NCBI RefSeq assembly: GCF_056712565.1 | Contig: NZ_CM160072.1 | Direction: 5' to 3' (one strand) | DNA length: 64,000 nt | In this document: one piece after another, positions 1 to 64,000 of the stretch | Position numbering within the stretch: position 1 is the first letter of the stretch | Layout of the letters: each line of letters starts with the position of its first letter | Notes under the pieces: generated by a model | Seen by the model: the letters and a program-made list of their open reading frames with translations, nothing else | What the model was told of the DNA's origin: nothing | Databases searched by the model: none | Made by a program: the position numbers and the translations under genes

Positions 1-1125
<1,125 letters not shown>

Positions 1126-1170
1126 TCAACAGCGGAGATCTTTTAAGGATCTCCGCGCGACTAATAGAAT

Positions 1171-1200
1171 GCCTGATGCGCTACGCTTATCAGGCCTACA
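1171..1200. repeat. REP (repetitive extragenic palindromic) element
   Basis: GCCTGATGCGCTACGCTTATCAGGCCTACA consensus-like palindrome between srlD and gutM; a 9-bp-stem hairpin at 1132-1156 precedes it. Confidence 0.8.
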
Positions 1201-1230
1201 GGACTTCCGCCACTACATTACGGAGAAGTT

Positions 1231-1590
1231 ATGGTATCCGCACTCATCACCGTCGCCGTTATCGCCTGGTGTGCGCAACTGGCCTTAGGCGGTTGGCAAA
1301 TTTCTCGTTTTAACCGTGCCTTCGACACGCTATGCCAGCAAGGGAGGGTTGGCGTGGGCCGTTCCAGCGGGCGCTTTAAACCGCGGGTCGTGGTCGCTAT
1401 TGCGCTGGACGATCAGCAGCGCATCGTCGACACCTTGTTTATGAAAGGACTGACCGTCTTCGCCCGACCGCAAAAAATTCCCGCAATTACCGGCATGCAT
1501 GTGGGTGATTTACAGCCCGATGTGATCTTTCCCCATGATCCACTATCACAGAATGCTCTATCATTGGCGCTTAAACTGAAACGTGGATAA
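1231..1590 (+). CDS. gutM: Glucitol operon activator
   Basis: 119-aa ORF with N-terminal hydrophobic segment, matches recalled GutM length and sequence; position between srlD and srlR. Confidence 0.9.
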   Translation: MVSALITVAVIAWCAQLALGGWQISRFNRAFDTLCQQGRVGVGRSSGRFKPRVVVAIALDDQQRIVDTLFMKGLTVFARPQKIPAITGMHVGDLQPDVIFPHDPLSQNALSLALKLKRG

Positions 1591-1656
1591 TTTCGTTGTG
1601 AATGTTACTAGCTTGCGAAGTTATCATTTTGAAACCTAAATCAGGTAATCACGCCC

Positions 1657-2430
1657 ATGAAACCTCGTCAGCGTCAGGCCGCCATTCTGGAGTATCTACA
1701 AAAGCAGGGTAAATGCTCGGTTGAAGAATTGGCGCAATACTTTGACACCACAGGCACAACCATTCGCAAAGATCTGGTCATTCTGGAACATGCCGGAACC
1801 GTCATTCGTACTTATGGCGGCGTGGTGTTGAACAAAGAGGAATCCGATCCGCCTATCGATCATAAAACGCTTATCAACACCCACAAAAAAGAGCTGATTG
1901 CAGAAGCTGCCGTTGGTTTTATTCATGATGGCGACTCAATAATTCTTGATGCTGGCAGTACCGTGTTGCAGATGGTGCCCCTGCTCTCGCGCTTTAATAA
2001 CATCACGGTGATGACCAACAGCCTGCACATCGTCAATGCGCTATCCGAACTGGATAACGAACAAACTATACTGATGCCAGGCGGAACATTTCGCAAAAAA
2101 TCGGCCTCATTTCACGGGCAACTGGCAGAGAATGCCTTCGAGCATTTCACCTTCGATAAATTGTTTATGGGCACCGACGGCATCGATCTCAATGCGGGCG
2201 TAACCACCTTTAACGAGGTCTATACCGTCAGTAAGGCGATGTGTAATGCCGCGCGCGAAGTGATTTTGATGGCTGACTCATCGAAGTTTGGTCGTAAAAG
2301 CCCCAACGTGGTTTGTAGTCTTGAAAGCGTCGATAAGCTGATTACCGACGCAGGTATCGATCCAGCGTTTCGTCAGGCGCTGGAAGAAAAAGGGATCGAC
2401 GTGATCATAACCGGAGAGAGCAATGAGTGA
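1657..2430 (+). CDS. srlR: DeoR-family glucitol operon repressor
   Basis: 257-aa ORF with N-terminal DeoR-type HTH and C-terminal sugar-phosphate sensor domain; matches recalled SrlR. Confidence 0.92.
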
Positions 2431-3388
2431 AGCACTACTGAACGCGGGACGTCAGACGTTAATGCTGGAGTTGCAGGAAGCAAGCCATTTACCGGAACGT
2501 CTGGGCGATGATTTCGTTCGCGCCGCCAATATCATCCTGCACTGCGAAGGCAAAGTGGTGGTTTCGGGAATTGGCAAATCGGGCCACATTGGTAAGAAAA
2601 TCGCCGCAACGCTTGCCAGCACCGGCACACCGGCTTTTTTTGTCCATCCGGCAGAAGCACTGCACGGCGATCTGGGGATGATTGAAAGCCGCGATGTGAT
2701 GCTGTTTATCTCTTATTCCGGTGGCGCGAAGGAACTGGATCTCATTATTCCGCGTCTGGAAGACAAATCTATCGCGCTGCTGGCAATGACCGGAAAACCG
2801 ACGTCACCGCTGGGCCTGGCGGCGAAAGCGGTGCTGGATATCTCCGTAGAGCGCGAAGCCTGCCCGATGCACCTTGCGCCGACCTCCAGCACCGTGAATA
2901 CCCTGATGATGGGCGACGCGCTGGCGATGGCGGTCATGCAGGCGCGCGGATTTAATGAAGAAGATTTTGCCCGCTCCCACCCAGCCGGGGCACTGGGCGC
3001 TCGCTTGCTGAACAAAGTGCATCATCTTATGCGTCGTGACGATGCCATCCCGCAGGTGGCGTTAACCGCCAGCGTGATGGACGCAATGCTGGAACTTAGC
3101 CGCACCGGTTTAGGTCTGGTGGCAGTGTGCGATGATCAACGACTGGTGAAAGGCGTCTTTACCGACGGTGATTTACGTCGCTGGCTGGTTGGCGGCGGCG
3201 CACTCACCACGCCAGTCAATGAAGCGATGACGGTCGGCGGCACCACGTTGCAATCGCAAAGCCGTGCCATCGACGCCAAAGAAATCCTGATGAAACGCAA
3301 AATCACCGCCGCACCGGTAGTGGATGAAAACGGCAAACTCACCGGCGCAATTAACCTGCAGGATTTCTATCAGGCCGGGATTATTTAA
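2423..3388 (+). CDS. gutQ: D-arabinose 5-phosphate isomerase (SIS domain plus CBS pair)
   Basis: 321-aa ORF overlapping the srlR stop by 8 nt; SIS-domain motif ([14 protein letters not shown]) and C-terminal CBS region; matches recalled GutQ. Confidence 0.92.
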
Positions 3389-4899
3389 TCCTTCAGCCCC
3401 AGACGTTTCGCCAGCCGATGCAGGTTGGCGACGTCGGTTTCCAGCATCCGCGCACAGGCGGCCCAGTTGTGATGATTTTGCGCCAGTGCCTGACGAATGG
3501 TTTCACGCTGGAACGCTTCTGTCGCTTCACGCAGGTTTTGCTTAACAACGGGCACCGCCGCCGCTTCTGGCGGCGGCAACGTCACCTCAGGAAAAGCAAA
3601 ATGTTGCGCCTCAAGAATCACTTCATCGCCGCTGCGGGTGGCTCTCGACAATACTACCGCCCGATGAATAGCATGTTCCAGTTCGCGCACGTTTCCCGGA
3701 AAATTGTAGTGTTGCAGTAAATTTCGCGCTCCGGCACTTAATACCACGCGGGAGAGCCCCAGCCGCAAACGACACTGCTCGCAGAAATACCCCGCCAGCA
3801 GAATGACATCATCGCCCCGCTCACGCAGCGGCGGCACTGAAAGTGGAAACACGCTCAGGCGGTGGAACAAGTCAGCGCGAAATCGCCCTGCCAGTACCTC
3901 TTCGCGTAAGTCACGGTTAGTCGCCGCCAGCACGCGCACATCGACCCGCAAACTGCGGTCATCGCCAACGCGTTGAATATCGCCATACTGCAACACCCTC
4001 AGCAGCTTGGCCTGCAATGCCAACGACAACTCGCCGATCTCATCGAGAAACAGCGTGCCGTTATCCGCCATTTCAAACTTCCCGCTGCGGTTACTGATAG
4101 CACCAGTAAACGCCCCTTTCACATGCCCGAACAACTCACTTTCCGCCACACTTTCCGGCAGTGCGGCACAGTTGAGATAGACCAGCGGATTCACCGCCCG
4201 TGGCGAGGCTTCATGAATCGCTTTCGCCACCAGCTCCTTACCGGTTCCCGTCTCACCGCTAATTAAAACGTTGAGATCGGATGCCGCCACAATCTCAATC
4301 TCTTTTTTCAATTGCGTCATGCCAGGGGACAAACCAATCATCTGCGTCTGTTTCACCGCTTCAAACGGCGCGGCATCGCCTGGCAGCATATTCTGGCTTT
4401 CCAGTTGTTCAATCAGCAATGCATTGCTTAACGCTCCCGCCGCCAGTGCGGCAATCAGCCGTAGCTCTTCGTCGCTGAAAACATCGAACTGATCGGGCTG
4501 CATCCCGTCGAGCGTCAAGGCACCGATCAGGTTTTGCCCGGCAAACAACGGCAAACCAACGCAGGCGTGAACCTTCAGACTCTCCTGCCCTGGAATCAAA
4601 CCGTCATAAGGATCGGGCAATTCGCTGTCTGCGGGAAAGCGCACCACATCACCCGCGCGGGCAATCGCTTCCAGCCGTGGATGACCTTCCAGCGCAAAGC
4701 GTCTACCGAGTACATCCTTCGCCAGCCCGTCGATGGCAAGCGGAATAAACTGCCGCGAGTCGTAACGTAGCAACGCAGACGCATCGCACTCCAGCACCTG
4801 ACGCAGCGTGGTGATCAGGCGCTGAAAACGATCCTGATGACCAATCCCACGCTGCAATTCGATGGCGATATTCGCCAGCACATCAACGGAAAAACTCAT
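3385..4899 (-). CDS. norR: Sigma54-dependent nitric-oxide-responsive transcriptional activator (GAF-AAA+-HTH)
   Basis: 504-aa ORF with sigma54-interaction AAA+ motifs ([14 protein letters not shown]) and C-terminal HTH; divergent from norVW. Confidence 0.93.
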
Positions 4900-4911
4900 C
4901 TTTGCCTCACT

Positions 4912-4967
4912 GTCAATTTGACTATAGATATTGTCATATCGACCATTTTATTGATAGTCATTTTGAC
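4912..4967. promoter_or_regulatory. Three NorR enhancer sites (GT-N7-AC) in the norR-norV intergenic region
   Basis: GTCAATTTGAC (4912-4922), GTCATATCGAC (4933-4943), GTCATTTTGAC (4957-4967): three inverted-repeat GT-N7-AC motifs, the established NorR binding architecture. Confidence 0.85.
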
Positions 4968-5022
4968 TACTCATTAATGAGCACAATTTTATTTATAGAG
5001 TAAAAACAATTAGATAAAAAAC

Positions 5023-5038
5023 TGGCACGCAATCTGCA
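5023..5038 (+). promoter_or_regulatory. Sigma54 (-24/-12) promoter of norVW
   Basis: TGGCACGCAATCTGCA: GG and GC elements at canonical spacing, ~48 nt upstream of the norV ATG and downstream of the NorR sites. Confidence 0.85.
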
Positions 5039-5085
5039 ATTAGCAAGACATCTTTTTAGAACACGCTGAATAAATTGAGGTTGCT

Positions 5086-6525
5086 ATGTCTATTGTGGTG
5101 AAAAATAACATTCATTGGGTTGGTCAACGTGACTGGGAAGTGCGTGATTTTCACGGTACAGAATATAAAACGCTGCGCGGCAGCAGCTACAACAGCTACC
5201 TCATCCGCGAAGAAAAAAACGTGCTGATCGACACCGTCGACCATAAATTCAGCCGCGAATTTGTGCAGAACCTGCGTAATGAAATCGATCTGGCGGATAT
5301 CGATTACATCGTAATTAACCATGCTGAAGAGGACCACGCCGGGGCGCTGACCGAACTGATGGCACAAATTCCCGATACGCCGATCTACTGTACTGCCAAC
5401 GCTATCGACTCGATAAATGGTCATCACCATCATCCGGAGTGGAATTTTAATGTAGTGAAAACTGGCGACACGCTGGATATCGGCAACGGCAAACAACTCA
5501 TTTTTGTCGAAACGCCAATGCTGCACTGGCCGGACAGCATGATGACTTACCTGACAGGCGACGCGGTGCTGTTCAGTAACGATGCTTTCGGTCAGCACTA
5601 CTGCGACGAGCATCTGTTCAACGATGAAGTGGATCAGACTGAGCTTTTCGAGCAGTGCCAGCGTTACTACGCCAATATCCTGACGCCGTTCAGCCGCCTG
5701 GTAACGCCGAAAATTACCGAGATCCTGGGCTTTAACTTGCCAGTCGATATGATAGCGACCTCTCACGGCGTGGTATGGCGCGATAACCCGACGCAAATTG
5801 TCGAGCTGTACCTGAAATGGGCGGCGGATTATCAGGAAGACAGAATCACCATTGTCTACGACACCATGTCGAATAACACCCGCATGATGGCTGACGCTAT
5901 CGCCCAGGGGATTGCGGAAACCGACCCACGCGTGGCGGTGAAAATTTTCAACGTCGCCCGAAGCGATAAAAACGAAATCCTGACCAATGTCTTCCGCTCA
6001 AAAGGCGTACTGGTCGGCACTTCTACGATGAATAATGTGATGATGCCGAAAATCGCCGGGCTGGTGGAGGAGATGACCGGATTACGCTTCCGTAACAAAC
6101 GCGCCAGCGCTTTCGGCTCTCACGGCTGGAGCGGCGGTGCGGTGGATCGTCTTTCCACGCGCCTGCAGGATGCGGGTTTCGAAATGTCGCTTAGCCTGAA
6201 AGCCAAATGGCGACCAGACCAGGACGCTCTGGAGTTATGTCGTGAACACGGTCGCGAAATCGCCCGTCAGTGGGCGCTCGCGCCGCTGCCACAGAGCACG
6301 GTGAATACGGTGGTTGAAGAAGAAACCTCTGCCGCCACGACGGCTGACCTCGGCCCACGGATGCAATGCAGCGTCTGCCAGTGGATTTACGATCCGGCAA
6401 AAGGCGAGCCAATGCAGGACGTTGCGCCAGGAACGCCGTGGAGTGAAGTCCCGGATAACTTCCTGTGCCCGGAATGCTCTCTCGGCAAAGACGTCTTTGA
6501 CGAACTGGCATCGGAGGCAAAATGA
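5086..6525 (+). CDS. norV: Anaerobic nitric oxide reductase flavorubredoxin
   Basis: 479-aa ORF with metallo-beta-lactamase-like di-iron domain, flavodoxin domain and C-terminal rubredoxin Cys pairs (CSVC...CPEC); matches recalled NorV. Confidence 0.94.
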
Positions 6526-7655
6526 GCAACGGCATTGTGATCATTGGTTCGGGCTTCGCCGCCCGCCAACTGGTGAAAAATATTCGCAAACAGGACGCCA
6601 GTATTCCATTAACCCTGATTGCCGCCGACAGCATGGATGAGTACAACAAACCTGACCTCAGCCATGTTATCAGTCAGGGGCAACGTGCCGACGACCTTAC
6701 CCGCCAGACGGCAGGTGAATTTGCCGAGCAGTTTAATCTGCGCCTGTTTCCGCACACCTGGGTAACGGATATCGATGCCGAAGCCCATGTGGTGAAAAGT
6801 CAGAATAATCAGTGGCAATACGACAAGTTAGTGCTGGCAACCGGTGCCAGCGCCTTTGTCCCGCCAGTGCCCGGGCGTGAGTTAATGCTGACGTTAAATA
6901 GTCAGCAAGAGTATCGCGCCTGTGAAACGCAACTGCGGGATGCCCGACGCGTGTTGATTGTCGGCGGTGGTTTGATTGGTAGTGAACTGGCGATGGATTT
7001 TTGTCGGGCAGGCAAAGCGGTCACGCTAATCGACAACGCTGCCAGTATTCTGGCGTCGTTAATGCCACCGGAAGTCAGCAGCCGCTTGCAGCATCGGTTG
7101 ACGGAGATGGGCGTTCATCTGCTGTTGAAATCTCAGTTGCAGGGACTAGAAAAAACAGATTCTGGCATTCTGGCAACGCTGGACCGCCAGCGCTGCATCG
7201 AAGTGGATGCGGTAATTGCCGCCACCGGACTGCGCCCGGAAACCGCCCTGGCACGACGCGCCGGGCTGACGATTAATCGCGGCGTTTGCGTCGATAGTTA
7301 TCTGCAAACCAGTAATGCCGATATTTATGCGCTGGGCGATTGCGCGGAAATTAACGGTCAGGTATTGCCGTTCCTCCAGCCGATTCAACTTAGCGCGATG
7401 GTGCTGGCAAAAAATCTTCTCGGCAATAACACGCCGCTGAAACTCCCGGCGATGCTGGTGAAAATCAAAACGCCGGAATTACCGCTGCATCTGGCAGGCG
7501 AAACCCAGCGTCAGGATTTACGCTGGCAAATTAATACCGAACGCCAGGGAATGGTGGCGCGCGGCGTTGACGATGCTGACCAGCTTCGCGCCTTTGTGGT
7601 CAGTGAGGATCGGATGAAAGAGGCATTTGGATTGTTGAAAACGTTGTCGATGTAG
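6522..7655 (+). CDS. norW: NADH:flavorubredoxin reductase
   Basis: 377-aa ORF overlapping the norV stop by 4 nt; FAD/NAD-binding GxGxxG motifs ([16 protein letters not shown]). Confidence 0.93.
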
Positions 7656-7674
7656 GCGAGCTACAGTGCCCCAA

Positions 7675-7855
7675 ATGTCGGATGCGGCGCTGACGCGTCT
7701 TATCCGACCTACAGGGAACGCATGTGTTGATCACATAATACGTTTATGTCGCATCCTGCACTGTCCCAAAATGTCGGATGCGACGCTGGCGCGTCTTATC
7801 CGACCTGCGGGGATGAATATGTAGGCCGGATAAGGCGTTCACGCCGCATCCGGCA
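7675..7855. repeat. BIME: cluster of three REP elements between convergent norW and hypF
   Basis: Three copies of the ATGTCGGATGCG...CGTCTTATCCGACCT / GCCGGATAAGGCG REP-type palindrome at ~7675-7713, 7771-7810 and 7820-7855. Confidence 0.85.
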
Positions 7856-7878
7856 ATGGTGTCCAAATGCAGCACGTT

Positions 7879-10131
7879 TTATCCGTTCTGGACTTCCCCT
7901 GCCAACCAACGCGCCGCAACAATAACCCCCTGCCCCAGAGACAACCCGCCATCGCCCGCAGGTAAACTTTGTGGGAAGAGCAACGTAAAATCAGCAAGAT
8001 AATGCGCCAGACGTGCACGCAGCAAACAGTTATGAATAACTCCGCCGCTAAATACCAGCGTAGTGATACCCCGCATCGTGGCCTGCTCACGCATCAACGC
8101 GGCAAAACCCTGCGCCAGCGCATCATGAAACGCCCACGCGCGTTGATTAACCGGAGCCTGCCAGCTCAGCCACTGCTGCCAGAAAGTGGCGAGATCCAGT
8201 TGATTGTCCACCAGCGGCATCGTCACCGGATGCGTCACGCCGTGGCACGAAGCCGCCAGCGCCTCCAGCGCACAAGCCGCTTCACCTTCATAACTTAACG
8301 TGGCTGGCGCACAGCCCAGCGCCGCCGCTACGGCATCGAACAAACGTCCACACGACGATGCCAGCGGCGCGTTAATTCCACGCTCAATAGCCCGCGCCAG
8401 CACGCTCCAGTTTTGCTGTTGCACACTTGCCGTTTCAGAGTAATTCTGCCACTCCGGCACAAAGCGCAGGCACTGCGCCAGCAGGTTTCGCCACGGCTGC
8501 TTCGCAGCCAAATCGCCCCCCGGAAGCGCCACTGCGGGCAAGCCGCCCAGGTGCTGGCATTCGCGATAGTTCACCCGCAAGCACTCGCCGCCCCACAAAG
8601 CGCCGTTCTCCCCCATACCAATACCGTCGAGCGTCAACGCAATGACATCTCCGCCATCCAGAGGCCAGAGGTGTTCTGCCAGACACGCCGCTGCGTGGGC
8701 ATGATGATGCAGCACCGTTTGCGTCGGCAGATTCATCTCACGCGCCCACTGGCTGGAGACATAGCCCGGATGCGCGTCATGCACAACGTATTGCGGAGTG
8801 AAATCGTAGATGTTTTGCATCAGGCGTAACGCTTCGCGCCACTGCATCTGGATGCCATCGTCACTTAAATCGCCCAGATGCTGACTCAACACCGCTTGTT
8901 CGCCGCGCACCAGGCAGAAGGTATTTTTCAGATCCGCGCCGAGACACAGCACAGGCGGAACATTTTTAAAGCCCGGAGGCAAAGCCAGCGCATCCGGCAC
9001 ATACCCCCGCGAACGGCGCAGCATTTCGCCGCTTTCGCGCACCACCGAATCATCCATCCGCTGCACGATGTCGCGGTTATGTATCAAGAATCCGTCGGCA
9101 ATGCCCTGCAAATCCGCCAGCGCCTGTTCGTTGCTGATAGCCGGTGGTTTACCGCTCAGGTTGCCGGAGGTCATCACCAGCGGGCATTGCAGTTCCTGTA
9201 ACAGCAAATGCTGGAGCGGGTTCGCAGGCAACATTACCCCGACTTCGTTAAGGTCAGGGGCGATATCATCACAAAGCTCAGGTACATATTTTTTATCCAC
9301 CAGCACAATCGGCGCGGCGGGCGTGGTAAGCAACTGGCGCGCAGCGTCTGGTAAACCGTCAGCCACTGGCAACATGACCGCCAGCGGTTTCGCCGGGCGA
9401 TGTTTGCGCGCCCGAAGTGTCGCCACCGCGTTACTGTTACGTGCATCGCAGGCAAGATGAAATCCGCCAATCCCTTTGATGGCGACAATGTTGCCCATTT
9501 TTAACTGTGCGATAGCTGCCTGTAATGCCGCCTCTTGTTCTGCATGTTCACCATGACTTACCCATTCAAGATGGGGGCCACACTCCGGGCAGGCCACCGG
9601 CTGGGCGTGGAAGCGACGATCGAGCGGGTCACAGTACTCTTTGTCACAAGCCGGACACAGCGGAAACGCCGCCATCACGGTAAACGGGCGGTCGTAAGGC
9701 ATGGCGCGAATAATGGTGAAACGCGGACCACAGTGAGTACAGTTGATAAACGGATAACGCCAGCGTCGTTCGCCTGGGGTATTCATTTCGGCAAGACAAG
9801 CAGGGCAAGTCGCGGCATCGGGAACAATTTGCGTATTCATGACGCCACCCGCGCTCTGGCGGATGGTGAACTCAGTGGGCAGTTGTGACCAGATAAACGG
9901 CTCACGCTCGACGCTATCAATACGCGCCAGTGGCGGGCAGTGCTGATGCAATTGAACAAGAAACGTTTCCGGATCTTCCAGCAGCCGGACTTCTACGCCA
10001 TCGCCGTCATTACAGACATCGCCGTGAAGATTTAATTGCTGTGCCAGTTGCCAGACAAACGGACGAAAACCGACGCCCTGCACTTTGCCACGAATACGCA
10101 GTTGGACACCGCAAGATGTGTTTTTTGCCAT
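7879..10131 (-). CDS. hypF: [NiFe]-hydrogenase maturation carbamoyltransferase HypF
   Basis: ORF track gives 774 aa from an upstream start; recalled HypF begins [22 protein letters not shown] (750 aa), placing the start at 10131. Acylphosphatase domain, zinc-finger Cys pairs and YrdC/Kae1-like regions present. Confidence 0.9.
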
Positions 10132-10283
10132 TGAGTTATTCCCGCCATCATGAATTGCGTAACCCGCCCAGCCGGACACGACAGCGTCGCATCCGGCAGT
10201 CACAGGTCGGCGATACTGCCCGCTTCGTATTCTACGAATATTTCCGGGAATTCCTTTGATACCAGAACAGTTCTGTAAGATTT

Positions 10284-10811
10284 TTAGAACATCAGCGCCG
10301 TGCGGCGGCGTTTTTCTGCGCTCAGTTGTTCAAGTTTATTACGATCGACACAAATCAGCGCATGGGTCGGGCAAGCCGCCATACACGCCGGGCCGTCTTC
10401 ACGATGGTTGCACAGGTCGCATTTATTGGCTTCGGCTTTGTCAGCCCGTACATTCAGCCCTGCGCCGCTGTTGCGAATCACCGGACGCACCACCACTTCC
10501 ATCGCACCATACGGGCAAGCCACAACGCAGGTTTTGCAACCAATACAACGTTCCTGCATGACATGAACAAACCCTTTATCACGGCTGATAGCACCATTCG
10601 GGCAGACGTTAGCGCACGGTGCATCTTCACACTGACGGCAAACTGTCGCCGTGGAAATGTTCACACCTTTAATGACATGGATACGCGGTAAAAATGTTTC
10701 CGGGGTCAGCGATGCACAGTCCTGATTTTCCTGATGAGAAACCACGCACGCTACTTCACAGGTACGGCAACCAATACATTTACTCGCGTCAGCAATGATG
10801 AAACGGTTCAT
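10284..10811 (-). CDS. hydN: Formate-dependent electron-transport ferredoxin-type protein (4Fe-4S)
   Basis: Multiple CxxCxxCxxxCP clusters; recalled HydN begins [12 protein letters not shown] (175 aa), so start set at 10811 rather than the ORF-track 10826. Confidence 0.9.
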
Positions 10812-10916
10812 CAAATTCTCCAGCAATAACAGTTAATGCGCCGATACATTCACAAATCATGCCAGTTTTTAATTTACTGTTATTTAAGGAAATTAAATTC
10901 TGTACTACAGGAAAAA

Positions 10917-10947
10917 CGATGTCATCGACACTAGTGACGATGACATG
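10917..10947 (-). promoter_or_regulatory. Candidate FhlA-type upstream activating sequence for hydN-hypF
   Basis: Inverted repeat CGATGTCATCGACACTAGTGACGATGACATG ~110 bp upstream of hydN, resembling the TGTCGACA-type UAS in the hyc-hyp intergenic region; a weak -24/-12-like element (TGGCATGATTTGTGA) lies at ~10850-10866. Confidence 0.55.
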
Positions 10948-10959
10948 TGATGGCAATGT

Positions 10960-11970
10960 TTATCGCGAAAGAGCAATGAGTGAGCCGCGGCGGATTAGTT
11001 TTCCGCTGAAGGTTTTCGGCGGTGAGAAATCCCCGCCATCGAGCATAAAAATCAGCCGTCCAATAATTTCCTGAATCATCTCAGTCACCGGAATTTTTAC
11101 GCTGGAGAGCGCCGGAACGATGTAGGGGGCAATAGCGATATCATCGAATCCGATAACTGACACCTGCTCTGGCACCGCTACGCCGCGCTCGTGTAACGCT
11201 TTGATCGCACCTATCGCCATATCGTCGTTACTGGCAACTAACGCGCTAAATTTAGCCCCACGTTCGAGCAACGTTTCTACCCCTTCGGCACCGCTGGCGG
11301 GCGTCCATTTACCGTTAGCGATAAGTTTTTCATTGAACGCAATACCATGCTGCGCCAGCGCGTCTTTATATCCGGCAAGACGTTCAATGCTGGTGGGGGA
11401 ATCCATCGAGCCGGTAAGGAAAGCAATCTCCTGATGTCCGGCGGTTATCAACTCTGCCACGGCGTTAAAGCTGGTCTGTTTATGATCGCACCAGACGCTA
11501 TGGCTGCTGTTTTTGCGCAGGCGGCGATTAAGCACCATTATCGGCTGACTGTGTGCGTCAATGATGTCATCAATCTCATCCACGCTTAAAAAGCGCGGGT
11601 AAATCATGATGGCGTCGCAGCGCAAATCCAGCAGATACTGAATCGCCTGGCGCTCTTCTTCGGCGCTATGTTTACCATCTGCCAATAGCAACTGTCGCCC
11701 TTTCTCTTCCGCCATTCGCGCGGCATGAAACAGTAATTCACTAAAATAAATGCCATGGTAAAGCGTGTTGGTCACGACCAGCCCCAGCGTCTGAGTACTC
11801 TTCGCCGACAGATTGCGCGCCAGCAAGTTTGGACGGTAACCGCTCTCTTCTACCGCCTGAAACACGCGATCTTTAGTCTCCTGGCTGACGTAGCCATTAC
11901 CTGAAAGCACGCGGGAAACGGTCGCTTTTGAAACCCCGGCGCGCTTCGCCACTTCCAGCATCGTCGTCAT
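10960..11970 (-). CDS. ascG: LacI-family repressor of the cryptic asc operon
   Basis: N-terminal LacI-type HTH (MLEVAKRAGVSKATVSRVL) plus periplasmic-binding-protein-like domain; start placed at MTTMLEV (336 aa); divergent from ascFB. Confidence 0.88.
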   Translation of the reverse strand: MTTMLEVAKRAGVSKATVSRVLSGNGYVSQETKDRVFQAVEESGYRPNLLARNLSAKSTQTLGLVVTNTLYHGIYFSELLFHAARMAEEKGRQLLLADGKHSAEEERQAIQYLLDLRCDAIMIYPRFLSVDEIDDIIDAHSQPIMVLNRRLRKNSSHSVWCDHKQTSFNAVAELITAGHQEIAFLTGSMDSPTSIERLAGYKDALAQHGIAFNEKLIANGKWTPASGAEGVETLLERGAKFSALVASNDDMAIGAIKALHERGVAVPEQVSVIGFDDIAIAPYIVPALSSVKIPVTEMIQEIIGRLIFMLDGGDFSPPKTFSGKLIRRGSLIALSR

Positions 11971-12057
11971 CATTTTCATCCCTTTACACGCAATCAACGC
12001 AGTGTACTGCACCGTTTGCCGATTGTCCTTGCGCAATCGGCGGGAAAAATATTCAGG

Positions 12058-12144
12058 TGACCGGTTTCACAAATATAAAAAATGAACAATTAACTCTCTT
12101 GCTTATTGCATGTTAACTATTCATGATTTTGTGAAACCGGTTTC
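12058..12144. promoter_or_regulatory. Pair of palindromic LacI-family operators in the ascG-ascF divergent region
   Basis: TGACCGGTTTCA (12058-12069) and TGAAACCGGTTTC (12132-12144): near-perfect palindromes centred on CCGG, typical GalR/LacI-family operators. Confidence 0.75.
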
Positions 12145-12229
12145 CCAATTCCGTTTCAGCATCGGCATTTTTCCGTCACGTCGACTGATAACAACTACAT
12201 CTACCCTACTGATAACAGGATAAAATCCG

Positions 12230-15120
<2,891 letters not shown>

Positions 15121-15128
15121 GTAACCGT

Positions 15129-15192
15129 GCCGGATGCGGCGTGAACGCCTTATCCGGCCTACAAGGCCCGATAAGCGTTGCGCATCGGGCAA
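15129..15192. repeat. REP element pair downstream of ascB
   Basis: GCCGGATGCGGCGTGAACGCCTTATCCGGCCTACA followed by GGCCCGATAAGCGTTGCGCATCGGGCAA; REP-type palindromes. Confidence 0.8.
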
Positions 15193-15217
15193 TCTTGGGT
15201 TTGGCATCAGTCAAAAA

Positions 15218-15637
15218 TCAAAGAAACCATTCCGGCTTAACGCCAAATCGGGCTGAAAGTGCCTTAATGTGGGATATCGTCAGGGAACGTTGTCCAGATA
15301 AAATCTGACTGACCAGGGATTTAGAGCCGATTTCGTTCTTCAAATCCGCATAGGTCAGATTATGTTGATCAATCAGCGTACGAAGTAACGCCACGCCAAC
15401 CGGCATTGCTGCAACGGCTTTGTCGAACTCTGCAAACTTTTCGTTATTGTTTTCATATTCTGCAATGCGGCTCGCCAGAAAGTCGATAAGTGGATTGGTA
15501 TCATCTTCTTCAATCAAATATTCGACCAGTTCCAGTGCTTCACGATAATCATCTTCTGAGTCACTGCCTCCCAGAAAGGGGACTGCATTGACCAGTTCTC
15601 TTGTTGCTTTAACAGCGCGTGCAGCATTAGCAGTCAT
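15218..15637 (-). CDS. HigA-family antitoxin-like protein with C-terminal XRE-type HTH
   Basis: 139-aa ORF; C-terminal HTH (EIGSKSLVSQILSGQRSLTISHIKALSARFGV) and acidic helical N-domain resemble recalled E. coli HigA (YgjM) at roughly half identity by eye. Lies in a segment between ascB and hycI that I do not recall in K-12. Confidence 0.75.
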   Translation of the reverse strand: MTANAARAVKATRELVNAVPFLGGSDSEDDYREALELVEYLIEEDDTNPLIDFLASRIAEYENNNEKFAEFDKAVAAMPVGVALLRTLIDQHNLTYADLKNEIGSKSLVSQILSGQRSLTISHIKALSARFGVKPEWFL

Positions 15638-15662
15638 TCTTTGTTCTCTCTGTAGTATCGTG

Positions 15663-15848
15663 TCAGACGCTCACTTTTCTAAAATGCCATGTTTGCTCGG
15701 CATCATAAGGCATGGTCAGGAGAGGTTTCAGCACCCGCTTTTGCGCATATTCGCCGTCACTCATTGGCAGATATTCGGTAAAGCTGGTGGCCTGTGCAGG
15801 CAGCACTAAGCTCAATAAAAAAGCGCACATCCCTGTTCTGATGTTCAA
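15663..15848 (-). CDS. Hypothetical small protein with Sec-type signal peptide, co-oriented just upstream of the HigA-like gene
   Basis: 61 codons from TTG (55 from an internal ATG at 15830); predicted signal peptide with AQA cleavage motif; stop lies 25 nt before the HigA-like ATG. No similarity to HigB/RelE recognised. Coding status uncertain. Confidence 0.3.
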   Translation of the reverse strand: MNIRTGMCAFLLSLVLPAQATSFTEYLPMSDGEYAQKRVLKPLLTMPYDAEQTWHFRKVSV

Positions 15849-15872
15849 TTCCCTGAATTCCCTGATGGAGAA

Positions 15873-16343
15873 TTATTCTTCTTCCACCGCTAACTGCGCG
15901 AAGCCGCCATTCCCTTCCCAGCCTTCCAGTCGTTGATAAACGGTTTCTACCGCATCTTTAATCGGCTGGGTCATCGGGTAGTAAAAGCCGACGATATCCG
16001 GCTGGATGCCGAGAAAAATCACTTCGCCAATATCTTCTTTCAACTGGTCGATAAGATAGTTCAGCGGCATGTTATGGGTAGTCATCATAAACATCTCGGC
16101 GATGTCAGCCGGGTCGATGATGCGGATCTCGCCAGGGTTTAGCCCCATATCCGTGGCGTCGACAATAAGCAGCCGTGTCGGGCGCAGTTCGCGGATAGCG
16201 ACAATGTCGTTTTCCGGTGCGCTACCGCCGTCAATCACTACCCAGTTACCTTTCGGCGCGGCAGCGCACTTTTCCGCCAGTAGCGGGCCTGCGCCATCAT
16301 CACCCATCATGCTATTGCCAACACAGAGTAAAACGTCAGTCAC
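15873..16343 (-). CDS. hycI: Hydrogenase 3 maturation endopeptidase
   Basis: 156-aa ORF matching recalled HycI; last gene of the hyc operon. Confidence 0.92.
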   Translation of the reverse strand: MTDVLLCVGNSMMGDDGAGPLLAEKCAAAPKGNWVVIDGGSAPENDIVAIRELRPTRLLIVDATDMGLNPGEIRIIDPADIAEMFMMTTHNMPLNYLIDQLKEDIGEVIFLGIQPDIVGFYYPMTQPIKDAVETVYQRLEGWEGNGGFAQLAVEEE

Positions 16344-16746
16344 GCAGTCTCCTCACCATCAAATAGATGGCGTTTTCCTGATGAATATCATGCAGCATAC
16401 TTAACAGCATTGTACTCCATTCCTTCTGCTGCGAAGTTTGCGCTGCCCGGGCTTTATCGAATGCGTTGGCCAGCATCGGCACATGGTTAATGTCGATGAC
16501 GATCTCACCATATTTCGGCACGCCTTCCATTTTGCGGCGGGCTTCGCTGCCCGCCTCCAGAGTGGCAATCCATGCCAGATAGTCATCCCACGGGCAGGTA
16601 AGCGCCGCTTCCAGGCAATCGATAACCCCAAGGTGGTGACCAATCGCCAGGCTGTAATAGACCACCTGCTGCGCCTCGGCGGGCGTAGCATCGTTCTCAT
16701 CAATGAATTTACGGCTCAGTTGACTGAACACCACCTTTTCACTCAT
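16336..16746 (-). CDS. hycH: Formate hydrogenlyase maturation protein
   Basis: 136-aa ORF, length and sequence match recalled HycH; overlaps hycI start. Confidence 0.9.
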
Positions 16747-17510
16747 CGGATACGCGCCTCTTCAACAACATGATTCAGATGGCTGACAATCTCGTTCAGA
16801 CGCGGATCGTTTTCCGCTTCCAGCCAGCGTGCAACCTGTTCTTCGCCCTGCCCTAATTGCGTCAGGAAATCATCGGCAATCTGGCGACCGTAACGATAAC
16901 CCGCCAGGCGGCGTGCTTCGCGATCCACTTTCACGCGCAGCGGCTGCACCATATCGCCATGCAGAATCTCCGCCGGTTGTTCATCCTGCTCACCCGGCCC
17001 ACGGGCGTGGATTTTCTGCTCCAGCAGGCCGAGCGCCATCGCAAAGCCGTACAGCGTGGCGGCAGGCGTTGGCGGGCAGCCAGGGATATAAACATCCACT
17101 GGAACGATTTTATCCGTACCGCCCCACACGCAGTAGAGATCGTGGAAGATCCCGCCACTGTTACCGCAGGCACCGTAGGAGATACAGATTTTCGGGTCCG
17201 GCGCGGACTGCCACGCACGCAGCGCAGGGGATCGCATTGCACGGGTGACCGCGCCGGTAAACAGTAAAATATCCGCATGACGCGGTGACGGAACGACTTT
17301 AATGCCGAAGCGTTCTGCATCGAACAGCGGCGAAAGCGTGGCGAAAATTTCGATTTCGCAACCGTTACAGCCGCCGCAGTCCACGCGATAAACGTAGGCA
17401 GAACGTTTGATTTTTTTCAGTAACGACGCCTTCATGCTGGCGATGGATTCATCCACCGTCATCGGGACCGGAATGCCGTTGGCGTCACGGGGGCCTAATA
17501 AATTGCTCAT
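16743..17510 (-). CDS. hycG: Hydrogenase 3 small subunit (NuoB-like)
   Basis: 255-aa ORF with Fe-S cluster Cys ligands (CGGCNGC...GCPP). Confidence 0.92.
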
Positions 17511-18052
17511 CAGATGGCCTCTTTCATATGGCGAGTCAGTTCAATACGGTCGGACGGCACCAGGCATTTCTGGCGCTTACATTCCGGGCAAGTCTCAAAG
17601 CTTTCGCGGTGGTTTTCCGCGCGGCTGTCACCGTTGTGCTTAAGCAGCGCAATGGCGTAGTCGATCTCTTTCTGGACGGCGAAAGGACGATTGCAGACGC
17701 GGCAGTTGCACAGCGCGAAGCGGGACTGTTGCAGGAAATCTTCTTTCTTCCACACCGCCAGTTCGTACTCTTGCGACAGTTTGATCGCCGCTGTCGGGCA
17801 GACTTCTTCGCAGCGCCCACAGAAGATGCAGCGCCCAAGGTCAAACTGCCACGCCAGCTCACCAGTGGCGAGGTCGGTTTCAACCGTTAAGGCGTTTGAC
17901 GGGCAGGCATTGACGCAAGCCGCACAGCCAATGCACTGCTGCGGGTTCTGCTCTGGCTTACCACGGAAGTTTTTATCAACCGCAATCGGCTCCAGCGGAT
18001 AAGACGAAGTCGCCGTGCCGGTTTTGATGACTTTTTTGATAAAGGTAAACAT
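17510..18052 (-). CDS. hycF: Formate hydrogenlyase 2x[4Fe-4S] subunit
   Basis: 180-aa ORF with two CxxCxxCxxxCP motifs. Confidence 0.92.
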
Positions 18053-18061
18053 GGCGATTCC

Positions 18062-19771
18062 TTATTTCAGCGGCGAGTTTTTACGCTCAATGCTGTAGCG
18101 CTCAAGTTCTTTGTACGGCACCACTTTGCTCTTCTTCTTACGTACATCGACCACGGTCATGCGGTCGGTACAGGAGTAGCAAGGGTCCAGGCTACCGATA
18201 ATCAGCGGCGCATCGGAAACGGTGTTGCCGCGCAGCATATAACGCAGGGTCGGCCAGTTCGCGTAGGTCGCCGCACGGCAGCGCCAGCGGTACAGCTTCT
18301 GGTTGTCGCCGGTCATGCTCCAGTGGATATCGTCGCCGCGCGGCGCTTCGGCAAAGCCCAGCGCGAAACGGTGCGGAATGTAGGTAAAGCCTTCCACCAT
18401 CAGCGGGCCGCCCGGCAGGTTATCCAGACCGTAATCGATCATATTCAGCGCGGTATAGACTTCGTTGATACGCACTTTCAGACGGGAAATAACGTCGCAG
18501 CCCTGCTCGCTGTGGACTTCCATTGGCAGCAGGCCATAACCAACAAACGGGTGATCGGCACGGGTATCACGGGCGTGACCGCTGGCACGAACCATCGGGC
18601 CAACGTTACTGAAGTCGCGAGCGATTTCCGGGTCCAGACGACCAATGCCGACGGTGCGTTGTTCCATGTTCGGTGTGCTCAGCAGCACATCCACCAGCTC
18701 CTGCACTTCACGACGCATCTGTTGTGCCAGCTGGCGGGTCTGGATCATGTCGTCTTTCAGCAGATCGCGACGAATCCCGCCGATCAGGTTCAGGCCGTAG
18801 GTTTTACGTGCACCGGTAAGGATCTCTGCCATTTTCATGGAGGTTTCACGCACGCGGAAGAACTGCATAAAGCCGGAGTCGAAGCCGGTAAAGTGACAGG
18901 CCAGGCCGAGATTGAGCAGATGCGAGTGCAGGCGTTCTACCTCCAGCAGAATGGCGCGGATCATCTGCGCGCGTTCTGGCACCTGAATACCCATCGCGTT
19001 TTCCACCGACGTGGTATAGGCGGTGCTGTGAGCAAAGCCGCAGATCCCGCACACACGGTCAGAGAGGAAGGTCACTTCGTTGTAACCCATACGGGTTTCC
19101 GCCAGTTTTTCCATGCCGCGATGGACGTAGAACAGGCGGTAGTCGGCGTCGATAATGTTTTCACCATCGACGAACAGACGGAAGTGACCCGGTTCGTCAG
19201 AAGTGACGTGCAGTGGACCAATCGGCACGACGTTGTTTTTCTTGTCGCCCAGTTCGTTGATGAACTCGTAGGTTTCAGCATCGGTAGTCGGTGCCGGACG
19301 CTGACGATAATCCATGCTGTCTTTACGCAGAGGATAAAGTTCATCCGGCCAGTCATCCGGCAGCACCAGACGACGTTCATCCGGCAGACCAACCGGAATC
19401 AAACCGTACATATCGCGCACTTCACGCTCGCCCCACACCGCCGCCGGAACGCGCGGCGTCACGGAAGGATACTCCGGTTTGTTGGCGTCAACTTCGACGC
19501 GAACCGTTACCCAACACTTGGTGCCCTTCTCCATCGACAGCACGTAATAAACGGCGTAATGACCATTCAGTTTGCGTTCGTCGTTACCAAACAGCACCGA
19601 CAGCCAACCCCCTTGTTTGTAGTAGAGAAACTCCACCACTTCCGGCAGGTAGTTCACCTTCACGGTGACGGTTAGCTGATCTTTGGTCTGCCAGGCGTGG
19701 TCCAGCACGACGCCCGGAAATGCCTCATTCAGGGCGGCGAGATAATGTTGACCTAATTTTTCTTCAGACAT
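18062..19771 (-). CDS. hycE: Hydrogenase 3 large [NiFe] subunit
   Basis: Start set at MSEEKLGQHYL (569 aa) rather than the ORF-track 576 aa; NuoC/NuoD-like fusion with C-terminal Ni-binding Cys motif before the HycI cleavage site. Confidence 0.92.
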   Translation of the reverse strand: MSEEKLGQHYLAALNEAFPGVVLDHAWQTKDQLTVTVKVNYLPEVVEFLYYKQGGWLSVLFGNDERKLNGHYAVYYVLSMEKGTKCWVTVRVEVDANKPEYPSVTPRVPAAVWGEREVRDMYGLIPVGLPDERRLVLPDDWPDELYPLRKDSMDYRQRPAPTTDAETYEFINELGDKKNNVVPIGPLHVTSDEPGHFRLFVDGENIIDADYRLFYVHRGMEKLAETRMGYNEVTFLSDRVCGICGFAHSTAYTTSVENAMGIQVPERAQMIRAILLEVERLHSHLLNLGLACHFTGFDSGFMQFFRVRETSMKMAEILTGARKTYGLNLIGGIRRDLLKDDMIQTRQLAQQMRREVQELVDVLLSTPNMEQRTVGIGRLDPEIARDFSNVGPMVRASGHARDTRADHPFVGYGLLPMEVHSEQGCDVISRLKVRINEVYTALNMIDYGLDNLPGGPLMVEGFTYIPHRFALGFAEAPRGDDIHWSMTGDNQKLYRWRCRAATYANWPTLRYMLRGNTVSDAPLIIGSLDPCYSCTDRMTVVDVRKKKSKVVPYKELERYSIERKNSPLK

Positions 19772-19788
19772 GCTCAAACTCTCTTTAA

Positions 19789-20712
19789 TCACGCCGCCAG
19801 CAAGGAGACGAACGCTAAAAATGCAAAGCCAAAACCAGCCCAGGTAATGCGTGGAGTAATATCAAGACGCAAACGGGCCATGCTGTTTTCGAACAGCGCG
19901 ATAACCAGTACGCCGACCACCAGTTTGACGATGGCAATCACCAGCGCCAGCAGCAGCCCACCGACGGTGAAGGTTTCCATTTGTCCCCACGGAATAAACA
20001 CCCCGACGAACATCTGCAACACCACCAGCTGTTTCAGGCTGATGCCCCATTTCATGACGCCAAAGCCGCTGCCGCTATACTCAGAGAGCGGACCTTCCTG
20101 CAACTCCTGCTCGGCTTCCGCCAGGTCGAACGGCAGTTTGCCCATTTCGATAAAAGTGGCGAACGCACAGGCACAAAGCGCCAGCACCAGCGGGATGCTC
20201 TGGCTCAGTGGCCAGTGATAAACGGTGTCGGTGATGTTGCTGATGTTGGTGGAACCGGCAGCCTGTGCGGCGACCCACAGACCAAGCAGCAGCATCGGTT
20301 CAACCAACACGCCAAGCATCGCTTCACGGCTCGCGCCGATAGCGGTAAACGGGCTACCAGTATCCAGACCAGAAATGGCAAAGAAGAAACGCGCGATGGA
20401 GAAGAGATACAGTAAGGTGATCAAATCGCCCAGTGGCGGCAGCGGAGAGCCGACGGTCACCACCGGCAGCGCAGTGGCGATAGTCAGCATGACGCCCACC
20501 ATCACATACGGCGTCAGGCGGAACACCCAGCCGGAGGCATCCGGGCCAACGCTCTGGCGGCCCAGCAGTTTGATAATGTCGCGATACTCCTGCAACACAC
20601 CCGGCCCACGACGGTTATGCAGACGGGCGCGCGCTACGCGGGTAATACCGGAGAGCAGCGGCGCAACGGCAAATAGCACCAGCGCCTGAATTAACGGATA
20701 TAAAACACTCAT
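19789..20712 (-). CDS. hycD: Formate hydrogenlyase membrane subunit (NuoH-like)
   Basis: 307-aa polytopic membrane ORF matching recalled HycD. Confidence 0.92.
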   Translation of the reverse strand: MSVLYPLIQALVLFAVAPLLSGITRVARARLHNRRGPGVLQEYRDIIKLLGRQSVGPDASGWVFRLTPYVMVGVMLTIATALPVVTVGSPLPPLGDLITLLYLFSIARFFFAISGLDTGSPFTAIGASREAMLGVLVEPMLLLGLWVAAQAAGSTNISNITDTVYHWPLSQSIPLVLALCACAFATFIEMGKLPFDLAEAEQELQEGPLSEYSGSGFGVMKWGISLKQLVVLQMFVGVFIPWGQMETFTVGGLLLALVIAIVKLVVGVLVIALFENSMARLRLDITPRITWAGFGFAFLAFVSLLAA

Positions 20713-20714
20713 TC

Positions 20715-22541
20715 TCAGGCTCCTCGTGAAACAATAATCACCACCAGCACCGCCAGTTCAACCAGCGCCATCCGGCGGAACAGCAACGCACTCCCCTCGC
20801 ACTGCCAGCCCGGCACCAGAGACACCGGATTCAGCCATTTGCGTAGTTTCAGCACCGGCGCAAACGCCTGTTTCACCGGCATGGCAAAACCGTGAGCGGT
20901 AATCACCATTGATTTTTCATGATCGTAGCCGCACACCCAGGCCGCACCGCGGGAACGCGACGGCAAACGATCGCCTTTGCAAATCGCCATAATGATGAAT
21001 GGCAGCAGCGGGCAGGCAATCAGCAGCAACGTGATCATTGGTTGAGAAACGGTGGTGTTAGCAGGCTCCAGCGGCAGAGGTACAGCAGCAGAGAGCATCG
21101 GCAGTAGCCACGGCGCAGCAACACCGCCAATTACGCAGCAAATCGCCAGTGCCACTACGCTTACGCTCATCAGGAGCGGCGCACAGGTGGCGTTTTCGGC
21201 CTCTTTGGTACGCGGCGCGCCGAGGAAAGTAACGCCATAAACTTTCGCCATACACATCACCGCCAGCGCACCGGTAATTGCCAGCCCCACGGCGAGCAGC
21301 GGCCCGAGAAGACGGGCAACAAACGCGCCACTATTGCTCAGTTTGAAGAAGGATTGATAGATAACCCATTCCCCGGCAAAACCGTTCAGCGGCGGCAGCG
21401 CAGCCATTGCCATCAGCCCGACTAACATGGCGATGGAGATAACCGGCATTTTCTTGCCAATACCACCGAGTTTTTCGATATCGCGATGACCGGTACGGAA
21501 CCAGACGCTCCCCGCACCAAGGAACAGTACGCTCTTGAACAGGCTATGGTTAAGCAGATGGTACAGACCACCAACCAGACCAAGGGCAATCAGCGCCGGT
21601 TGTTCGAGCGCGATACCCGTTACGCCAGCGCCCAGCCCCAGCAGGATAATGCCGATATTCTCCAGGGTGTGGTAAGCCAGCAGACGTTGGATATTATGTT
21701 CCATCAACGCATACAGACCGCCGACGAATGCGGTGATCATACCGAGCACCAGCAGCGCGATCCCCCACCACAGCGGTGCATTACCGCCCAGTAGTGACAG
21801 AGTTAAAATGCCCAGCAGGCCAATTTTCATGACTACCGTGGAAAACAGCGCGGCAGCTGGCGCAGAGGCGTTGGCATGTGCCTGTGGCACCCAGCCGTGC
21901 AGCGGAATAATCCCGGCCAGCAGGCCAAAGCCAATCACACCGAGCAGCCAGATATCGGAACCGAGCGGCAGCTGTTGCATACGCATATCCAGCAGGCGCA
22001 GATCCAGCGTGCCGTAACGCTGCCACAGCAGCCAGCAGGCAATCGCCAGCAGCAGAGTGCCAAGACGCCCCAGCGCAAACCACAGTTTGCCCTCTTTGCT
22101 GTTGCTGGTGAGGAACACCGCACACAGGGCCATGATTTCGGCCATTACCACGAACATGCCGAGGTTGCTGGCGATGACGGCACAGACGGCGGCAGCCATC
22201 AACATATTGATCTGCAAGCCGTTGCATTTCACCTGCGCGTGGCGATGCCAGTCAATGTTGTAGAGGCTGACAAACAGACCGCATAGGCCGAGTGTAATCA
22301 GCCAAATCGCGTTAAGCGGAGAGATTTGCACATCGTAGCTTACCAGCGACAGCGCACCGCTCACGCCAACCGTGCCAGTCAGCACAGTGAAGCCCGCGGC
22401 TGCCGTATACAGGCTACCCACCGCGCCGCCAATTCCGGCTATCCAGCCACTTAGCGCTTTTTGAAAAGAAAAGAGAAATGCCAGAACAGCGACGGCGACA
22501 AACCACGCCACGCCGCTATTGATCAGGGAAATTGCGCTCAT
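20715..22541 (-). CDS. hycC: Formate hydrogenlyase membrane subunit (NuoL/antiporter-like)
   Basis: 608-aa polytopic membrane ORF. Confidence 0.92.
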   Translation of the reverse strand: MSAISLINSGVAWFVAVAVLAFLFSFQKALSGWIAGIGGAVGSLYTAAAGFTVLTGTVGVSGALSLVSYDVQISPLNAIWLITLGLCGLFVSLYNIDWHRHAQVKCNGLQINMLMAAAVCAVIASNLGMFVVMAEIMALCAVFLTSNSKEGKLWFALGRLGTLLLAIACWLLWQRYGTLDLRLLDMRMQQLPLGSDIWLLGVIGFGLLAGIIPLHGWVPQAHANASAPAAALFSTVVMKIGLLGILTLSLLGGNAPLWWGIALLVLGMITAFVGGLYALMEHNIQRLLAYHTLENIGIILLGLGAGVTGIALEQPALIALGLVGGLYHLLNHSLFKSVLFLGAGSVWFRTGHRDIEKLGGIGKKMPVISIAMLVGLMAMAALPPLNGFAGEWVIYQSFFKLSNSGAFVARLLGPLLAVGLAITGALAVMCMAKVYGVTFLGAPRTKEAENATCAPLLMSVSVVALAICCVIGGVAAPWLLPMLSAAVPLPLEPANTTVSQPMITLLLIACPLLPFIIMAICKGDRLPSRSRGAAWVCGYDHEKSMVITAHGFAMPVKQAFAPVLKLRKWLNPVSLVPGWQCEGSALLFRRMALVELAVLVVIIVSRGA

Positions 22542-23149
22542 TTAGCCTCTCCACTTTGAGCCTGCTGAAACAAGGTGAGATCGCCAAAGTCCGTGTTAAA
22601 AGTCAGCTCACGCTTACGTTTGCTGACGCGGGCGATATCGGTGTTATCCACCAGATGCAGGGCTTTAGTCGGGCACATCCGCACGCAGGCCGGACCTTGT
22701 TCATCAAAGCTACAAAGGTCACATTTGACGGCGATCGCGCGAATACCTGGCACCCAGTCAAGCAATGTGCTGACACGCGCCGGAGCAGGCGGTGCCGGTG
22801 GCGCTTTCGGGGTATTGGCGTTTGCCGGAATATCCAGCGGACGGCTGCCGGAAAATTCAATTGCGCCAAACGGGCAGGCGATGCCACACAGTTTGCAGCT
22901 TACGCACAAGCTTTCATTCAGCTGCACGGCACCATCAACACGAGTGATGGCGTTAACCGGGCAGACCGTTGCGCAGGGTGCATCTTCACAGTGGTGACAG
23001 AGCTGCGGCGCAGATTCTTTTTCATTTAGCATCACTCTCAGGCGCGGCATTGATTGCAGGCCGTGCTGGCGATGCGTCTCTGAACAGGTAGCCTCACAAG
23101 TGTGGCAGCCGATACAGAGCGTGGAGTCAGCAATTACAAAACGATTCAC
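22538..23149 (-). CDS. hycB: Formate hydrogenlyase Fe-S subunit
   Basis: 203-aa ORF with four ferredoxin-type Cys clusters. Confidence 0.92.
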   Translation of the reverse strand: MNRFVIADSTLCIGCHTCEATCSETHRQHGLQSMPRLRVMLNEKESAPQLCHHCEDAPCATVCPVNAITRVDGAVQLNESLCVSCKLCGIACPFGAIEFSGSRPLDIPANANTPKAPPAPPAPARVSTLLDWVPGIRAIAVKCDLCSFDEQGPACVRMCPTKALHLVDNTDIARVSKRKRELTFNTDFGDLTLFQQAQSGEAK

Positions 23150-23273
23150 CAGGCATTCCTCAGGTGATTGTCATTTTTGACGAAAACATGCCGATGAAAT
23201 GTCATTTTCGACACTCATCGACACGCCCATCCCCAAACAGGCGTAACGCCTGCAAAACGGGCAAAGCCTCAGC

Positions 23274-23735
23274 TCATGCTGCCGGGCTTTGTCCCTTTAC
23301 CAGTTGGCTTAAATTCACCGGCACATTGTTTTCAATGGCGGTGTATAAGCTGTCGTAAACGCCAGCGATTTTTTCGAGATAGTGTTCCAGAACCTGTTCG
23401 CGATCGCGGATGTTGACCTTGCCATCAATCATGCCGTCAATGCTCAGTTGCGCCTGCGCAATCCGCTGTTTGTCTTCACCCTCTTTCGTTTCGACGTAAT
23501 ACTCGATGGTGTGGCTGTTAAAGCCATCCGCCAGGGTGACGTAAATGCGAAAATGTTCAAAAAGGACGAAACAGAGTTCTTTGTCCGGCGCGCAGCTCAT
23601 GGCGTGATGCAGGCGCGCTTTCGATAACGTGATCCCCTGAACCAGCGAATTGCAGTAGATGTGCCACTGGTCCTGTAGGCGACGATGCCGCTGTGCGATG
23701 TAATCGGCTTTCTCGCTTATTTCCCAAATAGTCAT
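23274..23735 (-). CDS. hycA: Formate hydrogenlyase regulatory protein
   Basis: 153-aa ORF matching recalled HycA; first gene of the hyc operon, divergent from hypA. Confidence 0.9.
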   Translation of the reverse strand: MTIWEISEKADYIAQRHRRLQDQWHIYCNSLVQGITLSKARLHHAMSCAPDKELCFVLFEHFRIYVTLADGFNSHTIEYYVETKEGEDKQRIAQAQLSIDGMIDGKVNIRDREQVLEHYLEKIAGVYDSLYTAIENNVPVNLSQLVKGQSPAA

Positions 23736-23770
23736 TGTCAGGTTACCCGTTTAACAGAGATGCCAGCTTT

Positions 23771-23787
23771 AAGCATTTTCTGTGCCA
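23771..23787 (-). promoter_or_regulatory. Sigma54 promoter of the hyc operon
   Basis: Minus-strand TGGCACAGAAAATGCT (-24 GG / -12 GC) ~35 nt upstream of the hycA ATG. Confidence 0.75.
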
Positions 23788-23834
23788 ACTTTTAATTTAT
23801 TGTTATTAAAGCGATTTTTAAGCTAAAGATGAAT

Positions 23835-23874
23835 TTCGTCGCCGTGTCGACGTGTCATTTCGACATCATCGACA
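23835..23874. promoter_or_regulatory. FhlA upstream activating sequences shared by the divergent hyc and hyp promoters
   Basis: TTTCGTCGCCGTGTCGACGTGTCATTTCGACATCATCGACA: repeated TGTCGACA / TCGACA motifs midway between the two sigma54 promoters. Confidence 0.75.
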
Positions 23875-23900
23875 TTATTTACCGCAGGGATAATCAACAC

Positions 23901-23917
23901 TGGCACAATTATTGCTT
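23901..23917 (+). promoter_or_regulatory. Sigma54 promoter of the hyp operon
   Basis: TGGCACAATTATTGCT ~30 nt upstream of the hypA ATG. Confidence 0.8.
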
Positions 23918-23946
23918 GTAGCTGGCAATAGTTAATGGGAGGCGAT

Positions 23947-24297
23947 ATGCACGAAATAACCCTCTGCCAACGGGCACTGGAATTGATCGAACAGCAGGCC
24001 GCAAAACACGGCGCAAAACGCGTAACTGGGGTCTGGCTCAAAATTGGCGCATTTTCTTGTGTCGAAACCAGCTCTCTTGCCTTTTGTTTTGATCTGGTTT
24101 GCCGCGGCAGCGTGGCGGAAGGTTGTAAACTGCACCTCGAAGAACAAGAGGCCGAATGCTGGTGTGAAACATGCCAACAGTATGTGACGCTACTGACCCA
24201 GCGCGTCCGCCGCTGTCCACAGTGTCATGGTGACATGCTACAGATTGTGGCAGACGACGGTTTACAGATTCGGCGGATAGAAATAGACCAGGAGTGA
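23947..24297 (+). CDS. hypA: Hydrogenase nickel-incorporation protein HypA
   Basis: Start at MHEITLCQRA (116 aa); C-terminal zinc-binding CxxC...CxxC. Confidence 0.92.
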   Translation: MHEITLCQRALELIEQQAAKHGAKRVTGVWLKIGAFSCVETSSLAFCFDLVCRGSVAEGCKLHLEEQEAECWCETCQQYVTLLTQRVRRCPQCHGDMLQIVADDGLQIRRIEIDQE

Positions 24298-24300
24298 GCG

Positions 24301-25173
24301 ATGTGTACAACATGCGGTTGCGGTGAAGGCAACCTGTATATCGAGGGTGATGAACATAACCCTCATTCCGCGTTTCGTAGCGCGCCATTTGCCCCGGCGG
24401 CACGCCCGAAGATGAAAATCACCGGCATTAAAGCGCCTGAATTTACCCCCAGCCAGACTGAAGAAGGCGACCTGCATTACGGTCATGGCGAAGCGGGCAC
24501 TCACGCGCCGGGCATGAGCCAGCGTCGGATGCTGGAAGTCGAAATTGACGTGCTGGACAAAAATAACCGTCTGGCTGAACGCAACCGCGCGCACTTTGCT
24601 GCCCGCAAGCAACTGGTGCTCAACCTGGTTTCCAGCCCTGGTTCCGGTAAAACCACCCTGCTGACGGAAACCTTAATGCGCCTGAAAGACAGCGTTCCGT
24701 GCGCAGTTATTGAAGGCGACCAGCAAACCGTGAACGATGCCGCGCGCATTCGTGCTACCGGCACGCCAGCGATTCAGGTGAACACCGGTAAAGGCTGCCA
24801 TCTTGACGCACAGATGATTGCCGACGCCGCGCCGCGCCTGCCACTGGACGATAACGGTATTCTGTTTATCGAAAACGTCGGCAACCTCGTGTGCCCGGCC
24901 AGCTTCGATCTCGGTGAAAAACACAAAGTGGCGGTGCTTTCCGTTACCGAAGGTGAAGACAAACCGCTGAAATATCCGCATATGTTTGCCGCCGCCTCGC
25001 TGATGCTGCTCAACAAAGTTGACCTGCTGCCGTATCTCAACTTTGACGTTGAGAAGTGCATCGCCTGCGCCCGTGAAGTCAATCCAGAAATTGAAATCAT
25101 CCTTATTTCCGCCACCAGCGGCGAAGGGATGGACCAGTGGCTGAACTGGCTGGAGACACAGCGATGTGCATAG
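24301..25173 (+). CDS. hypB: Hydrogenase nickel-incorporation GTPase HypB
   Basis: 290-aa ORF; N-terminal Cys/His-rich metal-binding region and P-loop GSGKTT. Confidence 0.93.
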
Positions 25174-25436
25174 GCGTTCCCGGCCAGATCCGCACTATTG
25201 ACGGCAACCAGGCGAAAGTCGACGTCTGCGGCATTCAGCGCGATGTCGATTTAACGTTAGTCGGCAGCTGCGATGAAAACGGTCAGCCACGCGTGGGCCA
25301 GTGGGTACTGGTTCACGTTGGCTTTGCCATGAGCGTAATTAATGAAGCCGAAGCACGCGACACTCTCGACGCCTTACAAAACATGTTTGACGTTGAGCCA
25401 GATGTCGGCGCGCTGTTGTATGGCGAGGAAAAATAA
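25164..25436 (+). CDS. hypC: Hydrogenase maturation chaperone HypC
   Basis: Start at MCIGVPGQI (90 aa), the conserved HypC N-terminus; the ORF-track start is upstream. Confidence 0.9.
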
Positions 25437-26557
25437 TGCGTTTTGTTGATGAATATCGCGCGCCGGAACAGGTAATGCAGTTAATTGAGCATCTGCGCGA
25501 ACGTGCTTCACATCTCTCTTACACCGCCGAACGCCCTCTGCGGATTATGGAAGTGTGTGGCGGTCATACCCACGCCATTTTTAAATTCGGCCTCGACCAG
25601 TTGCTACCGGAAAACGTTGAGTTTATCCACGGTCCGGGTTGCCCGGTGTGCGTACTGCCAATGGGTAGAATCGACACCTGCGTGGAGATTGCCAGCCATC
25701 CGGAAGTCATCTTCTGTACCTTTGGCGATGCCATGCGCGTACCAGGGAAACAGGGGTCGCTGTTGCAGGCAAAAGCACGCGGTGCCGATGTGCGCATCGT
25801 TTACTCGCCAATGGATGCGTTAAAACTGGCGCAGGAGAATCCAACCCGCAAAGTGGTGTTCTTCGGCTTAGGTTTTGAAACCACCATGCCGACCACCGCC
25901 ATCACGTTGCAACAGGCAAAAGCCCGCGATGTGCAGAATTTTTACTTCTTCTGCCAGCACATTACGCTCATCCCAACACTGCGCAGTTTACTTGAAGAGC
26001 CGGATAACGGTATCGACGCGTTTCTTGCGCCCGGTCACGTTAGTATGGTTATCGGCACTGATGCCTATAATTTTATCGCCAGCGATTTTCATCGTCCGCT
26101 GGTGGTCGCTGGTTTCGAACCCCTTGATCTACTTCAAGGCGTGGTGATGCTGGTGGAGCAGAAAATAGCGGCCCATAGCAAGGTAGAGAATCAGTATCGT
26201 CGGGTGGTGCCGGATGCCGGTAACCTGCTGGCGCAACAGGCAATTGCTGATGTGTTCTGTGTCAACGGCGACAGCGAATGGCGCGGCTTAGGCGTGATTG
26301 AATCTTCTGGCGTGCACCTGACGCCGGATTATCAACGATTCGATGCCGAAGCACATTTCCGCCCGGCACCGCAGCAGGTCTGCGATGACCCGCGTGCGCG
26401 TTGTGGTGAAGTATTAACGGGCAAATGTAAGCCGCATCAATGCCCGCTGTTTGGTAACACCTGTAATCCTCAAACCGCGTTTGGTGCGCTGATGGTTTCC
26501 TCCGAAGGAGCGTGCGCCGCGTGGTATCAGTATCGTCAGCAGGAGAGTGAAGCGTGA
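25436..26557 (+). CDS. hypD: Hydrogenase maturation factor HypD
   Basis: 373-aa ORF with conserved CGxH and CPVC motifs. Confidence 0.93.
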   Translation: MRFVDEYRAPEQVMQLIEHLRERASHLSYTAERPLRIMEVCGGHTHAIFKFGLDQLLPENVEFIHGPGCPVCVLPMGRIDTCVEIASHPEVIFCTFGDAMRVPGKQGSLLQAKARGADVRIVYSPMDALKLAQENPTRKVVFFGLGFETTMPTTAITLQQAKARDVQNFYFFCQHITLIPTLRSLLEEPDNGIDAFLAPGHVSMVIGTDAYNFIASDFHRPLVVAGFEPLDLLQGVVMLVEQKIAAHSKVENQYRRVVPDAGNLLAQQAIADVFCVNGDSEWRGLGVIESSGVHLTPDYQRFDAEAHFRPAPQQVCDDPRARCGEVLTGKCKPHQCPLFGNTCNPQTAFGALMVSSEGACAAWYQYRQQESEA

Positions 26558-27564
26558 ATAATATCCAACTCGCCCACGGTAGCGGCGGCCAGGCGATGCA
26601 GCAATTAATCAACAGCCTGTTTATGGAAGCCTTTGCCAACCCGTGGCTGGCAGAGCAGGAAGATCAGGCCCGTCTTGATCTGGCGCAGCTGGTAGCGGAA
26701 GGCGACCGTCTGGCGTTCTCCACCGACAGTTACGTCATTGACCCGCTGTTCTTTCCTGGCGGTAATATCGGCAAGCTGGCGATTTGCGGCACCGCCAATG
26801 ACGTTGCGGTCAGTGGCGCTATTCCGCGCTATCTCTCCTGTGGCTTTATCCTCGAAGAAGGATTGCCGATGGAGACACTGAAAGCCGTAGTGACCAGCAT
26901 GGCAGAAACCGCCCGCGCGGCAGGCATTGCCATCGTCACTGGCGATACTAAAGTGGTGCAGCGCGGCGCGGCAGATAAACTGTTTATCAACACCGCTGGC
27001 ATGGGCGCAATTCCGGCGAATATTCACTGGGGCGCACAGACGCTAACCGCAGGCGATGTATTGCTGGTTAGCGGTACACTCGGGGACCACGGGGCGACTA
27101 TCCTTAACCTGCGTGAGCAGCTGGGGCTGGACGGCGAACTGGTCAGCGACTGCGCGGTACTAACGCCGCTTATTCAGACGCTGCGTGACATTCCCGGCGT
27201 GAAAGCGCTGCGTGATGCCACCCGTGGTGGTGTAAACGCGGTGGTTCATGAGTTCGCGGCAGCCTGCGGTTGTGGTATTGAACTTTCAGAAGCGGCACTG
27301 CCAGTTAAACCTGCTGTGCGCGGCGTTTGCGAACTGCTGGGACTGGACGCCCTTAACTTTGCCAACGAAGGCAAACTGGTGATCGCCGTTGAACGCAACG
27401 CAGCAGAGCAAGTGCTGGCGGCGTTACATTCCCATCCATTGGGAAAAGATGCGGCGCTGATTGGCGAAGTAGTAGAACGTAAAGGTGTTCGTCTTGCCGG
27501 TCTGTATGGCGTGAAACGAACCCTCGATCTACCGCACGCCGAACCGCTTCCGCGTATATGCTAA
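26554..27564 (+). CDS. hypE: Hydrogenase maturation carbamoyl dehydratase HypE
   Basis: 336-aa ORF; PurM-like fold with C-terminal Cys; overlaps hypD stop. Confidence 0.92.
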   Translation: MNNIQLAHGSGGQAMQQLINSLFMEAFANPWLAEQEDQARLDLAQLVAEGDRLAFSTDSYVIDPLFFPGGNIGKLAICGTANDVAVSGAIPRYLSCGFILEEGLPMETLKAVVTSMAETARAAGIAIVTGDTKVVQRGAADKLFINTAGMGAIPANIHWGAQTLTAGDVLLVSGTLGDHGATILNLREQLGLDGELVSDCAVLTPLIQTLRDIPGVKALRDATRGGVNAVVHEFAAACGCGIELSEAALPVKPAVRGVCELLGLDALNFANEGKLVIAVERNAAEQVLAALHSHPLGKDAALIGEVVERKGVRLAGLYGVKRTLDLPHAEPLPRIC

Positions 27565-27637
27565 TAAAATTCTAAATCTCCTATAGTTAGTCAATGACCT
27601 TTTGCACCGCTTTGCGGTGCTTTCCTGGAAGAACAAA

Positions 27638-29716
27638 ATGTCATATACACCGATGAGTGATCTCGGACAGCAAGGGTTGTTCGACATCACTCGGACACTA
27701 TTGCAGCAGCCCGATCTGGCCTCGCTGTGTGAGGCTCTTTCGCAACTGGTAAAGCGTTCTGCGCTCGCCGACAACGCGGCGATTGTGTTGTGGCAAGCGC
27801 AGACTCAACGTGCGTCTTATTACGCATCGCGTGAAAAAGACACCCCCATTAAATATGAAGACGAAACTGTTCTGGCACACGGTCCGGTACGCAGCATTTT
27901 GTCGCGCCCTGATACGCTGCATTGCAGTTACGAAGAATTTTGTGAAACCTGGCCGCAGCTGGCCACAGGTGGGCTATACCCCAAATTTGGTCACTATTGC
28001 CTGATGCCACTGGCGGCGGAAGGGCATATTTTTGGTGGCTGTGAATTTATTCGTTATGACGATCGCCCCTGGAGCGAAAAAGAGTTCAATCGTCTGCAAA
28101 CATTTACGCAGATCGTTTCTGTCGTCACCGAACAAATCCAGAGCCGCGTCGTTAACAATGTCGACTATGAGTTGTTATGCCGGGAACGCGATAACTTCCG
28201 CATCCTGGTCGCCATCACTAACGCGGTGCTTTCCCGCCTGGATATGGACGAACTGGTCAGCGAAGTCGCCAAAGAAATCCATTACTATTTCGACATTGAC
28301 GATATCAGCATCGTCTTACGCAGCCACCGTAAAAACAAACTCAACATCTACTCCACTCACTATCTTGATAAACAGCATCCCGCTCACGAACAGAGCGAAG
28401 TCGATGAAGCCGGACCCCTCACCGAACGCGTCTTCAAAAGTAAAGAGATGCTGTTGATTAATCTCCACGAGCGGGACGATTTAGCCCCCTATGAACGCAT
28501 GTTGTTCAACACCTGGGGCAACCAGATTCAAACCTTGTGCCTGTTACCGCTGATGTCTGGCGACACTATGCTGGGCGTGCTGAAACTGGCGCAATGCGAA
28601 GAGAAAGTCTTTACCACTACCAATCTGAATTTACTGCGCCAGATTGCCGAACGTGTGGCAATCGCTGTCGATAACGCCCTCGCCTATCAGGAAATTCATC
28701 GTCTGAAAGAACGGCTGGTTGATGAAAACCTCGCCCTGACCGAGCAGCTCAACAATGTTGATAGTGAATTTGGCGAGATTATTGGCCGCAGCGAAGCCAT
28801 GTACAGCGTACTTAAACAAGTGGAAATGGTGGCGCAAAGTGACAGTACCGTTCTGATCCTCGGTGAAACTGGTACAGGTAAAGAGCTGATTGCCCGCGCG
28901 ATCCATAATCTCAGTGGGCGTAATAATCGCCGCATGGTCAAAATGAACTGCGCGGCGATGCCTGCCGGATTGCTGGAAAGCGATCTATTTGGTCATGAGC
29001 GTGGGGCTTTTACCGGTGCCAGCGCTCAGCGCATTGGTCGTTTTGAACTGGCGGATAAAAGCTCACTATTCCTCGATGAAGTGGGCGATATGCCGCTGGA
29101 GTTACAGCCGAAGTTGCTGCGTGTATTACAGGAACAGGAGTTTGAACGTCTCGGCAGCAACAAAATCATTCAGACGGACGTACGTTTAATTGCCGCGACT
29201 AACCGCGATCTGAAAAAAATGGTCGCCGACCGAGAGTTCCGTAGCGATCTCTATTACCGCCTGAACGTATTCCCGATCCACCTGCCGCCACTACGCGAGC
29301 GTCCGGAAGATATTCCGCTGCTGGCGAAAGCCTTTACCTTCAAAATTGCCCGTCGTCTGGGGCGCAATATCGACAGCATTCCTGCCGAGACGCTGCGCAT
29401 CCTGAGCAACATGGAATGGCCGGGCAACGTGCGTGAGCTGGAAAACGTCATCGAGCGCGCGGTATTGCTAACACGCGGCAACGTGCTGCAGCTGTCATTG
29501 CCAGATATTGCTTTACCAGAACCTGAAACGCCGCCTGCCGCAACGGTTGTCGCCCAGGAGGGCGAAGATGAATATCAGTTGATTGTTCGCGTGCTGAAAG
29601 AAACAAACGGCGTGGTTGCCGGGCCTAAAGGCGCTGCGCAACTTCTGGGGCTGAAACGCACGACTCTGCTGTCACGAATGAAGCGACTGGGAATTGATAA
29701 ATCGGCATTGATTTAA
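27638..29716 (+). CDS. fhlA: Formate hydrogenlyase transcriptional activator (sigma54-dependent, GAF-AAA+-HTH)
   Basis: Start at MSYTPMSDLGQQ (692 aa) rather than the ORF-track 704 aa; AAA+ sigma54-interaction motifs ([14 protein letters not shown]). Confidence 0.92.
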   Translation: MSYTPMSDLGQQGLFDITRTLLQQPDLASLCEALSQLVKRSALADNAAIVLWQAQTQRASYYASREKDTPIKYEDETVLAHGPVRSILSRPDTLHCSYEEFCETWPQLATGGLYPKFGHYCLMPLAAEGHIFGGCEFIRYDDRPWSEKEFNRLQTFTQIVSVVTEQIQSRVVNNVDYELLCRERDNFRILVAITNAVLSRLDMDELVSEVAKEIHYYFDIDDISIVLRSHRKNKLNIYSTHYLDKQHPAHEQSEVDEAGPLTERVFKSKEMLLINLHERDDLAPYERMLFNTWGNQIQTLCLLPLMSGDTMLGVLKLAQCEEKVFTTTNLNLLRQIAERVAIAVDNALAYQEIHRLKERLVDENLALTEQLNNVDSEFGEIIGRSEAMYSVLKQVEMVAQSDSTVLILGETGTGKELIARAIHNLSGRNNRRMVKMNCAAMPAGLLESDLFGHERGAFTGASAQRIGRFELADKSSLFLDEVGDMPLELQPKLLRVLQEQEFERLGSNKIIQTDVRLIAATNRDLKKMVADREFRSDLYYRLNVFPIHLPPLRERPEDIPLLAKAFTFKIARRLGRNIDSIPAETLRILSNMEWPGNVRELENVIERAVLLTRGNVLQLSLPDIALPEPETPPAATVVAQEGEDEYQLIVRVLKETNGVVAGPKGAAQLLGLKRTTLLSRMKRLGIDKSALI

Positions 29717-29760
29717 CAGATGTGGTTATACTCGATCAACATTCAATGAAAGGAGGCAGT

Positions 29761-30189
29761 ATGGCAGTTTCAGCAAGAAATCAATTAACCGGAACAGTTA
29801 GCGCAGTAGCAATGGGCGCGGTGAATGATGAAGTAGAACTGACGCTGGCAGGTGGTGCAAAGCTGGTGGCAATTGTGACTCACAGCAGCCAGCAAGCGCT
29901 GGGTCTGGCGAAAGGGAAAGAAGCGATTGCCCTGATTAAAGCCCCGTGGGTCACGCTGGCAACGGAAGACTGTGGACTGAAATTCTCTGCTCGCAACCAG
30001 TTTGCTGGCAGCGTGTCGACAATCACCGAAGGCGCAGTGAACGCCACTGTCCATATCAAAACGGATGCGGGTTTTGAAATTGTGGCAGTGGTAACAAATG
30101 AAAGTCAGGATGAAATGAAACTCACCACTGGCTCGCGCGTTATTGCATTGATCAAAGCATCAGCCATCCTGATTGCCACCAAAGCGTAA
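29761..30189 (+). CDS. Two-domain Mop/TOBE molbindin-like protein (putative molybdate/tungstate-binding)
   Basis: Start at MAVSARNQLTG, 8 nt downstream of an AAGGAGG Shine-Dalgarno; two tandem ~70-aa repeats each beginning SARNQ(L/F)(T/A)G(T/S)V, characteristic of TOBE/Mop domains. Not recalled between fhlA and ygbA in K-12. Confidence 0.7.
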   Translation: MAVSARNQLTGTVSAVAMGAVNDEVELTLAGGAKLVAIVTHSSQQALGLAKGKEAIALIKAPWVTLATEDCGLKFSARNQFAGSVSTITEGAVNATVHIKTDAGFEIVAVVTNESQDEMKLTTGSRVIALIKASAILIATKA

Positions 30190-30227
30190 GCGCCGTATTT
30201 GCCGGAGAGTATGGCTCTCCGGCAGAT

Positions 30228-30572
30228 TTATTTCTTTGGACGATATTTTTCTGGCAACTCCGGCACCGGACGCTTGTCATCGATGAGATGACGCACGGTT
30301 AAGATCGGATGACGCCACAGCATTCTCGGCCCAACCCAACGCATAATCTGTTTCATCTCTTCACGCTTTGCAGGCTGGTAACAGTGCACCGGACACTGCT
30401 TACAGGCTGGTTTCTCTTCGCCGAACACACATTTATCCAGCCGCTTTTGCGCGTAAGCAAACAACGCCTCGTAATGCTCCGGCTCTGCTGACGCCTGCGG
30501 GCATTTCGCTTGATAAAGATCGATCATTTTTTTAATCGTCAGTTTTTCACGAGAGATACGCTTGCCGGACAT
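30228..30572 (-). CDS. ygbA: Nitrosative-stress-induced Cys-rich protein YgbA
   Basis: 114-aa ORF with CxxC-rich core (CKQCPVHC) matching recalled YgbA. Confidence 0.85.
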   Translation of the reverse strand: MSGKRISREKLTIKKMIDLYQAKCPQASAEPEHYEALFAYAQKRLDKCVFGEEKPACKQCPVHCYQPAKREEMKQIMRWVGPRMLWRHPILTVRHLIDDKRPVPELPEKYRPKK

Positions 30573-30588
30573 GCTGCCTCCATACTCT

Positions 30589-30612
30589 TAAGGTGCATTT
30601 ATATTACAACTT
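30589..30612 (-). promoter_or_regulatory. Candidate NsrR operator overlapping the ygbA promoter
   Basis: AAGGTGCATTTATATTACAACTT: AT-rich imperfect inverted repeat resembling the NsrR consensus (AAnATGCATTT-n-AAATGCATnTT), ~20-40 nt upstream of the ygbA ATG. Confidence 0.5.
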
Positions 30613-30857
30613 AATTTTAAAGGGGACTATGTCTCTGAAGGAGGAGGTTTCTTCAACCGACGAATTTGGCGATCTTGTTTCATCGTCATCACGCAAAAGC
30701 TGCAAAGCAGCATTTTTCGCGGAACCGACATCAAGAACTCACCTTTCGCGTCTTCCCCTGAAATGATTAACTCCGGTATCATGTGCGCCTTATGTGATTA
30801 CAACGAAAATAAAAACCATCACACTACATTTAACATCAGGGAGCCGGACTTAACCCC

Positions 30858-33419
30858 ATGAGTACAATAGAAAATTTCGACGCCCATACGCCCATGATGC
30901 AGCAGTATCTCAAGCTGAAAGCCCAGCATCCCGAGATCCTGCTGTTTTACCGGATGGGCGACTTTTATGAACTGTTTTATGACGACGCAAAACGGGCATC
31001 GCAACTGCTGGATATTTCACTGACCAAACGCGGTGCTTCAGCGGGAGAGCCAATCCCGATGGCGGGGATTCCCTACCATGCGGTGGAAAACTACCTCGCC
31101 AAACTGGTGAATCAGGGCGAATCCGTCGCTATTTGTGAACAGATTGGCGATCCGGCGACCAGCAAAGGGCCGGTTGAGCGCAAAGTTGTCCGTATCGTTA
31201 CGCCGGGCACCATCAGCGATGAAGCGCTGTTGCAGGAACGTCAGGACAACCTGCTGGCGGCTATCTGGCAGGACAGTAAAGGTTTCGGCTACGCAACGCT
31301 GGATATCAGTTCCGGTCGTTTTCGCCTGAGCGAACCGGCAGACCGCGAAACGATGGCGGCAGAACTGCAACGTACGAATCCAGCGGAATTACTGTATGCG
31401 GAAGATTTCGCCGAGATGTCGCTGATTGAAGGTCGCCGCGGCCTGCGTCGTCGCCCGCTGTGGGAGTTTGAAATCGACACCGCTCGCCAGCAATTGAACC
31501 TGCAATTTGGCACCCGAGATCTGGTCGGTTTTGGTGTGGAGAACGCACCACGCGGACTTTGTGCTGCCGGTTGTCTGTTGCAGTATGCGAAAGATACCCA
31601 ACGCACGACCCTGCCGCATATTCGTTCTATCACTATGGAACGTCAGCAGGACAGCATCATTATGGATGCCGCGACGCGTCGTAACCTGGAAATTACTCAG
31701 AACCTGGCCGGCGGTGCGGAAAATACGCTGGCTTCAGTGCTCGACTGCACTGTAACGCCGATGGGCAGCCGTATGCTGAAACGCTGGCTGCATATGCCAG
31801 TGCGCGATACCCGCGTGTTGCTTGAGCGCCAGCAAACTATTGGCGCATTGCAGGATTTCACCGCTGAGCTACAGCCGGTACTGCGTCAGGTCGGCGACCT
31901 GGAACGTATTCTGGCGCGTCTGGCGTTGCGTACCGCTCGCCCGCGCGATCTGGCCCGTATGCGTCATGCCTTCCAGCAACTGCCGGAGTTGCGTGCGCAG
32001 TTAGAAAATGTCGATAGTGCACCGGTACAAGCGCTGCGTGAGAAGATGGGCGAGTTTGCCGAACTGCGCGACCTGCTGGAGCGAGCAATCATCGACACGC
32101 CGCCGGTGCTGGTACGCGATGGTGGTGTTATTGCGACTGGTTATAACGAAGAACTGGATGAATGGCGTGCGCTGGCCGACGGCGCGACCGATTATCTGGA
32201 ACGTCTGGAAGTCCGCGAGCGTGAACGTACCGGCCTGGACACGTTAAAAGTTGGCTTTAATGCTGTGCACGGCTACTACATTCAAATCAGCCGTGGGCAA
32301 AGCCATCTGGCACCAATCAACTACATGCGCCGCCAGACGCTGAAAAACGCCGAGCGTTACATTATTCCGGAGCTGAAAGAGTACGAAGATAAAGTTCTCA
32401 CCTCAAAAGGCAAAGCGCTGGCACTGGAAAAACAGCTTTATGAAGAGCTGTTCGACCTGTTGCTGCCGCATCTGGAAGCGTTGCAACAGAGCGCGAGCGC
32501 GCTGGCAGAACTTGATGTGCTGGTTAACCTGGCGGAGCGGGCCTATACCCTGAACTACACCTGCCCGACCTTTATTGATAAACCTGGCATTCGTATTACC
32601 GAAGGTCGCCATCCAGTGGTTGAACAGGTACTGAACGAACCGTTTATCGCTAACCCGCTAAACCTGTCGCCACAGCGCCGCATGTTGATCATCACCGGTC
32701 CGAACATGGGGGGTAAAAGTACCTATATGCGCCAGACCGCGTTGATTGCGCTGATGGCGTATATCGGCAGTTACGTCCCGGCGCAAAAGGTCGAGATTGG
32801 GCCGATCGATCGCATCTTTACCCGCGTAGGTGCCGCGGATGATCTGGCTTCCGGACGTTCAACCTTTATGGTGGAGATGACCGAAACCGCTAATATTCTG
32901 CATAACGCCACCGAATACAGTCTGGTGTTGATGGACGAGATTGGGCGCGGAACGTCCACTTACGATGGCCTGTCGCTGGCATGGGCGTGTGCGGAAAATC
33001 TGGCAAATAAGATCAAAGCGTTGACGCTGTTTGCTACCCACTATTTCGAGCTGACCCAGTTACCGGAGAAAATGGAAGGCGTCGCCAACGTGCATCTCGA
33101 TGCACTGGAGCACGGCGACACCATTGCCTTTATGCATAGCGTGCAGGATGGCGCAGCGAGCAAAAGCTACGGCCTGGCGGTTGCAGCTCTGGCGGGTGTG
33201 CCAAAAGAGGTTATTAAGCGCGCACGGCAAAAACTGCGTGAGCTGGAAAGCATTTCGCCGAACGCCGCTGCTACGCAAGTGGATGGTACACAAATGTCTT
33301 TGCTGTCCGTACCGGAAGAAACTTCGCCTGCGGTCGAGGCATTGGAAAACCTCGACCCGGATTCACTGACTCCGCGTCAGGCGCTGGAATGGATTTATCG
33401 CTTGAAGAGTCTGGTGTAA
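30858..33419 (+). CDS. mutS: DNA mismatch repair protein MutS
   Basis: 853-aa ORF; mismatch-binding N-terminus, Walker [11 protein letters not shown]-terminal dimerisation region. Confidence 0.96.
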
Positions 33420-33524
33420 TAATAATTCCCGATAGTCTTTTGCTATCGGGAATATTAACAACAACTGACGAATCAAATAAAAATACCCTGTATAATAGGA
33501 AAGCTTATTTTACAGGGTAAAACC

Positions 33525-34181
33525 ATGCCATCTACACGCTACCAAAAAATCAACGCCCATCACTATCGCCATATATGGACCGTTGGTGATATTCATGGTG
33601 ACTATCAATTATTACAATCCCGCTTACATCAACTCTCTTTTTGCCCTGAAACCGACTTACTTATTTCGGTAGGCGATAACATCGATCGTGGGCCCGAGAG
33701 TCTTAACGTGCTGCGCCTGTTAAACCAGCCCTGGTTTATCTCCGTCAAAGGCAACCACGAAGCGATGGCGCTTGATGCATTCGAAACTGGCGATGGAAAT
33801 ATGTGGCTTGCCAGCGGTGGTGACTGGTTTTTCGATTTAAATGATTCAGAGCAACAAGAGGCAATAGATCTGTTGCTGAAATTCCATCACCTTCCACATA
33901 TTATTGAAATCACTAACGACACCATAAAATATGTCATCGCACATGCAGATTATCCGGGGAAGGAGTATCAGTTTGGCAAAGAAATAGCGGAGAACGAATT
34001 ACTCTGGCCTGTTGATCGTGTGCAGAAATCACTTAATAGCGAATTACAAAAAATAAACGGTGCCGACTTCTTTATATTTGGTCATATGATGTTTGATAAC
34101 ATTCAGACGTTCGCTAACCAGATTTATATAGATACCGGATCGCCGAAAAGCGGGCGGCTGTCATTTTATAAAATAAAGTAG
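33525..34181 (+). CDS. pphB: Serine/threonine protein phosphatase 2
   Basis: 218-aa ORF with calcineurin-like phosphoesterase motifs (GDIHG, GDNIDRG, GNHE). Confidence 0.92.
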   Translation: MPSTRYQKINAHHYRHIWTVGDIHGDYQLLQSRLHQLSFCPETDLLISVGDNIDRGPESLNVLRLLNQPWFISVKGNHEAMALDAFETGDGNMWLASGGDWFFDLNDSEQQEAIDLLLKFHHLPHIIEITNDTIKYVIAHADYPGKEYQFGKEIAENELLWPVDRVQKSLNSELQKINGADFFIFGHMMFDNIQTFANQIYIDTGSPKSGRLSFYKIK

Positions 34182-34182
34182 T

Positions 34183-34208
34183 CTCATGCTTCTTCTGTGA
34201 AGCATGAG
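34183..34208. terminator. Stem-loop between convergent pphB and ygbI (candidate bidirectional terminator)
   Basis: CTCATGCTTC-TTCTGT-GAAGCATGAG: perfect 10-bp stem, 6-nt loop; T-rich flank on the minus strand. Confidence 0.6.
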
Positions 34209-34231
34209 TAACCCGGCGTTATTGCAGGTCA

Positions 34232-34999
34232 TTATTCATTTTTCGCTACCAGCAAAGAGAGATCCAGCTTCGCCAGCGCGCGGCTGGCACTCTCCGGCAG
34301 ACCGTCGTCAGTAATGATCTGATCAAACTCGCTTAATGGTAACGCCAGCCATGTCGCCACCTGTCCATATTTCGTCGCATCACAGACCAAAACTCGCTGG
34401 CGGCTGGCACTGGCAATCGCCCTTTTCACCGTGACTTTATCTTCTGCTGGCGTAGAGATCCCCCGCACACTCCATGACGATGCAGAAATAAAAGCCTGAT
34501 CAATCATCAGGCTACGCAGCATGGTCGCAGCGGCTTCCCCAACACAGGAACGGTTTTCCCGACACACTGCGCCGCCAGTGTGAATAATTGTGCAATTACT
34601 GTTGTCGAGCAAGTAGTCCGCAATAACGAAGTCGTTAGTAACCACTGTGAGTGGCTCCATGTGAATCAGATGCTGTGCAATCGCTAACGTGGTCGTTCCT
34701 GCATCCAGATAGATACAACGTCCCGGCTGAACAAGACTTGCCGCCAGCTTGCCAATAGCCGCTTTTTGCGTCATTGCCAGCGCAGTTTTTACCTGATGAG
34801 AAGGTTCATGCGCCACGCGTCCCGGAGACTGGACGCCTCCGGACACCAGCACAACGGCTCCCTGCTGCTCCAGTTTTTGTAAATCCCGACGAATGGTCAT
34901 ATGTGACACATTCATTCTGTCCGTTAGTTCAGCAATACTGACAATGCCTTTTTCAGCTACCATCTCAAGGATGATTTGGCGACGCTCTACGGGTATCAA
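34232..34999 (-). CDS. ygbI: DeoR-family transcriptional regulator
   Basis: DeoR HTH plus sugar-binding domain. Start assigned to a TTG 6 nt downstream of AAGGAG (255 aa); the ORF-track start is an in-frame ATG 10 codons upstream. Confidence 0.85.
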   Translation of the reverse strand: MIPVERRQIILEMVAEKGIVSIAELTDRMNVSHMTIRRDLQKLEQQGAVVLVSGGVQSPGRVAHEPSHQVKTALAMTQKAAIGKLAASLVQPGRCIYLDAGTTTLAIAQHLIHMEPLTVVTNDFVIADYLLDNSNCTIIHTGGAVCRENRSCVGEAAATMLRSLMIDQAFISASSWSVRGISTPAEDKVTVKRAIASASRQRVLVCDATKYGQVATWLALPLSEFDQIITDDGLPESASRALAKLDLSLLVAKNE

Positions 35000-35194
35000 C
35001 TTTTGCTCCTTCCTTTGTCCTGCGGACATTCTACGCTATTTGCCTGCGAAACGTGCGCGGCGCAACTAACGCTTAGTTCACATAAAATAACACGCAATGT
35101 TAACTTTTGTGAATCAGCTCACCATATCGTTATCTTTCCGCGCTTATATTCACAACATCAAACAAAATATCACTTAAATTAACAAGGAGAGCAG

Positions 35195-36103
35195 ATGAAA
35201 ACGGGATCGGAGTTTCATGTCGGTATCGTTGGCTTAGGGTCAATGGGAATGGGAGCAGCACTGTCATGTGTCCGCGCAGGTCTTTCTACCTGGGGCGCAG
35301 ACCTGAACAGCAATGCCTGCGCTACGTTGAAAGAGGCTGGTGCTTGCGGAGTTTCTGATAACGCCGCGACGTTTGCCGAAAAACTGGACGCTCTGCTGGT
35401 GCTGGTGGTCAATGCGACCCAGGTTAAACAGGTGCTGTTTGGTGAAAAAGGCGTTGCACAACATCTGAAACCCGGTACGGCAGTAATGGTTTCTTCCACT
35501 ATCGCCAGTGCTGATGCGCAAGAAATTGCTACCGCTCTGGCTGGATTCGGTCTGGAAATGCTGGATGCGCCGGTTTCTGGTGGTGCGGTAAAAGCCGCTA
35601 ACGGTGAAATGACTGTCATGGCCTCCGGTAGCGATATTGCCTTTGAACGACTGGCACCCGTGCTGGAAGCCGTTGCCGGAAAAGTTTATCGCATCGGTGC
35701 AGAACCGGGACTGGGTTCGACCGTAAAAATTATCCACCAGTTGTTAGCGGGCGTACATATTGCTGCCGGAGCCGAAGCGATGGCGCTTGCAGCCCGTGCG
35801 GGGATCCCGCTGGATGTGATGTATGACGTCGTGACCAATGCCGCCGGAAATTCATGGATGTTCGAAAACCGGATGCGTCATGTGGTGGATGGCGATTACA
35901 CCCCGCATTCAGCCGTCGATATTTTTGTTAAGGATCTTGGTCTGGTTGCCGATACCGCCAAAGCCCTGCACTTCCCGCTGCCGTTGGCCTCAACAGCATT
36001 GAATATGTTCACCAGCGCCAGTAACGCGGGTTACGGGAAAGAAGACGATAGCGCAGTTATCAAGATTTTCTCAGGCATCACTCTACCGGGAGCGAAATCA
36101 TGA
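35195..36103 (+). CDS. ygbJ: 3-hydroxyisobutyrate-dehydrogenase-family oxidoreductase (L-threonate dehydrogenase type)
   Basis: 302-aa ORF; N-terminal NAD-binding motif VGLGSMGMG. Confidence 0.9.
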   Translation: MKTGSEFHVGIVGLGSMGMGAALSCVRAGLSTWGADLNSNACATLKEAGACGVSDNAATFAEKLDALLVLVVNATQVKQVLFGEKGVAQHLKPGTAVMVSSTIASADAQEIATALAGFGLEMLDAPVSGGAVKAANGEMTVMASGSDIAFERLAPVLEAVAGKVYRIGAEPGLGSTVKIIHQLLAGVHIAAGAEAMALAARAGIPLDVMYDVVTNAAGNSWMFENRMRHVVDGDYTPHSAVDIFVKDLGLVADTAKALHFPLPLASTALNMFTSASNAGYGKEDDSAVIKIFSGITLPGAKS

Positions 36104-48823: not shown

Positions 48824-49147
48824 TTAACCCAGTAGCCACATAAACAGCGCACCAAACATAATGCCAACCGTCGCCAGAGTGAAAACAATACTGTAGCGTA
48901 GCTTTCCGTCCATCAATGAATGCAGTGCAATCCCCACCACTACAGCGACGGGCATCAGCGCCAGAAAGAAAGGCCAGGTGTAGATAAAAAAGAGCAGCGT
49001 GTTAGAGCCATAAATCAACATCGGAATTGCCAACGCGCACAGCCACGATAAAAAACCAACCACAGCGCCAGGCAGCGACCATGTGGTGTCTTCAACCTCA
49101 GTAAGGCTGTCGTTATTTGTTAATGTAATGTTGTGGCTGTTACGCAT
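48824..49147 (-). CDS. ygbE: Inner-membrane protein YgbE
   Basis: 107-aa hydrophobic ORF matching recalled YgbE. Confidence 0.85.
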   Translation of the reverse strand: MRNSHNITLTNNDSLTEVEDTTWSLPGAVVGFLSWLCALAIPMLIYGSNTLLFFIYTWPFFLALMPVAVVVGIALHSLMDGKLRYSIVFTLATVGIMFGALFMWLLG

Positions 49148-49196
49148 ATCTGATCCTGTTACTTTGACGAACCGGGCATGAAAACCCGGTGGTGTC

Positions 49197-49802
49197 TCAG
49201 GATCTGATAATATCGTTCTGTCTCAACAGATCTAATAATTGCTGTACCAAATTTGTTACTAATTGTTCACCATTGAGATGAATTTCTGCCGATTCAGGCG
49301 CTTCGTAAACGGAATCTATTCCCGTAAAGTTGCGCAGTTCACCGGCACGCGCTTTCTTATATAAACCTTTTGGATCGCGGGCTTCGCAAATCGCCAGCGG
49401 CGTATCGACAAACACTTCGATAAAGCGCCCTTCTCCTACGCGTTCGCGAACCATCTGGCGTTCGGCGCGGTGTGGCGAGATAAATGCGGTCAGCACCACC
49501 AGTCCGGCTTCAACCATCAAATTCGCCACTTCACCGACGCGACGGATATTCTCTTTACGGTCGGCATCGCTAAAACCGAGATCGCTGCATAATCCGTGGC
49601 GAACGTTGTCGCCATCCAGCAGATACGTACTGACGCCAAGTTTATGTAACGCCTCCTCCAGCGCCCCCGCGACGGTTGATTTACCGGAACCAGAGAGGCC
49701 GGTAAACCACAGCACAACACCACGATGACCGTGGTGCTGTTCGCGTTGTTGCGGAGTTACTGGGTGGCTATGCCAGACGACGTTTTCGTCATGCAGAGCC
49801 AT
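49197..49802 (-). CDS. cysC: Adenylyl-sulfate (APS) kinase
   Basis: 201-aa ORF; P-loop GLSGSGKST. Confidence 0.95.
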
Positions 49803-51229
49803 TATTTATCTCCCAGTAAATCGCGCGCACCCCAATGCGGGAAATGGCGGCGAACCAGGGCATTCAATTCCAGTTCGAATGCACTGAATTCAGATGGCGC
49901 AGCAGTTGCCTGGCTAACTGGTTCGTGCACCATACCGGCACCTACGGTCACATTACTCAGGCGATCGATAAAAATCAGCCCACCGGTAACCGGGTTTTGC
50001 TGATAACGATCTAACACCAGTGGCTCGTCAAAGGTGAGATCTACCAGGCCGATGCCGTTCAGCGGCAGGTTTTCAACTTCGCGTTGGGTAAGGTTATTGA
50101 TATCAACCTGATAATGAATGCCATCAACACGAGCACGCGTCTTCTTACCGGCAATTTTGATGTCGTAACTCTGGCCCGGGGAAAGCGGCTGTTCCGCCAT
50201 CCATACCACATCCACCGACGCGCTCTGCACAGCCGGTAACGCTTCGTCTGCCGCCAGCAGCAGATCGCCACGGCTGATGTCGATCTCATCCGTCAGCACC
50301 AGGGTGATCGCTTCTCCGGCAAAGGCTTCTTCGCGATCGCCATCAAAGGTCACGATCCGCGCGACGTTTGATTCCACACCAGAGGGCAGCACTTTGACAC
50401 GTTGCCCGACTTCCACACGACCGGATGCCAGCGTTCCGGCGTAGCCACGAAAATCGAGATTCGGACGGTTAACGTACTGCACCGGGAAGCGCATTGGCTG
50501 AGCATCCACCACTCGCTGGATCTCCACGGTTTCCAGCACTTCTAGCAGTGTCGGACCGCTGTACCACGGCATACTTTCACTTTGCGAAGCCACGTTGTCG
50601 CCTTCCAGTGCGGAGAGCGGCACAAAGCGGATATCCAGATTACCCGGCAGCTGCCCGGCAAAAGTCAGATAATCTTCACGAATACGGGTGAACGTCTCTT
50701 CACTGTAATCCACCAGATCCATTTTGTTGATCGCCACGACCAGATGTTTGATCCCCAACAGTGTGGAGATAAAACTGTGACGACGGGTTTGATCGAGCAC
50801 GCCTTTACGGGCATCGATCAGTAAGATCGCCAGTTCACATGTCGATGCGCCAGTCGCCATATTGCGGGTGTACTGCTCGTGCCCTGGGGTGTCGGCGATA
50901 ATAAATTTACGCTTCTCGGTAGAGAAATAGCGGTAGGCCACATCAATAGTGATGCCCTGTTCGCGCTCAGCTTGCAGGCCGTCCACCAGCAGTGCCAGAT
51001 CCAGCTTTTCGCCCTGGGTGCCGTGACGCTTACTGTCGTTATGCAGCGATGAGAGCTGATCTTCGTAGATTTGGCGGGTATCGTGCAGCAGGCGACCAAT
51101 CAGGGTACTTTTGCCGTCATCGACGCTACCACAGGTCAGAAAACGCAGCAGGCTTTTATGTTGTTGCGCAATCATCCAGGCTTCGACGCCGCCTTCATTG
51201 GCGATTTGTTGTGCAAGTGCGGTGTTCAT
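49802..51229 (-). CDS. cysN: Sulfate adenylyltransferase subunit 1 (GTPase)
   Basis: 475-aa ORF with EF-Tu-like GTPase motifs ([18 protein letters not shown]). Confidence 0.95.
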
Positions 51230-51230
51230 C

Positions 51231-52139
51231 TTAAAAATACCCCTGACGTTTTTTCAGCTCCATAGACCCCGCCTGGTCGCGGTCAATTACGCGGCCCTGA
51301 CGTTCACTGGTGGTGGAAACCAGCATCTCTTCGATGATCTCCGGCAGTGTTTGCGCATTTGACTCCACCGCGCCGGTCAGCGGCCAACAGCCCAGTGTGC
51401 GGAAACGCACCATCCGTTTTTTAATCACTTCGCCCGATTGCAGGTTGATACGGTTGTCATCAATCATCATCAGCATACCGTCGCGTTCCAGAACCGGACG
51501 TTCCGCAGCGAGATACAGCGGAACAATGTCGATATTTTCCAGCCAGATGTATTGCCAGATATCCTGCTCGGTCCAGTTTGAGAGCGGGAAGACGCGGATG
51601 CTTTCGCCTTTGTTAATTTGCCCGTTGTAGTTGTGCCACAGCTCCGGGCGCTGATTTTTCGGATCCCAGCGATGGAAGCGGTCACGGAAAGAGTAGATTC
51701 GCTCTTTAGCGCGGGATTTCTCTTCGTCACGGCGCGCACCACCGAAGGCGGCATCAAAACCGTATTTGTTCAGCGCCTGTTTCAGGCCTTCAGTTTTCAT
51801 AATATCGGTATGTTTCGCGCTGCCGTGTACGAATGGATTAATCCCCATCGCCACGCCTTCCGGGTTTTTATGCACCAGCAGCTCGCAGCCGTAGGCTTTC
51901 GCCGTACGATCGCGGAACTCATACATCTCGCGGAATTTCCAGCCGGTATCGACATGCAGCAACGGGAAAGGCAGCGTACCTGGATAAAACGCCTTGCGCG
52001 CCAGATGCAGCATGACGCTGGAATCTTTACCGATAGAGTAGAGCATCACCGGATTTGAGAATTCTGCAGCCACCTCGCGAATAATGTGGATGCTTTCCGC
52101 CTCCAGTTGCCGCAGGTGGGTAAGTCGTTTTTGATCCAT
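51231..52139 (-). CDS. cysD: Sulfate adenylyltransferase subunit 2
   Basis: 302-aa ORF; PAPS-reductase-like fold. Confidence 0.95.
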
Positions 52140-52390
52140 AACCGTTCCTTTGCAATACCGCTATTTTCTTGCCATCAGATGTTTCGACTATAGGGAGCGT
52201 AAGAGAACGAATGAAATTACCAATTAGAATGAGTAGTTCCTTAACGGAATAACGATTTGGCAAAGCTAATATCAAAAAGTGCTTAAGGCACCGGATTTCG
52301 GGCGTTTAGGAAGATTTGAAATTGTTTTAGCGCAGCAGCAGTTTCATACTATGGCGGTAAAAAAATTTGCATGGTATTTAAGGACTCACT

Positions 52391-53428
52391 ATGTTTTCCG
52401 CATTGCGCCACCGTACCGCTGCCCTGGCGCTCGGCGTATGCTTTATTCTCCCCGTACACGCCTCGTCACCTAAACCTGGCGATTTTGCTAATACCCAGGC
52501 ACGACATATTGCTACTTTCTTTCCGGGACGCATGACCGGAACTCCTGCAGAAATGTTATCTGCCGATTATATTCGCCAACAGTTTCAGCAAATGGGTTAT
52601 CGCAGTGATGTTCGGACATTTAATAGTCGGTATATTTATACCGCCCGCGATAATCGCAAGAGCTGGCATAACGTGACGGGAAGTACGGTGATTGCCGCTC
52701 ATGAAGGCAAAGCGCCGCAGCAGATCATCATTATGGCGCATCTGGATACTTACGCCCCGCTGAGCGATGCTGACGCCGATGCCAATCTCGGCGGGCTAAC
52801 GTTACAAGGAATGGATGATAACGCCGCAGGTTTAGGTGTCATGCTGGAACTGGCTGAACACCTGAAAAATACGCCTACCGAGTATGGTATTCGATTTGTG
52901 GCGACCAGCGGCGAAGAGGAAGGAAAATTAGGCGCTGAGAATTTACTCAAGCGGATGAGTGACACCGAAAAGAAAAATACGCTGCTGGTGATTAATCTCG
53001 ATAACTTAATTGTTGGCGATAAGCTGTATTTCAACAGTGGCGTAAACACACCTGAAGCAGTAAGGAAATTAACGCGCGACCGGGCGCTGGCAATTGCCCG
53101 CAGCCATGGAATTGCCGCCACCACAAATCCAGGTTTGAATAAAAACTATCCGAAAGGCACCGGGTGTTGTAATGACGCAGAAATATTCGACAAAGCCGGT
53201 ATTGCTGTACTTTCGGTGGAAGCGACTAACTGGAATCTTGGCAATAAGGATGGTTATCAGCAACGCGCAAAAACAGCCGCATTCCCTGCGGGAAATAGCT
53301 GGCATGACGTAAGACTGGATAATCAACAGCATATTGATAAGGCACTTCCTGGAAGAATAGAACGTCGCTGCCGTGATGTTATGCGGATAATGCTACCGTT
53401 GGTGAAGGAGCTGGCGAAGGCATCTTAA
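52391..53428 (+). CDS. iap: Alkaline phosphatase isozyme conversion aminopeptidase
   Basis: 345-aa ORF with signal peptide and M28-type peptidase motifs. Confidence 0.93.
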   Translation: MFSALRHRTAALALGVCFILPVHASSPKPGDFANTQARHIATFFPGRMTGTPAEMLSADYIRQQFQQMGYRSDVRTFNSRYIYTARDNRKSWHNVTGSTVIAAHEGKAPQQIIIMAHLDTYAPLSDADADANLGGLTLQGMDDNAAGLGVMLELAEHLKNTPTEYGIRFVATSGEEEGKLGAENLLKRMSDTEKKNTLLVINLDNLIVGDKLYFNSGVNTPEAVRKLTRDRALAIARSHGIAATTNPGLNKNYPKGTGCCNDAEIFDKAGIAVLSVEATNWNLGNKDGYQQRAKTAAFPAGNSWHDVRLDNQQHIDKALPGRIERRCRDVMRIMLPLVKELAKAS

Positions 53429-53527
53429 TGGGTTTGAAATGATTACTCCCTTGCCTGCAGGAAATCAATGCCACCAGAAACAGAGTATAAAAAAGGGTGC
53501 AGGAGACCAAACCATCACAATTCAGTA

Positions 53528-53546
53528 CGCGGGGTTTTACCCCGCG
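53528..53546. terminator. GC-rich stem-loop at the 3' end of the hok-like gene
   Basis: CGCGGGG-TTTTA-CCCCGCG (7-bp GC stem) 6 nt beyond the hok-like stop on the minus strand and ~100 nt downstream of iap on the plus strand; no U-tract in either orientation. Confidence 0.55.
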
Positions 53547-53552
53547 TGGTGG

Positions 53553-53705
53553 CTACTTCTTCGATTCGTAAGCGAGAACTGCCTTAAACTCCATACCACG
53601 TTCTCTGATACTCAACTCACACAACGAGTCGCCTACCATCAACGTGAATCCCAGTACTGTACAACACAGTACGATGATTGCCACAAGGGCATATTTTGTC
53701 AGCAT
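53553..53705 (-). CDS. Hok/Gef-family type I toxin (HokE-like small membrane peptide)
   Basis: 50-codon [53 protein letters not shown]: hydrophobic N-terminal helix, conserved Cys in SLCEL, C-terminal AYE motif; GGAGG Shine-Dalgarno 7 nt upstream; GC-rich hairpin just 3' of the stop. Close by eye to recalled chromosomal HokE. Confidence 0.8.
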
Positions 53706-53912
53706 GTCTTGCCTCCCTGCAAAGAAGAGACTAACATCCGAATTGCTTAGGTTCGAACGTAGGCCTCAGGTTGATAGAAATATCGCCTGGGGCTTTTGTC
53801 CATCTGGAACCTCGCGAATGCTTAACGCCAGACAGCCTCAAGCACCCAATGCCATTCTATACCTGTTAATTCTCCCTGCGACGTTCTCGTTTAAATGCCG
53901 GAATGCTGCTCG

Positions 53913-53953
53913 CAAAATAAAAACGCCCCCATCATTTCTGACAGAGGCGTTTA
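53913..53953 (-). terminator. Candidate rho-independent terminator of cysJIH
   Basis: Minus strand AAACGCC...GGCGTTT stem followed by TTTATTTT, 17 nt downstream of the cysH stop. Confidence 0.6.
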
Positions 53954-53969
53954 ATTTATCCGGCAATAT

Positions 53970-54704
53970 TTACCCTTCGTGTAATCCACATTCCCTTTTT
54001 AAGCCAAAGAAACGCGTTTCTTCTTCCGCCATGCCGGGTTCCCATTTACGGGTTGTATGGGTATCGCCCACCGATAAATATCCTTCATCCCATAATGGGT
54101 GATATTTCAGGCCATGTTTTTGCAGGTACTGATAAATAGTTCGGTTATCCCAGTCGATAATCGGCAGCACTTTAAATACGCCACGCTGAATTGCCAGCAC
54201 CGGTAAATTGGCGCGGCTGCCGGATTGTTCACGGCGCAGGCCAGCAAACCAGGTTTGCACATTCAGTTCTTTCAGCGCCCGGTTCATCGGTTCGACTTTG
54301 TTGATGTCATTGTACTTTTCAATGCCTTCAACGCCCTGCTCCCACAGTTTGCCGTAGCGTGCTTCCTGCCAGGCGGCGCTTTCGGTAGCACGGTACACTT
54401 TCAGGTTGAGCTTGAGTTTATCCGTTAACTCGTCAATAAAGCGGTAGGTTTCCGGGAACAGATAGCCGGTATCGGTGAGGATCACTGGAATATCCGGGCG
54501 AATCTGATTCACCAGATGCAGACTCACCGCCGCCTGAATGCCAAAGCTGGAAGAAAGTACATATTCACCGGGCAGATTATCCAGCGCCCAGGCTACGCGG
54601 CCTTCAGCGTCCAGTTTTTCCAGTTGGGCGTTAGTTTCCGCCAGCGCCAGAATCCGGTCTACCTTTGGCAGTTCGTTCAGGGCGTTTAGATCGAGTTTGG
54701 ACAT
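53970..54704 (-). CDS. cysH: Phosphoadenosine phosphosulfate (PAPS) reductase
   Basis: Start at [12 protein letters not shown] (244 aa); the ORF track extends 51 codons upstream. C-terminal catalytic ECGLH motif. Confidence 0.94.
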
Positions 54705-54724
54705 AAGTTCCTCACTGTTTGCCT

Positions 54725-54761
54725 TGCCTGATGCAACGCTTACACATCTTATCAGGCCTAC
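54725..54761. repeat. REP element between cysI and cysH
   Basis: GCCTGATGCAACGCTTACACATCTTATCAGGCCTACA in the 73-bp cysI-cysH spacer. Confidence 0.8.
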
Positions 54762-54777
54762 AAGACCGGGCTGATGG

Positions 54778-56490
54778 TTAATCCCACAAATCGCGCGCCG
54801 GATCGAGCACCGGGCGAATGATGCCCGCACGCACCGTAAAGTCGCCGAAGCCTTCACCCACTTCGCGCTCTTTCGCCCAGCGCCCTATCAGTTCATCAAG
54901 CGACGCCAGGATTTCCGGCTCGGTGATGTTTTCTTTATACATCCGTGGGATACGTGTCCCAATGCGGTTGCCGCCAAGATGCAGGTTGTAGCGACCCGGC
55001 GCTTTCCCCACCAGACCCACTTCCGCCAGCATCGCGCGACCACAACCGTTCGGGCAGCCTGTTACACGCATCACGATATGCTCATCGCTGACACCATGTT
55101 TCGCCATTAAATTATCGATGTTGTCGATAAAAGACGGCAGGAAACGCTCCGCTTCCGCCATCGCCAGCGGGCAAGTCGGGAATGACACGCAGGCCATTGA
55201 GTTTTCACGCTGCGGCGTGACGGCATTCATTAACCCGCTTTCTTTGGCGATCTTCTCGATCTTCGCTTTCTCGCTTTCCGGCACGCCGGCGATGATCAGA
55301 TTCTGGTTCGCCGTAATGCGGAAATCACCTTTGTGGATCTTCGCGATCTCCAGCAAGCCGGTTTTCAGCGGACGTCCCGGATAATCAAGAATGCGACCAT
55401 TTTCGATAAACAGCGTCAGGTGCCAGTTATCATCAATGCCCTTAACCCAGCCAATACGATCGCCGCGTCCGGTAAACTCATACGGGCGAATCGGCTCGAA
55501 TTTGATCCCCGCGCGACGTTCGACTTCCGCTTTAAATGTCTCAACCCCCACCCGCTCCAGCGTGTATTTGGTTTTGGCATTTTTACGATCGGTACGATTA
55601 CCCCAGTCGCGCTGAGTCGTCACAACGGCTTCCGCTACCGCCAGCGTATGTTCCAGCGGTAAATAACCAAACTCACTCGCCGTGCGGGCGTAGGTTTTCT
55701 TGTTGCCGTGTTCAATGGAAAGCCCACCGCCCACCAGCAGGTTAAAGCCCACCAGCTTGCCGTTTTCGGCGATCGCCACGAAGTTCATGTCGTTGGCGTG
55801 CAGATCGATATCGTTCTGCGGCGGGATCACTACCGTGGTTTTGAACTTACGCGGCAGGTAGGTCTGACCAAGGATCGGCTCTTCATCAGTAGTGGCGACT
55901 TTTTCCTGATCGAGCCAGATCTCCGCATACGCGCGGGTACGAGGCAGCAGATGTTCAGAAATTTTCTTCGCCCATTCATATGCTTCCGCGTGCAGCTGCG
56001 ACTCGTAAGGGTTCGAGGTGCAGAGTACGTTACGGTTCATGTCGTTGGCGGTCGCCAGCGCATCAAGACCGACCGAGTGCAGCATCTGGTGCACCGGTTT
56101 GACGTTCTTTTTCAGAATGCCGTGGAACTGAAACGTCTGGCGGTTGGTCAGGCGAATGCTGCCATAGATGGTGTTTTCACCGGCAAATTTGTCGATCGCC
56201 TGCCACTGTTTAGTGGTAATCACCCCACCCGGCAGACGACAGCGAAGCAGCATCGCGTGACGTGGTTCCAGCTTCTGTTCAGCACGTTCGGCGCGGATGT
56301 CGCGGTCATCCTGCTGATACATGCCGTGGAAGCGGATCAGCAGGAAGTTATCACCCTTAAAGCCGCCGGTCAGACCGTCGTTTAAATCTTCCGCAATGGT
56401 GCCGCGCAGGTAGTTGCTTTCAAGCTTCATGCGCTCGGCGTCTGTCAGTTTTCCTTCGACCACTAAAGGTCCTGGATGTTTTTCGCTCAT
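54778..56490 (-). CDS. cysI: Sulfite reductase hemoprotein beta subunit
   Basis: 570-aa ORF with siroheme/4Fe-4S Cys motifs ([17 protein letters not shown]). Confidence 0.95.
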
Positions 56491-58289
56491 TAGTAGACAT
56501 CTCGCTGATAACGGCGCTCTACGCGCAGCTCACTTAAAAATTCATCCGCCGCTTCGGTGTCCATGCCACCAAATTCGGCAATCACTTCCAGAAGTGCCTG
56601 CTCAACGTCTTTCGCCATGCGATTAGCGTCGCCGCAGACATAAATGTGGGCACCGTCATTGATCCAGCGCCACAGCTCTGCGCCCTGTTCGCGCAGTTTG
56701 TCTTGTACGTAAATTTTTTCTTTTTGATCGCGCGACCAGGCGAGATCGATGCGCGTCAGCACGCCTTCTTTGACGTAACGCTGCCATTCCACCTGGTAGA
56801 GGAAATCTTCCGTAAAGTGTGGGTTGCCAAAGAATAGCCAGTTTTTACCCGGCGCTTCGTCGGCAGCACGCTGCTGCATAAAGGCACGGAACGGCGCGAT
56901 GCCGGTGCCAGGGCCAATCATGATCACCGGGGTTTCCGGATTGGTTGGCAGGCGGAAGTTGTCGTTATGTTCGATAAAGACGCGGACTTCACCCTCTTCT
57001 TCCACACGATCCGCGAGGAAGCTGGAGGCACCACCGGCACGGGCGCGGCCTTCCACGTCGTAACGCACCACACCAACGGTAACGTGCACTTCGTTCTCGA
57101 CTTCCGCCTGCGAGGAGGCGATGGAATACAGGCGCGGGGTCAGCGGGCGCAGCAGATTAATCAGCGCTTCGGCATCCAGTTGCGCCGGAGAGAAACGCAC
57201 CATGTCGACAATCGGCGTCGTCGCGGCGTAATGCTGTAACTTCGCTTTATCGCCCACCAGCGGCAGCAGCGTTTCGCTGCGGGTAAGCGTGGCATAGTTC
57301 TCAACAATGTTGGCGGTGTTGACGGTCAGTTCGAAGTGCCACTGTAGCGCTTCGTTCAGAGGCAACGTTTTGCCCTCGACGGTGACAGGTTCATCGCCTT
57401 TCAGCCACAGCAGTTCGACAAGTTCTTTCACCAGTGCCGGATCGTTCTGATACCAGACGCCCAACGCGTCACCCGGCTGGTAACGCAGGCCAGAGTCACC
57501 TAAGTCAATTTCAATGTGACGAACGTCTTTTTCAGAGTTACGCCCGGTAATTTTCTGGTTAACCGAAAGGCTGGCCGCCAGCGGCGCGTCTTTGCTATAC
57601 GGGCTGGTGTGGATTTCATTTACCGTGCCAGTAGCGACGGATTGCGAAGGTGCCGCGACAGGCGCACGCGATTTAAGCGCATCAACCACGCGGGCGCGCC
57701 ACTCGCTGGCAGCAGCCTGGTATTCAACGTCGGCATCGACACGGTCGAGCAGGCGTTCACCGCCCAGTTCCGCCAGCTTACTGTCAAAATCTTTCCCGGA
57801 CTGGCAGAAAAATTCATAAGAGCTATCGCCGAGGCTAAACACGGCAAACGCGGTGTTTTCCAGCTTTGGCGCTTTTTTGGAGAACAGGAACTTATGCAGC
57901 GCGACGGCTTCTTCCGGCGGTTCCCCTTCCCCTTGCGTTGACGTCACCACGATAAGCAGTTTTTCGCTGGCGATTTGTTTGAATTTATAGTCACCCGCGT
58001 TCACCAGCTTAACGTTCAGTTTTGCCGCTAATAAATCATCGCGTAATGCTTCAGCAACCCGGCGCGCATTGCCGGTTTGCGAGGCGGAGATAATAGTTAT
58101 ACCCGGCATTTCTGCGGCGGGCGCTGGCGTCGCTGCAAGCGCAGCAGGCTGCTGGTTGAGCACGCCCCAGAAATAGCCAGAAACCCAGGCAAGCTGGGTA
58201 GGAGTTAAATCGGTCGTGGCCGCCTGAAGGCGTGCCAGTTGCTCCGGGTTCAACGGAAGCAACGCGGAAGGTGGGACCTGTGTCGTCAT
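56490..58289 (-). CDS. cysJ: Sulfite reductase flavoprotein alpha subunit
   Basis: 599-aa ORF; flavodoxin-like FMN domain plus FAD/NADPH reductase domain. Confidence 0.95.
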
Positions 58290-58604
58290 GCGTCGTTATG
58301 TTCCAGTAAGCAAAGCTGTTTCTGCGCCCTGTCAGCGCCCATAAAACAGAAGAGAAGGTAAGGTTAACGGGGTGAACGGTGTGGATTAAAGACGGGATAG
58401 CGATAACTAATAACCAAATCGACTAACCTGTTTTAGCAATAGTCTTTAACAACAAAATAGATTAACCAACCCAATGAAAAACAAATGAATATTGCCCATC
58501 AATAAGATAAATCAGCGATTTTGCGCAACAAAGTCGTTTTAGATAATGCGAAAAAACAGCCTTTCCGGTACTCTACGGCGGTTTTATCGTCATGTAGAGA
58601 AATT

Positions 58605-58970
58605 ATGATGTCCACCACGTTATTTAAAGATTTCACCTTCGAAGCCGCTCACCGCTTGCCGCACGTCCCACAAGGGCATAAATGTGGTCGCCTGCACGGG
58701 CATTCCTTTATGGTGCGACTGGAAATTACCGGGGAAGTCGATCCGCATACGGGCTGGATTATCGATTTCGCTGAACTGAAAGCGGCGTTTAAACCAACTT
58801 ATGAGCGCCTCGATCACCATTATCTCAATGATATTCCTGGTCTGGAAAACCCAACCAGCGAAGTTTTAGCAAAATGGATTTGGGATCAGGTTAAACCCGT
58901 TGTGCCGCTGTTAAGTGCGGTGATGGTAAAAGAAACCTGCACCGCAGGTTGTATCTATCGCGGCGAATGA
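58605..58970 (+). CDS. queD: 6-carboxy-5,6,7,8-tetrahydropterin synthase
   Basis: Start at [18 protein letters not shown] (121 aa); conserved CGRLHGHS motif; divergent from cysJ. Confidence 0.92.
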
Positions 58971-59047
58971 TAAGAGTGTGTCGGCGGTCAATTTCCCTTA
59001 AGTAACGCTATGTTAGGGTGTTGTGTTCTGGATATCTGGGGCATGAC

Positions 59048-60319
59048 ATGGAAGACGACTGCGACATTATTATTATTGGTGCCGGTATTGCTGGCACCGC
59101 TTGCGCGTTACGCTGCGCGCGAGCGGGTTTATCCGTTCTGTTACTGGAACGAGCGGAGATTCCCGGCAGCAAAAATCTTTCCGGCGGGCGGCTATACACC
59201 CATGCGCTCGCGGAACTCCTCCCGCAATTTCACCTGACCGCGCCCCTTGAACGACGCATCACTCACGAAAGTCTTTCTCTGTTAACGCCAGATGGCGCAA
59301 CGACGTTTTCCAGCTTACAGCCCGGCGGTGAATCCTGGAGTGTATTACGTGCACGATTCGATCCGTGGCTGGTTGCCGAAGCCGAAAAAGAAGGTGTCGA
59401 ATGCATCCCCGGTGCGACGGTAGATGCACTGTATGAAGAAAACGGCAGGGTGTGTGGTGTCATTTGTGGTGACGATATTCTTCGCGCCCGTTATGTGGTG
59501 CTGGCAGAAGGTGCCAACAGCGTCCTCGCGGAACGCCACGGGTTAGTGACTCGTCCTGCTGGCGAAGCGATGGCATTGGGGATCAAAGAAGTGCTGACGC
59601 TGGAACCATCCGCTATTGAAGAACGTTTTCATCTGGAGAATAACGAAGGCGCAGCGTTGTTGTTCAGCGGCGGGATCTGTGATGACTTACCCGGCGGCGC
59701 ATTTCTTTATACTAATCAACAAACGCTCTCGTTAGGGATTGTTTGCCCGCTCTCCTCCCTTACGCAAAGTCGTGTTCCGGCAAGCGAGCTGCTGGCTCGC
59801 TTTAAAACGCATCCGGCAGTGCGCCCGCTTATCAAAAACACGGAATCACTGGAGTATGGTGCGCATCTGGTGCCAGAAGGTGGCCTGCGCAGTATGCCGG
59901 TGCAATACGCCGGTAACGGCTGGCTGCTGGTGGGCGATGCGTTGCGCAGTTGCGTCAATACCGGAATTTCCGTGCGCGGTATGGATATGGCGCTAACTGG
60001 CGCGCAGGCGGCGGCACAAACGCTGATAAGCGCCTGCCAGCACCGCGAGCCGCAAAATCTGTTTCCGCTTTATCATCACAACGTAGAGCGCAGCCTGCTG
60101 TGGGATGTTCTACAGCGTTATCAGCATGTTCCGGCGCTTTTGCAACGCCCTGGCTGGTATCGGGTGTGGTCTGGGTTAATGCAGGATATTTCCCGTGATT
60201 TATGGGATCAGGGGAATACACCTGTTCCACCGCTGCGCCAGTTGCTCTGGCGTCATTTACGTCGTCACGGCTTGTGGCATCTGACGGGCGATGTTATCAA
60301 GAGTCTGCGATGTCTGTAG
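59048..60319 (+). CDS. ygcN: FAD-dependent oxidoreductase (FixC-like)
   Basis: Start at ATG MEDDCDIIIIGAGIAG (423 aa); the ORF-track start is a GTG 10 codons upstream. Confidence 0.9.
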   Translation: MEDDCDIIIIGAGIAGTACALRCARAGLSVLLLERAEIPGSKNLSGGRLYTHALAELLPQFHLTAPLERRITHESLSLLTPDGATTFSSLQPGGESWSVLRARFDPWLVAEAEKEGVECIPGATVDALYEENGRVCGVICGDDILRARYVVLAEGANSVLAERHGLVTRPAGEAMALGIKEVLTLEPSAIEERFHLENNEGAALLFSGGICDDLPGGAFLYTNQQTLSLGIVCPLSSLTQSRVPASELLARFKTHPAVRPLIKNTESLEYGAHLVPEGGLRSMPVQYAGNGWLLVGDALRSCVNTGISVRGMDMALTGAQAAAQTLISACQHREPQNLFPLYHHNVERSLLWDVLQRYQHVPALLQRPGWYRVWSGLMQDISRDLWDQGNTPVPPLRQLLWRHLRRHGLWHLTGDVIKSLRCL

Positions 60320-60570
60320 CCCGTAATCTCTGGCGCGCTGCCGATGCGCCGCACATTGTTCCAGCTGACTCCGTTGAGCGCCAGACGGCACAACGGTTGA
60401 TTAACGCCTGTCCAGCAGGTCTTTTTTCGCTCACACCTGAAGGTGGCTTACGTGTTGATTATCACGGCTGCCTGGAGTGTGGCACCTGCCGTTTGCTGTG
60501 CGACGAATCAACACTACAACAGTGGCGCTATCCGCCTTCCGGATTCGGCATCACCTACCGCTTTGGATAA
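60310..60570 (+). CDS. ygcO: Ferredoxin-like protein (FixX-like)
   Basis: Start at MSVARNLW (86 aa), overlapping the ygcN end; Cys cluster CLECGTC. Confidence 0.85.
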   Translation: MSVARNLWRAADAPHIVPADSVERQTAQRLINACPAGLFSLTPEGGLRVDYHGCLECGTCRLLCDESTLQQWRYPPSGFGITYRFG

Positions 60571-60586
60571 ATAATAAGGATAATTT

Positions 60587-61162
60587 ATGCCCCTCTTACA
60601 CCTGCTCCGCCAGAATCCGGTGATTGCTGCCGTTAAAGATAATGCCAGCCTGCAACTGGCAATCGACTCTGAATGCCAGTTTATTTCCGTGTTGTACGGC
60701 AATATCTGCACCATTAGTAATATCGTTAAAAAGATTAAGAACGCCGGGAAATATGCTTTTATTCATGTTGATTTGCTGGAAGGCGCGTCAAATAAAGAAG
60801 TGGTGATTCAGTTTTTGAAACTGGTAACCGAGGCGGACGGAATTATCAGTACCAAAGCCTCAATGCTGAAAGCAGCAAGAGCGGAAGGTTTTTTCTGTAT
60901 TCATCGACTGTTTATTGTTGATTCGATTTCGTTTCACAACATTGATAAGCAAGTTGCGCAATCGAATCCGGATTGTATTGAGATCCTGCCAGGCTGCATG
61001 CCTAAAGTGCTGGGCTGGGTGACGGAGAAAATCCGCCAACCGCTGATTGCTGGCGGGCTGGTGTGCGATGAAGAAGATGCGCGTAATGCGATTAACGCGG
61101 GTGTTGTGGCGCTTTCCACCACGAATACTGGGGTCTGGACGTTAGCGAAAAAATTGCTTTGA
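60587..61162 (+). CDS. ygcP: GlpP-like glycerol-3-phosphate-responsive antiterminator family protein
   Basis: 191-aa ORF matching recalled YgcP. Confidence 0.88.
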   Translation: MPLLHLLRQNPVIAAVKDNASLQLAIDSECQFISVLYGNICTISNIVKKIKNAGKYAFIHVDLLEGASNKEVVIQFLKLVTEADGIISTKASMLKAARAEGFFCIHRLFIVDSISFHNIDKQVAQSNPDCIEILPGCMPKVLGWVTEKIRQPLIAGGLVCDEEDARNAINAGVVALSTTNTGVWTLAKKLL

Positions 61163-61196
61163 CGGGATAATCGTAACAAGTTGAATTTGGTGTGAT

Positions 61197-61266
61197 TTGT
61201 AGGCTGCACGCCACATCCGACATTCAGCGCCTGATGCGACGCTTGACGCGTCTTATCAGGCCTACA
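61197..61266. repeat. REP elements between convergent ygcP and ygcQ
   Basis: TGTAGGCTGCACGCCACATCCGACAT and GCCTGATGCGACGCTTGACGCGTCTTATCAGGCCTACA. Confidence 0.8.
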
Positions 61267-61309
61267 AGTCCCCAGCCCAGAACCATCGGCAGGATCATCC
61301 GGCAGCACG

Positions 61310-62170
61310 TTATTGGCAATCTGCGTGAATGTTTGTCACCAGTGCCTCCAGCACCACTTTCCAGTCATCAACCACGCCAACATCTGCCTGTGAAAATACC
61401 GCTGCACTGGCGTCATGATTAATCGCCACCACAAACTTGCTATTGCGTACGCCCGCCATTAACGCTGCTGCGCCGGAAGCGCCAACAACAATACACACCT
61501 CAGGTGCCAGCAGATGTCCGGAAATACCAATCACTTTTTCGGCATCAACGCCACCGTTCATCACTCGTGCCCGACTGTAGCCCACTTCGGCTCCCATCTT
61601 TTCTGCCAGCATAGCGATTTCCTGGTTATCTGCCTCTCCGCCCTGCCCCACCACCAGCACCCGTCTGGCCTCAGCTAATGGGTCACGGGTAACATTTTTC
61701 AGGTTTTCGACGCTGATAAGCCAGTCTGGAAGCGCGCCGGGAACAATGTTCAGTTGCTGCATCCCAGAGGGCAACGTGGCGTTTTTATCTGCTCCCGCCT
61801 GACGTGCCAGCGAAAGGCATAGCGGGCGTTTTTCTGTTTGCAGCGTCGCCGTCAACGCATTTCCCCAGTGGGATTTGCGCACGCTTACGGTTGGAATATC
61901 TAACGAAGTCACCTGGCAGATGCTTGCACCATGTAAACGCCAGGCCAGCCGGGTCGACAGTTCATCGCCAAACGCGCCCGGAGGAAAAAGGACAACCTCC
62001 GCAGGCGTTCGTTGCCACTGTTCCACCAGCGCATCCAGCACCTGTTCCGCAACCATCGGCTGTGGTTCTATTTGCCAATGCGTTAGTGTGCTGCCGCTGA
62101 AATCCTGCGCCGCCAGCCAGCCCGCCATTGCGGCATGTTCCTGATTTATTGTCACAATTGCGATATTCAT
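61310..62170 (-). CDS. ygcQ: Electron transfer flavoprotein alpha-subunit-like protein (FixB-like)
   Basis: Start at MNIAIVTINQ (286 aa); the ORF track extends 11 codons upstream. Confidence 0.88.
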   Translation of the reverse strand: MNIAIVTINQEHAAMAGWLAAQDFSGSTLTHWQIEPQPMVAEQVLDALVEQWQRTPAEVVLFPPGAFGDELSTRLAWRLHGASICQVTSLDIPTVSVRKSHWGNALTATLQTEKRPLCLSLARQAGADKNATLPSGMQQLNIVPGALPDWLISVENLKNVTRDPLAEARRVLVVGQGGEADNQEIAMLAEKMGAEVGYSRARVMNGGVDAEKVIGISGHLLAPEVCIVVGASGAAALMAGVRNSKFVVAINHDASAAVFSQADVGVVDDWKVVLEALVTNIHADCQ

Positions 62171-62946
62171 GGCTGCATCCTTTGGCGTAAATAGTCCTGC
62201 CATAGCTTTTGCGCTTTTTCTGCAACCGTTTGCCCATCAATCAGCGCCGCTCTGCGTCGTTGCTCTGGCCTTGCCAGTTGCAGGCACTGTATCGCTGGCG
62301 CTTCCGCGGCAACAGTTTCGCGGGTAATCTCCGCTTTCCCCGCCGCCATTCGCTGGCGCATTCCCGGTACTGGCAAGGCCACTTCACCACACTGACGCAC
62401 GGCAATCACCGCAGGCAAGCGAACCCGGCAACAGCGCACCCCATGTTCAGTACGCTGTTCGAGGGTGATAAACGGTGCGTCGAGAGTAAAGCGCTCCACC
62501 TGGGTGAAGCAGGGCCAGACCAGCATTTCCGCCAGCAAAAATGGCGTTTGCCCATTCTGCCCTTCGCTGCTTTGGCAGCCAGTAATTATCAGATCCAGCG
62601 GATTCTGGTACTGCCATTCGGCAATATGGAGAGCGACAAATTCCGGCGCAAAGCGCAGATCTGCCGCCGTCTCCAGCAATACAGCTTCCTCAAACCCAAG
62701 TGCCATGAGATAGCGCAGCCAGTGCAACGCCCGTTCATCCCCCATGCTCAACGCGGTTAAAGACATCGGCGTACCGTTTTTTCTCTGCGCCAACAGCAGC
62801 GCGGCGGCAGCCTGTTCATCGGCACCGAGTAAACTTCGCAGAAGCGAAACATCCGGTCCGATATTACCCTGAGCCGCCGCCAGCCACTCTTTTTCCGCCA
62901 GCATCCCGGCATCCGGTTCGGCTTTAAACGCTAACAGTATGTTCAT
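62167..62946 (-). CDS. ygcR: Electron transfer flavoprotein beta-subunit-like protein (FixA-like)
   Basis: Start at MNILLAFKAEPD (259 aa); overlaps ygcQ start. Confidence 0.88.
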   Translation of the reverse strand: MNILLAFKAEPDAGMLAEKEWLAAAQGNIGPDVSLLRSLLGADEQAAAALLLAQRKNGTPMSLTALSMGDERALHWLRYLMALGFEEAVLLETAADLRFAPEFVALHIAEWQYQNPLDLIITGCQSSEGQNGQTPFLLAEMLVWPCFTQVERFTLDAPFITLEQRTEHGVRCCRVRLPAVIAVRQCGEVALPVPGMRQRMAAGKAEITRETVAAEAPAIQCLQLARPEQRRRAALIDGQTVAEKAQKLWQDYLRQRMQP

Positions 62947-64000
62947 TCGCACCTCCTGCATTTCCCGCCGCCACCAGCGGGAGTGCTTTGGTTTCTGGTG
63001 CCCATAGCCAGGTCACAACAAAACCAACCAACAACACTGCCGCCAGGAGCAATAAGGTGGCTTGCATTCCCCACTGTGCCAGCACCCACGGCAGCAGGCC
63101 AGTACTTACCGCCGCCCCCAACCGACTCATGGCGGTGGCAAAACCGACGCCCAGCGAGCGAATGTCAGTAGGAAAACTTTCCGCAGGCAAAATGCCCACC
63201 AGATTACTGACTGCCGAAATGGTGGTGCTGAAGAGAACAAAAAGCAGCAGCGTTAATGAACTGCCGGAAGGCAAACAGGCCATTACTACCAGCGTTGCCG
63301 TTAGCAGCAAAAAACTTCCCAGTAAAAATCTGCGATGCGCTAACAAGTGGGTCAACACTAACCCTAATAACGCGCCAACAATTAACAACGCATTAAGCAT
63401 CAGGCTGGCAGTCAGCGCATCTTCCAGACCAATAGTTTGGGCGATGGTCGGCAGCCAGGTATAAATCACAAACCATGGGATTACGAGGCAGACAAAGAAG
63501 ACGCTGTTAAACGCCGTGCGCCGCCAGTAGCGCGAAGAGAACAAGGTTTTGATGTGTTTATGGGTCGCCGTTGCCACTTCATCGCCCAGTAAAACATGGG
63601 GACCAAAGTAGCGATGCACGATAGCGTGAGCTTCTGCAAAACGCCCCTGGCGCAGTAGCCAGCGTGGCGATTCTGGCGTTCCCCAGCGTAATAACGTAAT
63701 CAACAACGCGGGCAGAGCTGCCGATGCCAGCAGCCAGCGCCAGGCCTCCGGGCTTTCGCTAATAAAGTGATGTCCGGCAATACTTGCCAACACATAGCCT
63801 ACGGTCCACACCACGCTGAACGCGCCCAGCAAAACACCGCGATGGCGGCGCGGAGAAAATTCAGCCAGCAAAGTGTGACCTACTGAGTAATCGCCTCCCA
63901 GACCAATGCCGATCAAAATGCGCAATCCAATAAGATGCTCTGGCGTGGTGGCAAAAAATTGCAAGAACGAAGCGAGCGTAATCAGCATAAAACTGAAGGT
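62924..64000 (-). CDS. ygcS: MFS sugar-porter-family transporter, 3' portion (N-terminus beyond window end)
   Basis: Open frame continues to the window edge; polytopic membrane sequence with MFS signature (GLGGDYSVG); recalled YgcS is ~445 aa. Confidence 0.85.
   Translation of the reverse strand, partial: TFSFMLITLASFLQFFATTPEHLIGLRILIGIGLGGDYSVGHTLLAEFSPRRHRGVLLGAFSVVWTVGYVLASIAGHHFISESPEAWRWLLASAALPALLITLLRWGTPESPRWLLRQGRFAEAHAIVHRYFGPHVLLGDEVATATHKHIKTLFSSRYWRRTAFNSVFFVCLVIPWFVIYTWLPTIAQTIGLEDALTASLMLNALLIVGALLGLVLTHLLAHRRFLLGSFLLLTATLVVMACLPSGSSLTLLLFVLFSTTISAVSNLVGILPAESFPTDIRSLGVGFATAMSRLGAAVSTGLLPWVLAQWGMQATLLLLAAVLLVGFVVTWLWAPETKALPLVAAGNAGGANEHTVSV

Follow-up and report, generated by a model that had tools for sequence, protein, structure and literature searches.

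The 186 bp that lie between the divergent norR and norV genes, at positions 4900–5085 of the window (the whole 64,000-nucleotide stretch of DNA that was analysed), are almost certainly the E. coli norR–norVW divergent control region, built around an enhancer-dependent sigma54 promoter. The element is already known: it is the published norVW promoter, real and intact, and nothing in the window's copy of it is new. Three NorR boxes, an AT-rich stretch and a -24/-12 element are found here between two genes of known function, and the identification rests on their motif scores, on their fixed geometry among relatives and on a body of published work performed on DNA identical at the boxes and the promoter.

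The norR–norV locus

The region corresponds exactly to the norR–norV spacer, being bounded by the norR start codon, which ends at 4899 (minus strand), and by the norV ATG at 5086, and its G+C content is 31% as opposed to 53% for the whole window. The product of norR matches NCBIfam equivalog NF003451 at 825 bits (cut-off 476), the model spanning residues 2–503, and Pfam assigns a GAF domain to residues 22–154 and an AAA+ domain (Sigma54_activat) to residues 187–353, the GAFTGA motif occupying residues 262–267; a search of the protein for a C-terminal HTH returned none from Pfam at E <= 0.001. NorR also carries R75, D96, D99, C113 and D131, which are reported to be the iron ligands (Tucker et al. 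2008). The window's NorR is intact, its GAF domain, AAA+ domain and GAFTGA motif all being there. On the other side of the spacer, norV and norW (5086–7655) make up the regulated operon and code for the NO-detoxifying enzyme, and the RefSeq annotation of identical DNA gives the same gene names throughout. The block TGCCTCAC at the putative norR ribosome-binding site is kept across a 66-sequence alignment, and the block TTGAGGTTGCTATG at the ribosome-binding site of norV is strongly conserved. The genes rpoN and ihfA/ihfB, which are near-universal in E. coli, all lie outside the 64-kb window. Coordinates of the features discussed are collected in Table 1.

Table 1. Features of the norR–norVW region in the window, with the blocks used for megablast searches
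Feature	Position or length	Strand	Description
norR	3385–4899	-	NO-sensing enhancer-binding protein, 504 aa: GAF, AAA+ sigma54-interaction domain, C-terminal DNA-binding region
norR ribosome-binding site (predicted)	4905–4908	-	GAGG, 5 nt 5' of the norR ATG; putative role
NorR site 3 (promoter-distal)	4912–4922	.	GTCAATTTGAC; centre about -132 from the predicted start; 24.6 bits
NorR site 2	4933–4943	.	GTCATATCGAC; centre about -111; 22.9 bits
NorR site 1 (promoter-proximal)	4957–4967	.	GTCATTTTGAC; centre about -87; 26.0 bits, best in the window
AT-rich spacer	4968–5022	.	55 bp, 80% A+T (20% G+C against 53% in the window); reported IHF binding/bending region
Degenerate IHF-like core (putative)	5004–5016	+	AAACAATTAGATA; 2 mismatches to WATCAANNNNTTR; about -45 to -33
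sigma54 promoter	5023–5038	+	TGGCACGCAATCTGCA; GG of -25/-24 at 5024–5025, GC of -13/-12 at 5036–5037
norVW transcription start (predicted)	5049	+	37-nt leader; start rule of Bonocora et al.
norV ribosome-binding site	5077–5080	+	GAGG; leader ends GAGG-N5-ATG
norV	5086–6525	+	Flavorubredoxin, full-length 479 aa; NCBIfam NF003954, 1045 bits against a cut-off of 711
norW	6522–7655	+	NADH:flavorubredoxin reductase; NCBIfam NF003437, 686 bits against a cut-off of 392
Enhancer block	66 bp		megablast: 5417 of 5426 E. coli genomes
AT-rich stretch	55 bp		megablast: 1313 of 5426 E. coli genomes
Promoter and leader block	68 bp		megablast: 5425 of 5426 E. coli genomes

NorR binding sites

The original prediction, made from the sequence alone, described three GT-N7-AC inverted repeats some 21–24 bp apart, and these are indeed the sole three in the spacer, separated by 21 and 24 bp from start to start. 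In its bare form the GT-N7-AC motif is not enriched in the window (205 sites as against about 194 expected), and clusters of it are uninformative, the densest 60-bp span having held at least three sites in 175 of 200 simulated windows. The longer motif common to the boxes, GTCA-N4-GAC, gave 18 strand hits in the window against 6.0 expected, and no simulated window out of 200 held three copies of it in a 60-bp span. A NorR matrix was built from 157 distinct boxes (19-mers) drawn from non-Escherichia relatives only, the lowest-scoring of its training sites having 15.5 bits. It places the three spacer boxes first in the window, with the scores listed in Table 1, and the next unrelated match reaches 12.6 bits; the matrix scan that had been proposed as a check on the boxes thus recovers them as the top three, all remaining unrelated matches falling below the training minimum.

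Several further sequences resembling a regulatory site were considered and rejected. A perfect GTCA-N3-TGAC palindrome, GTCAACGTGAC, is found at 5123–5133 within norV codons 13–17 (GQRDW) and might be mistaken for a fourth box, but it needs a GGT glycine codon at a place where relatives freely use GGC, GGA and GGG, and it is kept in 26 of 79 of them. Because the third base of this codon varies so freely the palindrome is regarded as coincidental, and it does not appear among the top 12 matches of the NorR matrix in the window. The sequence GTCATTTCGAC (23854–23864, in the hycA–hypA spacer) was dismissed as a NorR site at 12.6 bits, below the training minimum, and is located within the FhlA enhancer region. 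The published FhlA consensus is CATTTCGTACGAAATG, and the boxes of these two neighbouring enhancer-binding proteins, NorR and FhlA, have the GTCATTT-GAC pattern in common. Finally, the perfect 12-bp palindrome CTCATTAATGAG at 4970–4981 is imperfect in MG1655 and unconserved, and it was not retained as an element.

The sigma54 promoter and the predicted transcription start

A canonical -24/-12 element had likewise been predicted for the norR–norV spacer, and it is present there, directed towards norV, as TGGCACGCAATCTGCA. Scanning for sigma54 sites employed a matrix derived from 25 published Salmonella sites (PMC3844500, Table 3), with norV omitted, for which the median score of the training sites is 19.8 bits. 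With 20.7 bits TGGCACGCAATCTGCA exceeds this median and ranks second among about 128,000 window positions, so that the element, too, was recovered by the scan proposed for it. The other matches in the top five belong to the hypA (23901), hycA (23770) and hydN (10847) promoters and to a site inside hycA (23649), and the three known promoters serve as internal positive controls for the matrix. A site of at least 20.7 bits on either strand arose in 9 of 200 simulated 64-kb windows, from which the chance of encountering one within the 186-bp spacer and in the right orientation is estimated arithmetically to be of order 1e-4. The consensus TGGCAC-N5-TTGCW with one mismatch showed no enrichment across the window, with 6 hits against 4.0 expected.

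Experimental support for the promoter comes from several sources. The sigma54 ChIP-seq motif OS25 of Bonocora et al. 2015, CTGGCACGCAATCTGCA, assigned by them to norV, is identical to window positions 5022–5038; EcoCyc lists the promoter as experimentally confirmed, and RpoN gSELEX gave a peak within the norR/norV spacer. Bonocora et al. 2015 place the start 19 bp 3' of the motif centre and give the start-to-norV distance as 37 bp, with which the start predicted here by their rule agrees (5086 - 5049 = 37). The block ACATCTTTTT (5047–5057), which surrounds the predicted start, is well kept across genera, its core (C/T)ATC being found even in distant loci. A search of positions 4700–5400 for a structured leader RNA gave no Rfam match at E up to 1.

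The AT-rich stretch and IHF

The original prediction further held that an AT-rich region between boxes and promoter was suited to IHF-induced bending, and that the whole architecture could be read directly from the sequence. The boxes, the -24/-12 element and the base composition, at 80% A+T over 55 bp, bear this out, whereas the IHF part was overstated, since the best plus-strand IHF core in the stretch is a two-mismatch one and the consensus is degenerate in Escherichia. Over the whole window the IHF consensus with up to one mismatch is not enriched (56 hits as compared with 46.7 expected). The only spacer match in that scan, on the minus strand at 4944–4956 between boxes 2 and 1, was set aside as uninformative because its score hangs on the strain-specific T at position 4949.

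The best IHF match is located 18–19 nt 5' of TGGCA in 62 of 79 relatives, 26 of the matches being perfect and 30 having one mismatch, and this recurrence at the homologous position indicates an IHF-like core that is conserved in the family and degenerate in Escherichia. Near-perfect cores such as AATCAATAAATTA are found in most genera, and every Escherichia sequence examined has two mismatches. For E. coli itself, PMC2831303, citing Tucker 2004, places IHF binding in the interval from the boxes to the start site. In light of this published binding the weak core becomes a detail of position and affinity, and the architecture stands.

Conservation and variation

A NorR protein search that covered a single genome of each species yielded 80 Enterobacterales loci representing more than 25 genera. 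Measured from the norR start, the three boxes have identical offsets, with spacings of 21 and 24 bp, in 78 of the 80; in the alignment their GTC and GAC are invariant, and the central five bases as well as the DNA between the boxes vary. All 79 loci whose sequence extends far enough contain TGGCA, and the distance from the start of box 1 to TGGCA is 64–67 bp in 78 of these 79. Within Escherichia (E. coli strains, E. whittamii and E. albertii) all substitutions fall outside the boxes and the promoter. Against MG1655 the spacer shows four base differences, the window having T for G at 4949, A for G at 4980, C for T at 4984 and T for C at 5011. The boxes and the -24/-12 element are free of them; 4949 lies between boxes 2 and 1 and 5011 inside the IHF-like core, and all four are outside the functional elements.

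At the level of the species, the 301 bp spanning 4850–5150 have a counterpart of 90–100% identity in 5425 of 5426 complete E. coli genomes, always annotated norR/norV, and the identity is at least 95% in all but two records. The megablast counts for the separate blocks (1313 genomes for the AT-rich stretch, against 5417 and 5425 for its neighbours) show that this stretch is kept in length and composition and not in sequence. One copy of the norR–norV spacer is listed on a plasmid record, and the region is missing from one of the 5426 complete genomes.

Two kinds of variation deserve separate mention. At the -12 position, TTGAT (with GA for the canonical GC) is found in 40 of 79 loci, among them those of Enterobacter, Klebsiella, Kosakonia and Lelliottia, and CTGCA is limited to Escherichia, Citrobacter, Salmonella, Kluyvera and a few others; TTGAT has a precedent with ChIP support at Salmonella STM0649 (PMC3844500). 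The other variant is E. coli AF3 (NZ_OZ547117.1), the last-ranked of the 5426 records in the 301-bp search, which has an exact 45-bp deletion (21 + 24) relative to window positions 4912–4956 and is left with one box and an otherwise intact promoter. Judging by its length the deletion is consistent with recombination between NorR boxes, and it may also be an assembly artefact; by analogy with the published mutagenesis, norVW should be non-inducible in this strain.

Agreement with published work on norVW

The window can be superimposed directly on the DNA used in earlier experiments, in which site 1 denotes the promoter-proximal box (4957) and site 3 the one adjoining norR (4912) (PMC2831303). 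The site-1 21-mer of Tucker et al. 2010, GATAGTCATTTTGACTACTCA, equals window positions 4953–4973 (PMC2831303). Undoing the GG/CC substitutions in the mutagenic primers for sites 2 and 3 likewise yields the window sequence, with the sole exception of the polymorphic base 4949, which belongs to the spacer between boxes 2 and 1 and is covered by both the site-2 and the site-1 primers. A GT-N7-AC to GG-N7-CC change in any single box abolished norV-lacZ induction in vivo (Tucker et al. 2010, PMC2831303), and all three boxes are required for full ATPase activity and open-complex formation (PMC2831303). NorR devoid of its GAF domain was seen by EM to form ring oligomers on a 266-bp fragment and produced open complexes on norVW promoter DNA in vitro (PMC2831303); at high NorR concentration open complexes are obtained without IHF (Tucker 2010, PMC2831303), and open-complex assays routinely include it. 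NorR gSELEX identified the norR–norV spacer as the only bound site in the K-12 genome (PMC8249747), in agreement with the finding that the 64 kb hold no other good NorR box. NO sensing through the iron centre of the GAF domain has been summarised in a review (PMC4987338).

Binding of NorR and of the sigma54 holoenzyme, as well as NorR- and RpoN-dependent induction by NO, is published for K-12. These properties, together with hexamer assembly, three-site dependence, sigma54 occupancy and NO sensing, are ascribed to the present region on the strength of that literature and would be expected to apply to it, its DNA being identical at every base of the boxes and the promoter. Our own inferences concern where transcription starts, where the IHF core lies and how autoregulation would work.

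Proposed mechanism and alternative readings

On the basis of this literature, sigma54 RNA polymerase would occupy the -24/-12 element (5023–5038) as a closed complex unable to open the DNA alone. Three NorR dimers would fill the GTCA-N4-GAC boxes (4912, 4933 and 4957) and, bound to DNA, would assemble into a hexameric AAA+ ring poised but inactive at the promoter, while the AT-rich 55 bp and IHF would bend the DNA and allow the ring to contact polymerase. Binding of NO to the iron centre of the GAF domain would then lift repression of the ATPase, and ATP hydrolysis would remodel sigma54, so that the promoter would melt and norVW would be transcribed from about 5049. Since the boxes abut the norR ribosome-binding site, the bound NorR complex probably modulates transcription of norR itself as well. 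Box 3 is 12 nt from the norR start codon and 3 nt beyond the putative ribosome-binding site, which is too close for the boxes to escape overlap with the leader or promoter of norR. A scan of 4850–5150 for a norR sigma70 promoter and terminator gave nothing convincing on the minus strand, together with one plus-strand match at chance level, and the step of autoregulation is thus left without a sequence anchor.

Could the palindromes and the TGGCAC...TGCA string be chance features of AT-rich intergenic DNA with no regulatory role? The simplest motifs would permit it, as bare GT-N7-AC and the one-mismatch TGGCAC-N5-TTGCW consensus both occur about as often as expected and triple clusters of the former are usual in simulations. 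Yet the cluster of extended boxes was never reproduced by simulation, in 78 of 80 loci the boxes keep their position and core amid variable intervening DNA, and the NorR and sigma54 matrix scores stand far above background. Mutagenesis, footprinting, ChIP-seq and gSELEX have moreover been published for the identical sequence, and conservation and the published mutagenesis together refute the notion of chance, to which a practically negligible probability is assigned. A different question is whether the boxes serve mainly as an operator for self-repression by NorR, activation of norVW being secondary or achieved through another enhancer-binding protein. The closeness of box 3 to the norR start codon and the overlap of the norR leader or promoter with the boxes would suit an operator, NorR is annotated as a 'dual regulator' in MG1655, norR and norVW are both NorR-regulated (PMC8249747), and a transplanted NtrC enhancer can drive the norVW promoter. 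However, the published loss of norV induction when a single box is lost refutes the version in which repression is the main function, GAF-less NorR makes open complexes on norVW DNA in vitro, and no norR promoter can be located by sequence. Autoregulation is in any case compatible with activation, as an added role, and a mainly repressive function is accordingly considered very improbable.

The remaining alternative concerns one step of the mechanism and leaves the overall identification unaffected, namely that bending occurs without a specific IHF site, either through intrinsic A-tract curvature or through IHF bound elsewhere in the 55 bp. It is unlikely, although it would account for a core that is near-perfect in most relatives and has two mismatches in all Escherichia examined, and for a stretch that is polymorphic within E. 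coli with its length and A+T content kept. IHF is, on the other side, tolerant of degenerate cores where the context is AT-rich. Open complexes formed without IHF at high NorR concentration (PMC2831303) again suit bending of the non-specific kind, but IHF binding in this very interval is reported for K-12 (PMC2831303, where Tucker 2004 is cited for it), and IHF is a routine component of the open-complex assays. An activating enhancer acting on a sigma54 promoter, with IHF assisting through the AT-rich stretch, is the reading preferred here, and no finding of the analysis contradicts it. The comparative data raise two tentative and rather doubtful ideas, that the Escherichia IHF core may have decayed, and that TTGAT at -12, as found in about half of the genera, could change the stability of the closed complex or the leakiness of the promoter. 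If the core has decayed, bending of the E. coli promoter may depend on base composition, or on IHF bound at a shifted position.

Observations elsewhere in the window

The window spans srlB to ygcW and is as a whole ~99% identical to strain FDAARGOS_536. Two sigma54-like sites are located inside genes, both on the minus strand and in sense orientation. The site TGGCACATCTACTGCAAT (23649–23666, 18.9 bits) lies 70–87 nt into the coding sequence of hycA (23274–23735), with the known hycA promoter site (23770–23787) 121 bp upstream of it, and has no separate entry in the main-text tables of Bonocora 2015. The site TGGCACGGTAAATGAAAT (57613–57630, 15.3 bits) is found inside cysJ, a name absent from the main text of the same E. 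coli ChIP-seq paper (Bonocora 2015).

At 10966–15217, between hydN and hycI, a HigB toxin / HTH antitoxin pair and hypothetical genes occupy the FDAARGOS_536 equivalent in place of the open reading frames seen here. The latter, going by their sizes and the K-12 arrangement, presumably resemble ascG, ascF and ascB. No type I-E CRISPR repeat was detected anywhere in the 64-kb window, and in the iap–cysH interval (about 52400–54000) the collinear reference record has a Hok/Gef toxin gene only. In K-12 this interval is the site of the CRISPR-Cas locus.

Significance

Through this element E. coli controls anaerobic detoxification of NO, a function that bears on survival in macrophages and in the inflamed gut, and the norVW promoter has been widely reused as an NO biosensor part. 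The main value of the present analysis is one of calibration, a published regulatory architecture having been recognised from raw sequence, to the base. Its comparative by-products are modest: a geometry that stays constant in over 25 genera, a lineage-specific TTGAT at -12, the possibly decayed IHF core of Escherichia and a rare 45-bp deletion, all of which could interest those who engineer or compare sigma54 promoters.

Comparison with known systems

The closest known system is norVp of E. coli K-12 (PMC2831303), which is the same locus: the boxes, their 21/24 spacing, the -24/-12 element, the leader and the flanking genes are identical base-for-base. Next to it stands norV of Salmonella enterica (STM2840; PMC3844500, PMC4987338), an orthologous region with three boxes at the same offsets and the promoter TGGCAC-N5-CTGCA, for which the enhancer consensus is given as GT(N)7AC and sigma54 binding has ChIP-chip support (PMC3844500, PMC4987338). 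It differs from the window in the spacers between the boxes and in the N5 of the promoter (TGGCACACTAGCTGCA in LT2), and a good IHF match is situated further upstream in Salmonella. The norV regions of Enterobacter, Klebsiella, Kosakonia and Lelliottia share the three boxes, the distances and the -24 TGGCAC with the window but, unlike it, have TTGAT at -12 and a near-perfect IHF core.

More distant parallels are drawn by citation in PMC2831303. According to the works cited there, GT-N7-AC boxes lie 5' of the sigma54 promoters of norA/norB in Ralstonia eutropha and of hmp/fhp in Pseudomonas aeruginosa, and in R. eutropha all three sites are reported to be necessary, as in E. coli; the targets differ, being a respiratory NO reductase or a flavohaemoglobin. 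For assembly of the activator itself, Tucker 2010 (PMC2831303) offers a comparison with TyrR, an EBP-related protein whose hexamer is nucleated by three consecutive dimer sites. Unlike NorR, TyrR acts at sigma70 promoters and its hexamer represses; the likeness between the two is an analogy of assembly only.

Follow-up and report, generated by a model that had tools for sequence, protein, structure and literature searches.

The spacer between the convergent genes norW and hypF holds a row of palindromes, and two questions arise from it: to which family these palindromes belong, and whether they, together with similar palindromes elsewhere in the window (the whole stretch of 64,000 nucleotides analyzed here), act as permissive insertion points for accessory islets. 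Based on the evidence presented below, the palindromes would be, with a probability of about 95%, canonical E. coli REP elements (or PU) of types Y, Z1, and Z2, some of them combined into BIMEs. The elements themselves are real, ordinary, and long known, having been published before. As for the second question, the idea of insertion points had already been published; it is right in part, as regards IS elements and a single junction.

The window, a segment of an E. coli phylogroup-B2 chromosome, extends from srlB to ygcS and is collinear with UTI89 (NC_007946.1), except for a 9-bp indel near 15866 and an IS1 in the pphB gene of UTI89; pphB is intact in the window (33669-33858), and the UTI89 copy holds IS1A. 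Gene annotation was transferred from UTI89 to the window coordinates, and by this annotation the gene names of the original prediction are right. The norW-hypF junction is 100% identical to the B2 chromosomes UTI89, S88, and ATCC 11775, the last of which is the 100% top match in five of the six junction searches. Population counts refer to 5,426 complete genomes.

Results

Family assignment of the palindromes

The Y, Z1, and Z2 consensus sequences, used as published in PMC11208160, where they are quoted, were run as probes by blastn-short. They match exactly the five sites flagged earlier, and no other strong match is found in the 64-kb window. Identity reaches 29/29 to Z2, 34/34 to Y (in two copies), and 86 to 100% to Z1. 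Moreover, the core pattern GATGCG-N5-19-CTTATC occurs seven times in the window for 0.18 expected, a number reached in none of 100 shuffles, and the REP tail ATCNGGCCTAC occurs five times for 0.09 expected. With these consensus matches and this enrichment, the presence of REP-type palindromes at all five named sites, as originally proposed, is borne out.

The elements are imperfect palindromes of about 35 nt with a conserved CTAC tail. An alignment of 12 copies, taken from the window and from K-12, contains 17 invariant columns, and in the stem, double changes that keep the pairing are observed at 3 of 10 pairs, with one broken cell only. The stem variants GCCGGAT, GTCGGAT, GCCTGAT, and GCCCGAT are each accompanied by the matching 3′ arm, these being compensatory changes. 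A covariance model made from this alignment, with which both strands were scanned with filters off, finds again all eight window copies from which it was built, and beyond these training copies it adds one decayed REP (42193-42234) and a borderline relic (10171-10202). The tally for the window is then eight intact REPs, one truncated and one decayed copy, the diverged Y-like spacer described below, and the borderline relic. Also, the norW-hypF query finds matches in 5425 of the 5426 complete genomes, at 38 or more places in the median genome. High copy number, consensus identity, enrichment, and compensatory stems are combined in these palindromes, which would therefore be members of a dispersed repeat family.

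A REP-like stretch noted by eye at the left edge of the ygbN-rpoS islet (40262-40290) was dropped, having no covariance-model match at E ≤ 10. Rfam contains no REP family, and sok is the sole Rfam match of the window; REP features are likewise absent from the current K-12 RefSeq annotation. Within the window, no tnpA(REP)/RAYT gene is present.

Anatomy of the norW-hypF element

The norW-hypF spacer (7656-7878, 223 nt) is composed of two direct Z1 copies, a diverged Y-like spacer, and one inverted Y. The first Z1 REP (7676-7713, plus strand, 58.1 bits) starts 20 nt past the norW stop and has the stem GTCGGAT/ATCCGAC. The second (7772-7809, plus strand, 56.1 bits) is a direct repeat of the first, the two copies lying 96 nt apart from start to start and forming a 49-nt direct repeat of 90% identity. 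It is joined tail to tail, through a 10-nt linker (7810-7819), to the inverted Y REP (7820-7855, minus strand, 60.7 bits), which matches the Y consensus at 34/34 positions (7821-7854) and ends 23 nt before the hypF stop. Between the two Z1 copies lies the Y-like spacer (7714-7771, minus strand, 58 nt), which aligns with the position of a Y and now forms a palindrome of its own.

In K-12, the same junction holds a single unit composed of Z1, a 13-nt linker, and an inverted Y. Read from the sequence, the window arrangement is a tandem duplication, of about 96 bp, of this single Z1-Y unit, in which the Y of the upstream unit has apparently decayed. The Y-like palindrome (7728-7762) is a marginal match to the covariance model (E = 2.4), and its probable derivation from Y comes from the alignment with K-12, O111, and Ec-U10, not from the model scan. 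By eye, the spacer is about 77% identical to Y in the better-kept non-B2 copies, the window copy being more decayed. It is locus-specific and not a dispersed linker motif: a 60-nt query finds this B2-form segment at one place per genome, in 1055 of the 5,426 complete genomes, including UTI89, 536, and ST131.

For the whole 223-nt spacer, a folding energy of −106 kcal/mol (z = −7.2) is obtained, and a scan of it for intrinsic terminators finds no terminator-like site. A candidate IHF site (GATCAACACATGC, minus strand) was rejected because it mismatches the consensus and reads GACCAA in other lineages.

Other REP sites and their position relative to genes

A Z2 REP lies between srlD and gutM (1171-1199, plus strand, 29/29 to Z2, 51.9 bits), inside the srl/gut operon and 45 nt past the srlD stop, at a junction conserved in 5398 of 5426 genomes. 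Upstream of it, just past the srlD stop, a strong palindrome outside the REP family (GCGGAGATCTTTTAAGGATCTCCGC, 1132-1156) is observed, which may be an attenuator or a terminator inside the operon. After ascB, a pair begins 8 nt past the stop codon and consists of a Y (15129-15162, plus strand, 34/34, 62.2 bits) and an inverted Z2 (15164-15192, minus strand, 44.9 bits). The linker between them is 1 nt in the window (15162-15164) and 17 nt, TGTCGCACGAACCATGA, in K-12 (compared locus 16459-16476) and EC1722-1, a difference that is a linker-motif polymorphism within a BIME-2.

In the cysJIH operon, 16 nt from the cysI stop, a diverged Z1-like REP (54726-54761, plus strand, 86% to Z1, 50.9 bits) carries three substitutions that weaken the inner stem in the window copy; the cysH-cysI junction is conserved in 5423 of 5425 genomes. 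The convergent genes ygcP and ygcQ enclose a truncated Y (61197-61222, minus strand) and an intact Z1 (61229-61265, plus strand, 55.4 bits), and this junction is conserved in 4812 of 5426 genomes. The decayed Z1-like REP that the covariance scan added (42193-42234, plus strand, 18.8 bits, E = 1.1e-3, about 80% to Z1 by eye) is absent from the earlier list and lies directly behind the stop of the flavodoxin gene (o183), within the B2-specific ygbN-rpoS islet. The borderline relic, GCCGGATGCGACGCTGTCGTGTCCGGC (10171-10202, minus strand, E = 0.088), is found in the hydN-hypF spacer and is not secure.

The original prediction also stated that REPs mark most of the convergent or operon-end junctions, and this does not hold when the junctions are counted. 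Among 33 spacers, each of at least 30 bp or convergent, REPs are found in 3 of 9 convergent ones (norW/hypF, ascB/HTH gene, and ygcP/ygcQ; with the decayed copy before rpoS, the number rises to 4), in 2 of 16 gaps between genes of the same strand (srlD-gutM and cysI-cysH, both within operons and not at operon ends), and in none of the 8 divergent ones. Taking the 9 convergent and the 16 same-strand gaps together, 25 gaps hold a gene 3′ end, and 5 of them carry a REP; one convergent pair among the 25 overlaps, so that 24 are real gaps. The enrichment at convergent junctions is not significant in this one window (Fisher p = 0.11); a further Fisher test on placement gives p = 0.30, also not significant, a single window being too small for placement statistics. 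All the REPs are extragenic, and every spacer with a REP contains one gene 3′ end or more. Such placement, beside 3′ ends and outside promoter gaps, is a rule already known for REPs, and an earlier report is said to have dealt with REPs within 15 nt of stop codons.

Accessory islets and insertions at REP junctions

A comparison with K-12 reveals four indel islets in the window: ascB-hycI (15211-15851), fhlA-ygbA (29718-30198, with a TOBE-domain gene), ygbN-rpoS (40219-42323), and iap-cysH (53440-53702, vs 9.7 kb of CRISPR-Cas in K-12). It had been proposed that three of them, ascB-hycI, ygbN-rpoS, and iap-cysH, lie next to or near REP-bearing junctions, such junctions being preferred entry points for accessory islets. 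The first part of this proposal stands for ascB-hycI, which is the sole islet adjoining a BIME, its left edge (15210/15211) being 18 nt from the Z2 REP. It is not supported for ygbN-rpoS and iap-cysH, since neither the consensus probes nor the covariance scan find an intact REP at their edges or at those of fhlA-ygbA.

The ascB-hycI junction is found in at least five alleles, which favors islet entry beside the BIME. In Ecol_276 (ST131-like; 5094-6050 of its locus), only 83 nt at the 3′ end of ascB and half of the Y REP remain from a deletion that removed the ascGFB operon, and a 594-bp insert extends from within the loop of the ascB Y REP to the Z2 REP. The insert encodes a 145-aa protein, for which no match is found in Pfam. 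The window allele is a cut-down form of a higBA-type toxin-antitoxin allele, with 1032 bp missing in comparison with EC1722-1 (compared locus 735-2397), where higB, an HTH antitoxin, and a 253-aa ORF are present; the remnant in the window consists of an orphan HTH_3 antitoxin-like gene (15218-15637) and a 61-aa chimeric ORF.

On the other hand, the remaining islets, three of the four that differ from K-12, speak against REPs as entry points. The conserved flanks of the ygbN-rpoS islet hold no REP, the only one being the decayed copy inside the islet, and its right edge (about 42314-42324), which is common to all other alleles, lies next to the rpoS terminator, where there is no REP. The B2 form of this islet is present in 1039 genomes and corresponds to the published B2-specific "pattern III" with o347 and o183 (PMC4209514), genes for which Pfam matches were obtained. 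In the neighboring ygbN (38867-40230), a 1-bp deletion at 40032 in comparison with UTI89 (AAATCCGATT to AAATCGATT) shifts the frame about 66 codons before the end, so that either the gene is a pseudogene in the source strain or the change is a sequencing error.

At iap-cysH, the difference from K-12 is that the window is without CRISPR-Cas, and the closest REP lies past cysH, at a distance of about 1 kb. The state without CRISPR-Cas and with hok/sok is the common one, hok having been lost in K-12 (PMC12736100). The window holds beside cysH an intact hok (50 aa, HOK_GEF) and the sok RNA (Rfam RF01794, 112 bits) at 53553-53847, whereas K-12 keeps only sokX. Also, strain 7.1994/NIST0056 has both cas3 and hok; therefore, the loss of hok and the presence of CRISPR-Cas are separate events. 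The fhlA-ygbA islet, which was missing from the earlier islet list and has no REP at either edge, encodes a 142-aa protein with two TOBE domains of the molybdate-binding type, and K-12 has 6 bp in its place.

REPs have been known as targets of REP-specific IS elements since 1999-2003, and two such cases are observed in other strains at the REPs described here. In strain 103, the loop of the ygcP-ygcQ Z1 REP contains a copy of IS1397, accompanied by a duplication of TTGA. In strain 7.1994/NIST0056, IS621 is inserted in the cysH-cysI REP, at AGGCCT^AC of the tail. The natural target of IS621 is ATCAGGCCTAC (PMC11208160), and this 11-nt sequence, with its CT core, is found exactly at 1189-1199, 54751-54761, and 61255-61265. 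These REPs are thus real, sequence-specific targets for IS1397 and IS621 in other strains, and the two cases are natural examples of landing in these exact REPs.

As a general argument, REPs have already been described as "safe" insertion points between convergent genes by Tobes and Pareja in 2006 (PMC1525189), which lends some weight to REP/BIME junctions as preferred entry points for islets, as do the ascB-hycI alleles, the Ecol_276 insert that begins inside a REP loop, and the IS insertions in two other REPs of the window. However, the srlD-gutM and cysH-cysI junctions carry REPs and are invariant in more than 99% of the genomes, and norW-hypF varies in REP-unit number only, no gene-sized insertion being seen there in a spread sample of genomes. 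Moreover, the IS insertions are rare, IS621 at cysH-cysI being found in about 1 of 5,425 genomes. Finally, the one islet of four at a REP-bearing gap is what chance would give, because 5 of the 25 3′-end gaps carry REPs. We consider that preferential islet entry at these junctions is unlikely. The broader notion of permissive insertion points is sustained by the IS elements at ygcP-ygcQ and cysH-cysI and by ascB-hycI, and not by the other islets or by the invariant srlD-gutM and cysH-cysI junctions.

In the window, a REP is neither required nor enough to place an islet. At ygbN-rpoS and iap-cysH, the two junctions that are most polymorphic, the edges carry no REP, which is a warning against taking REP proximity as the cause of islet placement. 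A narrower reading is that the ascB BIME was the recombination substrate behind the multi-allelic ascB-hycI hotspot, with its higBA variants, its 594-bp cassette, and the loss of ascGFB in an ST131-like lineage, which we regard as a rather doubtful proposal. If it were true, REP loops could capture gene cassettes other than IS elements, perhaps via IS1397-like or RAYT-mediated events that leave no transposase behind.

Variation of the norW-hypF element in the population

The alleles of the norW-hypF junction were read from an evenly spaced sample of the match ranking over the 5,426 complete genomes, plus three extracted loci, and they contain 0, 1, 2, or 4 units. The one-unit form, with a spacer of 127 bp, is that of K-12, BL21, and O157 and accounts for about half of the genomes. 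Two units, in a spacer of 223 to 225 bp (223 in the window and 225 in O111), are present in B2 and, separately, in O111 and others, amounting to about a third of the genomes, and the form with four units (419 bp, Ec-U10) is rare. The fourth form, with a spacer of 77 bp and no REP (18KM2445), is found in 733 genomes. The element is dispensable at this locus because about 13.5% of the genomes have no REP there. In the REP-less allele (18KM2445, 357-433 of its locus), a different GC-rich hairpin, CCCTCGCCCAAAGGGCGAGGG, is observed, together with only a relic of the Y half, and hypF is annotated 12 nt shorter.

This variation in unit number is of the kind already described for BIME-2 and atypical BIMEs, for which the BIME classes and the differences in unit number between strains have been reported (PMC3333891). 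As a locus of variable copy number, the norW-hypF BIME could serve as a lineage marker.

An adaptive role has also to be weighed, in which the duplicated array would be a B2-specific regulator, tuning for example the nitric oxide reductase or HypF, and not a product of neutral drift. The two-unit form is fixed in the sampled B2 lineages (UTI89, 536, and ST131), with 95 to 100% identity over 1055 genomes, and the Y-like spacer is conserved among B2, O111, and Ec-U10, both of which would agree with such a role. Nevertheless, descent alone would give the same lineage-wide presence, and other lineages have 0, 1, 2, or 4 units, so an adaptive array is very improbable.

Discussion

The assignment of the palindromes to the REP family leaves practically no room for ordinary gene-specific terminators or chance GC-rich hairpins outside any repeat family, a reading that agrees with their stable folding and their position at gene 3′ ends and that the results already refute, given the 29/29 and 34/34 consensus identities, the core pattern found 7 times vs 0.18 expected, the dozens of matches in each genome, the hairpins without a U-tract behind them, and the recognition of the palindromes by REP-specific IS elements.

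Regarding how the norW-hypF array may have arisen, published work on the family suggests that the direct Z1 copies would recombine unequally or slip, units being gained and lost in this way, or, alternatively, that the number of units would be changed by the REP-associated transposase TnpA(REP)/RAYT. By the same work, the norW and hypF mRNAs would carry the transcribed hairpins at their 3′ ends and, because the spacer holds no intrinsic terminator, these hairpins would impede 3′ exonucleases and halt transcription in part. REP DNA may also bind gyrase and Pol I. In this regard, mRNA stabilization, attenuation, and protein binding have been described in the literature for other REPs and would apply to the window copies by analogy. 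For IS621, the REP site ATCAGGCCT^AC is chosen by its bridge RNA. Beyond the annotation of a B2 E. coli segment, the consequence of these assignments is small.

When compared with the E. coli REP/PU described by Higgins and Gilson, the window elements are alike in sequence, length, imperfect palindrome, CTAC tail, extragenic site at 3′ ends, and high copy number, and no essential difference is observed, with complete identity to the Y consensus in two copies and to the Z2 consensus in one. With respect to Z1, the norW-hypF copies use the stem GTCGGAT/ATCCGAC, whereas the consensus has GCCTGAT/ATCAGGC, and the cysI-cysH and 42193 copies are decayed relative to the family. The insertions in other strains also agree with published specificities, that of IS1397 (IS3 family) in strain 103 with the REP loop and that of IS621 (IS110 family, bridge-RNA guided) in 7.1994/NIST0056 with ATCAGGCCT^AC; neither element is in the window itself, and such insertions are rare in the population.

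REPs alternate in orientation, as in BIMEs, at 7772-7809 (+)/7820-7855 (−), 15129-15162 (+)/15164-15192 (−), and 61197-61222 (−)/61229-61265 (+). Among these, only the ascB element (15129-15192), and not norW-hypF, has the Y plus Z2 composition with a short linker of BIME-2, the gyrase-binding class: a Y is followed by an inverted Z2 after 1 nt (17 nt in K-12). BIME-2 elements often occur in tandem multiples, whereas the ascB element is a single unit in the window.

On the other hand, BIME-1 (RIB/RIP) elements are single-copy and have a long L linker with an IHF site (PMC3333891). The norW-hypF element resembles them in its REP composition, Z1 plus Y, but differs in its linker of 10 to 13 nt (10 in the intact unit of the window and 13 in K-12), without the long L motif, in its locus-specific 58-nt spacer, in its tandem copies, and in having no conserved IHF consensus, the GATCAA-like stretch being unconserved elsewhere. 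With Z1 plus Y, a short linker, and tandem copies, norW-hypF fits an atypical BIME and not BIME-1. Like the atypical BIMEs, which are BIME-1/BIME-2 chimeras (PMC3333891), it mixes parts of both classes, having Z1 and an inverted Y as in BIME-1 and, as in BIME-2, a short linker and tandem units whose number differs by strain. It departs from them in one feature, which is that the Y of the upstream unit or units has diverged into a locus-specific palindrome.

Follow-up and report, generated by a model that had tools for sequence, protein, structure and literature searches.

A probable orphan higA gene left by toxin deletion between ascB and hycI in Escherichia coli

The window, which here means the whole 64,000-nucleotide stretch of contig NZ_CM160072.1 (assembly GCF_056712565.1) that was analysed, showed a 100% match to the chromosome of the E. 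coli type strain ATCC 11775 over the queried interval. In this window, ascB ends at position 15120, and hycI, annotated as the final gene in the formate hydrogenlyase operon, lies at 15873-16343 on the minus strand. The gap between the two genes is therefore 752 bp, whereas the same gap measures 158 bp in a K-12 derivative and 123 bp in an O157 strain; the original prediction, which had been made from the sequence alone, had given about 750 bp for the window and about 140 bp for K-12, in good agreement with these measurements. The gap contains a pair of repetitive extragenic palindromes (REP), an open reading frame (ORF) for a 139-aa helix-turn-helix (HTH) protein, and a 61-codon ORF with a signal-peptide-like N terminus. 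The REP pair (15115-15191, with no strand assigned) is located immediately past the ascB stop codon and displayed sub-threshold naRNA4/REP matches on both strands; REP-derived naRNA4 matches, all of them sub-threshold, were the only matches obtained with Rfam. The pair is no part of a toxin-antitoxin remnant, and it accounts for the median of 37 places per genome that were found when the interval was used as a BLAST query. Both ORFs of the gap are covered by the RefSeq annotation, as WP_000126294.1 (139 aa) and WP_015953052.1 (61 codons). Literature searches with the genes of the locus, with orphan antitoxins in combination with HigA, with HigBA of UPEC/B2 strains and with WP_000126294 retrieved no paper describing a higA locus between ascB and hycI.

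The larger ORF (15218-15637, minus strand) is an intact antitoxin gene of the K-12 HigA (YgjM) type, whose 139-aa product has a helical, toxin-binding part at its N terminus, followed by an XRE-type HTH at the C terminus. Pfam HTH_3 (PF01381) matched residues 85-138 with an E value of 7.9e-9, and the matches in the PDB were to K-12 HigA, 5IFG_B (E value 2.5e-35) and 5YCL_A (3.1e-35), with residues 9-138 of the query aligned to chain residues 8-136, which is full-length homology. A HigA-like protein of this length with a C-terminal HTH had been predicted, and these matches bear the prediction out. For WP_000126294.1, PGAP usually gives the name 'helix-turn-helix domain-containing protein', and some records give 'HigA family antitoxin'. 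The short HigA of the Rts1/Vibrio type (TIGR02607, antidote_HigA) has the XRE-type HTH and the toxin-first order in common with the system described here, but membership in this family was rejected, since the score of 14.4 bits was below the NCBIfam profile cutoff of 47.7 and all NCBIfam matches of the protein were sub-threshold; the protein represents the longer YgjM-type lineage. On sequence similarity, we assign it as a HigA of the K-12 YgjM lineage and as a paralogue at a different locus. The K-12 HigB-HigA system (YgjN-YgjM; 5IFG, 5YCL and 6KML) has the same architecture, with an antitoxin of 138 aa compared with 139 aa here, and displays the same toxin-first 'reverse' order as the intact ascB-hycI alleles, in which the two genes overlap by 4 bp. 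The K-12 system is located between rlmG and fadH, whereas the paralogue in the window is located between ascB and hycI, and its toxin gene and promoter have been deleted.

Intact and partial versions of the locus are found in other E. coli strains. The full allele, represented by strain 00_3305 (locus L004), has the order hycI, hyp (253 aa), higB (103 aa), higA (139 aa) and ascB, with all genes except ascB on the minus strand. In TUM1223, higB-higA is present without hyp; SCU-387 carries hyp and higA without higB; one further locus (L006) carries hyp alone together with an IS3 element; and the arrangement of the window is also found in S88 and ST131. In both 00_3305 and TUM1223, the annotation gives a 103-aa HigB whose gene overlaps higA by 4 bp, and this sibling HigB matched K-12 HigB (5IFG_A) over its full length with an E value of 4.5e-21; the HigB orthologue of Escherichia albertii gave a Pfam HigB_toxin match. 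The identical protein WP_000126294.1 is encoded in the loci read, with or without higB, and it is paired with a HigB gene in both of the higB-bearing loci read (TUM1223 and 00_3305). The adjacent and overlapping HigB toxin gene that is expected beside a HigA gene is thus present in these two loci and absent from the window, and the intact toxin and intact antitoxin that together define a functional type II toxin-antitoxin module are not both present in the window. In a separate comparison with PD-Lambda-2 (PADLOC PDLC03979 and PDLC03982), the sibling HigB matched component A (E value 1.4e-14), and HigA matched component B (E value 2.4e-14) only at positions 9-115 of a 402-position profile. Membership in PD-Lambda-2 was rejected, as the third gene of the set is absent at the ascB-hycI locus and common HigB/HigA ancestry accounts for the partial matches to A and B.

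Alignment to the intact alleles identified what is left of higB in the window, namely the last 10 codons and the stop codon (LTRYYRENKE*, 33 nt) at 15634-15666 on the minus strand. A HigB remnant alignable in another frame had been named beforehand as an observation that would count against the prediction, and this is such a remnant. Its stop codon overlaps the start codon of higA (ATGA), and the ribosome-binding region of higA is kept inside it. Consistently small was the tblastn match of the sibling HigB to the window, which comprised residues 92-103 only. In a global alignment with the full allele, 1,032 bp (L004:3134-4165) are absent from the window at the junction 15666/15667; the deleted segment comprises higB codons 1-93, the higBA promoter with a candidate operator, and hyp from codon 62 to its end. 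This junction and the 235-bp spacer between higA and hycI (15638-15872), for which a length of about 235 bp had been predicted, were identical in five of the five window-type loci examined, which indicates that the window-type deletion had one origin.

The 61-codon ORF (15663-15848, minus strand), 24 bp downstream of the end of hycI, proved to be the 5' fragment of an exported gene, 'hyp', of 247-269 aa. It comprises the signal peptide (MNIRTGMCAFLLSLVLPAQA|TS) and 40 further residues, and, in keeping with the predicted ORF of 55-61 codons with a Sec signal peptide, it has 61 codons when read from a TTG start and 55 when read from an internal ATG. Its 61-aa product shares 95% identity with the N terminus of the full-length hyp family, the window matches 182 bp of the hyp 5' end, the ORF ends where the deletion starts, and its TGA stop codon comes from the higB remnant, read in a different frame. 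Members of the hyp family have about 250 aa and a conserved core extending from D82 to R231; the window ORF covers alignment positions 1-61 and contains no residue of this core, and it is most likely without function. In-frame fusions of the hyp remnant with HigA (202-209 aa) were found as rare singletons.

We therefore conclude with high confidence, if short of certainty, that the locus is a decayed higBA toxin-antitoxin locus in which deletion of the toxin gene left an orphan antitoxin. An orphan antitoxin left after toxin deletion was among the explanations that the original prediction had offered, and it is the one that held: the identical HigA is paired with HigB elsewhere, and the tail of higB is still present. 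The locus is a case of ordinary gene decay and not a new toxin-antitoxin pair, and nothing that we found contradicts this structural account.

We assessed the distribution of the alleles in a set of 5,426 complete E. coli genomes. Copies of higA were present in 2,508 of these, all with at least 80% coverage of the gene and only 5 with less than 95% DNA identity, whereas higB (at least 80% coverage) was present in 1,092, leaving 1,416 orphan copies of higA. A 120-bp probe spanning the window-type junction was detected (at least 80% coverage) in 834 of the 5,426 genomes, and a probe for a second junction, the SCU-387 type, in which only higB is deleted and hyp is kept, was detected in 583. The sum of these two classes, 1,417, is practically equal to the 1,416 orphan copies and corresponds to about 26% of complete E. 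coli genomes. Two independent deletions explain essentially all orphan copies of higA. The toxin has been lost, and the antitoxin kept, across the species in two independent events (834 and 583 genomes), with a signal of purifying selection on what was kept; this combination is relevant to the disputed question of orphan antitoxins as anti-addiction factors. Why higA is retained is a moderately interesting question.

Among 10 alleles of higA, 22 sites were polymorphic, comprising 21 synonymous sites and 1 non-synonymous site (R86H, in locus L009). Within the junction class of the window, comparison with the ST131 allele gave 7 synonymous and 0 non-synonymous differences, and comparison of two alleles of the second deletion type gave 9 synonymous and 0 non-synonymous differences. 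On this pattern of substitutions, the data argue that higA remained under purifying selection once higB had been lost. The alternative is that the orphan higA is a neutral relic without present function, which has stayed intact because the deletion was recent or because recombination has refreshed the gene. This alternative is in line with the deletion of the higA promoter and operator, with the failure to find a cognate toxin nearby or at the K-12 higBA site, and with the frameshifted copy of higA in strain GPEC102, from which it follows that loss of the gene is tolerated. It is also in line with the observation that some synonymous variants are common to orphan alleles and to intact, higB-bearing alleles, so that in this sample of 10 alleles part of the selection signal may be explained by recombination rather than by evolution after the deletion. 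Against a neutral relic stand the excess of synonymous over non-synonymous sites, overall and within each of the two deletion classes, the coverage of the gene by at least 80% in all 2,508 copies, of which only 5 are below 95% DNA identity, and the fact that two independent deletions both spared higA precisely. A neutral relic is a serious possibility, although we would not call it probable.

If higA does have a retained role, the neutralization of incoming HigB toxins from plasmids or phage-plasmids, that is, anti-addiction, would be the most plausible one, because no HigB-like ORF that could be its partner turned up in the roughly 160 kb of ATCC 11775 that were examined, which include the window and the K-12 higBA site. 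ATCC 11775 lacks the K-12 higBA copy altogether, with rlmG and fadH only 117 bp apart. Related toxins are frequent on mobile replicons: plasmid records with a HigB homologue numbered 1,036, and in 515 of these the identity was 60-80%; Klebsiella, Serratia, Escherichia and Enterobacter were the main sources, and 303 plasmids were predicted to be conjugative. The plasmid modules that were sampled, which included a phage-plasmid, were 78-79% identical for both proteins; the phage-plasmid HigA, the one plasmid HigA that was compared, was 78% identical to that of the window, and a HigB from a Cronobacter phage was 76.7% identical. Orphan antitoxins with anti-addiction activity likewise are intact chromosomal antitoxins without a cognate toxin whose related modules reside on plasmids, and by this analogy a similar role might be proposed here. 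The ccd module on the chromosome of Erwinia chrysanthemi reportedly acts against the ccd of the F plasmid as such an anti-addiction module. Active maintenance of the orphan HigA as a chromosomal factor for immunity or anti-addiction against plasmid and phage-plasmid HigB toxins of 60-80% identity is nevertheless a tentative suggestion that we consider rather unlikely on the sequence comparisons, and, set beside the neutral relic as a guess at the retained role, it is the less favoured of the two. Were it true, a maintained HigA would allow the cell to lose, or to resist, plasmids and phage-plasmids that carry HigB.

The deletion also altered the expected expression of higA. The deleted segment contained a promoter-like site for higBA (TTGTGA-17-TATAGT), and in the intact alleles a near-palindrome, GTTTACAtatTGTGAAC, overlaps its -35 box; this element is conserved in two otherwise divergent promoter regions, and we regard it, from its sequence and position, as a candidate HigA operator. 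The palindrome, also given as GTTTACATATTGTGAAC, was read directly from the sequence. Upstream of higA in the window, the promoter scan found a single promoter-like site, a weak 9/12 match at chance level, and a terminator scan of the minus strand from hycI to higA revealed no terminator-like site. Because it has lost its own promoter, higA would probably be transcribed through read-through from hycI and the head of hyp, and would probably be translated from the preserved ribosome-binding site; the product should still be an HTH protein able to bind toxins of the HigB type.

An intact HTH under purifying selection could also mean that HigA now serves other genes as a transcription factor, the hyp remnant or hyc among them, much as regulatory roles have been reported for P. 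aeruginosa HigA and E. coli MqsA. Reviews mention antitoxins whose regulation extends to genes beyond the operon that encodes them (citing Guo et al. 2019; Soo & Wood 2013). However, no match to the operator-like palindrome GTTTACAtatTGTGAAC was found in the 64-kb window at up to 3 mismatches, and HigA has the identical sequence whether or not a toxin gene accompanies it, which gives no hint that it has adapted to a new target. We consider such re-purposing improbable. In one particular form, regulation of a small exported peptide by the HTH protein, it had also been put forward in the original prediction, but the 'peptide' is the head of hyp, cut by the same deletion that removed higB.

The direction of change at the locus was evaluated by comparison with K-12 and with other genera. 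A hyp orthologue is located directly after hycI in Salmonella enterica, Klebsiella spallanzanii and E. albertii, and in E. albertii hyp, higB and higA follow one another in the same order as in the full allele of E. coli. In Klebsiella, the slot after hyp is occupied by parDE and symE genes, and the position after hyp therefore behaves as a toxin-antitoxin hotspot. The 158-bp spacer of K-12 agrees at 25 of 25 nucleotides with the hyp 3' end and its immediate downstream sequence, and after that at 13 of 14 nucleotides with the hyp 5' end, and the stretches missing from it are bounded by TCAG and ACATCCC microhomologies. By gene order and sequence, hyp is placed as ancestral to the region, and the hyp-higBA set as older than the split between E. 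coli and E. albertii; the short ascB-hycI spacer of K-12 is the scar of a double deletion and not the ancestral state. The segment is absent from K-12 and O157, but the predicted strain-variable islet is misleading as to direction, in that K-12 carries the scars of hyp deletion. That the segment is instead a recently acquired, strain-specific islet, inserted at an empty site like that of K-12, is very improbable: the TCAG flanks, if only the higBA part is considered, can be read as a 4-bp target duplication, which together with the absence from K-12 and O157 would suit an insertion, but in the K-12 spacer both ends of hyp survive as fragments with the 7-bp microhomology at their flanks, hyp follows hycI in three other species, one of which has the whole hyp-higB-higA set, and the supposed islet in its basic form contains neither an integrase nor a transposase.

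The weakest proposal, that the HigA-like protein and the exported 61-aa peptide form a non-canonical toxin-antitoxin-like pair, has in its favour that the two ORFs are neighbours with the same orientation, separated by only 25 nt, that the signal peptide is intact and that the arrangement occurs in 834 genomes, but it is hardly credible, given that the ORF is a 5' fragment made by deletion from a 253-aa gene and was not adjacent to higA before that deletion, that it matched no family in NCBIfam or PADLOC, that it carries replacements where the intact Escherichia copies examined all have the same residue, and that the identical HigA occurs with a classical HigB in other strains. The noncanonical pair with a secreted partner, as originally suggested, is therefore not supported. 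The head of hyp resembles a small secreted peptide because it has retained the signal peptide; the apparent pair is a deletion artefact and should not be pursued as a new type of toxin-antitoxin system. The replacements in question, found in the lineage of the window, are S32G, A39V and G60S, together with 2-3 synonymous changes; they are compatible with relaxed constraint on the remnant, in numbers too small to decide the matter.

The intact hyp gene may represent a conserved family of exported proteins whose genes lie right behind the formate hydrogenlyase operon. The 253-aa protein had no Pfam match even at E values of up to 10. Structure prediction with AlphaFold2 gave a mean pLDDT of 42.8 from the single sequence and of 56.5 from an alignment of 14 sequences, in which only residues ~35-160 were confident, and a Foldseek search of this model against the PDB gave nothing below an E value of 0.26, the weak matches being to PliI and integrin. 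In the corresponding search against AFDB50, the only matches were orthologues and 'FG-GAP/VCBS repeat' relatives, and their rmsd was poor. The absence of hyp from K-12 may explain why the family is apparently unstudied (no paper was found, in searches that did not target hyp specifically). In UniProt, its orthologues are annotated as 'Periplasmic or exported protein', and distant relatives with 25-47% identity as 'FG-GAP' or 'VCBS repeat-containing protein'; a conserved exported protein is encoded immediately after the hyc operon in Escherichia, Salmonella and Klebsiella.

The gene lying between hycI and higB in the fullest E. coli allele (strain 00_3305, L004:3586-4347, minus strand), here called hyp, encodes a protein (247-269 aa across the species compared) with a signal peptide and no Pfam domain. 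It is located directly 3' of hycI in E. coli, E. albertii (L017:4001-4756), Salmonella (L015:4001-4810) and Klebsiella (L016:4001-4753), and the remnant in the window occupies 15663-15848 on the minus strand. UniProt labels the product 'Periplasmic or exported protein', and remote relatives are annotated as FG-GAP/VCBS repeat proteins. A connection to formate hydrogenlyase is possible. We know of no study of hyp; its absence from K-12 may be the reason.

The 158-bp 'empty' ascB-hycI spacer of K-12 (L005:1072-1229) is the scar of two deletions: it keeps 25 of 25 nt of the 3' end of hyp and 13 of 14 nt of its 5' end, with junctions at the microhomologies TCAG and ACATCCC. In the allele typified by strain SCU-387 (L003:2060-2180), only higB and its promoter have been lost and hyp is left intact. 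This deletion is a second, independent event, and its junction was found in 583 of the 5,426 complete E. coli genomes searched.

Further decay of the locus was seen at L013:1501-1895, L006:101-1449 and L014:275-1255. Strain GPEC102 (L013) carries a frameshifted higA in a span 25 bp shorter, and in L006 an IS3 insertion takes the place of higA; the decay also takes the form of an IS621 insertion adjoining higA and of an internal stop within a copy of hyp. In-frame fusions of the hyp remnant to HigA (P0042, P0044 and P0045; 202-209 aa) are rare, with one record each, and reflect either real 1-nt indels or errors in assembly. NCBI lists one of them as 'HTH-type transcriptional regulator ygjM'.

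The site 3' of the hyc operon seems to be a hotspot for toxin-antitoxin integration. In Klebsiella spallanzanii (L016:3422-5814), parDE and two symE toxin genes adjoin hyp, and higBA is not there. The asc operon, too, varies here: ascFB is missing from this junction in ST131 (L007:66-1969) and E. albertii (L017:5737-7121), where higA is followed instead by a hypothetical gene of 142-145 aa and hydN. The REP pair 3' of ascB in the window (15115-15191) scored 40.1 and 28.5 bits against Rfam naRNA4, below the gathering score of 59.5.

The K-12 higBA pair (ygjNM) is absent from its canonical rlmG-fadH site in the type strain, ATCC 11775; the site holds just a 117-bp spacer containing a REP (L020:18786-18902). 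HigB homologues occur in 1,036 plasmid records, 515 of them at 60-80% identity. Modules of higBA that share 78-79% identity with the E. coli chromosomal pair lie amid phage tail genes on a phage-plasmid, Enterobacter hormaechei p60214CZ_1 (L021:1501-2228). The HigB of Cronobacter phage JK004 (MZ188976.1, 39918-40226) is 76.7% identical.

Follow-up and report, generated by a model that had tools for sequence, protein, structure and literature searches.

Genes and divergent sigma-54 promoters of the hyc–hyp locus

The window analysed here, a 64 kb stretch of Escherichia coli DNA, carries norVW, hypF-hydN (− strand), ascG, ascFB, hycIHGFEDCBA (−), hypABCDE-fhlA (+), ygbA and mutS, as annotated in RefSeq for one identical genome and in the order found in K-12. 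A 1.2 kb query around the hycA–hypA spacer was 100% identical to ATCC 11775 and to several extra-intestinal pathogenic strains, and most of the query was matched in 5,423 of the 5,426 complete E. coli genomes. The first gene of the hyc operon, hycA (23274–23735, − strand; Pfam HycA_repressor, E = 2e-90, and RefSeq annotation), encodes the FhlA antagonist, a full-length protein of the HycA_repressor family. Facing away from it, hypA (23947–24297, + strand; RefSeq annotation of 100%-identical genomes) is the first gene of the hypABCDE-fhlA operon. This operon ends with fhlA (27638–29716, + strand), which encodes the formate-responsive enhancer-binding protein and was identified by annotation and by its Pfam domains (GAF, Sigma54_activat, AAA_lid_14 and HTH_8). 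Through this position fhlA forms a positive feedback loop, and with the activator gene ending the hyp operon and the antagonist gene heading the hyc operon, the locus has a known feedback design. The region that the first-pass annotation had singled out, 23736–23946, is exactly the hycA–hypA spacer, bounded by hycA on one side and by the hypA start at 23947 on the other.

The hyc–hyp region of K-12 is the same locus, with the same gene order and the same ChIP-seq sigma-54 motifs. Within the spacer, 208 of 211 bases are identical to K-12 MG1655. The three single-base differences, at 23780, 23812 and 23880, spare every conserved motif base, the GG/GC dinucleotides and the enhancer core, with 23780 lying among the unspecified bases between −24 and −12 of the hyc element. 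The hycA–hycB spacer is without any difference from MG1655, and five differences upstream of hydN leave the palindrome and the promoter there untouched. Because the spacer motifs are the same as in K-12, experiments done on K-12 carry over directly. Elsewhere in the cluster there are two small insertions that are absent from K-12. An Rfam scan of the whole window gave no match in or near the hycA–hypA region, and a scan of 23100–24400 for sigma-70 promoters and terminators gave nothing exceeding chance.

The hyc–hyp intergenic region is a textbook sigma-54 control region, established by genetic and biochemical mapping in the 1990s and recovered since then in every genome-wide sigma-54 study. 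We scored both strands of the window with an RpoN matrix built from 186 promoters (PMC7658346, Table 2). The highest score in the 64 kb belonged to the −24/−12 element of the hyp operon, TGGCACAATTATTGCT (23901–23916, + strand; 19.05 bits), followed by the norV promoter and, third, by the element of the hyc operon, TGGCACAGAAAATGCT (23772–23787, − strand; 15.6 bits). The hyp element fits TGGCAC-N5-TTGCW exactly, with GG and GC 10 bp apart, and the hyc element reads TGGCAC-N5-ATGCT. The strict consensus TGGCACNNNNNTTGCW matched the hyp element alone in the window, with at least one match in 15% of shuffles; it misses both hyc and hydN and is too strict, which is why the published matrix was used instead. 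The first-pass annotation had looked to a matrix scan against shuffled sequence to check these sites. The scan ranked them first and third, but enrichment by itself was marginal: the window holds 3 matches of at least 15 bits versus 1.25 expected, and 13.5% of dinucleotide-preserving shuffles also reach 3. Since this count is not significant alone, the argument rests on position and conservation.

To follow the region across the Enterobacteriaceae, we used a HycA alignment to fetch 80 loci from one-genome-per-species contigs, and hycA was located in 79 of them. The arrangement of hycB, hycA and divergent hypA was found in all 79, with hycA–hypA spacers of 188–223 bp and hycA–hycB spacers of 67–146 bp. 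Both −24/−12 elements were kept in every one of these 79 loci; counted from the hycA ATG, they stand at +35 to +38 and at +143 to +168. In the window the two elements are divergent, lie 129 bp apart in the 211-bp spacer and stand each ~30–37 bp from its start codon. A divergent pair with fitting gene distances, retained in 79/79 loci, is more than chance would give.

Published data on K-12 point the same way. Sigma-54 ChIP-seq lists these motifs for hydN, hycA and hypA, each marked as a confirmed promoter (PMC4591121); the hyp element is identical to site OS28 of that study, and the hyc element differs from OS27 by one spacer base. Genomic SELEX of sigma-54 recovers the same spacers (PMC8743547). 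We placed the transcription starts of hyc, hyp and hydN from motif positions, at ~23761, ~23927 and ~10838, and these predicted starts fit the ChIP-seq leader lengths of 26, 20 and 27 (PMC4591121). Divergent NtrA (sigma-54)-dependent promoters at K-12 hyc–hyp are credited to Lutz, Bohm, Beier and Bock 1990 in PMC3844500. The two divergent sigma-54 promoters proposed for hyc and hyp from the letters alone were therefore confirmed in their exact positions, by their retention in 79/79 species and by their match to K-12 ChIP-seq sites.

Elsewhere in the window, the second-best RpoN match (5023–5038), the norV −24/−12 element, lies in the norR-norVW divergent region. Like hyc–hyp, it pairs a sigma-54 promoter with IHF and with enhancer sites, upstream, for an activator of the GAF-domain type (PMC2831303). 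It is unlike hyc–hyp in that only one of its two divergent promoters is sigma-54-dependent and in that the activator is NorR, with GT-N7-AC sites, and not FhlA.

We also considered a sigma-54-like motif inside hycA (23651–23666) as a conserved promoter. It is probably incidental, built from the codons of the conserved W24-H-I-Y-C28, and its score falls to 4–10 bits in many genera (residue 25 Arg or Cys codon TGT). That it might be a working internal promoter in Escherichia and Klebsiella, yielding hycB–I without the HycA antagonist, is a weaker possibility.

FhlA-type elements in the hycA–hypA and hycA–hycB spacers

FhlA sites at hyc–hyp were reportedly described by Schlensog and colleagues in 1994 and by Leonhartsberger and colleagues in 2000. 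We scored the window with an FhlA matrix of the TGWC-N6-GWCA type built from 13 sites (PMC7658346). Two matches reached at least 16 bits versus 0.035 expected, and none of 200 shuffles reached 2, although these scores carry some circularity, since the sites found here are among the K-12 sites from which the matrix was made. One of the two (16.2 bits, 23861–23874) lies in the central hycA–hypA spacer and is only second-best. The best match of the window (17.5 bits, 23200–23213, TGTCATTTTCGACA) lies not there but in the hycA–hycB spacer, which holds a further match at 23169–23182 (TGTCATTTTTGACG).

The central element, a putative FhlA-type upstream activating sequence, occupies 23844–23877 (GTGTCGAC GTGTCATTTCGACA TCATCGACA TTA). 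It has three TCGACA/TGTCGA hexamers at 23845–23874; no other triple cluster of this kind occurs in the window, and only 2.7% of shuffles contain one. The element also has the direct repeats TCGACATCA/TCGACATTA and no long palindrome. The first-pass annotation had described TGTCGACA-type repeats between the promoters. Repeats of this general character do exist, as the hexamer cluster and the direct repeats, but the literal octamer is missing from the spacer, where TGTCGACG stands at 23845–23852. Five copies of the 9-mer TCATCGACA are present in the window, where 0.48 would be expected, a tenfold excess; none of 100 shuffles reached five. Three of these copies lie upstream of hydN, in the hycA–hycB spacer and in the hycA–hypA spacer. 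The idealised 16-mer consensus CATTTCGTACGAAATG, given as that of Leonhartsberger 2000 in PMC4987338, had no match at up to 3 mismatches anywhere in the window, its half-site CATTTCG alone being present at 23856–23862. As CATTTCGTACGAAATG is an idealised palindrome, its missing match says little about natural sites. With the matrix match, the hexamer cluster and a conserved core, the claim that an FhlA-type activating sequence lies between the promoters is well supported by the sequence.

Between the central element and the hyp −24 element there are 26 bp, and the central element differs in its distance to the two promoters. From the predicted hyc start it lies at −83 to −116, within the ~80–130 bp norm, and an IHF-like site stands between; from the predicted hyp start it lies at only −50 to −83, which falls short of that norm. 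The IHF-like site TAACAATAAATTA (23793–23805, − strand), between the hyc promoter and the central element, has one mismatch to the consensus WATCAANNNNTTR. With at most one mismatch, this consensus was found between the hyc promoter and the core in 56 of 77 species, 24 of them with a perfect minus-strand site, and the site shows partial column conservation in the spacer alignment. IHF activates both hyc and hyp (PMC2636881).

Alignment of the hycA–hypA spacers showed a small number of conserved blocks: the two −24/−12 elements, a core GAC(R)TGTCATTTCG(W)CA...TCG(W)CA at 23849–23875, part of the A/T-rich stretch 23790–23806 and two ribosome-binding regions. The remainder varies freely. FhlA matrix scores fall quickly in more distant genera, where conservation is visible by alignment only; because the matrix degrades outside close relatives, we used alignment-based footprints. 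The central core GTCATTTCG is present in 77 of 79 species, and its distances to both promoters are quantised at 11 bp. On the hyc side, the −24 element lies 45–46, 56–59 or 66–68 bp from the core (77 species). The steps equal one helical turn, in keeping with looping over an IHF bend that depends on the face of the helix. Towards hyp, the classes are 45–47, 56–58 and 69 bp (77 species), and the 11 bp by which Klebsiella and Kluyvera are longer correspond to an added CGTCATCGACA-type unit, a gained half-site.

The second FhlA-type module, in the hycA–hycB spacer, had been overlooked in the earlier reading and belongs to the hyc–hyp control system. It spans 23169–23223 and consists of TGTCATTTTTGACG, 17 nt and then TGTCATTTTCGACAC TCATCGACA, forming a 13-nt direct repeat with 31-nt spacing. 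The same module is recognisable in both spacers, as TGTCATTT-CGACA-TCATCGACA in the central element and as TGTCATTTTCGACACTCATCGACA in the hycA–hycB spacer, which has an extra copy 31 bp upstream. A search with the pattern TGTCATTTYCGACA at 2 mismatches recovered the hycA–hycB copies only (3 versus 0.96 expected, not significant); it misses the central copy because of an indel there, which an ungapped search does not see.

Across the family this module is better conserved in the comparative alignment than the central element and the promoter elements. Its GTCATTTTTGACG block (23170–23182) is at least 95% conserved across 80 aligned spacer sequences, and even spacers as short as 67 bp retain the TCGACAC..TCGACAC arrangement. 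It is the best conserved non-coding element among those compared, the hydN elements having been compared in 8 genera only. The hyc transcription unit itself contains the module, 20–75 bp upstream of hycB and with a conserved position relative to that gene, and the distance to the hycB start codon is too short for any promoter. Measured from the predicted starts, it stands at −704 to −758 for hyp and at +538 to +592 for hyc. Directly after the hycA stop there is a hairpin on the minus strand (CAGGCG-TTA-CGCCTG followed by TTTGGGG, ~23239–23253), which is found in Escherichia, Salmonella and Citrobacter and is absent in genera with a 67–83 bp spacer; the FhlA-type module is always kept.

The hydN upstream region and the formate regulon

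A third set of related features precedes hydN. The sigma-54 element of the hydN-hypF operon, TGGCATGATTTGTGAA (10849–10864, − strand; predicted start ~10838), scores 11.2 bits and ranks 17th in the window. It has the GG but meets the consensus weakly, the low rank being due to a −12 that reads GA and not GC. It is nevertheless identical to the K-12 ChIP-seq site OS26 (PMC4591121). Further upstream, at −81 to −108 from the predicted start and so within the ~80–130 bp norm, lies a palindrome, ATGTCATCGACACT/AGTGACGATGACAT (10919–10946), with 14-nt arms that are 93% complementary. It includes the 9-mer TCATCGACA, common to both hyc modules, and shares with them TGTCA and TCGACA/TCGTCA half-sites in another arrangement. 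The palindrome is probably an FhlA site; it was not among the top 25 matches to the FhlA 14-mer matrix in the window. The inverted repeat that had been noted here at 10917–10947, as similar to that between hyc and hyp, is thus a real palindrome with shared half-sites, but the likeness does not extend to its architecture, as the central element is made of direct repeats.

We traced HydN relatives to contigs of seven other genera and compared the eight sequences. The motif TGTCATCGTCAC-N3-TGWCGATGACA is also found upstream of hydN in Citrobacter, Klebsiella, Enterobacter, Salmonella, Leclercia, Phytobacter and Pectobacterium. An A/T-rich IHF-like tract, which matches the IHF consensus perfectly in Klebsiella and in Enterobacter, is present in all eight sequences, and a TGGCAYG-N4-TRTGHA element lies 51–61 bp before the hydN ATG in the 8 genera. 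These features are kept whether the upstream gene resembles ascG or, as in other genera, is unrelated to it, and they are also kept in Leclercia, Phytobacter and Pectobacterium, where fdhF follows hydN instead of hypF.

A sigma-54/FhlA promoter of hydN-hypF is attributed to Maier, Binder and Bock 1996 in PMC3844500. The hydN-hypF operon is like hyc in belonging to the same regulon, in its layout of enhancer, A/T-rich IHF-like tract and −24/−12 element and in the shared 9-mer TCATCGACA. It is unlike hyc–hyp in having a clean palindrome in place of direct repeats, a −12 of GA and a score of 11.2 versus 15.6–19.1 bits. In Salmonella, ChIP-chip and arrays found the hydN, hyc and hyp operons to be sigma-54-bound and rpoN-dependent, and they were assigned to FhlA (PMC3844500; PMC4987338); secondary sources also state that FhlA activates fdhF, hyc and hyp. 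The K-12 ChIP-seq data (PMC4591121), the Salmonella assignment (PMC3844500) and the comparative conservation together uphold the proposal of one formate regulon read out over three operons in this window.

Assignment of enhancers to the hyc and hyp promoters

The control region between hyc and hyp is already known; it is real and had been correctly located and named. We identify it, with high confidence, as the classical region of divergent control in the E. coli formate regulon, and we are less sure of how the enhancers are divided between the two promoters. The first-pass annotation had the central FhlA sites shared by both promoters. We found that the central element has canonical geometry for hyc only and that a second, better conserved module lies at 23169–23223. 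Schlensog, Lutz and Bock are said to have found FhlA footprints in 1994 in both the hyc–hyp spacer and the hycA–hycB spacer, the latter activating hyp. From the central geometry, the second module and this reported assignment, the sharing of the central sites is unproven and probably wrong. A full-text literature search found no statement on the position of the hyp enhancer, the primary papers being in subscription journals. We consider it likely that hyc and hyp have separate enhancers, the central element for hyc and the hycA–hycB module for hyp. The module would then be a probable remote enhancer for hyp, as suggested by its geometry and by the assignment attributed to Schlensog and colleagues. 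At glnAp2, NtrC bound to distant enhancers contacts closed-complex polymerase via DNA looping, and by analogy such looping is the model that would be needed if the hycA–hycB module activates hyp from ~700 bp. That system differs in its activator and its signal, and here the putative remote enhancer lies inside the divergently transcribed operon.

The alternative that fares best is that the one central FhlA cluster activates both hyc and hyp, with no other site needed. It is attractive in that the cluster is located between both promoters and enhancer-binding proteins work in either orientation, but on the hyp side only 26 bp separate the cluster from the −24 element, with no IHF-like site between and no room for a loop. 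A position of −50 to −83 is also much nearer than is usual for an enhancer-binding protein that loops onto sigma-54 polymerase. The core-to-hyp classes of 45–47, 56–58 and 69 bp could mean a phase constraint, and such quantised spacing is compatible with some coupling of the central site to hyp; however, these 11-bp classes coincide with half-site gain, which explains them equally well. A single shared cluster would moreover leave aside the better conserved hycA–hycB copy, which exists without a promoter of its own downstream, and it runs against the reported assignment of the remote site to hyp. We therefore regard activation of both operons by the central cluster alone as unlikely, while the central site may make some contribution to hyp.

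Somewhat less probable still is that the hycA–hycB module acts on hyc and not on hyp: it might be a downstream enhancer, or it might set the ratio of hycA to hycB–I expression by working as an FhlA roadblock or attenuator. Its conserved place inside the hyc transcription unit, just upstream of hycB, would suit such a role, and the hairpin after the hycA stop stands next to it in Escherichia, Salmonella and Citrobacter. Against this, the hairpin is missing in the genera with 67–83 bp spacers, where the module is always retained, the sequence features do not separate a roadblock from an enhancer, and the work attributed to Schlensog and colleagues assigns the module to hyp. We also give slim odds, slightly below these, to a central cluster that is truly bidirectional, held in phase to both promoters and joined with the hycA–hycB module in one looped FhlA assembly that would fire hyc and hyp together; if so, the 11-bp classes on both sides would reflect selection. 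The reading that an A/T-rich spacer has produced these motifs by chance, and that they have no regulatory role, could draw on three sigma-54 matches of at least 15 bits in 13.5% of shuffles and a strict-consensus match in 15%, but it is effectively refuted by sites kept in 79/79 species amid otherwise divergent spacers, with correct promoter orientation and spacing, by published sigma-54 ChIP on the same sequences and by the enriched 9-mer and hexamer clusters.

Under the preferred reading, with separate enhancers for the two operons, sigma-54 RNA polymerase would wait in closed complex at two back-to-back −24/−12 promoters, the hyc promoter reading leftwards into hycABCDEFGHI and the hyp promoter rightwards into hypABCDE-fhlA. 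Formate-loaded FhlA would bind the clusters of TGTCA/TCGACA-type half-sites, oligomerise and open the promoter complex by ATP hydrolysis. For hyc, the central cluster at ~23844–23877 would be the enhancer, and an IHF bend at ~23793–23825 would bring FhlA to the polymerase. For hyp, the module at 23169–23223, ~700 bp upstream, would most likely be the enhancer, acting via long-range looping, and hydN-hypF would have its own palindromic FhlA site, IHF-like tract and weak sigma-54 promoter. In this model the motifs, positions, conservation and phasing come from the present analysis, and sigma-54 occupancy and the dependence on FhlA, formate and IHF come from the literature, while the pairing of hyp with its enhancer is inferred.

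The comparison has some value as a calibration, in that a reading of the raw sequence gave real elements at exact coordinates, over-read a shared layout and overlooked the remote module. For the biology of the family it makes a small descriptive addition: where the spacing between promoter and enhancer differs among ~80 species of Enterobacteriaceae, it does so by whole helical turns only.

A sigma-54-like motif within hycA and the norV promoter

The second-best match to the RpoN matrix (PMC7658346) anywhere in the window was the norV sigma-54 promoter (TGGCACGCAATCTGCA, 5023–5038, (+) strand). This brings to four the number of known sigma-54 promoters in the window, and their activators are two different GAF-domain proteins, NorR and FhlA. 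Ranking fourth over the whole window was a sigma-54-like motif within hycA itself (TGGCACATCTACTGCA, 23651–23666, (−) strand), which has the same orientation as the gene and, at 15.0 bits, scores roughly the same as the real hyc promoter. This motif is made up of hycA codons W24-H-I-Y-C28-N. We found that it scores 13–16 bits in Escherichia and several Klebsiella/Raoultella species, and 4–10 bits in many other genera. The K-12 ChIP-seq study of sigma-54 (PMC4591121) names hycA just once in its main text and does not list this motif there.

Inverted repeats at the hyp promoter and behind hycA

At the hyp promoter, an inverted repeat (AATTATTGC/GCAATAGTT, 23907–23933) runs across the −12 element into the start of the inferred hypA leader. 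Escherichia retains its second arm (GGCAAT), and partial retention is seen in Salmonella, Citrobacter and Enterobacter. Within the hyc operon, the hycA-hycB spacer contains a short G+C hairpin on the minus strand (CAGGCG-TTA-CGCCTG, followed by TTTGGGG; 23239–23253), immediately 3′ of the hycA stop codon. The longer version of this spacer, which carries the hairpin, occurs in Escherichia, Salmonella and Citrobacter (124–146 bp); genera with a spacer of 67–83 bp lack it. The hairpin might set the ratio of hycA to hycB, acting either as a partial terminator or on RNA stability.

Additional genes and a sok RNA match

Between ascB and hycI, where K-12 MG1655 has a gap of merely 158 bp, the window has two (−) strand ORFs, one encoding a 139-aa helix-turn-helix (HTH_3) protein (15218–15637) and the other a small hypothetical protein (about 15663–15848). 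The two ORFs form a strain-specific insertion located where the hyc operon ends. Immediately downstream of fhlA lies a (+) strand gene for a 142-aa protein with two TOBE domains of the molybdate-binding type (29761–30189), which is absent from K-12, where fhlA is followed by ygbA. Its location 3′ of fhlA is suggestive, because a molybdate dependence of hyc expression, mediated by ModE, has been reported (PMC2636881). Distant from the hycA-hypA region, the (−) strand at 53690–53847 matches the Rfam model of the sok antitoxin RNA (RF01794) over its full length. The match scores 112 bits, where the gathering score is 59, and points to a chromosomal toxin-antitoxin locus of the hok/sok type.

The gene downstream of hydN in other genera

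In Leclercia, Phytobacter and Pectobacterium, the gene following hydN is not hypF but fdhF, encoding a 716-aa molybdopterin enzyme. Despite this replacement, the upstream palindrome and the sigma-54 element of hydN are retained in all three, such that hydN and a formate dehydrogenase gene would both be driven from one FhlA-controlled promoter in these genera.

Follow-up and report, generated by a model that had tools for sequence, protein, structure and literature searches.

We propose that the DNA between fhlA and ygbA analysed here encodes a ModG-type molbindin that buffers molybdenum and tungsten (Mo/W), and that its gene is the ancestral tail gene of the hyp–fhlA locus, since lost in K-12. 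We consider this the best explanation overall and hold it with good confidence.

A 142-codon gene lies in the spacer between fhlA and ygbA

The window, as we call the whole 64-kb stretch of DNA that was analysed, differs by 4 mismatches and 1 gap from the chromosome of ATCC 11775, the type strain of Escherichia coli, which amounts to an identity of 99.992%. Positions 29717–30227 of the window are exactly the spacer between fhlA, the stop codon of which ends at 29716, and ygbA, which is on the minus strand and ends at 30228. The coding sequence of the molbindin gene lies within this spacer at 29761–30189 on the plus strand, running from an ATG at 29761 to a TAA at 30187–30189 (142 codons plus the stop). 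The product has the RefSeq accession WP_000301062.1, and in ATCC 11775 it is annotated as a 'TOBE domain-containing protein'. A Shine–Dalgarno sequence, AAGGAGG, is seen at 29750–29756 on the plus strand, 4 nt before the ATG, and a GGAGG or GGAGA core is found at the same place in the 25 orthologous loci of our spacer comparison. The open reading frame and strong ribosome-binding site described in the original prediction are thus both present, and the spacer coordinates and annotation agree with its placement of the gene directly downstream of fhlA and beside hyc/hyp.

Mechanical listing of open reading frames opens this frame further upstream, at a GTG at 29722, which would give a protein of 155 residues. 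Judged from sequence comparison, it is the ATG at 29761 and not this GTG that is the true start, because the ATG is the start given in RefSeq and because nearly all of 53 homologues are 142 residues long and begin with M[AST][VI]SARNQ. The GC content of the gene (51%) is native-like and matches that of the neighbourhood.

Our literature search found no study of the molbindin gene that adjoins fhlA. RefSeq annotates the gene, and it belongs to a family of known fold and mode of binding; this particular molbindin is uncharacterised. The names used in the databases are generic, being 'transporter', 'molybdopterin-binding protein' or 'molybdate transport system regulatory protein'.

Both domains of the protein have predicted oxyanion sites

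The two tandem TOBE/Mop repeats that had been predicted from the sequence alone were recovered by profile search. Pfam PF03459 (TOBE) matched in two stretches, with an E-value of 8.8e-35 and a score of 119 bits against a cut-off of 22.3, and NCBIfam TIGR00638 ('Mop') also matched in two stretches, with an E-value of 4.1e-42. The assignment of two TOBE domains is far beyond chance, and by these profiles it is confirmed. No other domain was found by Pfam or NCBIfam in the 142 residues. Domain 1 (29761–29967, plus strand) comprises residues ∼1–69, with the Pfam stretch covering residues 4–66 and the TIGR00638 stretch residues 2–69. Domain 2 (29977–30180, plus strand) comprises residues ∼73–140 and corresponds to the second Pfam and TIGR00638 stretches; the single-domain Mop/Tub structures align to this half from residue 73 or 74 to residue 139.

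Candidate ligand residues were identified by mapping onto the Tub sites and onto ModE/ModG alignments. The type-1 oxyanion site of Tub is formed by the backbone of A20, V21 and N22 on a three-fold axis, and the type-2 site by S4, R6, K60 and A61 together with S40 of the neighbouring subunit (PMC11980592). For domain 1, the predicted site residues are S4, R6, A20-V21-N22, T40, S43, K60 and A61. For domain 2, they lie 72 residues further on, at S76, R78, A92-V93-N94, T112, S115, K132 and A133. The equivalents of the type-2 residues (Ser4, Arg6, Ser/Thr40, Lys60 and Ala61) are therefore found in both domains, and each is identical in 50–53 of the 53 homologues. The Ala-Val-Asn loop of the type-1 site is likewise found in both domains and is conserved in 51–53 of the 53. 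As regards the choice of ligand, nothing in the sequence separates a preference for molybdate from one for tungstate.

An AlphaFold2 model of the monomer, made with a 25-sequence alignment, had a pLDDT of 96.3. By all of the in silico features, the protein is of the ModG type, with both domains predicted to be competent for binding. It is very probably a molbindin that binds molybdate or tungstate.

The gene is absent from K-12-type strains of E. coli

For E. coli K-12 MG1655, the stop codons of fhlA and ygbA are only 36 bp apart and there is no gene between them. Both the annotation and the alignment of MG1655 show that K-12 lacks a gene at this position, characterised or otherwise, in line with the original prediction. 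Pairwise and multiple alignments place the segment that is absent from K-12-type E. coli at 29717–30189 of the window (∼473 bp). The endpoints of the deletion lie just after the TAA of fhlA and just after the TAA of the molbindin gene, with a 3-nt TAA microhomology, and K-12 keeps a diverged homologue of the downstream hairpin right after fhlA. The convergent neighbour, ygbA (30228–30572, minus strand), encodes 114 residues here compared to 117 in K-12, owing to a different 3′ end where the deletion left its scar.

The comparison of fhlA–ygbA spacers that the original prediction had suggested gave two principal states in E. coli. The molbindin gene was carried by 1892 of 5426 complete genomes, always as one chromosomal copy and in 1889 cases covering at least 80% of the query, and the K-12-type junction was present in 3502. 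Together, these two states account for 5394 of the 5426 genomes.

Five reference strains were checked by hand. ATCC 11775, SMS-3-5 and 042 are carriers of the gene, and K-12 MG1655 and O157:H7 Sakai are non-carriers. We take the carriers to belong to phylogroups B2, F and D, respectively, and the non-carriers to phylogroups A (MG1655) and E (Sakai). For these five strains the pattern is consistent with the gene having been lost once, at the base of the A/B1/C/E clade, and one ancient deletion of ∼473 bp would have taken the gene from the lineage of E. coli to which K-12 and O157:H7 belong. We rejected the alternative to loss in K-12, namely horizontal gain of the gene by B2 strains, because the gene has the same position in E. 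albertii, Citrobacter, Klebsiella/Raoultella, Kluyvera, Kosakonia and others, and because the GC content is native-like and the K-12 junction retains a homologous terminator.

The position of the gene is conserved in other enterobacteria

Searching with the protein gave 2759 relatives at E ≤ 1e-10. Orthologues of 142 residues with 80–96% identity were found in E. albertii, E. fergusonii, Citrobacter, Klebsiella, Raoultella and Kluyvera, and also in Pluralibacter, Yokenella, Lelliottia, Kosakonia, Pantoea and some Salmonella. The loci were then scanned using one genome per species, which returned 49 loci. The order hypE–fhlA–molbindin gene, all on the same strand, was found in 36 of these species-level loci, representing at least 11 enterobacterial genera, and the spacer between fhlA and the gene was 31–101 nt in the 25 loci measured. 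The recurrence of this order in 36 of the 49 loci indicates that the gene is ancestral at the 3′ end of fhlA and that the K-12-type arrangement is derived.

The gene is also found in other settings. Where fhlA has been lost, as in Phytobacter and one Kosakonia (L045, L050 and L057), the gene is kept after hypE, and what is left of the final codons of fhlA precedes it. The gene has also been kept by Raoultella sp. BIGb0138 and Enterobacter sp. BIGb0383, at loci from which hyc, hyp and fhlA are absent, with asc-like PTS and glycosidase genes directly before it; of fhlA, only a short tail is left in BIGb0138. The species-representative scan gave no locus for Salmonella or K. pneumoniae. Some Salmonella serovars have a copy at another site, in an island, ∼1 kb from a divergently oriented gene block that includes genes for a molybdoenzyme (Oxidored_molyb) and a cytochrome b. 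This island copy bears a "GGCTATACT...GAAAGGAGGCAGT" leader that is the same as in Citrobacter and Escherichia. For Serratia, Edwardsiella and Cedecea there were no informative neighbours, the gene standing among unrelated housekeeping genes.

When the E. fergusonii gene was compared to that of E. coli, dS was saturated. The possibility that the molbindin gene alone is anomalously diverged in E. fergusonii was rejected, since fhlA and ygbA, at 80–81% nucleotide identity, are equally diverged. All three genes have ∼77–81% nucleotide identity to E. coli, compared to 94% for hypE, and from this the whole fhlA–molbindin–ygbA block appears to have been exchanged as one unit, with the gene travelling with fhlA.

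Signals for expression of the gene

Immediately upstream of the molbindin gene is fhlA (27638–29716, plus strand), assigned from the annotation of the near-identical record and the Pfam architecture of its orthologues. Its product responds to formate and, as a sigma-54 activator, switches on the formate regulon. The 44-nt spacer that separates it from the molbindin gene (29717–29760, plus strand) has no terminator-like site according to a terminator scan. Further upstream, the sigma-54 promoter match TGGCACAATTATTGCT at 23901–23916 (plus strand) lies upstream of hypA, which begins ∼30 nt downstream of the match; it is the only match with 0 mismatches in the 64 kb. Between this match and the hairpin downstream of the molbindin gene, the scan found only one weak terminator-like site on the plus strand, inside fhlA. 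The sigma-54 match is presumed to be the start of a hypABCDE–fhlA–molbindin read-through transcript, from which we infer co-transcription of these genes. Read-through from the formate/FhlA-dependent hyp promoters would be the simplest expectation for expression of the molbindin gene.

Downstream of the gene, a predicted intrinsic terminator hairpin at 30197–30227 has a 14-bp stem and a T-rich tail, and would terminate the plus-strand transcript. Its calculated stability (dG −23.3 kcal/mol, z −4.46) was not matched by any of 200 shuffled sequences. As the hairpin abuts the stop codon of ygbA, it is probably bidirectional.

Control by sigma-70, sigma-54, ModE or FNR sites of the gene's own was considered and rejected on the basis of negative scans. 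A consensus sigma-70 scan of 29300–30900 found no promoter; a pattern search found no sigma-54 match on the plus strand directly upstream of the gene; there was no match to the ModE-operator-like pattern TATAT-N7-TAYAT near the gene; and no FNR-like site was found upstream of it. The sole weak lead is a −10-like TATACT at 29727–29732 (plus strand), a candidate for a promoter of the gene's own. In the spacer comparison, several genera have TATACT or TATAAA ∼30 nt before the ATG. That the fhlA tail and the spacer have been kept repeatedly suggests a promoter there that belongs to the gene itself.

Proposed role and alternative explanations

We propose that the protein is a cytoplasmic molbindin of the ModG type, which would assemble as a trimer equivalent to the Mop/Tub hexamer. 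By homology with these proteins, the trimer would bind up to eight molybdate or tungstate oxyanions. The G-A-V-N loops would make up two type-1 sites on the three-fold axis, and the S-A-R-N, T-x-x-S and K-A motifs would make up six type-2 sites buried at the domain interfaces. In this way it would store or buffer Mo/W in the cytoplasm. The gene would be an ancestral tail-end member of the enterobacterial hypABCDE–fhlA locus. Its transcripts probably arise by read-through from the formate/FhlA-dependent hyp promoters, and some probably start at an additional weak promoter that belongs to the gene and lies in the spacer or the 3′ end of fhlA. Expression of hyp–fhlA would then bring more Mo-holding capacity when the molybdoenzyme FDH-H and formate hydrogenlyase (FHL) are made.

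Maximal expression of fdhF and hyc requires molybdate and ModE in addition to FhlA and formate (PMC3149613); therefore, a molybdate-holding protein at this locus would be sensible. Mo/W buffering for FHL was the role put forward in the original prediction, and the adjacency to fhlA in 36 of the 49 loci makes a link to FHL plausible on grounds of synteny. A role exclusive to FHL is unlikely, because the gene persists where fhlA or the FHL cluster has been deleted and is found on its own in Serratia, Cedecea, Edwardsiella and some Salmonella. The gene is dispensable: ∼65% of E. coli genomes are without it and yet FHL works, as in K-12. It is often lost and not bound to FHL. The function is probably general homeostasis or buffering of Mo/W in the cytoplasm rather than one specific to FHL; supplying or buffering Mo for FDH-H/FHL may be the main physiological role, although we rate this at somewhat below an even chance.

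On a narrower reading, the protein would be an accessory dedicated to the formate regulon, sensing Mo/W or delivering Mo, and K-12 would have lost it; this seems to us improbable. If this were true, most FHL-bearing enterobacteria and the B2/D/F E. coli would couple molybdate to FDH-H/FHL synthesis in a manner unlike K-12, and Mo retention and tungstate sensitivity would also differ from K-12.

As an alternative, the molbindin would be chiefly a sensor of Mo and not a passive store, adjusting through protein–protein contact the control that FhlA exerts over the formate regulon (or ModE/MoeA-dependent control). The tight and ancient linkage of the gene is to a regulator gene, fhlA, rather than to structural genes, the dependence of hyc/fdhF transcription on molybdate is established (PMC3149613), and the same di-Mop module forms the sensing domain of ModE. 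However, the protein has neither a DNA-binding domain nor any other interaction domain, and K-12 has molybdate-dependent control of hyc without it. The gene also outlasts the loss of fhlA and is stand-alone elsewhere, and both domains keep full ligand sites like storage proteins, unlike ModE. We therefore regard this role as very unlikely.

It is equally doubtful that the protein acts chiefly as a sink, sequestering tungstate from the molybdenum cofactor and so protecting FDH-H and other molybdoenzymes. Mop-family proteins do bind tungstate as well as molybdate, there are structures of the ModE di-Mop domain and of MopII with tungstate bound, and Tub, which is closely related in fold, serves as a tungstate store in a gut bacterium (PMC11980592). 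Against this, no residue signature for tungstate over molybdate is known or was seen here, and the capacity of a small buffer would be limited in the face of a sustained tungstate influx.

Selection on the gene

Three E. coli alleles have 5–9 coding-site differences from the window, all of them synonymous, and encode an identical protein; WP_000301062.1 is also annotated in SMS-3-5 and 042. Between genera, dN/dS for the molbindin gene was 0.015–0.064. The E. coli and Raoultella proteins have 89.5% amino acid identity, compared to 83.5–84% for FhlA, HypE and YgbA. The gene is thus subject to strong purifying selection, across at least 11 enterobacterial genera. Among the copies examined, no more than two were disrupted. 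The first is in FDAARGOS_1285, where an IS1-associated deletion truncates the gene and also takes ygbA through rpoS. The second, an apparent pseudogene of 113 residues in Enterobacter sp. EA-1, was set aside as an assembly artefact, hypE and fhlA also being in frame-shifted pieces there.

The remaining explanation, a functionless relic or mis-called open reading frame at a recombination-prone locus, could draw on the absence of the gene from so many E. coli genomes and from many related species, and on the variation of the fhlA–mutS–rpoS region between strains, but it is extremely improbable and effectively refuted by the selection data, with no non-synonymous changes among diverged E. coli alleles, dN/dS values of 0.02–0.06 across genera, a fixed length of 142 residues, a conserved ribosome-binding site, ligand residues that are invariant or nearly so, and truncations limited to one IS1-mediated deletion and one frameshift-ridden assembly.

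Implications for E. coli

The handling of molybdenum by E. coli and the regulation of its FHL have been worked out almost wholly in K-12. If the gene is the Mo/W-buffering molbindin that we propose, K-12 would be a deletion mutant for the species' only stand-alone cytoplasmic molbindin, the gene for which is found in ∼35% of complete E. coli genomes, including those of the type strain, 042 and SMS-3-5. The B2/D/F lineages include many extra-intestinal pathogens and probiotic strains. The protein could affect the response to tungstate, which poisons enterobacterial molybdoenzymes, and, where Mo is limiting, how the metal is held for molybdoenzymes such as FDH-H and nitrate reductase. It is an easy experimental target, being small and soluble, with strains that naturally have or lack the gene and a solved homologue. 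Both the kind of protein and its function are as might be expected and the advance would be incremental; it is mildly interesting that the K-12 model is without the molbindin and that the gene has an ancient tie to fhlA.

Comparison with known molbindins and related proteins

Among proteins that contain TOBE domains, the most distant comparison is with the ABC ATPases ModC and WtpC, for which the homology is weak and confined to one domain (Foldseek TM 0.71 for Methanosarcina acetivorans ModBC, 3d31). Identity as such an ATPase was rejected, as the protein has no ATPase domain and only the C-terminal 60–70 positions of the NCBIfam profiles match, giving 47–49 bits against cut-offs of 285–440.

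The single-domain molbindins, namely Clostridium pasteurianum MopII (1gug), Eubacterium limosum Tub (9beb) and Sporomusa ovata Mop (1fr3), are each ∼70 residues long. Each half of the protein aligns to the single-domain Mop/Tub proteins, with E-values of 2e-9 to 3e-5 and a TM of 0.84–0.91 on the target, and the contact residues of Tub have the same numbers as here (S4, R6, A20–N22, K60 and A61). Membership of this hexameric class was rejected, because there are two domains per chain. With two Mop domains fused in one chain, a trimer would stand in for the Mop/Tub hexamer.

The C-terminal di-Mop domain of E. coli ModE (1h9r, 1h9s, 1o7l and 1b9m) has the same tandem Mop fold, with a TM of 0.88–0.90 and 33–36% identity, and domain 1 of the molbindin carries the motifs of the ModE sensing domain (SARNQ ... 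T..S ... KA). The second Mop domain of ModE is degenerate at the site motifs, with NADNQ in place of SARNQ, whereas both domains of the molbindin are intact. The molbindin also differs in being without the N-terminal DNA-binding domain of ModE. A ModE-type regulator was rejected, since the alignment is only to ModE residues 125–260 and the score with NF007957 is 88 bits against a cut-off of 369.

The genetic setting of modG in Azotobacter vinelandii is different from that described here. According to the literature cited in PMC11980592, expression of modG is mediated by ModE, and ModG contributes to synthesis of the FeMo-cofactor of nitrogenase. The gene described here comes after fhlA, in enterics that do not fix nitrogen, and has no ModE-operator-like sequence nearby; its neighbours at the locus are hyp/fhlA and ygbA, not mod transport genes. 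As a protein, A. vinelandii ModG (1h9j, 1h9k and 1h9m) has, like the molbindin, two Mop/TOBE domains in ∼140 residues and nothing else. The two align end to end, over residues 1–140, in a phmmer comparison with 1h9j (E = 5e-33). When the model of the molbindin was searched with Foldseek, the three ModG entries came out on top, with a TM of 0.94–0.95, an rmsd of 1.3–1.4 Å and 48% identity, and the ModE di-Mop domain was the next match after them. The residues of the type-1 and type-2 oxyanion sites are retained in both domains of the molbindin.

Divergence, alternative location and truncation of the molbindin gene

Comparison of the E. fergusonii loci (L007 and L008) with the E. coli window over the region 26554–30572 showed that divergence jumps abruptly within the hyp–fhlA locus. 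The DNA identity of hypE is 93.8%, whereas that of fhlA, the molbindin gene and ygbA is only 77–81%. Judged from these sequence identities, the break suggests that in one lineage a distant allele has replaced the stretch from fhlA to ygbA.

In some serovars of Salmonella enterica (L003 and L004, at about 2000–6500 of the locus), a molbindin orthologue with 89% amino acid identity was found away from fhlA. Here it lies in an island, adjoining genes for TetR, DUF417, cytochrome b and Oxidored_molyb (YedYZ/MsrPQ-like) proteins, and in L004 it also adjoins an IS21 IstB fragment. The Salmonella orthologue retains the Escherichia/Citrobacter-type leader sequence.

In E. coli FDAARGOS_1285 (NZ_CP070152.1; L009, locus 4045–4975), the molbindin gene is cut off after ∼46 codons by an IS1A element, which is followed directly by nlpD. 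Therefore ygbA, mutS, the mutS–rpoS variable region and rpoS were lost in one IS1-associated deletion, which should have left this strain a naturally occurring double mutant in mutS and rpoS.

A candidate −10 element in the fhlA–molbindin spacer

The spacer between fhlA and the molbindin gene contains a candidate −10-like hexamer (TATACT at 29727–29732 in the window), which recurs as TATACT or TATAAA among the equivalent spacers of L013–L043, loci from other genomes. In several genera the hexamer lies ∼30 nt 5′ of the molbindin start codon, frequently inside GGCTATACT, and outside it the spacers have diverged. No −35 element matching the hexamer was seen in the spacers of the window or L013–L043.

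Other features of the window and of related strains

Between ygbA and mutS, a 44-amino acid hypothetical protein (WP_000611937/8/32) is annotated by RefSeq in D/F-type strains (L010, L011, L012, L068 and L069); the ATCC 11775 record carries no annotation of it. The rpoS gene of the window (42370–43362, minus strand) is intact, with 330 codons and a stop. In the near-identical ATCC 11775 RefSeq record (CP033092.2), rpoS is marked as a pseudogene with its C-terminus missing. The two sequences differ by four mismatches and one gap over 64 kb, and at the start of rpoS their coordinates are already offset by 1 nt.

A chromosomal hok/sok toxin–antitoxin locus lies on the minus strand directly between iap and cysH, an interval from which cas genes are absent: sok matches its Rfam model at 53690–53847 (112 bits, E = 1.2e-24), and the Hok/Gef gene occupies about 53553–53706. 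The K-12 type I-E CRISPR repeat gave no match anywhere in the window with up to three mismatches allowed. In Sakai, SMS-3-5 and 042, the same hok gene is found at the iap–cysH site, adjoining a full type I-E cas operon.

Follow-up and report, generated by a model that had tools for sequence, protein, structure and literature searches.

The window (the whole 64-kb stretch of DNA that was analysed) carries ygbA on the minus strand, between a TOBE/Mop-type reading frame that follows fhlA and the mutS gene on the opposite strand (Table 1). Over the 801 bases around the site described below, the window matches E. coli ATCC 11775, NU14 and other B2/ExPEC genomes at 100% identity, and the identical RefSeq genomes annotate a TOBE-domain protein, ygbA and mutS over these same bases. 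In the segments that were queried, complete E. coli B2 genomes likewise match the window at 100%. Judged by these identities, the window is a piece of E. coli chromosome of the B2/UPEC type. The norRVW genes, which the initial annotation had described as lying next to ygbA, do share the window with it but are not adjacent, being separated from the site by some 23 kb in which hypF, the hyc and hyp operons and fhlA are found. The nsrR gene is absent from the 64-kb window.

Table 1. Genes and regulatory features of the ygbA locus, with the evidence for each (positions are those of the window).
Feature	Position	Strand	Evidence
norR, norV, norW	3385-7655		in the window, ~23 kb from the ygbA site
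fhlA	27602-29716	+	ORF list
TOBE/Mop-type ORF	29722-30189	+	ORF list; probable start 29764
ygbA coding sequence, 114 aa	30228-30572	-	ORF list; Pfam PF11756 YgbA_NO, E = 2e-40; RefSeq annotation
Shine-Dalgarno GGAGG, 4 nt from ATG	30577-30581	-	read from sequence
NsrR operator, 11-1-11 imperfect inverted repeat	30590-30612	-	top weight-matrix match; published CFT073 site; conservation
Predicted transcription start, A at operator position 19	30594	-	-10 geometry only, 7 nt after the -10
Candidate -10 hexamer TAATAT, operator positions 7-12	30601-30606	-	TAnnAT in 80/80 orthologues
Candidate -35 hexamer TAGTCC (weak), 17-bp spacer to the -10	30624-30629	-	G conserved in 93% of orthologues
mutS	30858-33419	+	ORF list

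The gene with a TOBE/Mop-type double domain that lies between fhlA and ygbA (Pfam PF03459, E = 8.5e-35) is missing from K-12, where the fhlA-ygbA gap measures 36 bp, and it represents an insertion/deletion polymorphism of the fhlA-mutS interval between the B2-type window and K-12. Because of this insertion the regions downstream of ygbA are unrelated in the two. The C-terminus of YgbA differs as well (114 aa in the window, 117 aa in K-12), the divergence falling immediately before the stop (30228-30240). On the other side of ygbA, the third of the ygbA-mutS intergenic region that is nearest to mutS (30760-30857) hardly differs between the window and K-12 and presumably carries the mutS promoter and leader, while the middle of the region (around 30613-30700) is much more diverged and includes one indel. 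Upstream of ygbA and on the same strand there is also a 51-aa ORF (30627-30782), the TAG stop of which overlaps the proposed -35 element. Its counterparts in some RefSeq E. coli genomes are annotated as hypothetical proteins (44-59 aa); tblastn recognises it within Escherichia only, and in K-12 there is a 1-nt indel near its end. The ORF is probably not a real gene. At 30699-30711 a short GC-rich hairpin with a T-run after it was flagged on both strands.

The site of interest is a 23-mer just upstream of ygbA, AAGGTGCATTTATATTACAACTT on the plus strand and AAGTTGTAATATAAATGCACCTT in the orientation of ygbA, in which its halves read AAGTTGTAATA-T-AAATGCACCTT. It ends 17 nt before the ygbA ATG and thus spans 18-40 nt upstream. 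The initial annotation had described an imperfect inverted repeat 20-40 nt upstream of ygbA; the site is indeed present, at the slightly different distance given here, but its symmetry is weak. The arms pair at only 7 of 11 positions, a value reached or exceeded by 523 other 23-mers of the window, which puts the symmetry at chance level. A repeat search reported no inverted repeats in 30540-30870, missing the site because it contains no exact 6-bp seed. Similarly, the strict NsrR consensus AAGATGCATTTNAAATGCATCTT gave no match with up to 3 mismatches, since the site departs from it at 5 positions, and a weight matrix was therefore needed. The significance of the site comes from the match to this NsrR matrix, together with cross-species conservation, rather than from symmetry.

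We built the matrix, in palindromised form, from the 15 distinct ChIP-seq-positive sites of 11-1-11 architecture listed by Mehta et al. 2015 (Table 4; PMC5320621); the sites of ygbA and hycB were left out, as they are located in the window itself. With a score of 23.2 bits, the ygbA site ranked first among ~64,000 window positions (runner-up 13.6 bits) and fell inside the range of the training sites (13-32 bits). Such a match is expected by chance ~0.005 times per 64 kb, and 0.5% of 200 first-order Markov simulations of 64 kb reached the same score. The two halves contribute unequally: scored per position, the downstream half-site AAATGCACCTT holds ~15 bits and the upstream one ~7.6 bits, so the latter is a mediocre NsrR match. 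The motif scan that had been suggested as a check on the initial annotation therefore places the site above threshold, as does the published PatSer ln(P) of -16.65 (cut-off -14.28).

Among ten transcription-factor consensus sequences compared with shuffled sequence over 30560-30860, NsrR was the only one to beat the shuffles, none of 300 of which matched its consensus as well. The best matches to FNR, CRP, Fur, IscR (types 1 and 2), NarL, OxyR and MetJ in the same interval were equalled in 16-99.7% of shuffles, and these regulators were set aside since their matches were no better than those of shuffled sequence. An Rfam search of 30100-31000 gave no match at E <= 1, and an RNA element was rejected on this account.

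The second-best matrix match in the window (AACATGCCGATGAAATGTCATTT, 23185-23207, 13.6 bits) is located between hycA and hycB, 36-58 nt upstream of the latter, and is the published CFT073 hycB site. This site is among the strongest CFT073 NsrR ChIP-seq peaks, with 16-fold enrichment (Mehta et al. 2015, PMC5320621), and hycB has been reported to go down ~100-fold under nitrate. The distance between the ygbA and hycB sites is 7405 bp both in CFT073 coordinates and in the window.

The ygbA 23-mer itself has been published. Mehta et al. 2015 (PMC5320621, Table 4) give AAGGTGCATTTATATTACAACTT as a predicted NsrR site for ygbA of CFT073, centred at 3137982, with the PatSer ln(P) of -16.65 cited above (threshold -14.28), and there is no difference between that 23-mer and ours. 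The same authors found no NsrR ChIP-seq peak at this identical ygbA sequence, which they regarded as a probable false negative, and noted that CFT073 NsrR is identical to K-12 NsrR. A positive K-12 ChIP-chip result at ygbA has been reported, in the form of a secondary citation. Induction of ygbA in CFT073 has been reported too. Bodenmiller and Spiro (2006) are reportedly the origin of the statement, for which others cite them, that NsrR regulates ygbA in E. coli. For this species, then, both the regulation of ygbA and the binding of NsrR are taken from secondary citation. Membership of ygbA in a nitrosative-stress regulon, as the initial annotation had it, agrees with the literature, in which NsrR repression of the gene is reported and its mRNA rises 31.8-fold in a Salmonella nsrR mutant; ygbA had already been named as NsrR-repressed, from a personal communication, by Rodionov et al. 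2005. The motif given in that study, gATGyAT-N5-ATrCATc, describes the same NsrR motif in a shorter form of 19 bp, and the core of the ygbA site fits it with 3 mismatches.

Compared with canonical NsrR targets, the ygbA site shares with the ytfE, hcp and hmp operators the 11-1-11 architecture, the consensus AAGATGCATTT-N-AAATGCATCTT and a promoter-proximal location, and its score lies within the ChIP-positive range. Unlike them, it has A instead of T at positions 9 and 11 of the upstream half-site. The K-12 allele of the site (AAGATGTAATATAAATACATCTT) has other bases than the window at positions 4, 17 and 20 and a higher arm symmetry (9/11 as against 7/11), but the two score nearly the same on the matrix (22.1 bits for K-12, 22.3 bits for the window). 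The 68-bp region that contains the site was found in 5417 of 5426 complete E. coli genomes, in a few allele classes, and among the sampled E. coli alleles variation within the 23-mer was limited to the low-information positions 4, 16, 17 and 20.

To look beyond E. coli, a collection of species-representative genomes was scanned for YgbA, yielding 80 loci, all from the Enterobacterales and spanning Escherichia, Citrobacter, Salmonella, Klebsiella, Enterobacter, Raoultella, Kluyvera, Lelliottia, Leclercia, Pluralibacter, Phytobacter, Hafnia and Rahnella. At every one of the 80 loci, the best matrix match in the 150 nt upstream of ygbA was also the best of the whole ~3.3-kb locus. The orthologous site scored at least 15 bits in 70 loci, and its distance to the ATG was 12-22 nt in 79 (commonest value 18 nt). 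When the sequences were anchored on the site, mean information content was 1.40 bits per position in the 23-mer and 0.21 and 0.39 in its flanks (60 nt upstream and 20 nt downstream, respectively), i.e. the site forms a sharp conservation island upstream of ygbA. As picking the best match inflates information content by itself, best matches were picked in the same way from shuffled upstream regions and from nine further 150-nt segments of the loci. These controls gave 0.24-0.32 bits and not a single invariant column, whereas the real sites have 9. Outside the -10 hexamer, the best-conserved positions (AA at 1-2, T16, C18, A19 and TT at 22-23) all fit the NsrR motif. The identification of an NsrR operator in the initial annotation is thus borne out by the exact published 23-mer, the first rank with an independently derived matrix and conservation at 80 of 80 loci.

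Part of the conserved pattern points to something other than NsrR. The -10-like TAATAT that had been noticed as overlapping the site lies inside the 23-mer, reading from 30606 to 30601, and gains comparative support from the 80 orthologues, where positions 7-12 read TATTAT in 53, TAAAAT in 8, TAATAT in 7, TAGAAT in 6 and other forms of TAnnAT in the remaining 6. At position 11, 99% of orthologues have A, as against T in 87% of bona fide NsrR sites. Every orthologue (100%) has T at position 12, which in the 11-1-11 motif is the central spacer and carries no information for NsrR. In a -10 hexamer these positions would be A(-8) and T(-7). Being invariant in a manner that the NsrR motif does not explain, they suggest a second constraint, that of the hexamer, and a -10 element embedded in the operator is supported by this pattern. 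The departure of the upstream half-site from the NsrR consensus, and with it the asymmetry of the ygbA operator (~7.6 and 15 bits), would then be due to its doubling as the -10.

The other elements of the putative promoter are less prominent. Over 60 nt upstream of the site, conservation is confined to one base, the G (93%) of an nTG placed exactly 17 bp from the hexamer. At this spacer the mean match to TTGACA is 2.8 of 6, as compared with 0.7-2.1 at eleven other spacings. The parts of the putative sigma-70 promoter are a good -10 (TAATAT) of invariant pattern and a weak -35 (TAGTCC) at a 17-bp spacer, and it is because of the latter that a simple sigma-70 consensus scan of 30500-30900 found no promoter. 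The A at operator position 19, from which transcription is predicted to start, is 95% conserved among orthologues. The implied leader would be ~22 nt long here, including the GGAGG, and 20-25 nt in 75 of the 80 orthologues. Downstream of the site, a G-rich block is conserved as well. Our search of the literature for a mapped ygbA transcription start found none.

NsrR is an Rrf2-family iron-sulfur repressor that is released by nitrosylation of its cluster. In the literature it is described as an Fe-S, NO-sensitive repressor. Taken together, the 23-mer is very probably an NsrR operator superimposed on the sigma-70 core promoter of ygbA, and would act by occlusion. The upstream half-site would hold the -10 hexamer TAATAT, and the stronger downstream half-site would cover the predicted transcription start. 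A bound dimer of holo-NsrR would block RNA polymerase at the -10 and start region, keeping ygbA off; NO would nitrosylate the NsrR cluster and release the repressor, upon which ygbA could be transcribed with its short leader. Promoter occlusion as the mode of ygbA repression is well supported, by reasoning from a transcription start that is itself predicted.

A different way to read the site is as a plain AT-rich -10 and start region with a coincidental likeness to NsrR operators, the NO induction of ygbA being exerted through another regulator. The weak inverted repeat, equalled by so many other 23-mers of the window, and the missing ChIP-seq peak in CFT073 are what such a region would show, and the -10 hexamer does account for part of the conservation. 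Positions 1-2, 16, 18-19 and 22-23, however, are conserved and fit NsrR with no promoter role to account for them. By chance, 64 kb would contain 0.005 matches of 23 bits, ygbA is reported to be derepressed in nsrR mutants, and no other regulator consensus fits, all of which makes coincidence very improbable. Even harder to credit is that a regulator of similar architecture, e.g. the Rrf2 paralogue IscR, or Fur or FNR, is the one that binds here. NsrR and IscR do belong to one family and the region is AT-rich, but with consensus strings, matches to IscR types 1 and 2, Fur and FNR in 30560-30860 were equalled by 16-94% of shuffles, as opposed to 0 of 300 for NsrR.

Granting that NsrR binds, it might do so at a downstream operator, as a roadblock, with the true ygbA promoter further upstream and no occlusion. 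The weak -35, the consensus scan devoid of a promoter and a literature search that turned up no mapped ygbA transcription start leave some room for this arrangement. We consider it quite unlikely, since across genera the nTG located 17 bp from TAnnAT is all that is conserved upstream of the site, among twelve spacings tested the -35 match is best at 17, and the invariant positions 11 and 12 fit the -10 hexamer and not NsrR. Another proposal, also unlikely though somewhat less so, is that the operator has been weakened in the B2 lineage, so that NsrR occupancy at ygbA is low in B2 strains. The negative ChIP-seq in CFT073 as against the reported positive ChIP-chip in K-12, the three substitutions between alleles (positions 4, 17 and 20) and the lower arm symmetry of the B2 allele (7/11, with 9/11 in K-12) speak for it; the equal matrix scores (22.3 and 22.1 bits) and the induction of ygbA still reported in CFT073 speak against it. 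On similarly slender odds, the ygbA operator might consist of one strong half-site and a degenerate one locked as the -10, with the B2 allele less occupied by NsrR. If true, lower occupancy in B2 would explain the missing CFT073 peak and would amount to a strain-specific tuning of ygbA de-repression.

The operator superimposed on the ygbA promoter, our preferred reading, concerns a gene that has been an accepted member of the NsrR regulon since 2005-2006, and with the exact 23-mer published for CFT073 in 2015 the finding was already known. It illustrates that a reading of raw sequence can recover a genuine regulatory site, while adding no new biology. The small addition made here is comparative: the operator and the putative -10 hexamer are superimposed across 80 species of Enterobacterales, which supports occlusion as the mechanism by which NsrR would repress ygbA.

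Follow-up and report, generated by a model that had tools for sequence, protein, structure and literature searches.

Probable initiation of ygbI translation at a TTG codon in Escherichia coli, downstream of an ATG that overlaps the −10 hexamer of the gene's own promoter

Two candidate start codons for ygbI

The gene of the DeoR-family repressor YgbI raises the question of which of two in-frame codons opens its coding sequence. We examined ygbI in a 64,000-nucleotide stretch of DNA (contig NZ_CM160072.1 of assembly GCF_056712565.1; referred to below as the window), where it lies on the minus strand, divergent from ltnD (ygbJ) and convergent with pphB. The longest open reading frame at the locus (34232..35029) begins with an ATG at 35027..35029 (minus strand), the old annotated start, and yields a protein of 265 aa. 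A TTG at 34997..34999 (minus strand) is codon 11 of this frame and opens a CDS of 255 codons plus stop (34232..34999, minus strand, 768 nt). The frame is closed by an in-frame TAG at 35038..35036, three codons ahead of the ATG, which leaves the ATG and the TTG as the sole candidate starts before the helix-turn-helix (HTH) domain. The minus-strand sequence across the 5ʹ end of the gene reads ...AAATAGCGTAGAATGTCCGCAGGACAAAGGAAGGAGCAAAAGTTGATACCCGTAGAGCGT... The true start sets the N-terminus of YgbI, five residues ahead of the DeoR HTH, and a correct N-terminus is relevant to cloning, tagging and modelling of the repressor of the L-threonate/tetronate (ygbJKLMN) cluster.

A 963-nt query comprising ygbI and its upstream intergenic region was 100% identical to the Escherichia coli type strain, ATCC 11775 / DSM 30083, and showed 96.8% DNA identity to K-12 MG1655. 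Among complete E. coli genomes, ygbI is carried by 4587 of 5426. The K-12 gene (b2735) is the same gene, and the TTG start, the Shine-Dalgarno (SD) sequence, the −10 box and the divergent ltnD/otnK are all shared with the window; the two differ by strain-level substitutions only, for example TCC versus TCA right after the −10 box, with no functional difference.

The RefSeq CDS of ygbI in ATCC 11775, in a K-12 isolate and in NC_000913.3 corresponds exactly to 34232..34999 and carries the product name 'DNA-binding transcriptional repressor YgbI'. In NC_000913.3 the gene occupies 2860467..2861234, and its protein, NP_417215.2 (version.2), has 255 aa, the length also given by Gao et al. 2021 (PMC8464067). 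In an earlier study, Mendoza-Vargas et al. 2009 (PMC2760140) reported that the ATG annotation of ygbI was incorrect and that the true start was located 10 codons downstream, on the grounds of a transcription start site (TSS) within the old ORF and of orthologues that were 10 aa shorter. The TTG start is thus already known from curated annotation and from the 2009 publication; what is added here is the explicit overlap of the ATG with the −10 hexamer, outside the transcript, and comparative support at the DNA level. Public protein collections continue to hold the 265-aa version next to the 255-aa one, with at least 1000 contigs carrying the former, and the protein cluster of YgbI includes members of both lengths. 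The longer form is spread by automatic gene callers, the curated records having been corrected years ago. In this respect, ygbI is a clean example of how gene callers that prefer the longest ORF or an ATG stretch a gene into its own promoter.

To compare the candidate starts, the free energy of the duplex between the anti-SD at the 16S rRNA 3ʹ end and the 20 nt before each codon was calculated. The value was −8.0 kcal/mol before the TTG (34999), −2.6 kcal/mol before the ATG (35029) and −1.5 kcal/mol before the next in-frame ATG (34963). As a background set we used 6116 ATG, GTG and TTG triplets from both strands of the whole window. A value of −8.0 kcal/mol was reached by 1.3% of the TTGs, and AGGAG was located 5–9 nt upstream of 0.34% of the start-like triplets; given this rarity, the SD before the ygbI TTG is well beyond chance. 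Approximately 47% of the ATGs reached −2.6 kcal/mol, and the value before the ygbI ATG is therefore background. The SD block, AAAGGAAGGAG, is located at 35006..35016 (minus strand), with AAGGAG at 35011..35006 and a spacer of 6 nt (CAAAAG) to the TTG. With a UUG codon and an anti-SD motif 5–9 nt upstream, both inside the transcript, the ygbI start has the features of a canonical SD-led site.

The original prediction had been made from the SD alone, by eye: it held that the ATG was devoid of a ribosome-binding site and that the TTG 10 codons downstream was preceded by AAGGAG at a good spacing. Both statements are borne out by the background-level pairing before the former codon and by the strong pairing and the spacer length before the latter, and the call agreed with the curated start. 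Its reasoning was incomplete, not wrong, since the ATG, in addition, shares two bases with the −10 hexamer and is not contained in the mapped transcript. The 2009 study, in contrast, argued from the TSS and orthologue length, and the position of the TSS is the decisive argument.

Promoter, transcription start and 5ʹ UTR

In the study of Mendoza-Vargas et al. 2009 (PMC2760140), the 5ʹ end of the ygbI transcript was mapped 21 nt ahead of the TTG, at +9 when counted from the old ATG; this corresponds to position 35020 of the window. In the SMRT-Cappable-seq data (PMC6131387, supplementary file 4), b2735 has a single TSS, at 2861256 reverse; using ygbI at 2860467..2861234 in NC_000913.3 for the conversion, this is position 35021. 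The two maps, both obtained in K-12 under few growth conditions, differ by at most 1 nt and place the TSS at 35020..35021 (minus strand), with a 5ʹ UTR of 21 or 22 nt, AGGACAAAGGAAGGAGCAAAAG. Position 35021 carries an A; it follows the −10 hexamer by 7 nt and the ATG by 8 nt, and precedes the TTG by 22 nt. A coordinate-prefix search of the accessible part of the Ettwiller 2016 Cappable-seq supplements returned no match for a ygbI TSS.

The −10 hexamer of ygbIp, TAGAAT, is located at 35028..35033 (minus strand) and matches the sigma-70 consensus TATAAT in 5 of 6 positions. It is listed in PMC2760140, where the element CGTAGAAT is printed as atagCGTAGAATgtca and the Table 2 entry reads cgTAGAATg. 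The last two bases of TAGAAT are the A and the T of the upstream ATG. As this codon lies upstream of the mapped TSSs and overlaps the hexamer, it is absent from the mapped ygbI mRNA.

No recognisable −35 hexamer was found 16–18 nt upstream of the −10 element of ygbIp, the GCACGT present there being a poor match, and the mapped promoter was not picked up by our consensus promoter scan. Since weak −35 elements are common, the missing −35 element does not overturn the mapped TSS. A search for RNA structure or a regulatory hairpin around the ygbI start revealed none of significance (z = +0.55). In Reg-Seq and related papers, YgbI appears only as a binding protein or with its copy number, and a dissection of the ygbI promoter was not found in them.

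The consensus scan did return a promoter-like site in the orientation of ygbI, at 35113..35084 (TTCACA-18-TATTTT, preceded by a TG). As the main promoter of ygbI this site is unlikely, because an operator-like repeat is located there and neither TSS map has a 5ʹ end corresponding to it. It could still be a source of occasional longer transcripts which, together with read-through, would carry the ATG, so that ribosomes would start mostly at the TTG and produce a minor, Escherichia-specific proteoform of 265 aa. The extended −10 TG of the upstream match, the retention of the ATG in both E. coli and E. albertii, and the few growth conditions covered by the TSS maps are consistent with such dual initiation. 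However, the match coincides with the operator-like inverted repeat, which explains its conservation and AT-richness. Moreover, SMRT-Cappable-seq gave one TSS for b2735, and no other 5ʹ end is reported in PMC2760140. Even on a longer transcript the ATG would be without an SD, and most ribosomes would presumably be drawn to the strong SD 18 nt downstream. We consider dual initiation very unlikely. A still smaller chance is given to an evolutionary version of this scenario, in which a C-to-G change specific to Escherichia, right after the −10 hexamer, made the ATG, and rare longer transcripts yield a minor 265-aa YgbI with a basic extension of 10 residues, MSAGQRKEQK. If true, this would be a very young N-terminal extension ahead of the HTH.

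Comparative evidence and domain architecture

A protein search with the 265-aa translation returned hundreds of homologues. The full-length ones covered at most about 96% of the query (255/265), and none was aligned across residues 1–10. Across Enterobacterales, the YgbI orthologues start with MIP(V/T/A)ER, as seen in Salmonella, Entomohabitans, Scandinavium, Serratia, Yersinia, Brenneria, Pectobacterium, Dickeya, Erwinia, Pantoea and Citrobacter. A contig scan with a single YgbI protein query gave 4 loci, 2 of them from metagenome-assembled genomes (MAGs) labelled Oscillospiraceae and Bacillota, and the more distant orthologues were gathered by protein search and exact-sequence contig look-ups. 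The ygbI gene in the MAG labelled Oscillospiraceae (RKCM01000024.1) shares 98% identity with its E. coli counterpart and is probably a contamination of the bin with Escherichia DNA.

At the DNA level, the codon homologous to the ygbI TTG was TTG, GTG or ATG in 10/10 orthologous loci, each preceded by an SD of −6.3 to −8.8 kcal/mol. TTG is found at this position in E. coli, E. albertii, Entomohabitans and Salmonella, GTG in Serratia, Yersinia and Dickeya, and ATG in Pantoea and Citrobacter portucalensis. Among the ten loci examined, an in-frame upstream start was absent from all eight non-Escherichia loci and present in Escherichia only, where the ATG is kept in both E. coli and E. albertii. 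The third base of this codon is G in Escherichia, T in Entomohabitans (ATT) and C in Salmonella (ATC).

In the alignment of close relatives, AAATAGCGTAGAAT, AAAGGAAGGAG and TTGATACC were conserved and the stretch between them was variable. The first of these, the −10 box, is invariant in Escherichia and Entomohabitans; Salmonella has TAAAAT, and TAAAAT or TATAAT is also found upstream in Serratia, Dickeya and Yersinia. The SD block is likewise invariant in Escherichia and Entomohabitans and reads AAAGAAAGGAG in Salmonella. Between the positions of the ATG and the TTG, Salmonella has a 1-nt insertion (GGACTAAAG) that would cause a frameshift and that introduces an in-frame TAA, six codons ahead of the Salmonella TTG. 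When E. coli was compared with Entomohabitans, the 5 changes in the ten codons preceding the TTG were all non-synonymous (0 synonymous) and were distributed over all codon positions, whereas the 250 codons that follow had 107 synonymous and 48 non-synonymous changes, with third positions strongly favoured. Judged from these alignments, the interval between the ATG and the TTG behaves as non-coding DNA with two regulatory islands.

These results bear directly on the reading of the original K-12 annotation and of many automatic gene calls, according to which the ATG (35029) is the true start and YgbI has 265 aa. The ATG gives the longest ORF and is the preferred start codon, and the 265-aa form is widespread in the collections mentioned above. 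Nevertheless, its position relative to the TSSs and the −10 hexamer, an SD energy equal to the background median, its absence outside Escherichia, the indel and stop codon in Salmonella, the non-synonymous nature of 5/5 codon changes in the interval and the lack of any homologue matching residues 1–10 all argue against it. We regard initiation at this ATG as highly improbable and judge the triplet not to be a start codon.

The domain architecture of the protein was examined on the 265-aa translation. The HTH_DeoR DNA-binding domain (Pfam PF08220; 34823..34984, minus strand; 59.3 bits, gathering score 21) covers residues 16–69 of this form, which are residues 6–59 of the 255-aa protein. The choice of the start therefore alters the N-terminus just before the HTH, which begins at residue 16 or at residue 6, as had been anticipated in the original prediction. 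The C-terminal sensor domain (DeoRC, PF00455; 34307..34774, minus strand; 174 bits, gathering score 31.8) covers residues 86–241 of the 265-aa form. The combination of an N-terminal HTH_DeoR and a C-terminal DeoRC identifies YgbI as a member of the DeoR family. As in the DeoR/GlpR-family repressors GlpR, AgaR, SrlR, DeoR and UlaR, the HTH_DeoR follows the initiator methionine after a few residues and is itself followed by DeoRC. YgbI scored under the equivalog cut-offs of AgaR, SrlR, DeoR and UlaR and thus belongs to a distinct orthologous group. The NCBIfam equivalog model of YgbI, NF040890, gave 477.8 bits against a cut-off of 400 (E = 7e-144), with profile positions 1–253 (of 253) on residues 11–263 of the 265-aa ORF. 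As the profile is aligned end to end from residue 11, its position 1 corresponds to the TTG codon.

Only its codon and its frame favour the following in-frame ATG (34963), which encodes Met13 of the 255-aa form, and a start there has next to no probability: the site is without an SD (at −1.5 kcal/mol), its use would remove the first 7 positions of HTH_DeoR, and the methionine varies among orthologues, being Leu or Ile in Serratia, Yersinia, Dickeya, Pantoea and others. In addition, the YgbI profile aligns from the TTG.

Initiation at the TTG is backed by the SD, two TSS maps, orthologue conservation, non-coding substitutions upstream and the alignment of the YgbI profile. We are thus highly confident that translation of ygbI starts at this codon (34999), exclusively or dominantly, and we infer that its use may be exclusive. 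In the mechanism that we propose, a sigma-70 promoter with the −10 element TAGAAT (35033..35028) would start transcription of ygbI at 35021/35020, and the unstructured 5ʹ UTR, short at about 22 nt, would hold the strong SD AAGGAG 6 nt ahead of the UUG. Pairing of the SD with the anti-SD would position the 30S subunit, and fMet-tRNA would read the UUG as the initiator. The upstream ATG would be a coincidence, arising in Escherichia where the −10 box ends in AT and is followed by a G. The product would be the 255-aa YgbI with the N-terminus MIPVERRQ and the HTH from residue 6. YgbI is the DeoR-family repressor of the divergent ltnD-otnK (ygbJKLMN) cluster.

The ygbI-ltnD intergenic region and other observations in the window

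In earlier work, a single YgbI ChIP-exo site was found between ygbI and ygbJ, and ChIP-exo together with deletion transcriptomics indicated that ygbJKLMN is repressed by YgbI (PMC8464067). During laboratory evolution on m-tartrate, ygbI mutations were selected and the ygb genes were over-expressed (PMC6452873). In the window and in the RefSeq records, ltnD and otnK, coding for L-threonate dehydrogenase and 3-oxo-tetronate kinase, lie divergently upstream of ygbI, and a NAD_binding_2 dehydrogenase is divergent from the ygbI orthologue in Salmonella, Serratia, Dickeya and Citrobacter.

An AT-rich 16-nt half-site similar to TGTTAAnTTTTGTGAA occurs four times in the ygbI-ltnD intergenic region. 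Two of the copies, TTCACATAAAATAACA and TGTTAACTTTTGTGAA, are inverted relative to each other and separated by 5 nt (35077..35113), a candidate YgbI operator whose TTCACA/TGTGAA cores are conserved in Entomohabitans. The two other copies are located at 35148..35185 (35148–35164 and 35170–35185) and overlap the ltnD/ygbJ TSS, which was mapped by SMRT-Cappable-seq at 2861391 forward (PMC6131387) and corresponds to position 35156 of the window. The half-sites are probably YgbI operators, a role that fits the single ChIP-exo site. As with other DeoR/GlpR-family repressors, ygbI is autoregulated and divergent from its target operon, and the intergenic region has repeated candidate operator half-sites.

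The lacI gene, which encodes a low-abundance repressor, has a GUG start. Like such lacI-type regulators, ygbI combines a weak initiation codon with a good SD, and the repressor is present at few copies per cell. A contribution of the weak UUG codon and of autorepression to the very low copy number of YgbI fits these features. According to the Schmidt 2016 values cited by PMC7567609, YgbI is present at approximately 2–6 copies per cell. We searched the INRI-seq supplements for initiation sites and the TRAINSPOTTER N-terminomics supplements, and ygbI/b2735 had no entry in either; the low copy number of YgbI may account for the lack of an N-terminal peptide or initiation-profiling entry.

Downstream of ygbI, the consensus scan indicated a terminator-like hairpin at 34183..34208 (minus strand), with a 10-bp stem including 5 GC pairs, 24 nt past the ygbI stop codon. 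It is located in the 50-nt gap between the stop codons of the convergent ygbI and pphB and may serve as a bidirectional terminator.

Several further features were noticed in the window. The ygbN gene (plus strand, ORF 38867–40051), coding for the GntP-family transporter of the YgbI-regulated cluster, has one base fewer than CP033092.2, the RefSeq type-strain record, near position ~40031. Its ORF is cut to 394 aa versus 454, with the remainder in another frame (40045–40230), and the missing base reflects a genuine frameshift or a fault of the assembly. The rpoS gene of the window is intact (330 aa, ending in ...ALFRE, with a TAA stop codon at 42370–42372, minus strand), whereas CP033092.2 has GAA in place of the stop codon, with a stop-loss resulting in ...ALFREEVSICQKG, and its rpoS is flagged as a pseudogene. 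This difference indicates that the window derives from a slightly different assembly or stock than CP033092.2. Single-base differences between the window and this record are also present at 28415 and 19733, in fhlA and hycE.

A chromosomal hok/sok-type type I toxin-antitoxin locus is located between cysH and iap (53554–53847, minus strand), with an Rfam sok RNA match of 112 bits (gathering score 59) at 53690–53847 and a RefSeq CDS of the Hok/Gef family at the same place. In K-12, the CRISPR-Cas I-E locus occupies the interval between these two genes; within the window, the I-E CRISPR repeat was not found. Some of the names assigned by PGAP look wrong or inconsistent, namely 'HPr family phosphocarrier protein' for ygbM, 'aldolase' for ygbL and the gene name 'flhA' for fhlA. 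Finally, a flavodoxin-family gene and an MBL-fold hydrolase gene lie between ygbN and rpoS (~40930–42750). The mutS-rpoS region is polymorphic among E. coli lineages, and these two genes, as well as the presence of ygbI in part of the complete genomes (the 4587/5426 given above), fit this polymorphism.

Follow-up and report, generated by a model that had tools for sequence, protein, structure and literature searches.

What occupies the interval between iap and cysH in an E. coli genome in which no CRISPR-Cas genes are found at this site, and has it taken the place of the missing immune locus? [quoted passage not shown] The borders of the interval had been given correctly, as both the open reading frames and the RefSeq annotation place the stop of iap at 53428 and the end of cysH at 53970, leaving 541 bp between the two genes. 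This segment is 100% identical to the corresponding one of E. coli CFT073, a B2 urinary isolate. The absence of a I-E system was likewise borne out: the 29-nt I-E repeat had zero matches in the whole 64-kb window even when up to three mismatches were allowed, and the list of open reading frames for the 541-bp iap-cysH interval held no cas-like ORF, cas3 as well as cse1 through cas2 being absent there. The hok gene is the sole annotated or credible ORF between iap and cysH.

Our analysis indicates that the locus is very probably the chromosomal hokX/sokX (HokG) type I toxin-antitoxin system of E. coli in its cas-less arrangement B, with CRISPR-Cas as the variable block of the region and hok not a replacement for it. 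That this locus exists, is called hokX/sokX, lies beside cysH and can coexist with cas-E1 genes had already been published and annotated. Almendros et al. (2014, mBio; PMC3903273) listed "a hok sok system" as one component of the iap-cysH region and described an arrangement B, typical of B2 strains, which consists of iap, short intergenic DNA, hok sok and cysH and has no cas-E genes, leader or array. An intact hokX in the cysH-iap region has been described for the B2 strain NRG857c (PMC7232551), and a study of urinary isolates from 2025 found hok together with sokX beside cysH in 90% of the strains and sokX alone in the rest (PMC12736100). The locus in the window is the same as this hokX/sokX, since it encodes the identical protein (WP_000956458.1/HokG) at the same cysH-adjacent position, and its layout is that of arrangement B. 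The features of the interval are collected in Table 1.

Table 1. Features of the iap-cysH interval and its borders (positions are those of the window)
Feature	Position	Strand	Basis
iap, 345 aa (alkaline phosphatase isozyme conversion aminopeptidase), left border	52391..53428	+	ORF and RefSeq annotation of the identical CFT073 stretch
Spacer particular to the cas-less arrangement	53429..53487		blastn distribution; no repeat-like similarity
Predicted full-length hok mRNA, ~359 nt, 5' GGGUGCUUGAGG to U-run past GCACCC	53489..53847	-	Rfam model start, cross-genus conservation limits, folding
fbi-like 3' element GGUCUCCUGCACCC, predicted to pair with the mRNA 5' end	53495..53508	-	predicted duplex -20.6 kcal/mol
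G+C-rich 3' hairpin CGCGGGG-TAAAA-CCCCGCG, right after the hok stop	53528..53546	-	sequence and folding
hok CDS, 50 aa (hokX in the literature; UniProt 'HokG'; WP_000956458.1)	53553..53705	-	ORF, Pfam, RefSeq, UniProt
Mok-like 12-codon upstream ORF, ending 4 nt into hok	53699..53737	-	ATG 53737-53735, TGA 53701-53699; conservation
Putative Sok promoter: -35 TTGCCT 53709-53714, -10 TAACAT 53732-53737	53709..53737	+	inferred from sequence and sokX 5' end
hok Shine-Dalgarno GGAGG, six nt ahead of the ATG	53712..53716	-	sequence; kept in 12/13 aligned sequences
Sok antisense RNA, homologue of K-12 sokX (b4701)	53745..53803	+	MG1655 ncRNA annotation mapped by 95%-identical alignment
tac-like 5' element GGGUGCUUGAGGCU	53834..53847	-	conservation; predicted pairing with fbi
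Putative -10 box of hok (TAGAAT), 6 nt ahead of the transcript start	53854..53859	-	kept in 12/13 aligned sequences
cysJIH operon terminator hairpin, then T-run	53921..53952	-	consensus scan
cysH (PAPS reductase), 244 aa as annotated in RefSeq, right border	53970..54704	-	ORF and RefSeq annotation

The relation between hok and the cas genes was followed through 5426 complete E. coli genomes by means of junction-specific queries. Some match to the 541 bp exists in 5425 of the 5426 genomes, and in 4144 it extends over 80% or more of the segment. The cas-less junction as in the window was found in 1120 genomes with the junction query and in 1128 with a more sensitive search for the spacer. If the segment marked the loss of the immune locus, as the initial annotation implied, it should co-vary with the absence of cas genes. 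It does not, as in 2263 of the 5426 genomes the 5' end of cas3, in its cas-E1 variant, is contiguous with the identical hok gene, and in cas-E1 strains cysJIH, hok, cas3 and casA follow one another in this order and in the same direction. The K-12-type junction was seen in 1180 genomes, in which the cas-E2 module runs up to the start codon of hok; the coding sequence has been lost, leaving just the leader and sokX. These K-12-type genomes, about a quarter of all, are the only ones that are without the hok coding sequence, and 5398 of the 5426 retain the sok/leader part. Since the coding sequence is missing only together with cas-E2 and present together with cas-E1, hok tracks the variant of the cas genes and not their absence. 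The remaining genomes are mostly IS-containing variants.

These counts bear directly on the proposal that the hok locus replaced the I-E CRISPR-Cas module or serves as an addiction-type stabiliser at that site, which we regard as extremely improbable. A replacement would agree with the window, where hok is the sole gene at the place at which K-12 has its cas genes, but the very same segment also stands beside intact cas loci, namely in the 2263 genomes in which the identical hok adjoins cas3. In addition, hok survives the loss of cas genes by way of IS elements. In BL21, IS421/IS186 lies within the 3' hairpin of hok, the cas genes have been lost by IS-mediated events and hok has been kept; in strain 3426 the same IS lies within the hairpin and cas3 is still there. 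When cas-bearing and cas-less genomes are compared, homology sets in precisely where the hok transcript ends, at its closing T-run, which places hok outside the variable block, and the order cysH-hok-iap is found again in other genera. As to addiction, the loss of the hok coding sequence in about a quarter of the genomes, against the retention of sok/leader in nearly all of them, is the asymmetry expected from addiction logic. It may, however, go back to one historical event, the cas-E2 replacement (PMC3903273), and would then carry no statistical weight; and the loss of cas genes has left hok/sok untouched, so that no penalty on this loss could have come from hok/sok. Thus hok is the fixed neighbour of cysH and CRISPR-Cas the variable insert, the reverse of the polarity first proposed.

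The assignment of the gene to the Hok/Gef family stands. All hallmarks that had been named for the minus-strand ORF at 53553-53705 are present, as it translates into some 50 aa that comprise a hydrophobic helix at the N-terminus, an SLCEL Cys motif of the (S/D)LCE type and an AYE at the C-terminus, and as it is accompanied by a GGAGG sequence and a GC-rich 3' hairpin. The Hok motifs are kept in all 13 same-position orthologues, save that Lelliottia has ACE instead of AYE. The Pfam model HOK_GEF (PF01848) matches the 50-aa ORF significantly and over the full length of the model (E=6.3e-10, 38.9 bits, residues 5-46 against positions 1-42 of 42). The curated cut-offs of NCBIfam were not reached (53 bits against 89 for the HokA equivalog, 39.5 against 73 for the Hok subfamily), which places the protein in a separate branch of the Hok family (hokX/hokG), as neither HokA nor another named equivalog; hokC/mokC and hokB/mokB of K-12 are its chromosomal paralogues. 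The expectation that the gene is probably missed by standard gene callers proved wrong. In CFT073 and in every further genome inspected the gene carries a RefSeq annotation as 'Hok/Gef family protein' (WP_000956458.1), and records of the exact peptide sequence come from at least 1000 contigs, one of its names being that of the UniProt entry 'Putative protein HokG' (HOKG_ECO57).

Membership in the family leaves room for the view that what is seen here is a non-functional relic in decay, comparable to the hok loci of K-12 and conserved only because it is young or because it hitch-hikes with cysH. Several observations would fit this view. The five chromosomal hok loci of K-12 were reported to be non-functional (Pedersen and Gerdes 1999, in the account given of that work in PMC7232551). 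In E. coli B and many other strains IS186/IS421 interrupts hokX within the 3' hairpin, and junctions with these elements show the hairpin at 53528-53546 to be an insertion hot spot in other strains. Furthermore, hokX is without known phenotype, and the NCBIfam scores lie under the cut-offs. In contrast to the copy of E. coli B, and to K-12, which at this locus retains only the leader and sokX in a region 95% identical to the sok region of the window, the copy in the window is intact, without IS, frameshift or stop. The same protein, without a single change, is encoded in different E. coli phylogroups and in E. whittamii. When hok was compared with its same-position orthologues in Kluyvera, Lelliottia and RIT691, dN/dS values of 0.05-0.11 were obtained, with dS reaching up to about 1 (Kluyvera), which shows that the Hok peptide is under purifying selection. 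In the same three comparisons the leader is 83-88% and the coding sequence 82-88% identical, whereas the flanks are only 46-54% identical on the cysH side and 17-41% past the 3' end, so that the transcript appears as an island of conservation that takes in the leader, tac, fbi and the mok-like ATG alike. Owing to this signal of selection we consider a relic unlikely, and the hokX copy in the window is real and, judging from sequence, probably functional.

The antisense partner was located with the help of both Rfam and the K-12 annotation. The hit of the Rfam family RF01794 ('sok') to 53690-53847 scores 112 bits, compared with a gathering score of 59, and no other Rfam family passes threshold in the window. 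As this match lies on the hok-sense strand, it is the hok leader that the model recognises, and the real antisense RNA is encoded on the plus strand. There, the region 53745-53803 is predicted to fold as a terminator-like hairpin with a U-run behind it (z -4.3). The complement of the GGAGG sequence (53712-53716) overlaps the putative -35 box of Sok. A consensus promoter scan returned no hok or Sok promoter and a single unrelated weak site inside hok, and the placement of both promoters therefore rests on conservation and on the 5' end of K-12 sokX. RNA-seq reads at sok_15/sokX have been tabulated for EDL933 (PMC5331693).

The ends of the hok mRNA were set by two lines of evidence that coincide, the Rfam model starting at 53847 and the conservation across genera beginning and ending at the predicted transcript ends 53847 and 53489. 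This predicted mRNA folds with a minimum free energy of -133.2 kcal/mol (z -3.97), with its 5' and 3' ends paired. The 5'/3' fold-back typical of hok mRNAs, which the minus-strand transcript had been supposed to form, was thus recovered: the 5' sequence GGGUGC..GAGGCU pairs with the 3' element GGUCUCCUGCACCC in both the minimum free energy and the centroid structure, and the first 12 nt of the transcript (GGGUGCUUGAGG) are invariant in the 13 same-position orthologues. When 38 nt are cut from the 3' end, nt 1-32 are predicted to fold into a local hairpin at the 5' end. In the R1 model the activated, that is 3'-trimmed, hok mRNA is expected to form such a 5' hairpin.

The fold-back is also conserved outside E. 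coli. Across 41 distinct relatives, members of the hok family drawn from other Enterobacteriaceae, the duplex between the 5' and the 3' end has a mean energy of -19.0 kcal/mol, compared with -10.8 ± 3.0 kcal/mol for shuffled 3' ends. In addition, a compensatory change is seen at U7, as a G stands ahead of GCACC in 9 of the 13 variants with a C at this position and in 3 of the 28 with a U. Conservation was judged by these duplex energies and by the contingency count, the bulge register of the second helix varying between relatives.

Upstream of hok, a 12-codon ORF had been described whose TGA overlaps the hok ATG in the manner of mok. The ORF exists, with its ATG at 53737-53735, but the TGA at 53701-53699 covers hok codons 2-3 and not the ATG. 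Its start codon comes 8 nt after the Sok-complementary region, a position relative to Sok that mok also takes in R1. The layout is conserved: in 26 distinct leader variants the upstream ATG is found at -32 with the stop at +4, and the stop is retained even where codon 2 of hok is changed, CTG to CTA going together with TGA to TAA. Sister subgroups have the homologous ATG in frame, at -33 or -36, which gives rise to an N-terminally extended Hok of 61-62 aa with a similar leader peptide (MLVSFLHGGNN...). This extended form resembles the annotated MokC and MokB. It is the difference of 1 nt in spacing, -32 and not -33, that puts the upstream ATG of the hokX subgroup out of frame and so produces a short overlapping upstream ORF. 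A mok-like layout would agree with this conservation and with the homology to the in-frame extensions, with the restriction that this conservation coincides with the -10 box of Sok (TAACAT) and with leader structure, so that coding constraint is inseparable from constraint on RNA or promoter. On these sequence comparisons, a mok-like reading of the upstream ORF seems reasonable. The mok of R1 is about 70 codons long and overlaps most of hok, whereas the frame found here is limited to 12 codons and ends 4 nt inside hok. A long frame of the R1 type was looked for by reading the other two frames upstream of hok, and the scan for ATG codons yielded only the 12-codon ORF.

In several respects the locus is therefore similar to hok/sok of R1, with which it shares a toxin of about 50 aa with a HOK_GEF domain, a cis-antisense Sok over the leader (here by homology), a predicted fbi/tac fold-back, a predicted 5' hairpin once the 3' end is cut back, and an upstream frame that overlaps the start of hok. 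The R1 system is the model of plasmid post-segregational killing, whereas the locus in the window is chromosomal and is known here from its sequence. If it works as its homology to R1 suggests, a transcript of about 359 nt, running from 53847 to about 53489, would be held translationally silent by the pairing of tac and fbi, until slow trimming of the 3' end takes off fbi and the 5' end refolds as a local hairpin. Ribosomes could then initiate at the 12-codon mok-like ORF, the end of which, 4 nt inside hok, would couple the translation of hok to it. Sok RNA (53745-53803, plus strand) would bind the leader immediately ahead of the mok-like ATG, block this ATG and trigger decay of the mRNA. Upon loss of Sok, the 50-aa Hok protein would be expected to insert in the inner membrane, and the membrane potential would collapse. 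For this strain we infer transcription, processing, coupling and toxicity from the R1 model, whereas the present analysis itself shows that the gene belongs to the family, that tac, fbi, the 3' hairpin, the Sok homologue and the upstream ORF are present and conserved, that the peptide is under selection, and how the locus is distributed among genomes.

To see how far the association with cysH extends, we scanned one genome per bacterial species, which gave 55 related loci, and typed their flanks by tblastn. The order cysI-cysH-hok-iap without cas genes was found in E. whittamii, in Escherichia sp. E1V33, in another E. coli, in two Pseudocitrobacter, in two Kluyvera and in one Lelliottia. The order cysH-hok-cas3 occurs in Escherichia sp. 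MOD1-EC7003, E. coli SCPM-O-B-8794 and P. vendiensis, and in E. albertii cas3 is found about 1.5 kb downstream of hok, on a contig that ends short of cysH. The conservation of hok and its same position across genera show that the association between hok and cysH is old.

The same may hold for the cas-less junction itself. Almendros et al. derived arrangement B from arrangement A by deletion (PMC3903273), and the cas-less arrangement could accordingly be a recent and simple deletion of the cas-E1 arrangement within E. coli. Besides being the published parsimony scenario, this agrees with the side of the junction next to hok, where cas-less and cas-E1 strains have one and the same sequence. The side next to iap is more difficult to reconcile with it. 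While the first 14 nt or so past the iap stop are common to other strains, the following 45 nt (53443-53487) were found in no cas-bearing E. coli when the 5426 complete genomes were searched with blastn, and a plain deletion cannot create them. The iap-side spacer is present in only 1128 of these genomes, each time in full length. The same spacer, with several substitutions, is found in E. whittamii and Escherichia sp. E1V33 (about 73-75% identity past the transcript); the 45 nt are thus absent from cas-bearing genomes and yet common to other Escherichia species, which adds to the published description of arrangement B. In Pseudocitrobacter, Kluyvera and Lelliottia, furthermore, iap ends within about 20 nt of the 3' element of hok, leaving no room for a scar. 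From the 45 nt, their diverged copies and the closeness of iap and hok in three genera, the cas-less iap-hok junction looks old, and a recent simple deletion appears possible but rather doubtful.

An old junction bears on the question of whether the ancestral site was empty or carried CRISPR-Cas. A far-reaching extension would be that hokX/sokX constitutes an ancient, fixed landmark on the 3' side of cysH in several enterobacterial genera, at the exact transcript end of which the I-E module has repeatedly been gained, swapped and lost, the toxin-antitoxin pair limiting the deletions that survive. We think this very unlikely to hold as a whole; if true, it would explain why events that remove cas genes nearly always stop at the hok transcript or take only the toxin while sparing sok. 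The failure of the replacement proposal guards against taking toxin-antitoxin loci beside missing defence islands for substitutes. Moreover, as the copy in the window is intact and selected, unlike those of K-12 and E. coli B, B2 strains might be a reasonable place to test the activity of a chromosomal hok. Beyond tidying the record the significance of these results is slight, the history of the 45-nt spacer being a modest refinement.

Some further candidates were considered and discarded. The 59-nt iap-proximal spacer (53429-53487) was examined for a vestigial CRISPR repeat by local alignment against the K-12 repeat and against the degenerate terminal repeat of BL21, with shuffled sequences as a control, and scored no higher than the shuffles. 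A match to the Rfam family ctRNA_p42d at 53912-53954 (24.9 bits, gathering score 50) corresponds to the cysH terminator and was taken as chance. A count of 1912 genomes with an IS-interrupted hok was not used, as it is inflated by similar junctions between IS186 and the hairpin at other hok loci; from a spread sample of genomes, the IS-interrupted share was instead estimated at about 5 of 40. Finally, the cas3-hok junction of GSH8M-2 is a rare variant that was found in 27 genomes.

[quoted passage not shown] The stop codon of this cas3 directly abuts the 3' end of hok, and a cas3-hok junction of this type occurs in only 27 of the 5426 complete E. coli genomes that were searched. The 45-nt spacer of the cas-less arrangement was recovered from 1128 of these genomes, exclusively cas-less ones, and diverged copies of it are present in E. 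whittamii and Escherichia sp. E1V33. When compared with CRISPR repeats the spacer showed no similarity to them.

The 3' hairpin of hok is the target of IS421/IS186, with one common insertion point in E. coli 3426, BL21 and E. albertii, and the insertion cuts the coding part of hok off from its fbi element. This interrupted class is estimated, from a spread sample of E. coli genomes, to make up about one eighth of them.

Coordinates of features at the hok locus and at related loci from other genomes (L-numbers)
Feature	Location	Position	Strand	Orientation
Third cas3 variant	L001 (E. coli GSH8M-2)	807-3503		inverted, convergent on hok
IS421/IS186 insertion point, hok 3' hairpin	window	~53532		
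Equivalent insertion point	L004	3501		
Equivalent insertion point	L009	~3828		
Equivalent insertion point	L019	~295		
45-nt spacer	window	53443-53487		
Rfam RF01794 match	window	53690-53847	-	
Rfam ctRNA_p42d match	window	53912-53954	-	

The loci from Pseudocitrobacter are L015, L016 and L017. In L015 and L017, Iap is only 80–81% identical to that of E. coli, yet CysH reaches 97–99%. The hok leader of L017 shows 98% identity; in Kluyvera, where Iap identity is 79%, the leader reaches 83%. The combination of a divergent Iap with a nearly identical CysH and hok leader suggests that the cysH-hok region was exchanged between genera or that a recombination boundary lies between hok and iap.

The Rfam model RF01794, denominated 'sok antitoxin', matches the hok-sense strand of the window, and its consensus ends with the Shine-Dalgarno sequence and AUG of hok. 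Since sokX of K-12 is annotated on the opposite strand, annotations derived from Rfam may have put Sok on the wrong strand. A weak match to ctRNA_p42d (24.9 bits versus a gathering score of 50) falls on the hairpin of the cysJIH terminator, and chance is its most likely explanation.

In related hok loci (L035, L036, L042, L046, L049, L052–L055, L058, L062 and L064) a conserved upstream ATG lies in frame with hok, giving extended proteins of 61–62 aa, and a 1-nt difference in spacing makes the same ATG open an overlapping upstream ORF of 12 codons in the hokX group. The conserved ATG has been lost from L033, L034, L047 and L063, where a 6-codon ORF starting at -14 takes its place. Tandem pairs of related hok genes, 0.5–1.2 kb apart, were observed at L029, L034, L035, L047 and L053, in genomes of Klebsiella, Escherichia and Enterobacter and at loci that do not adjoin cysH.
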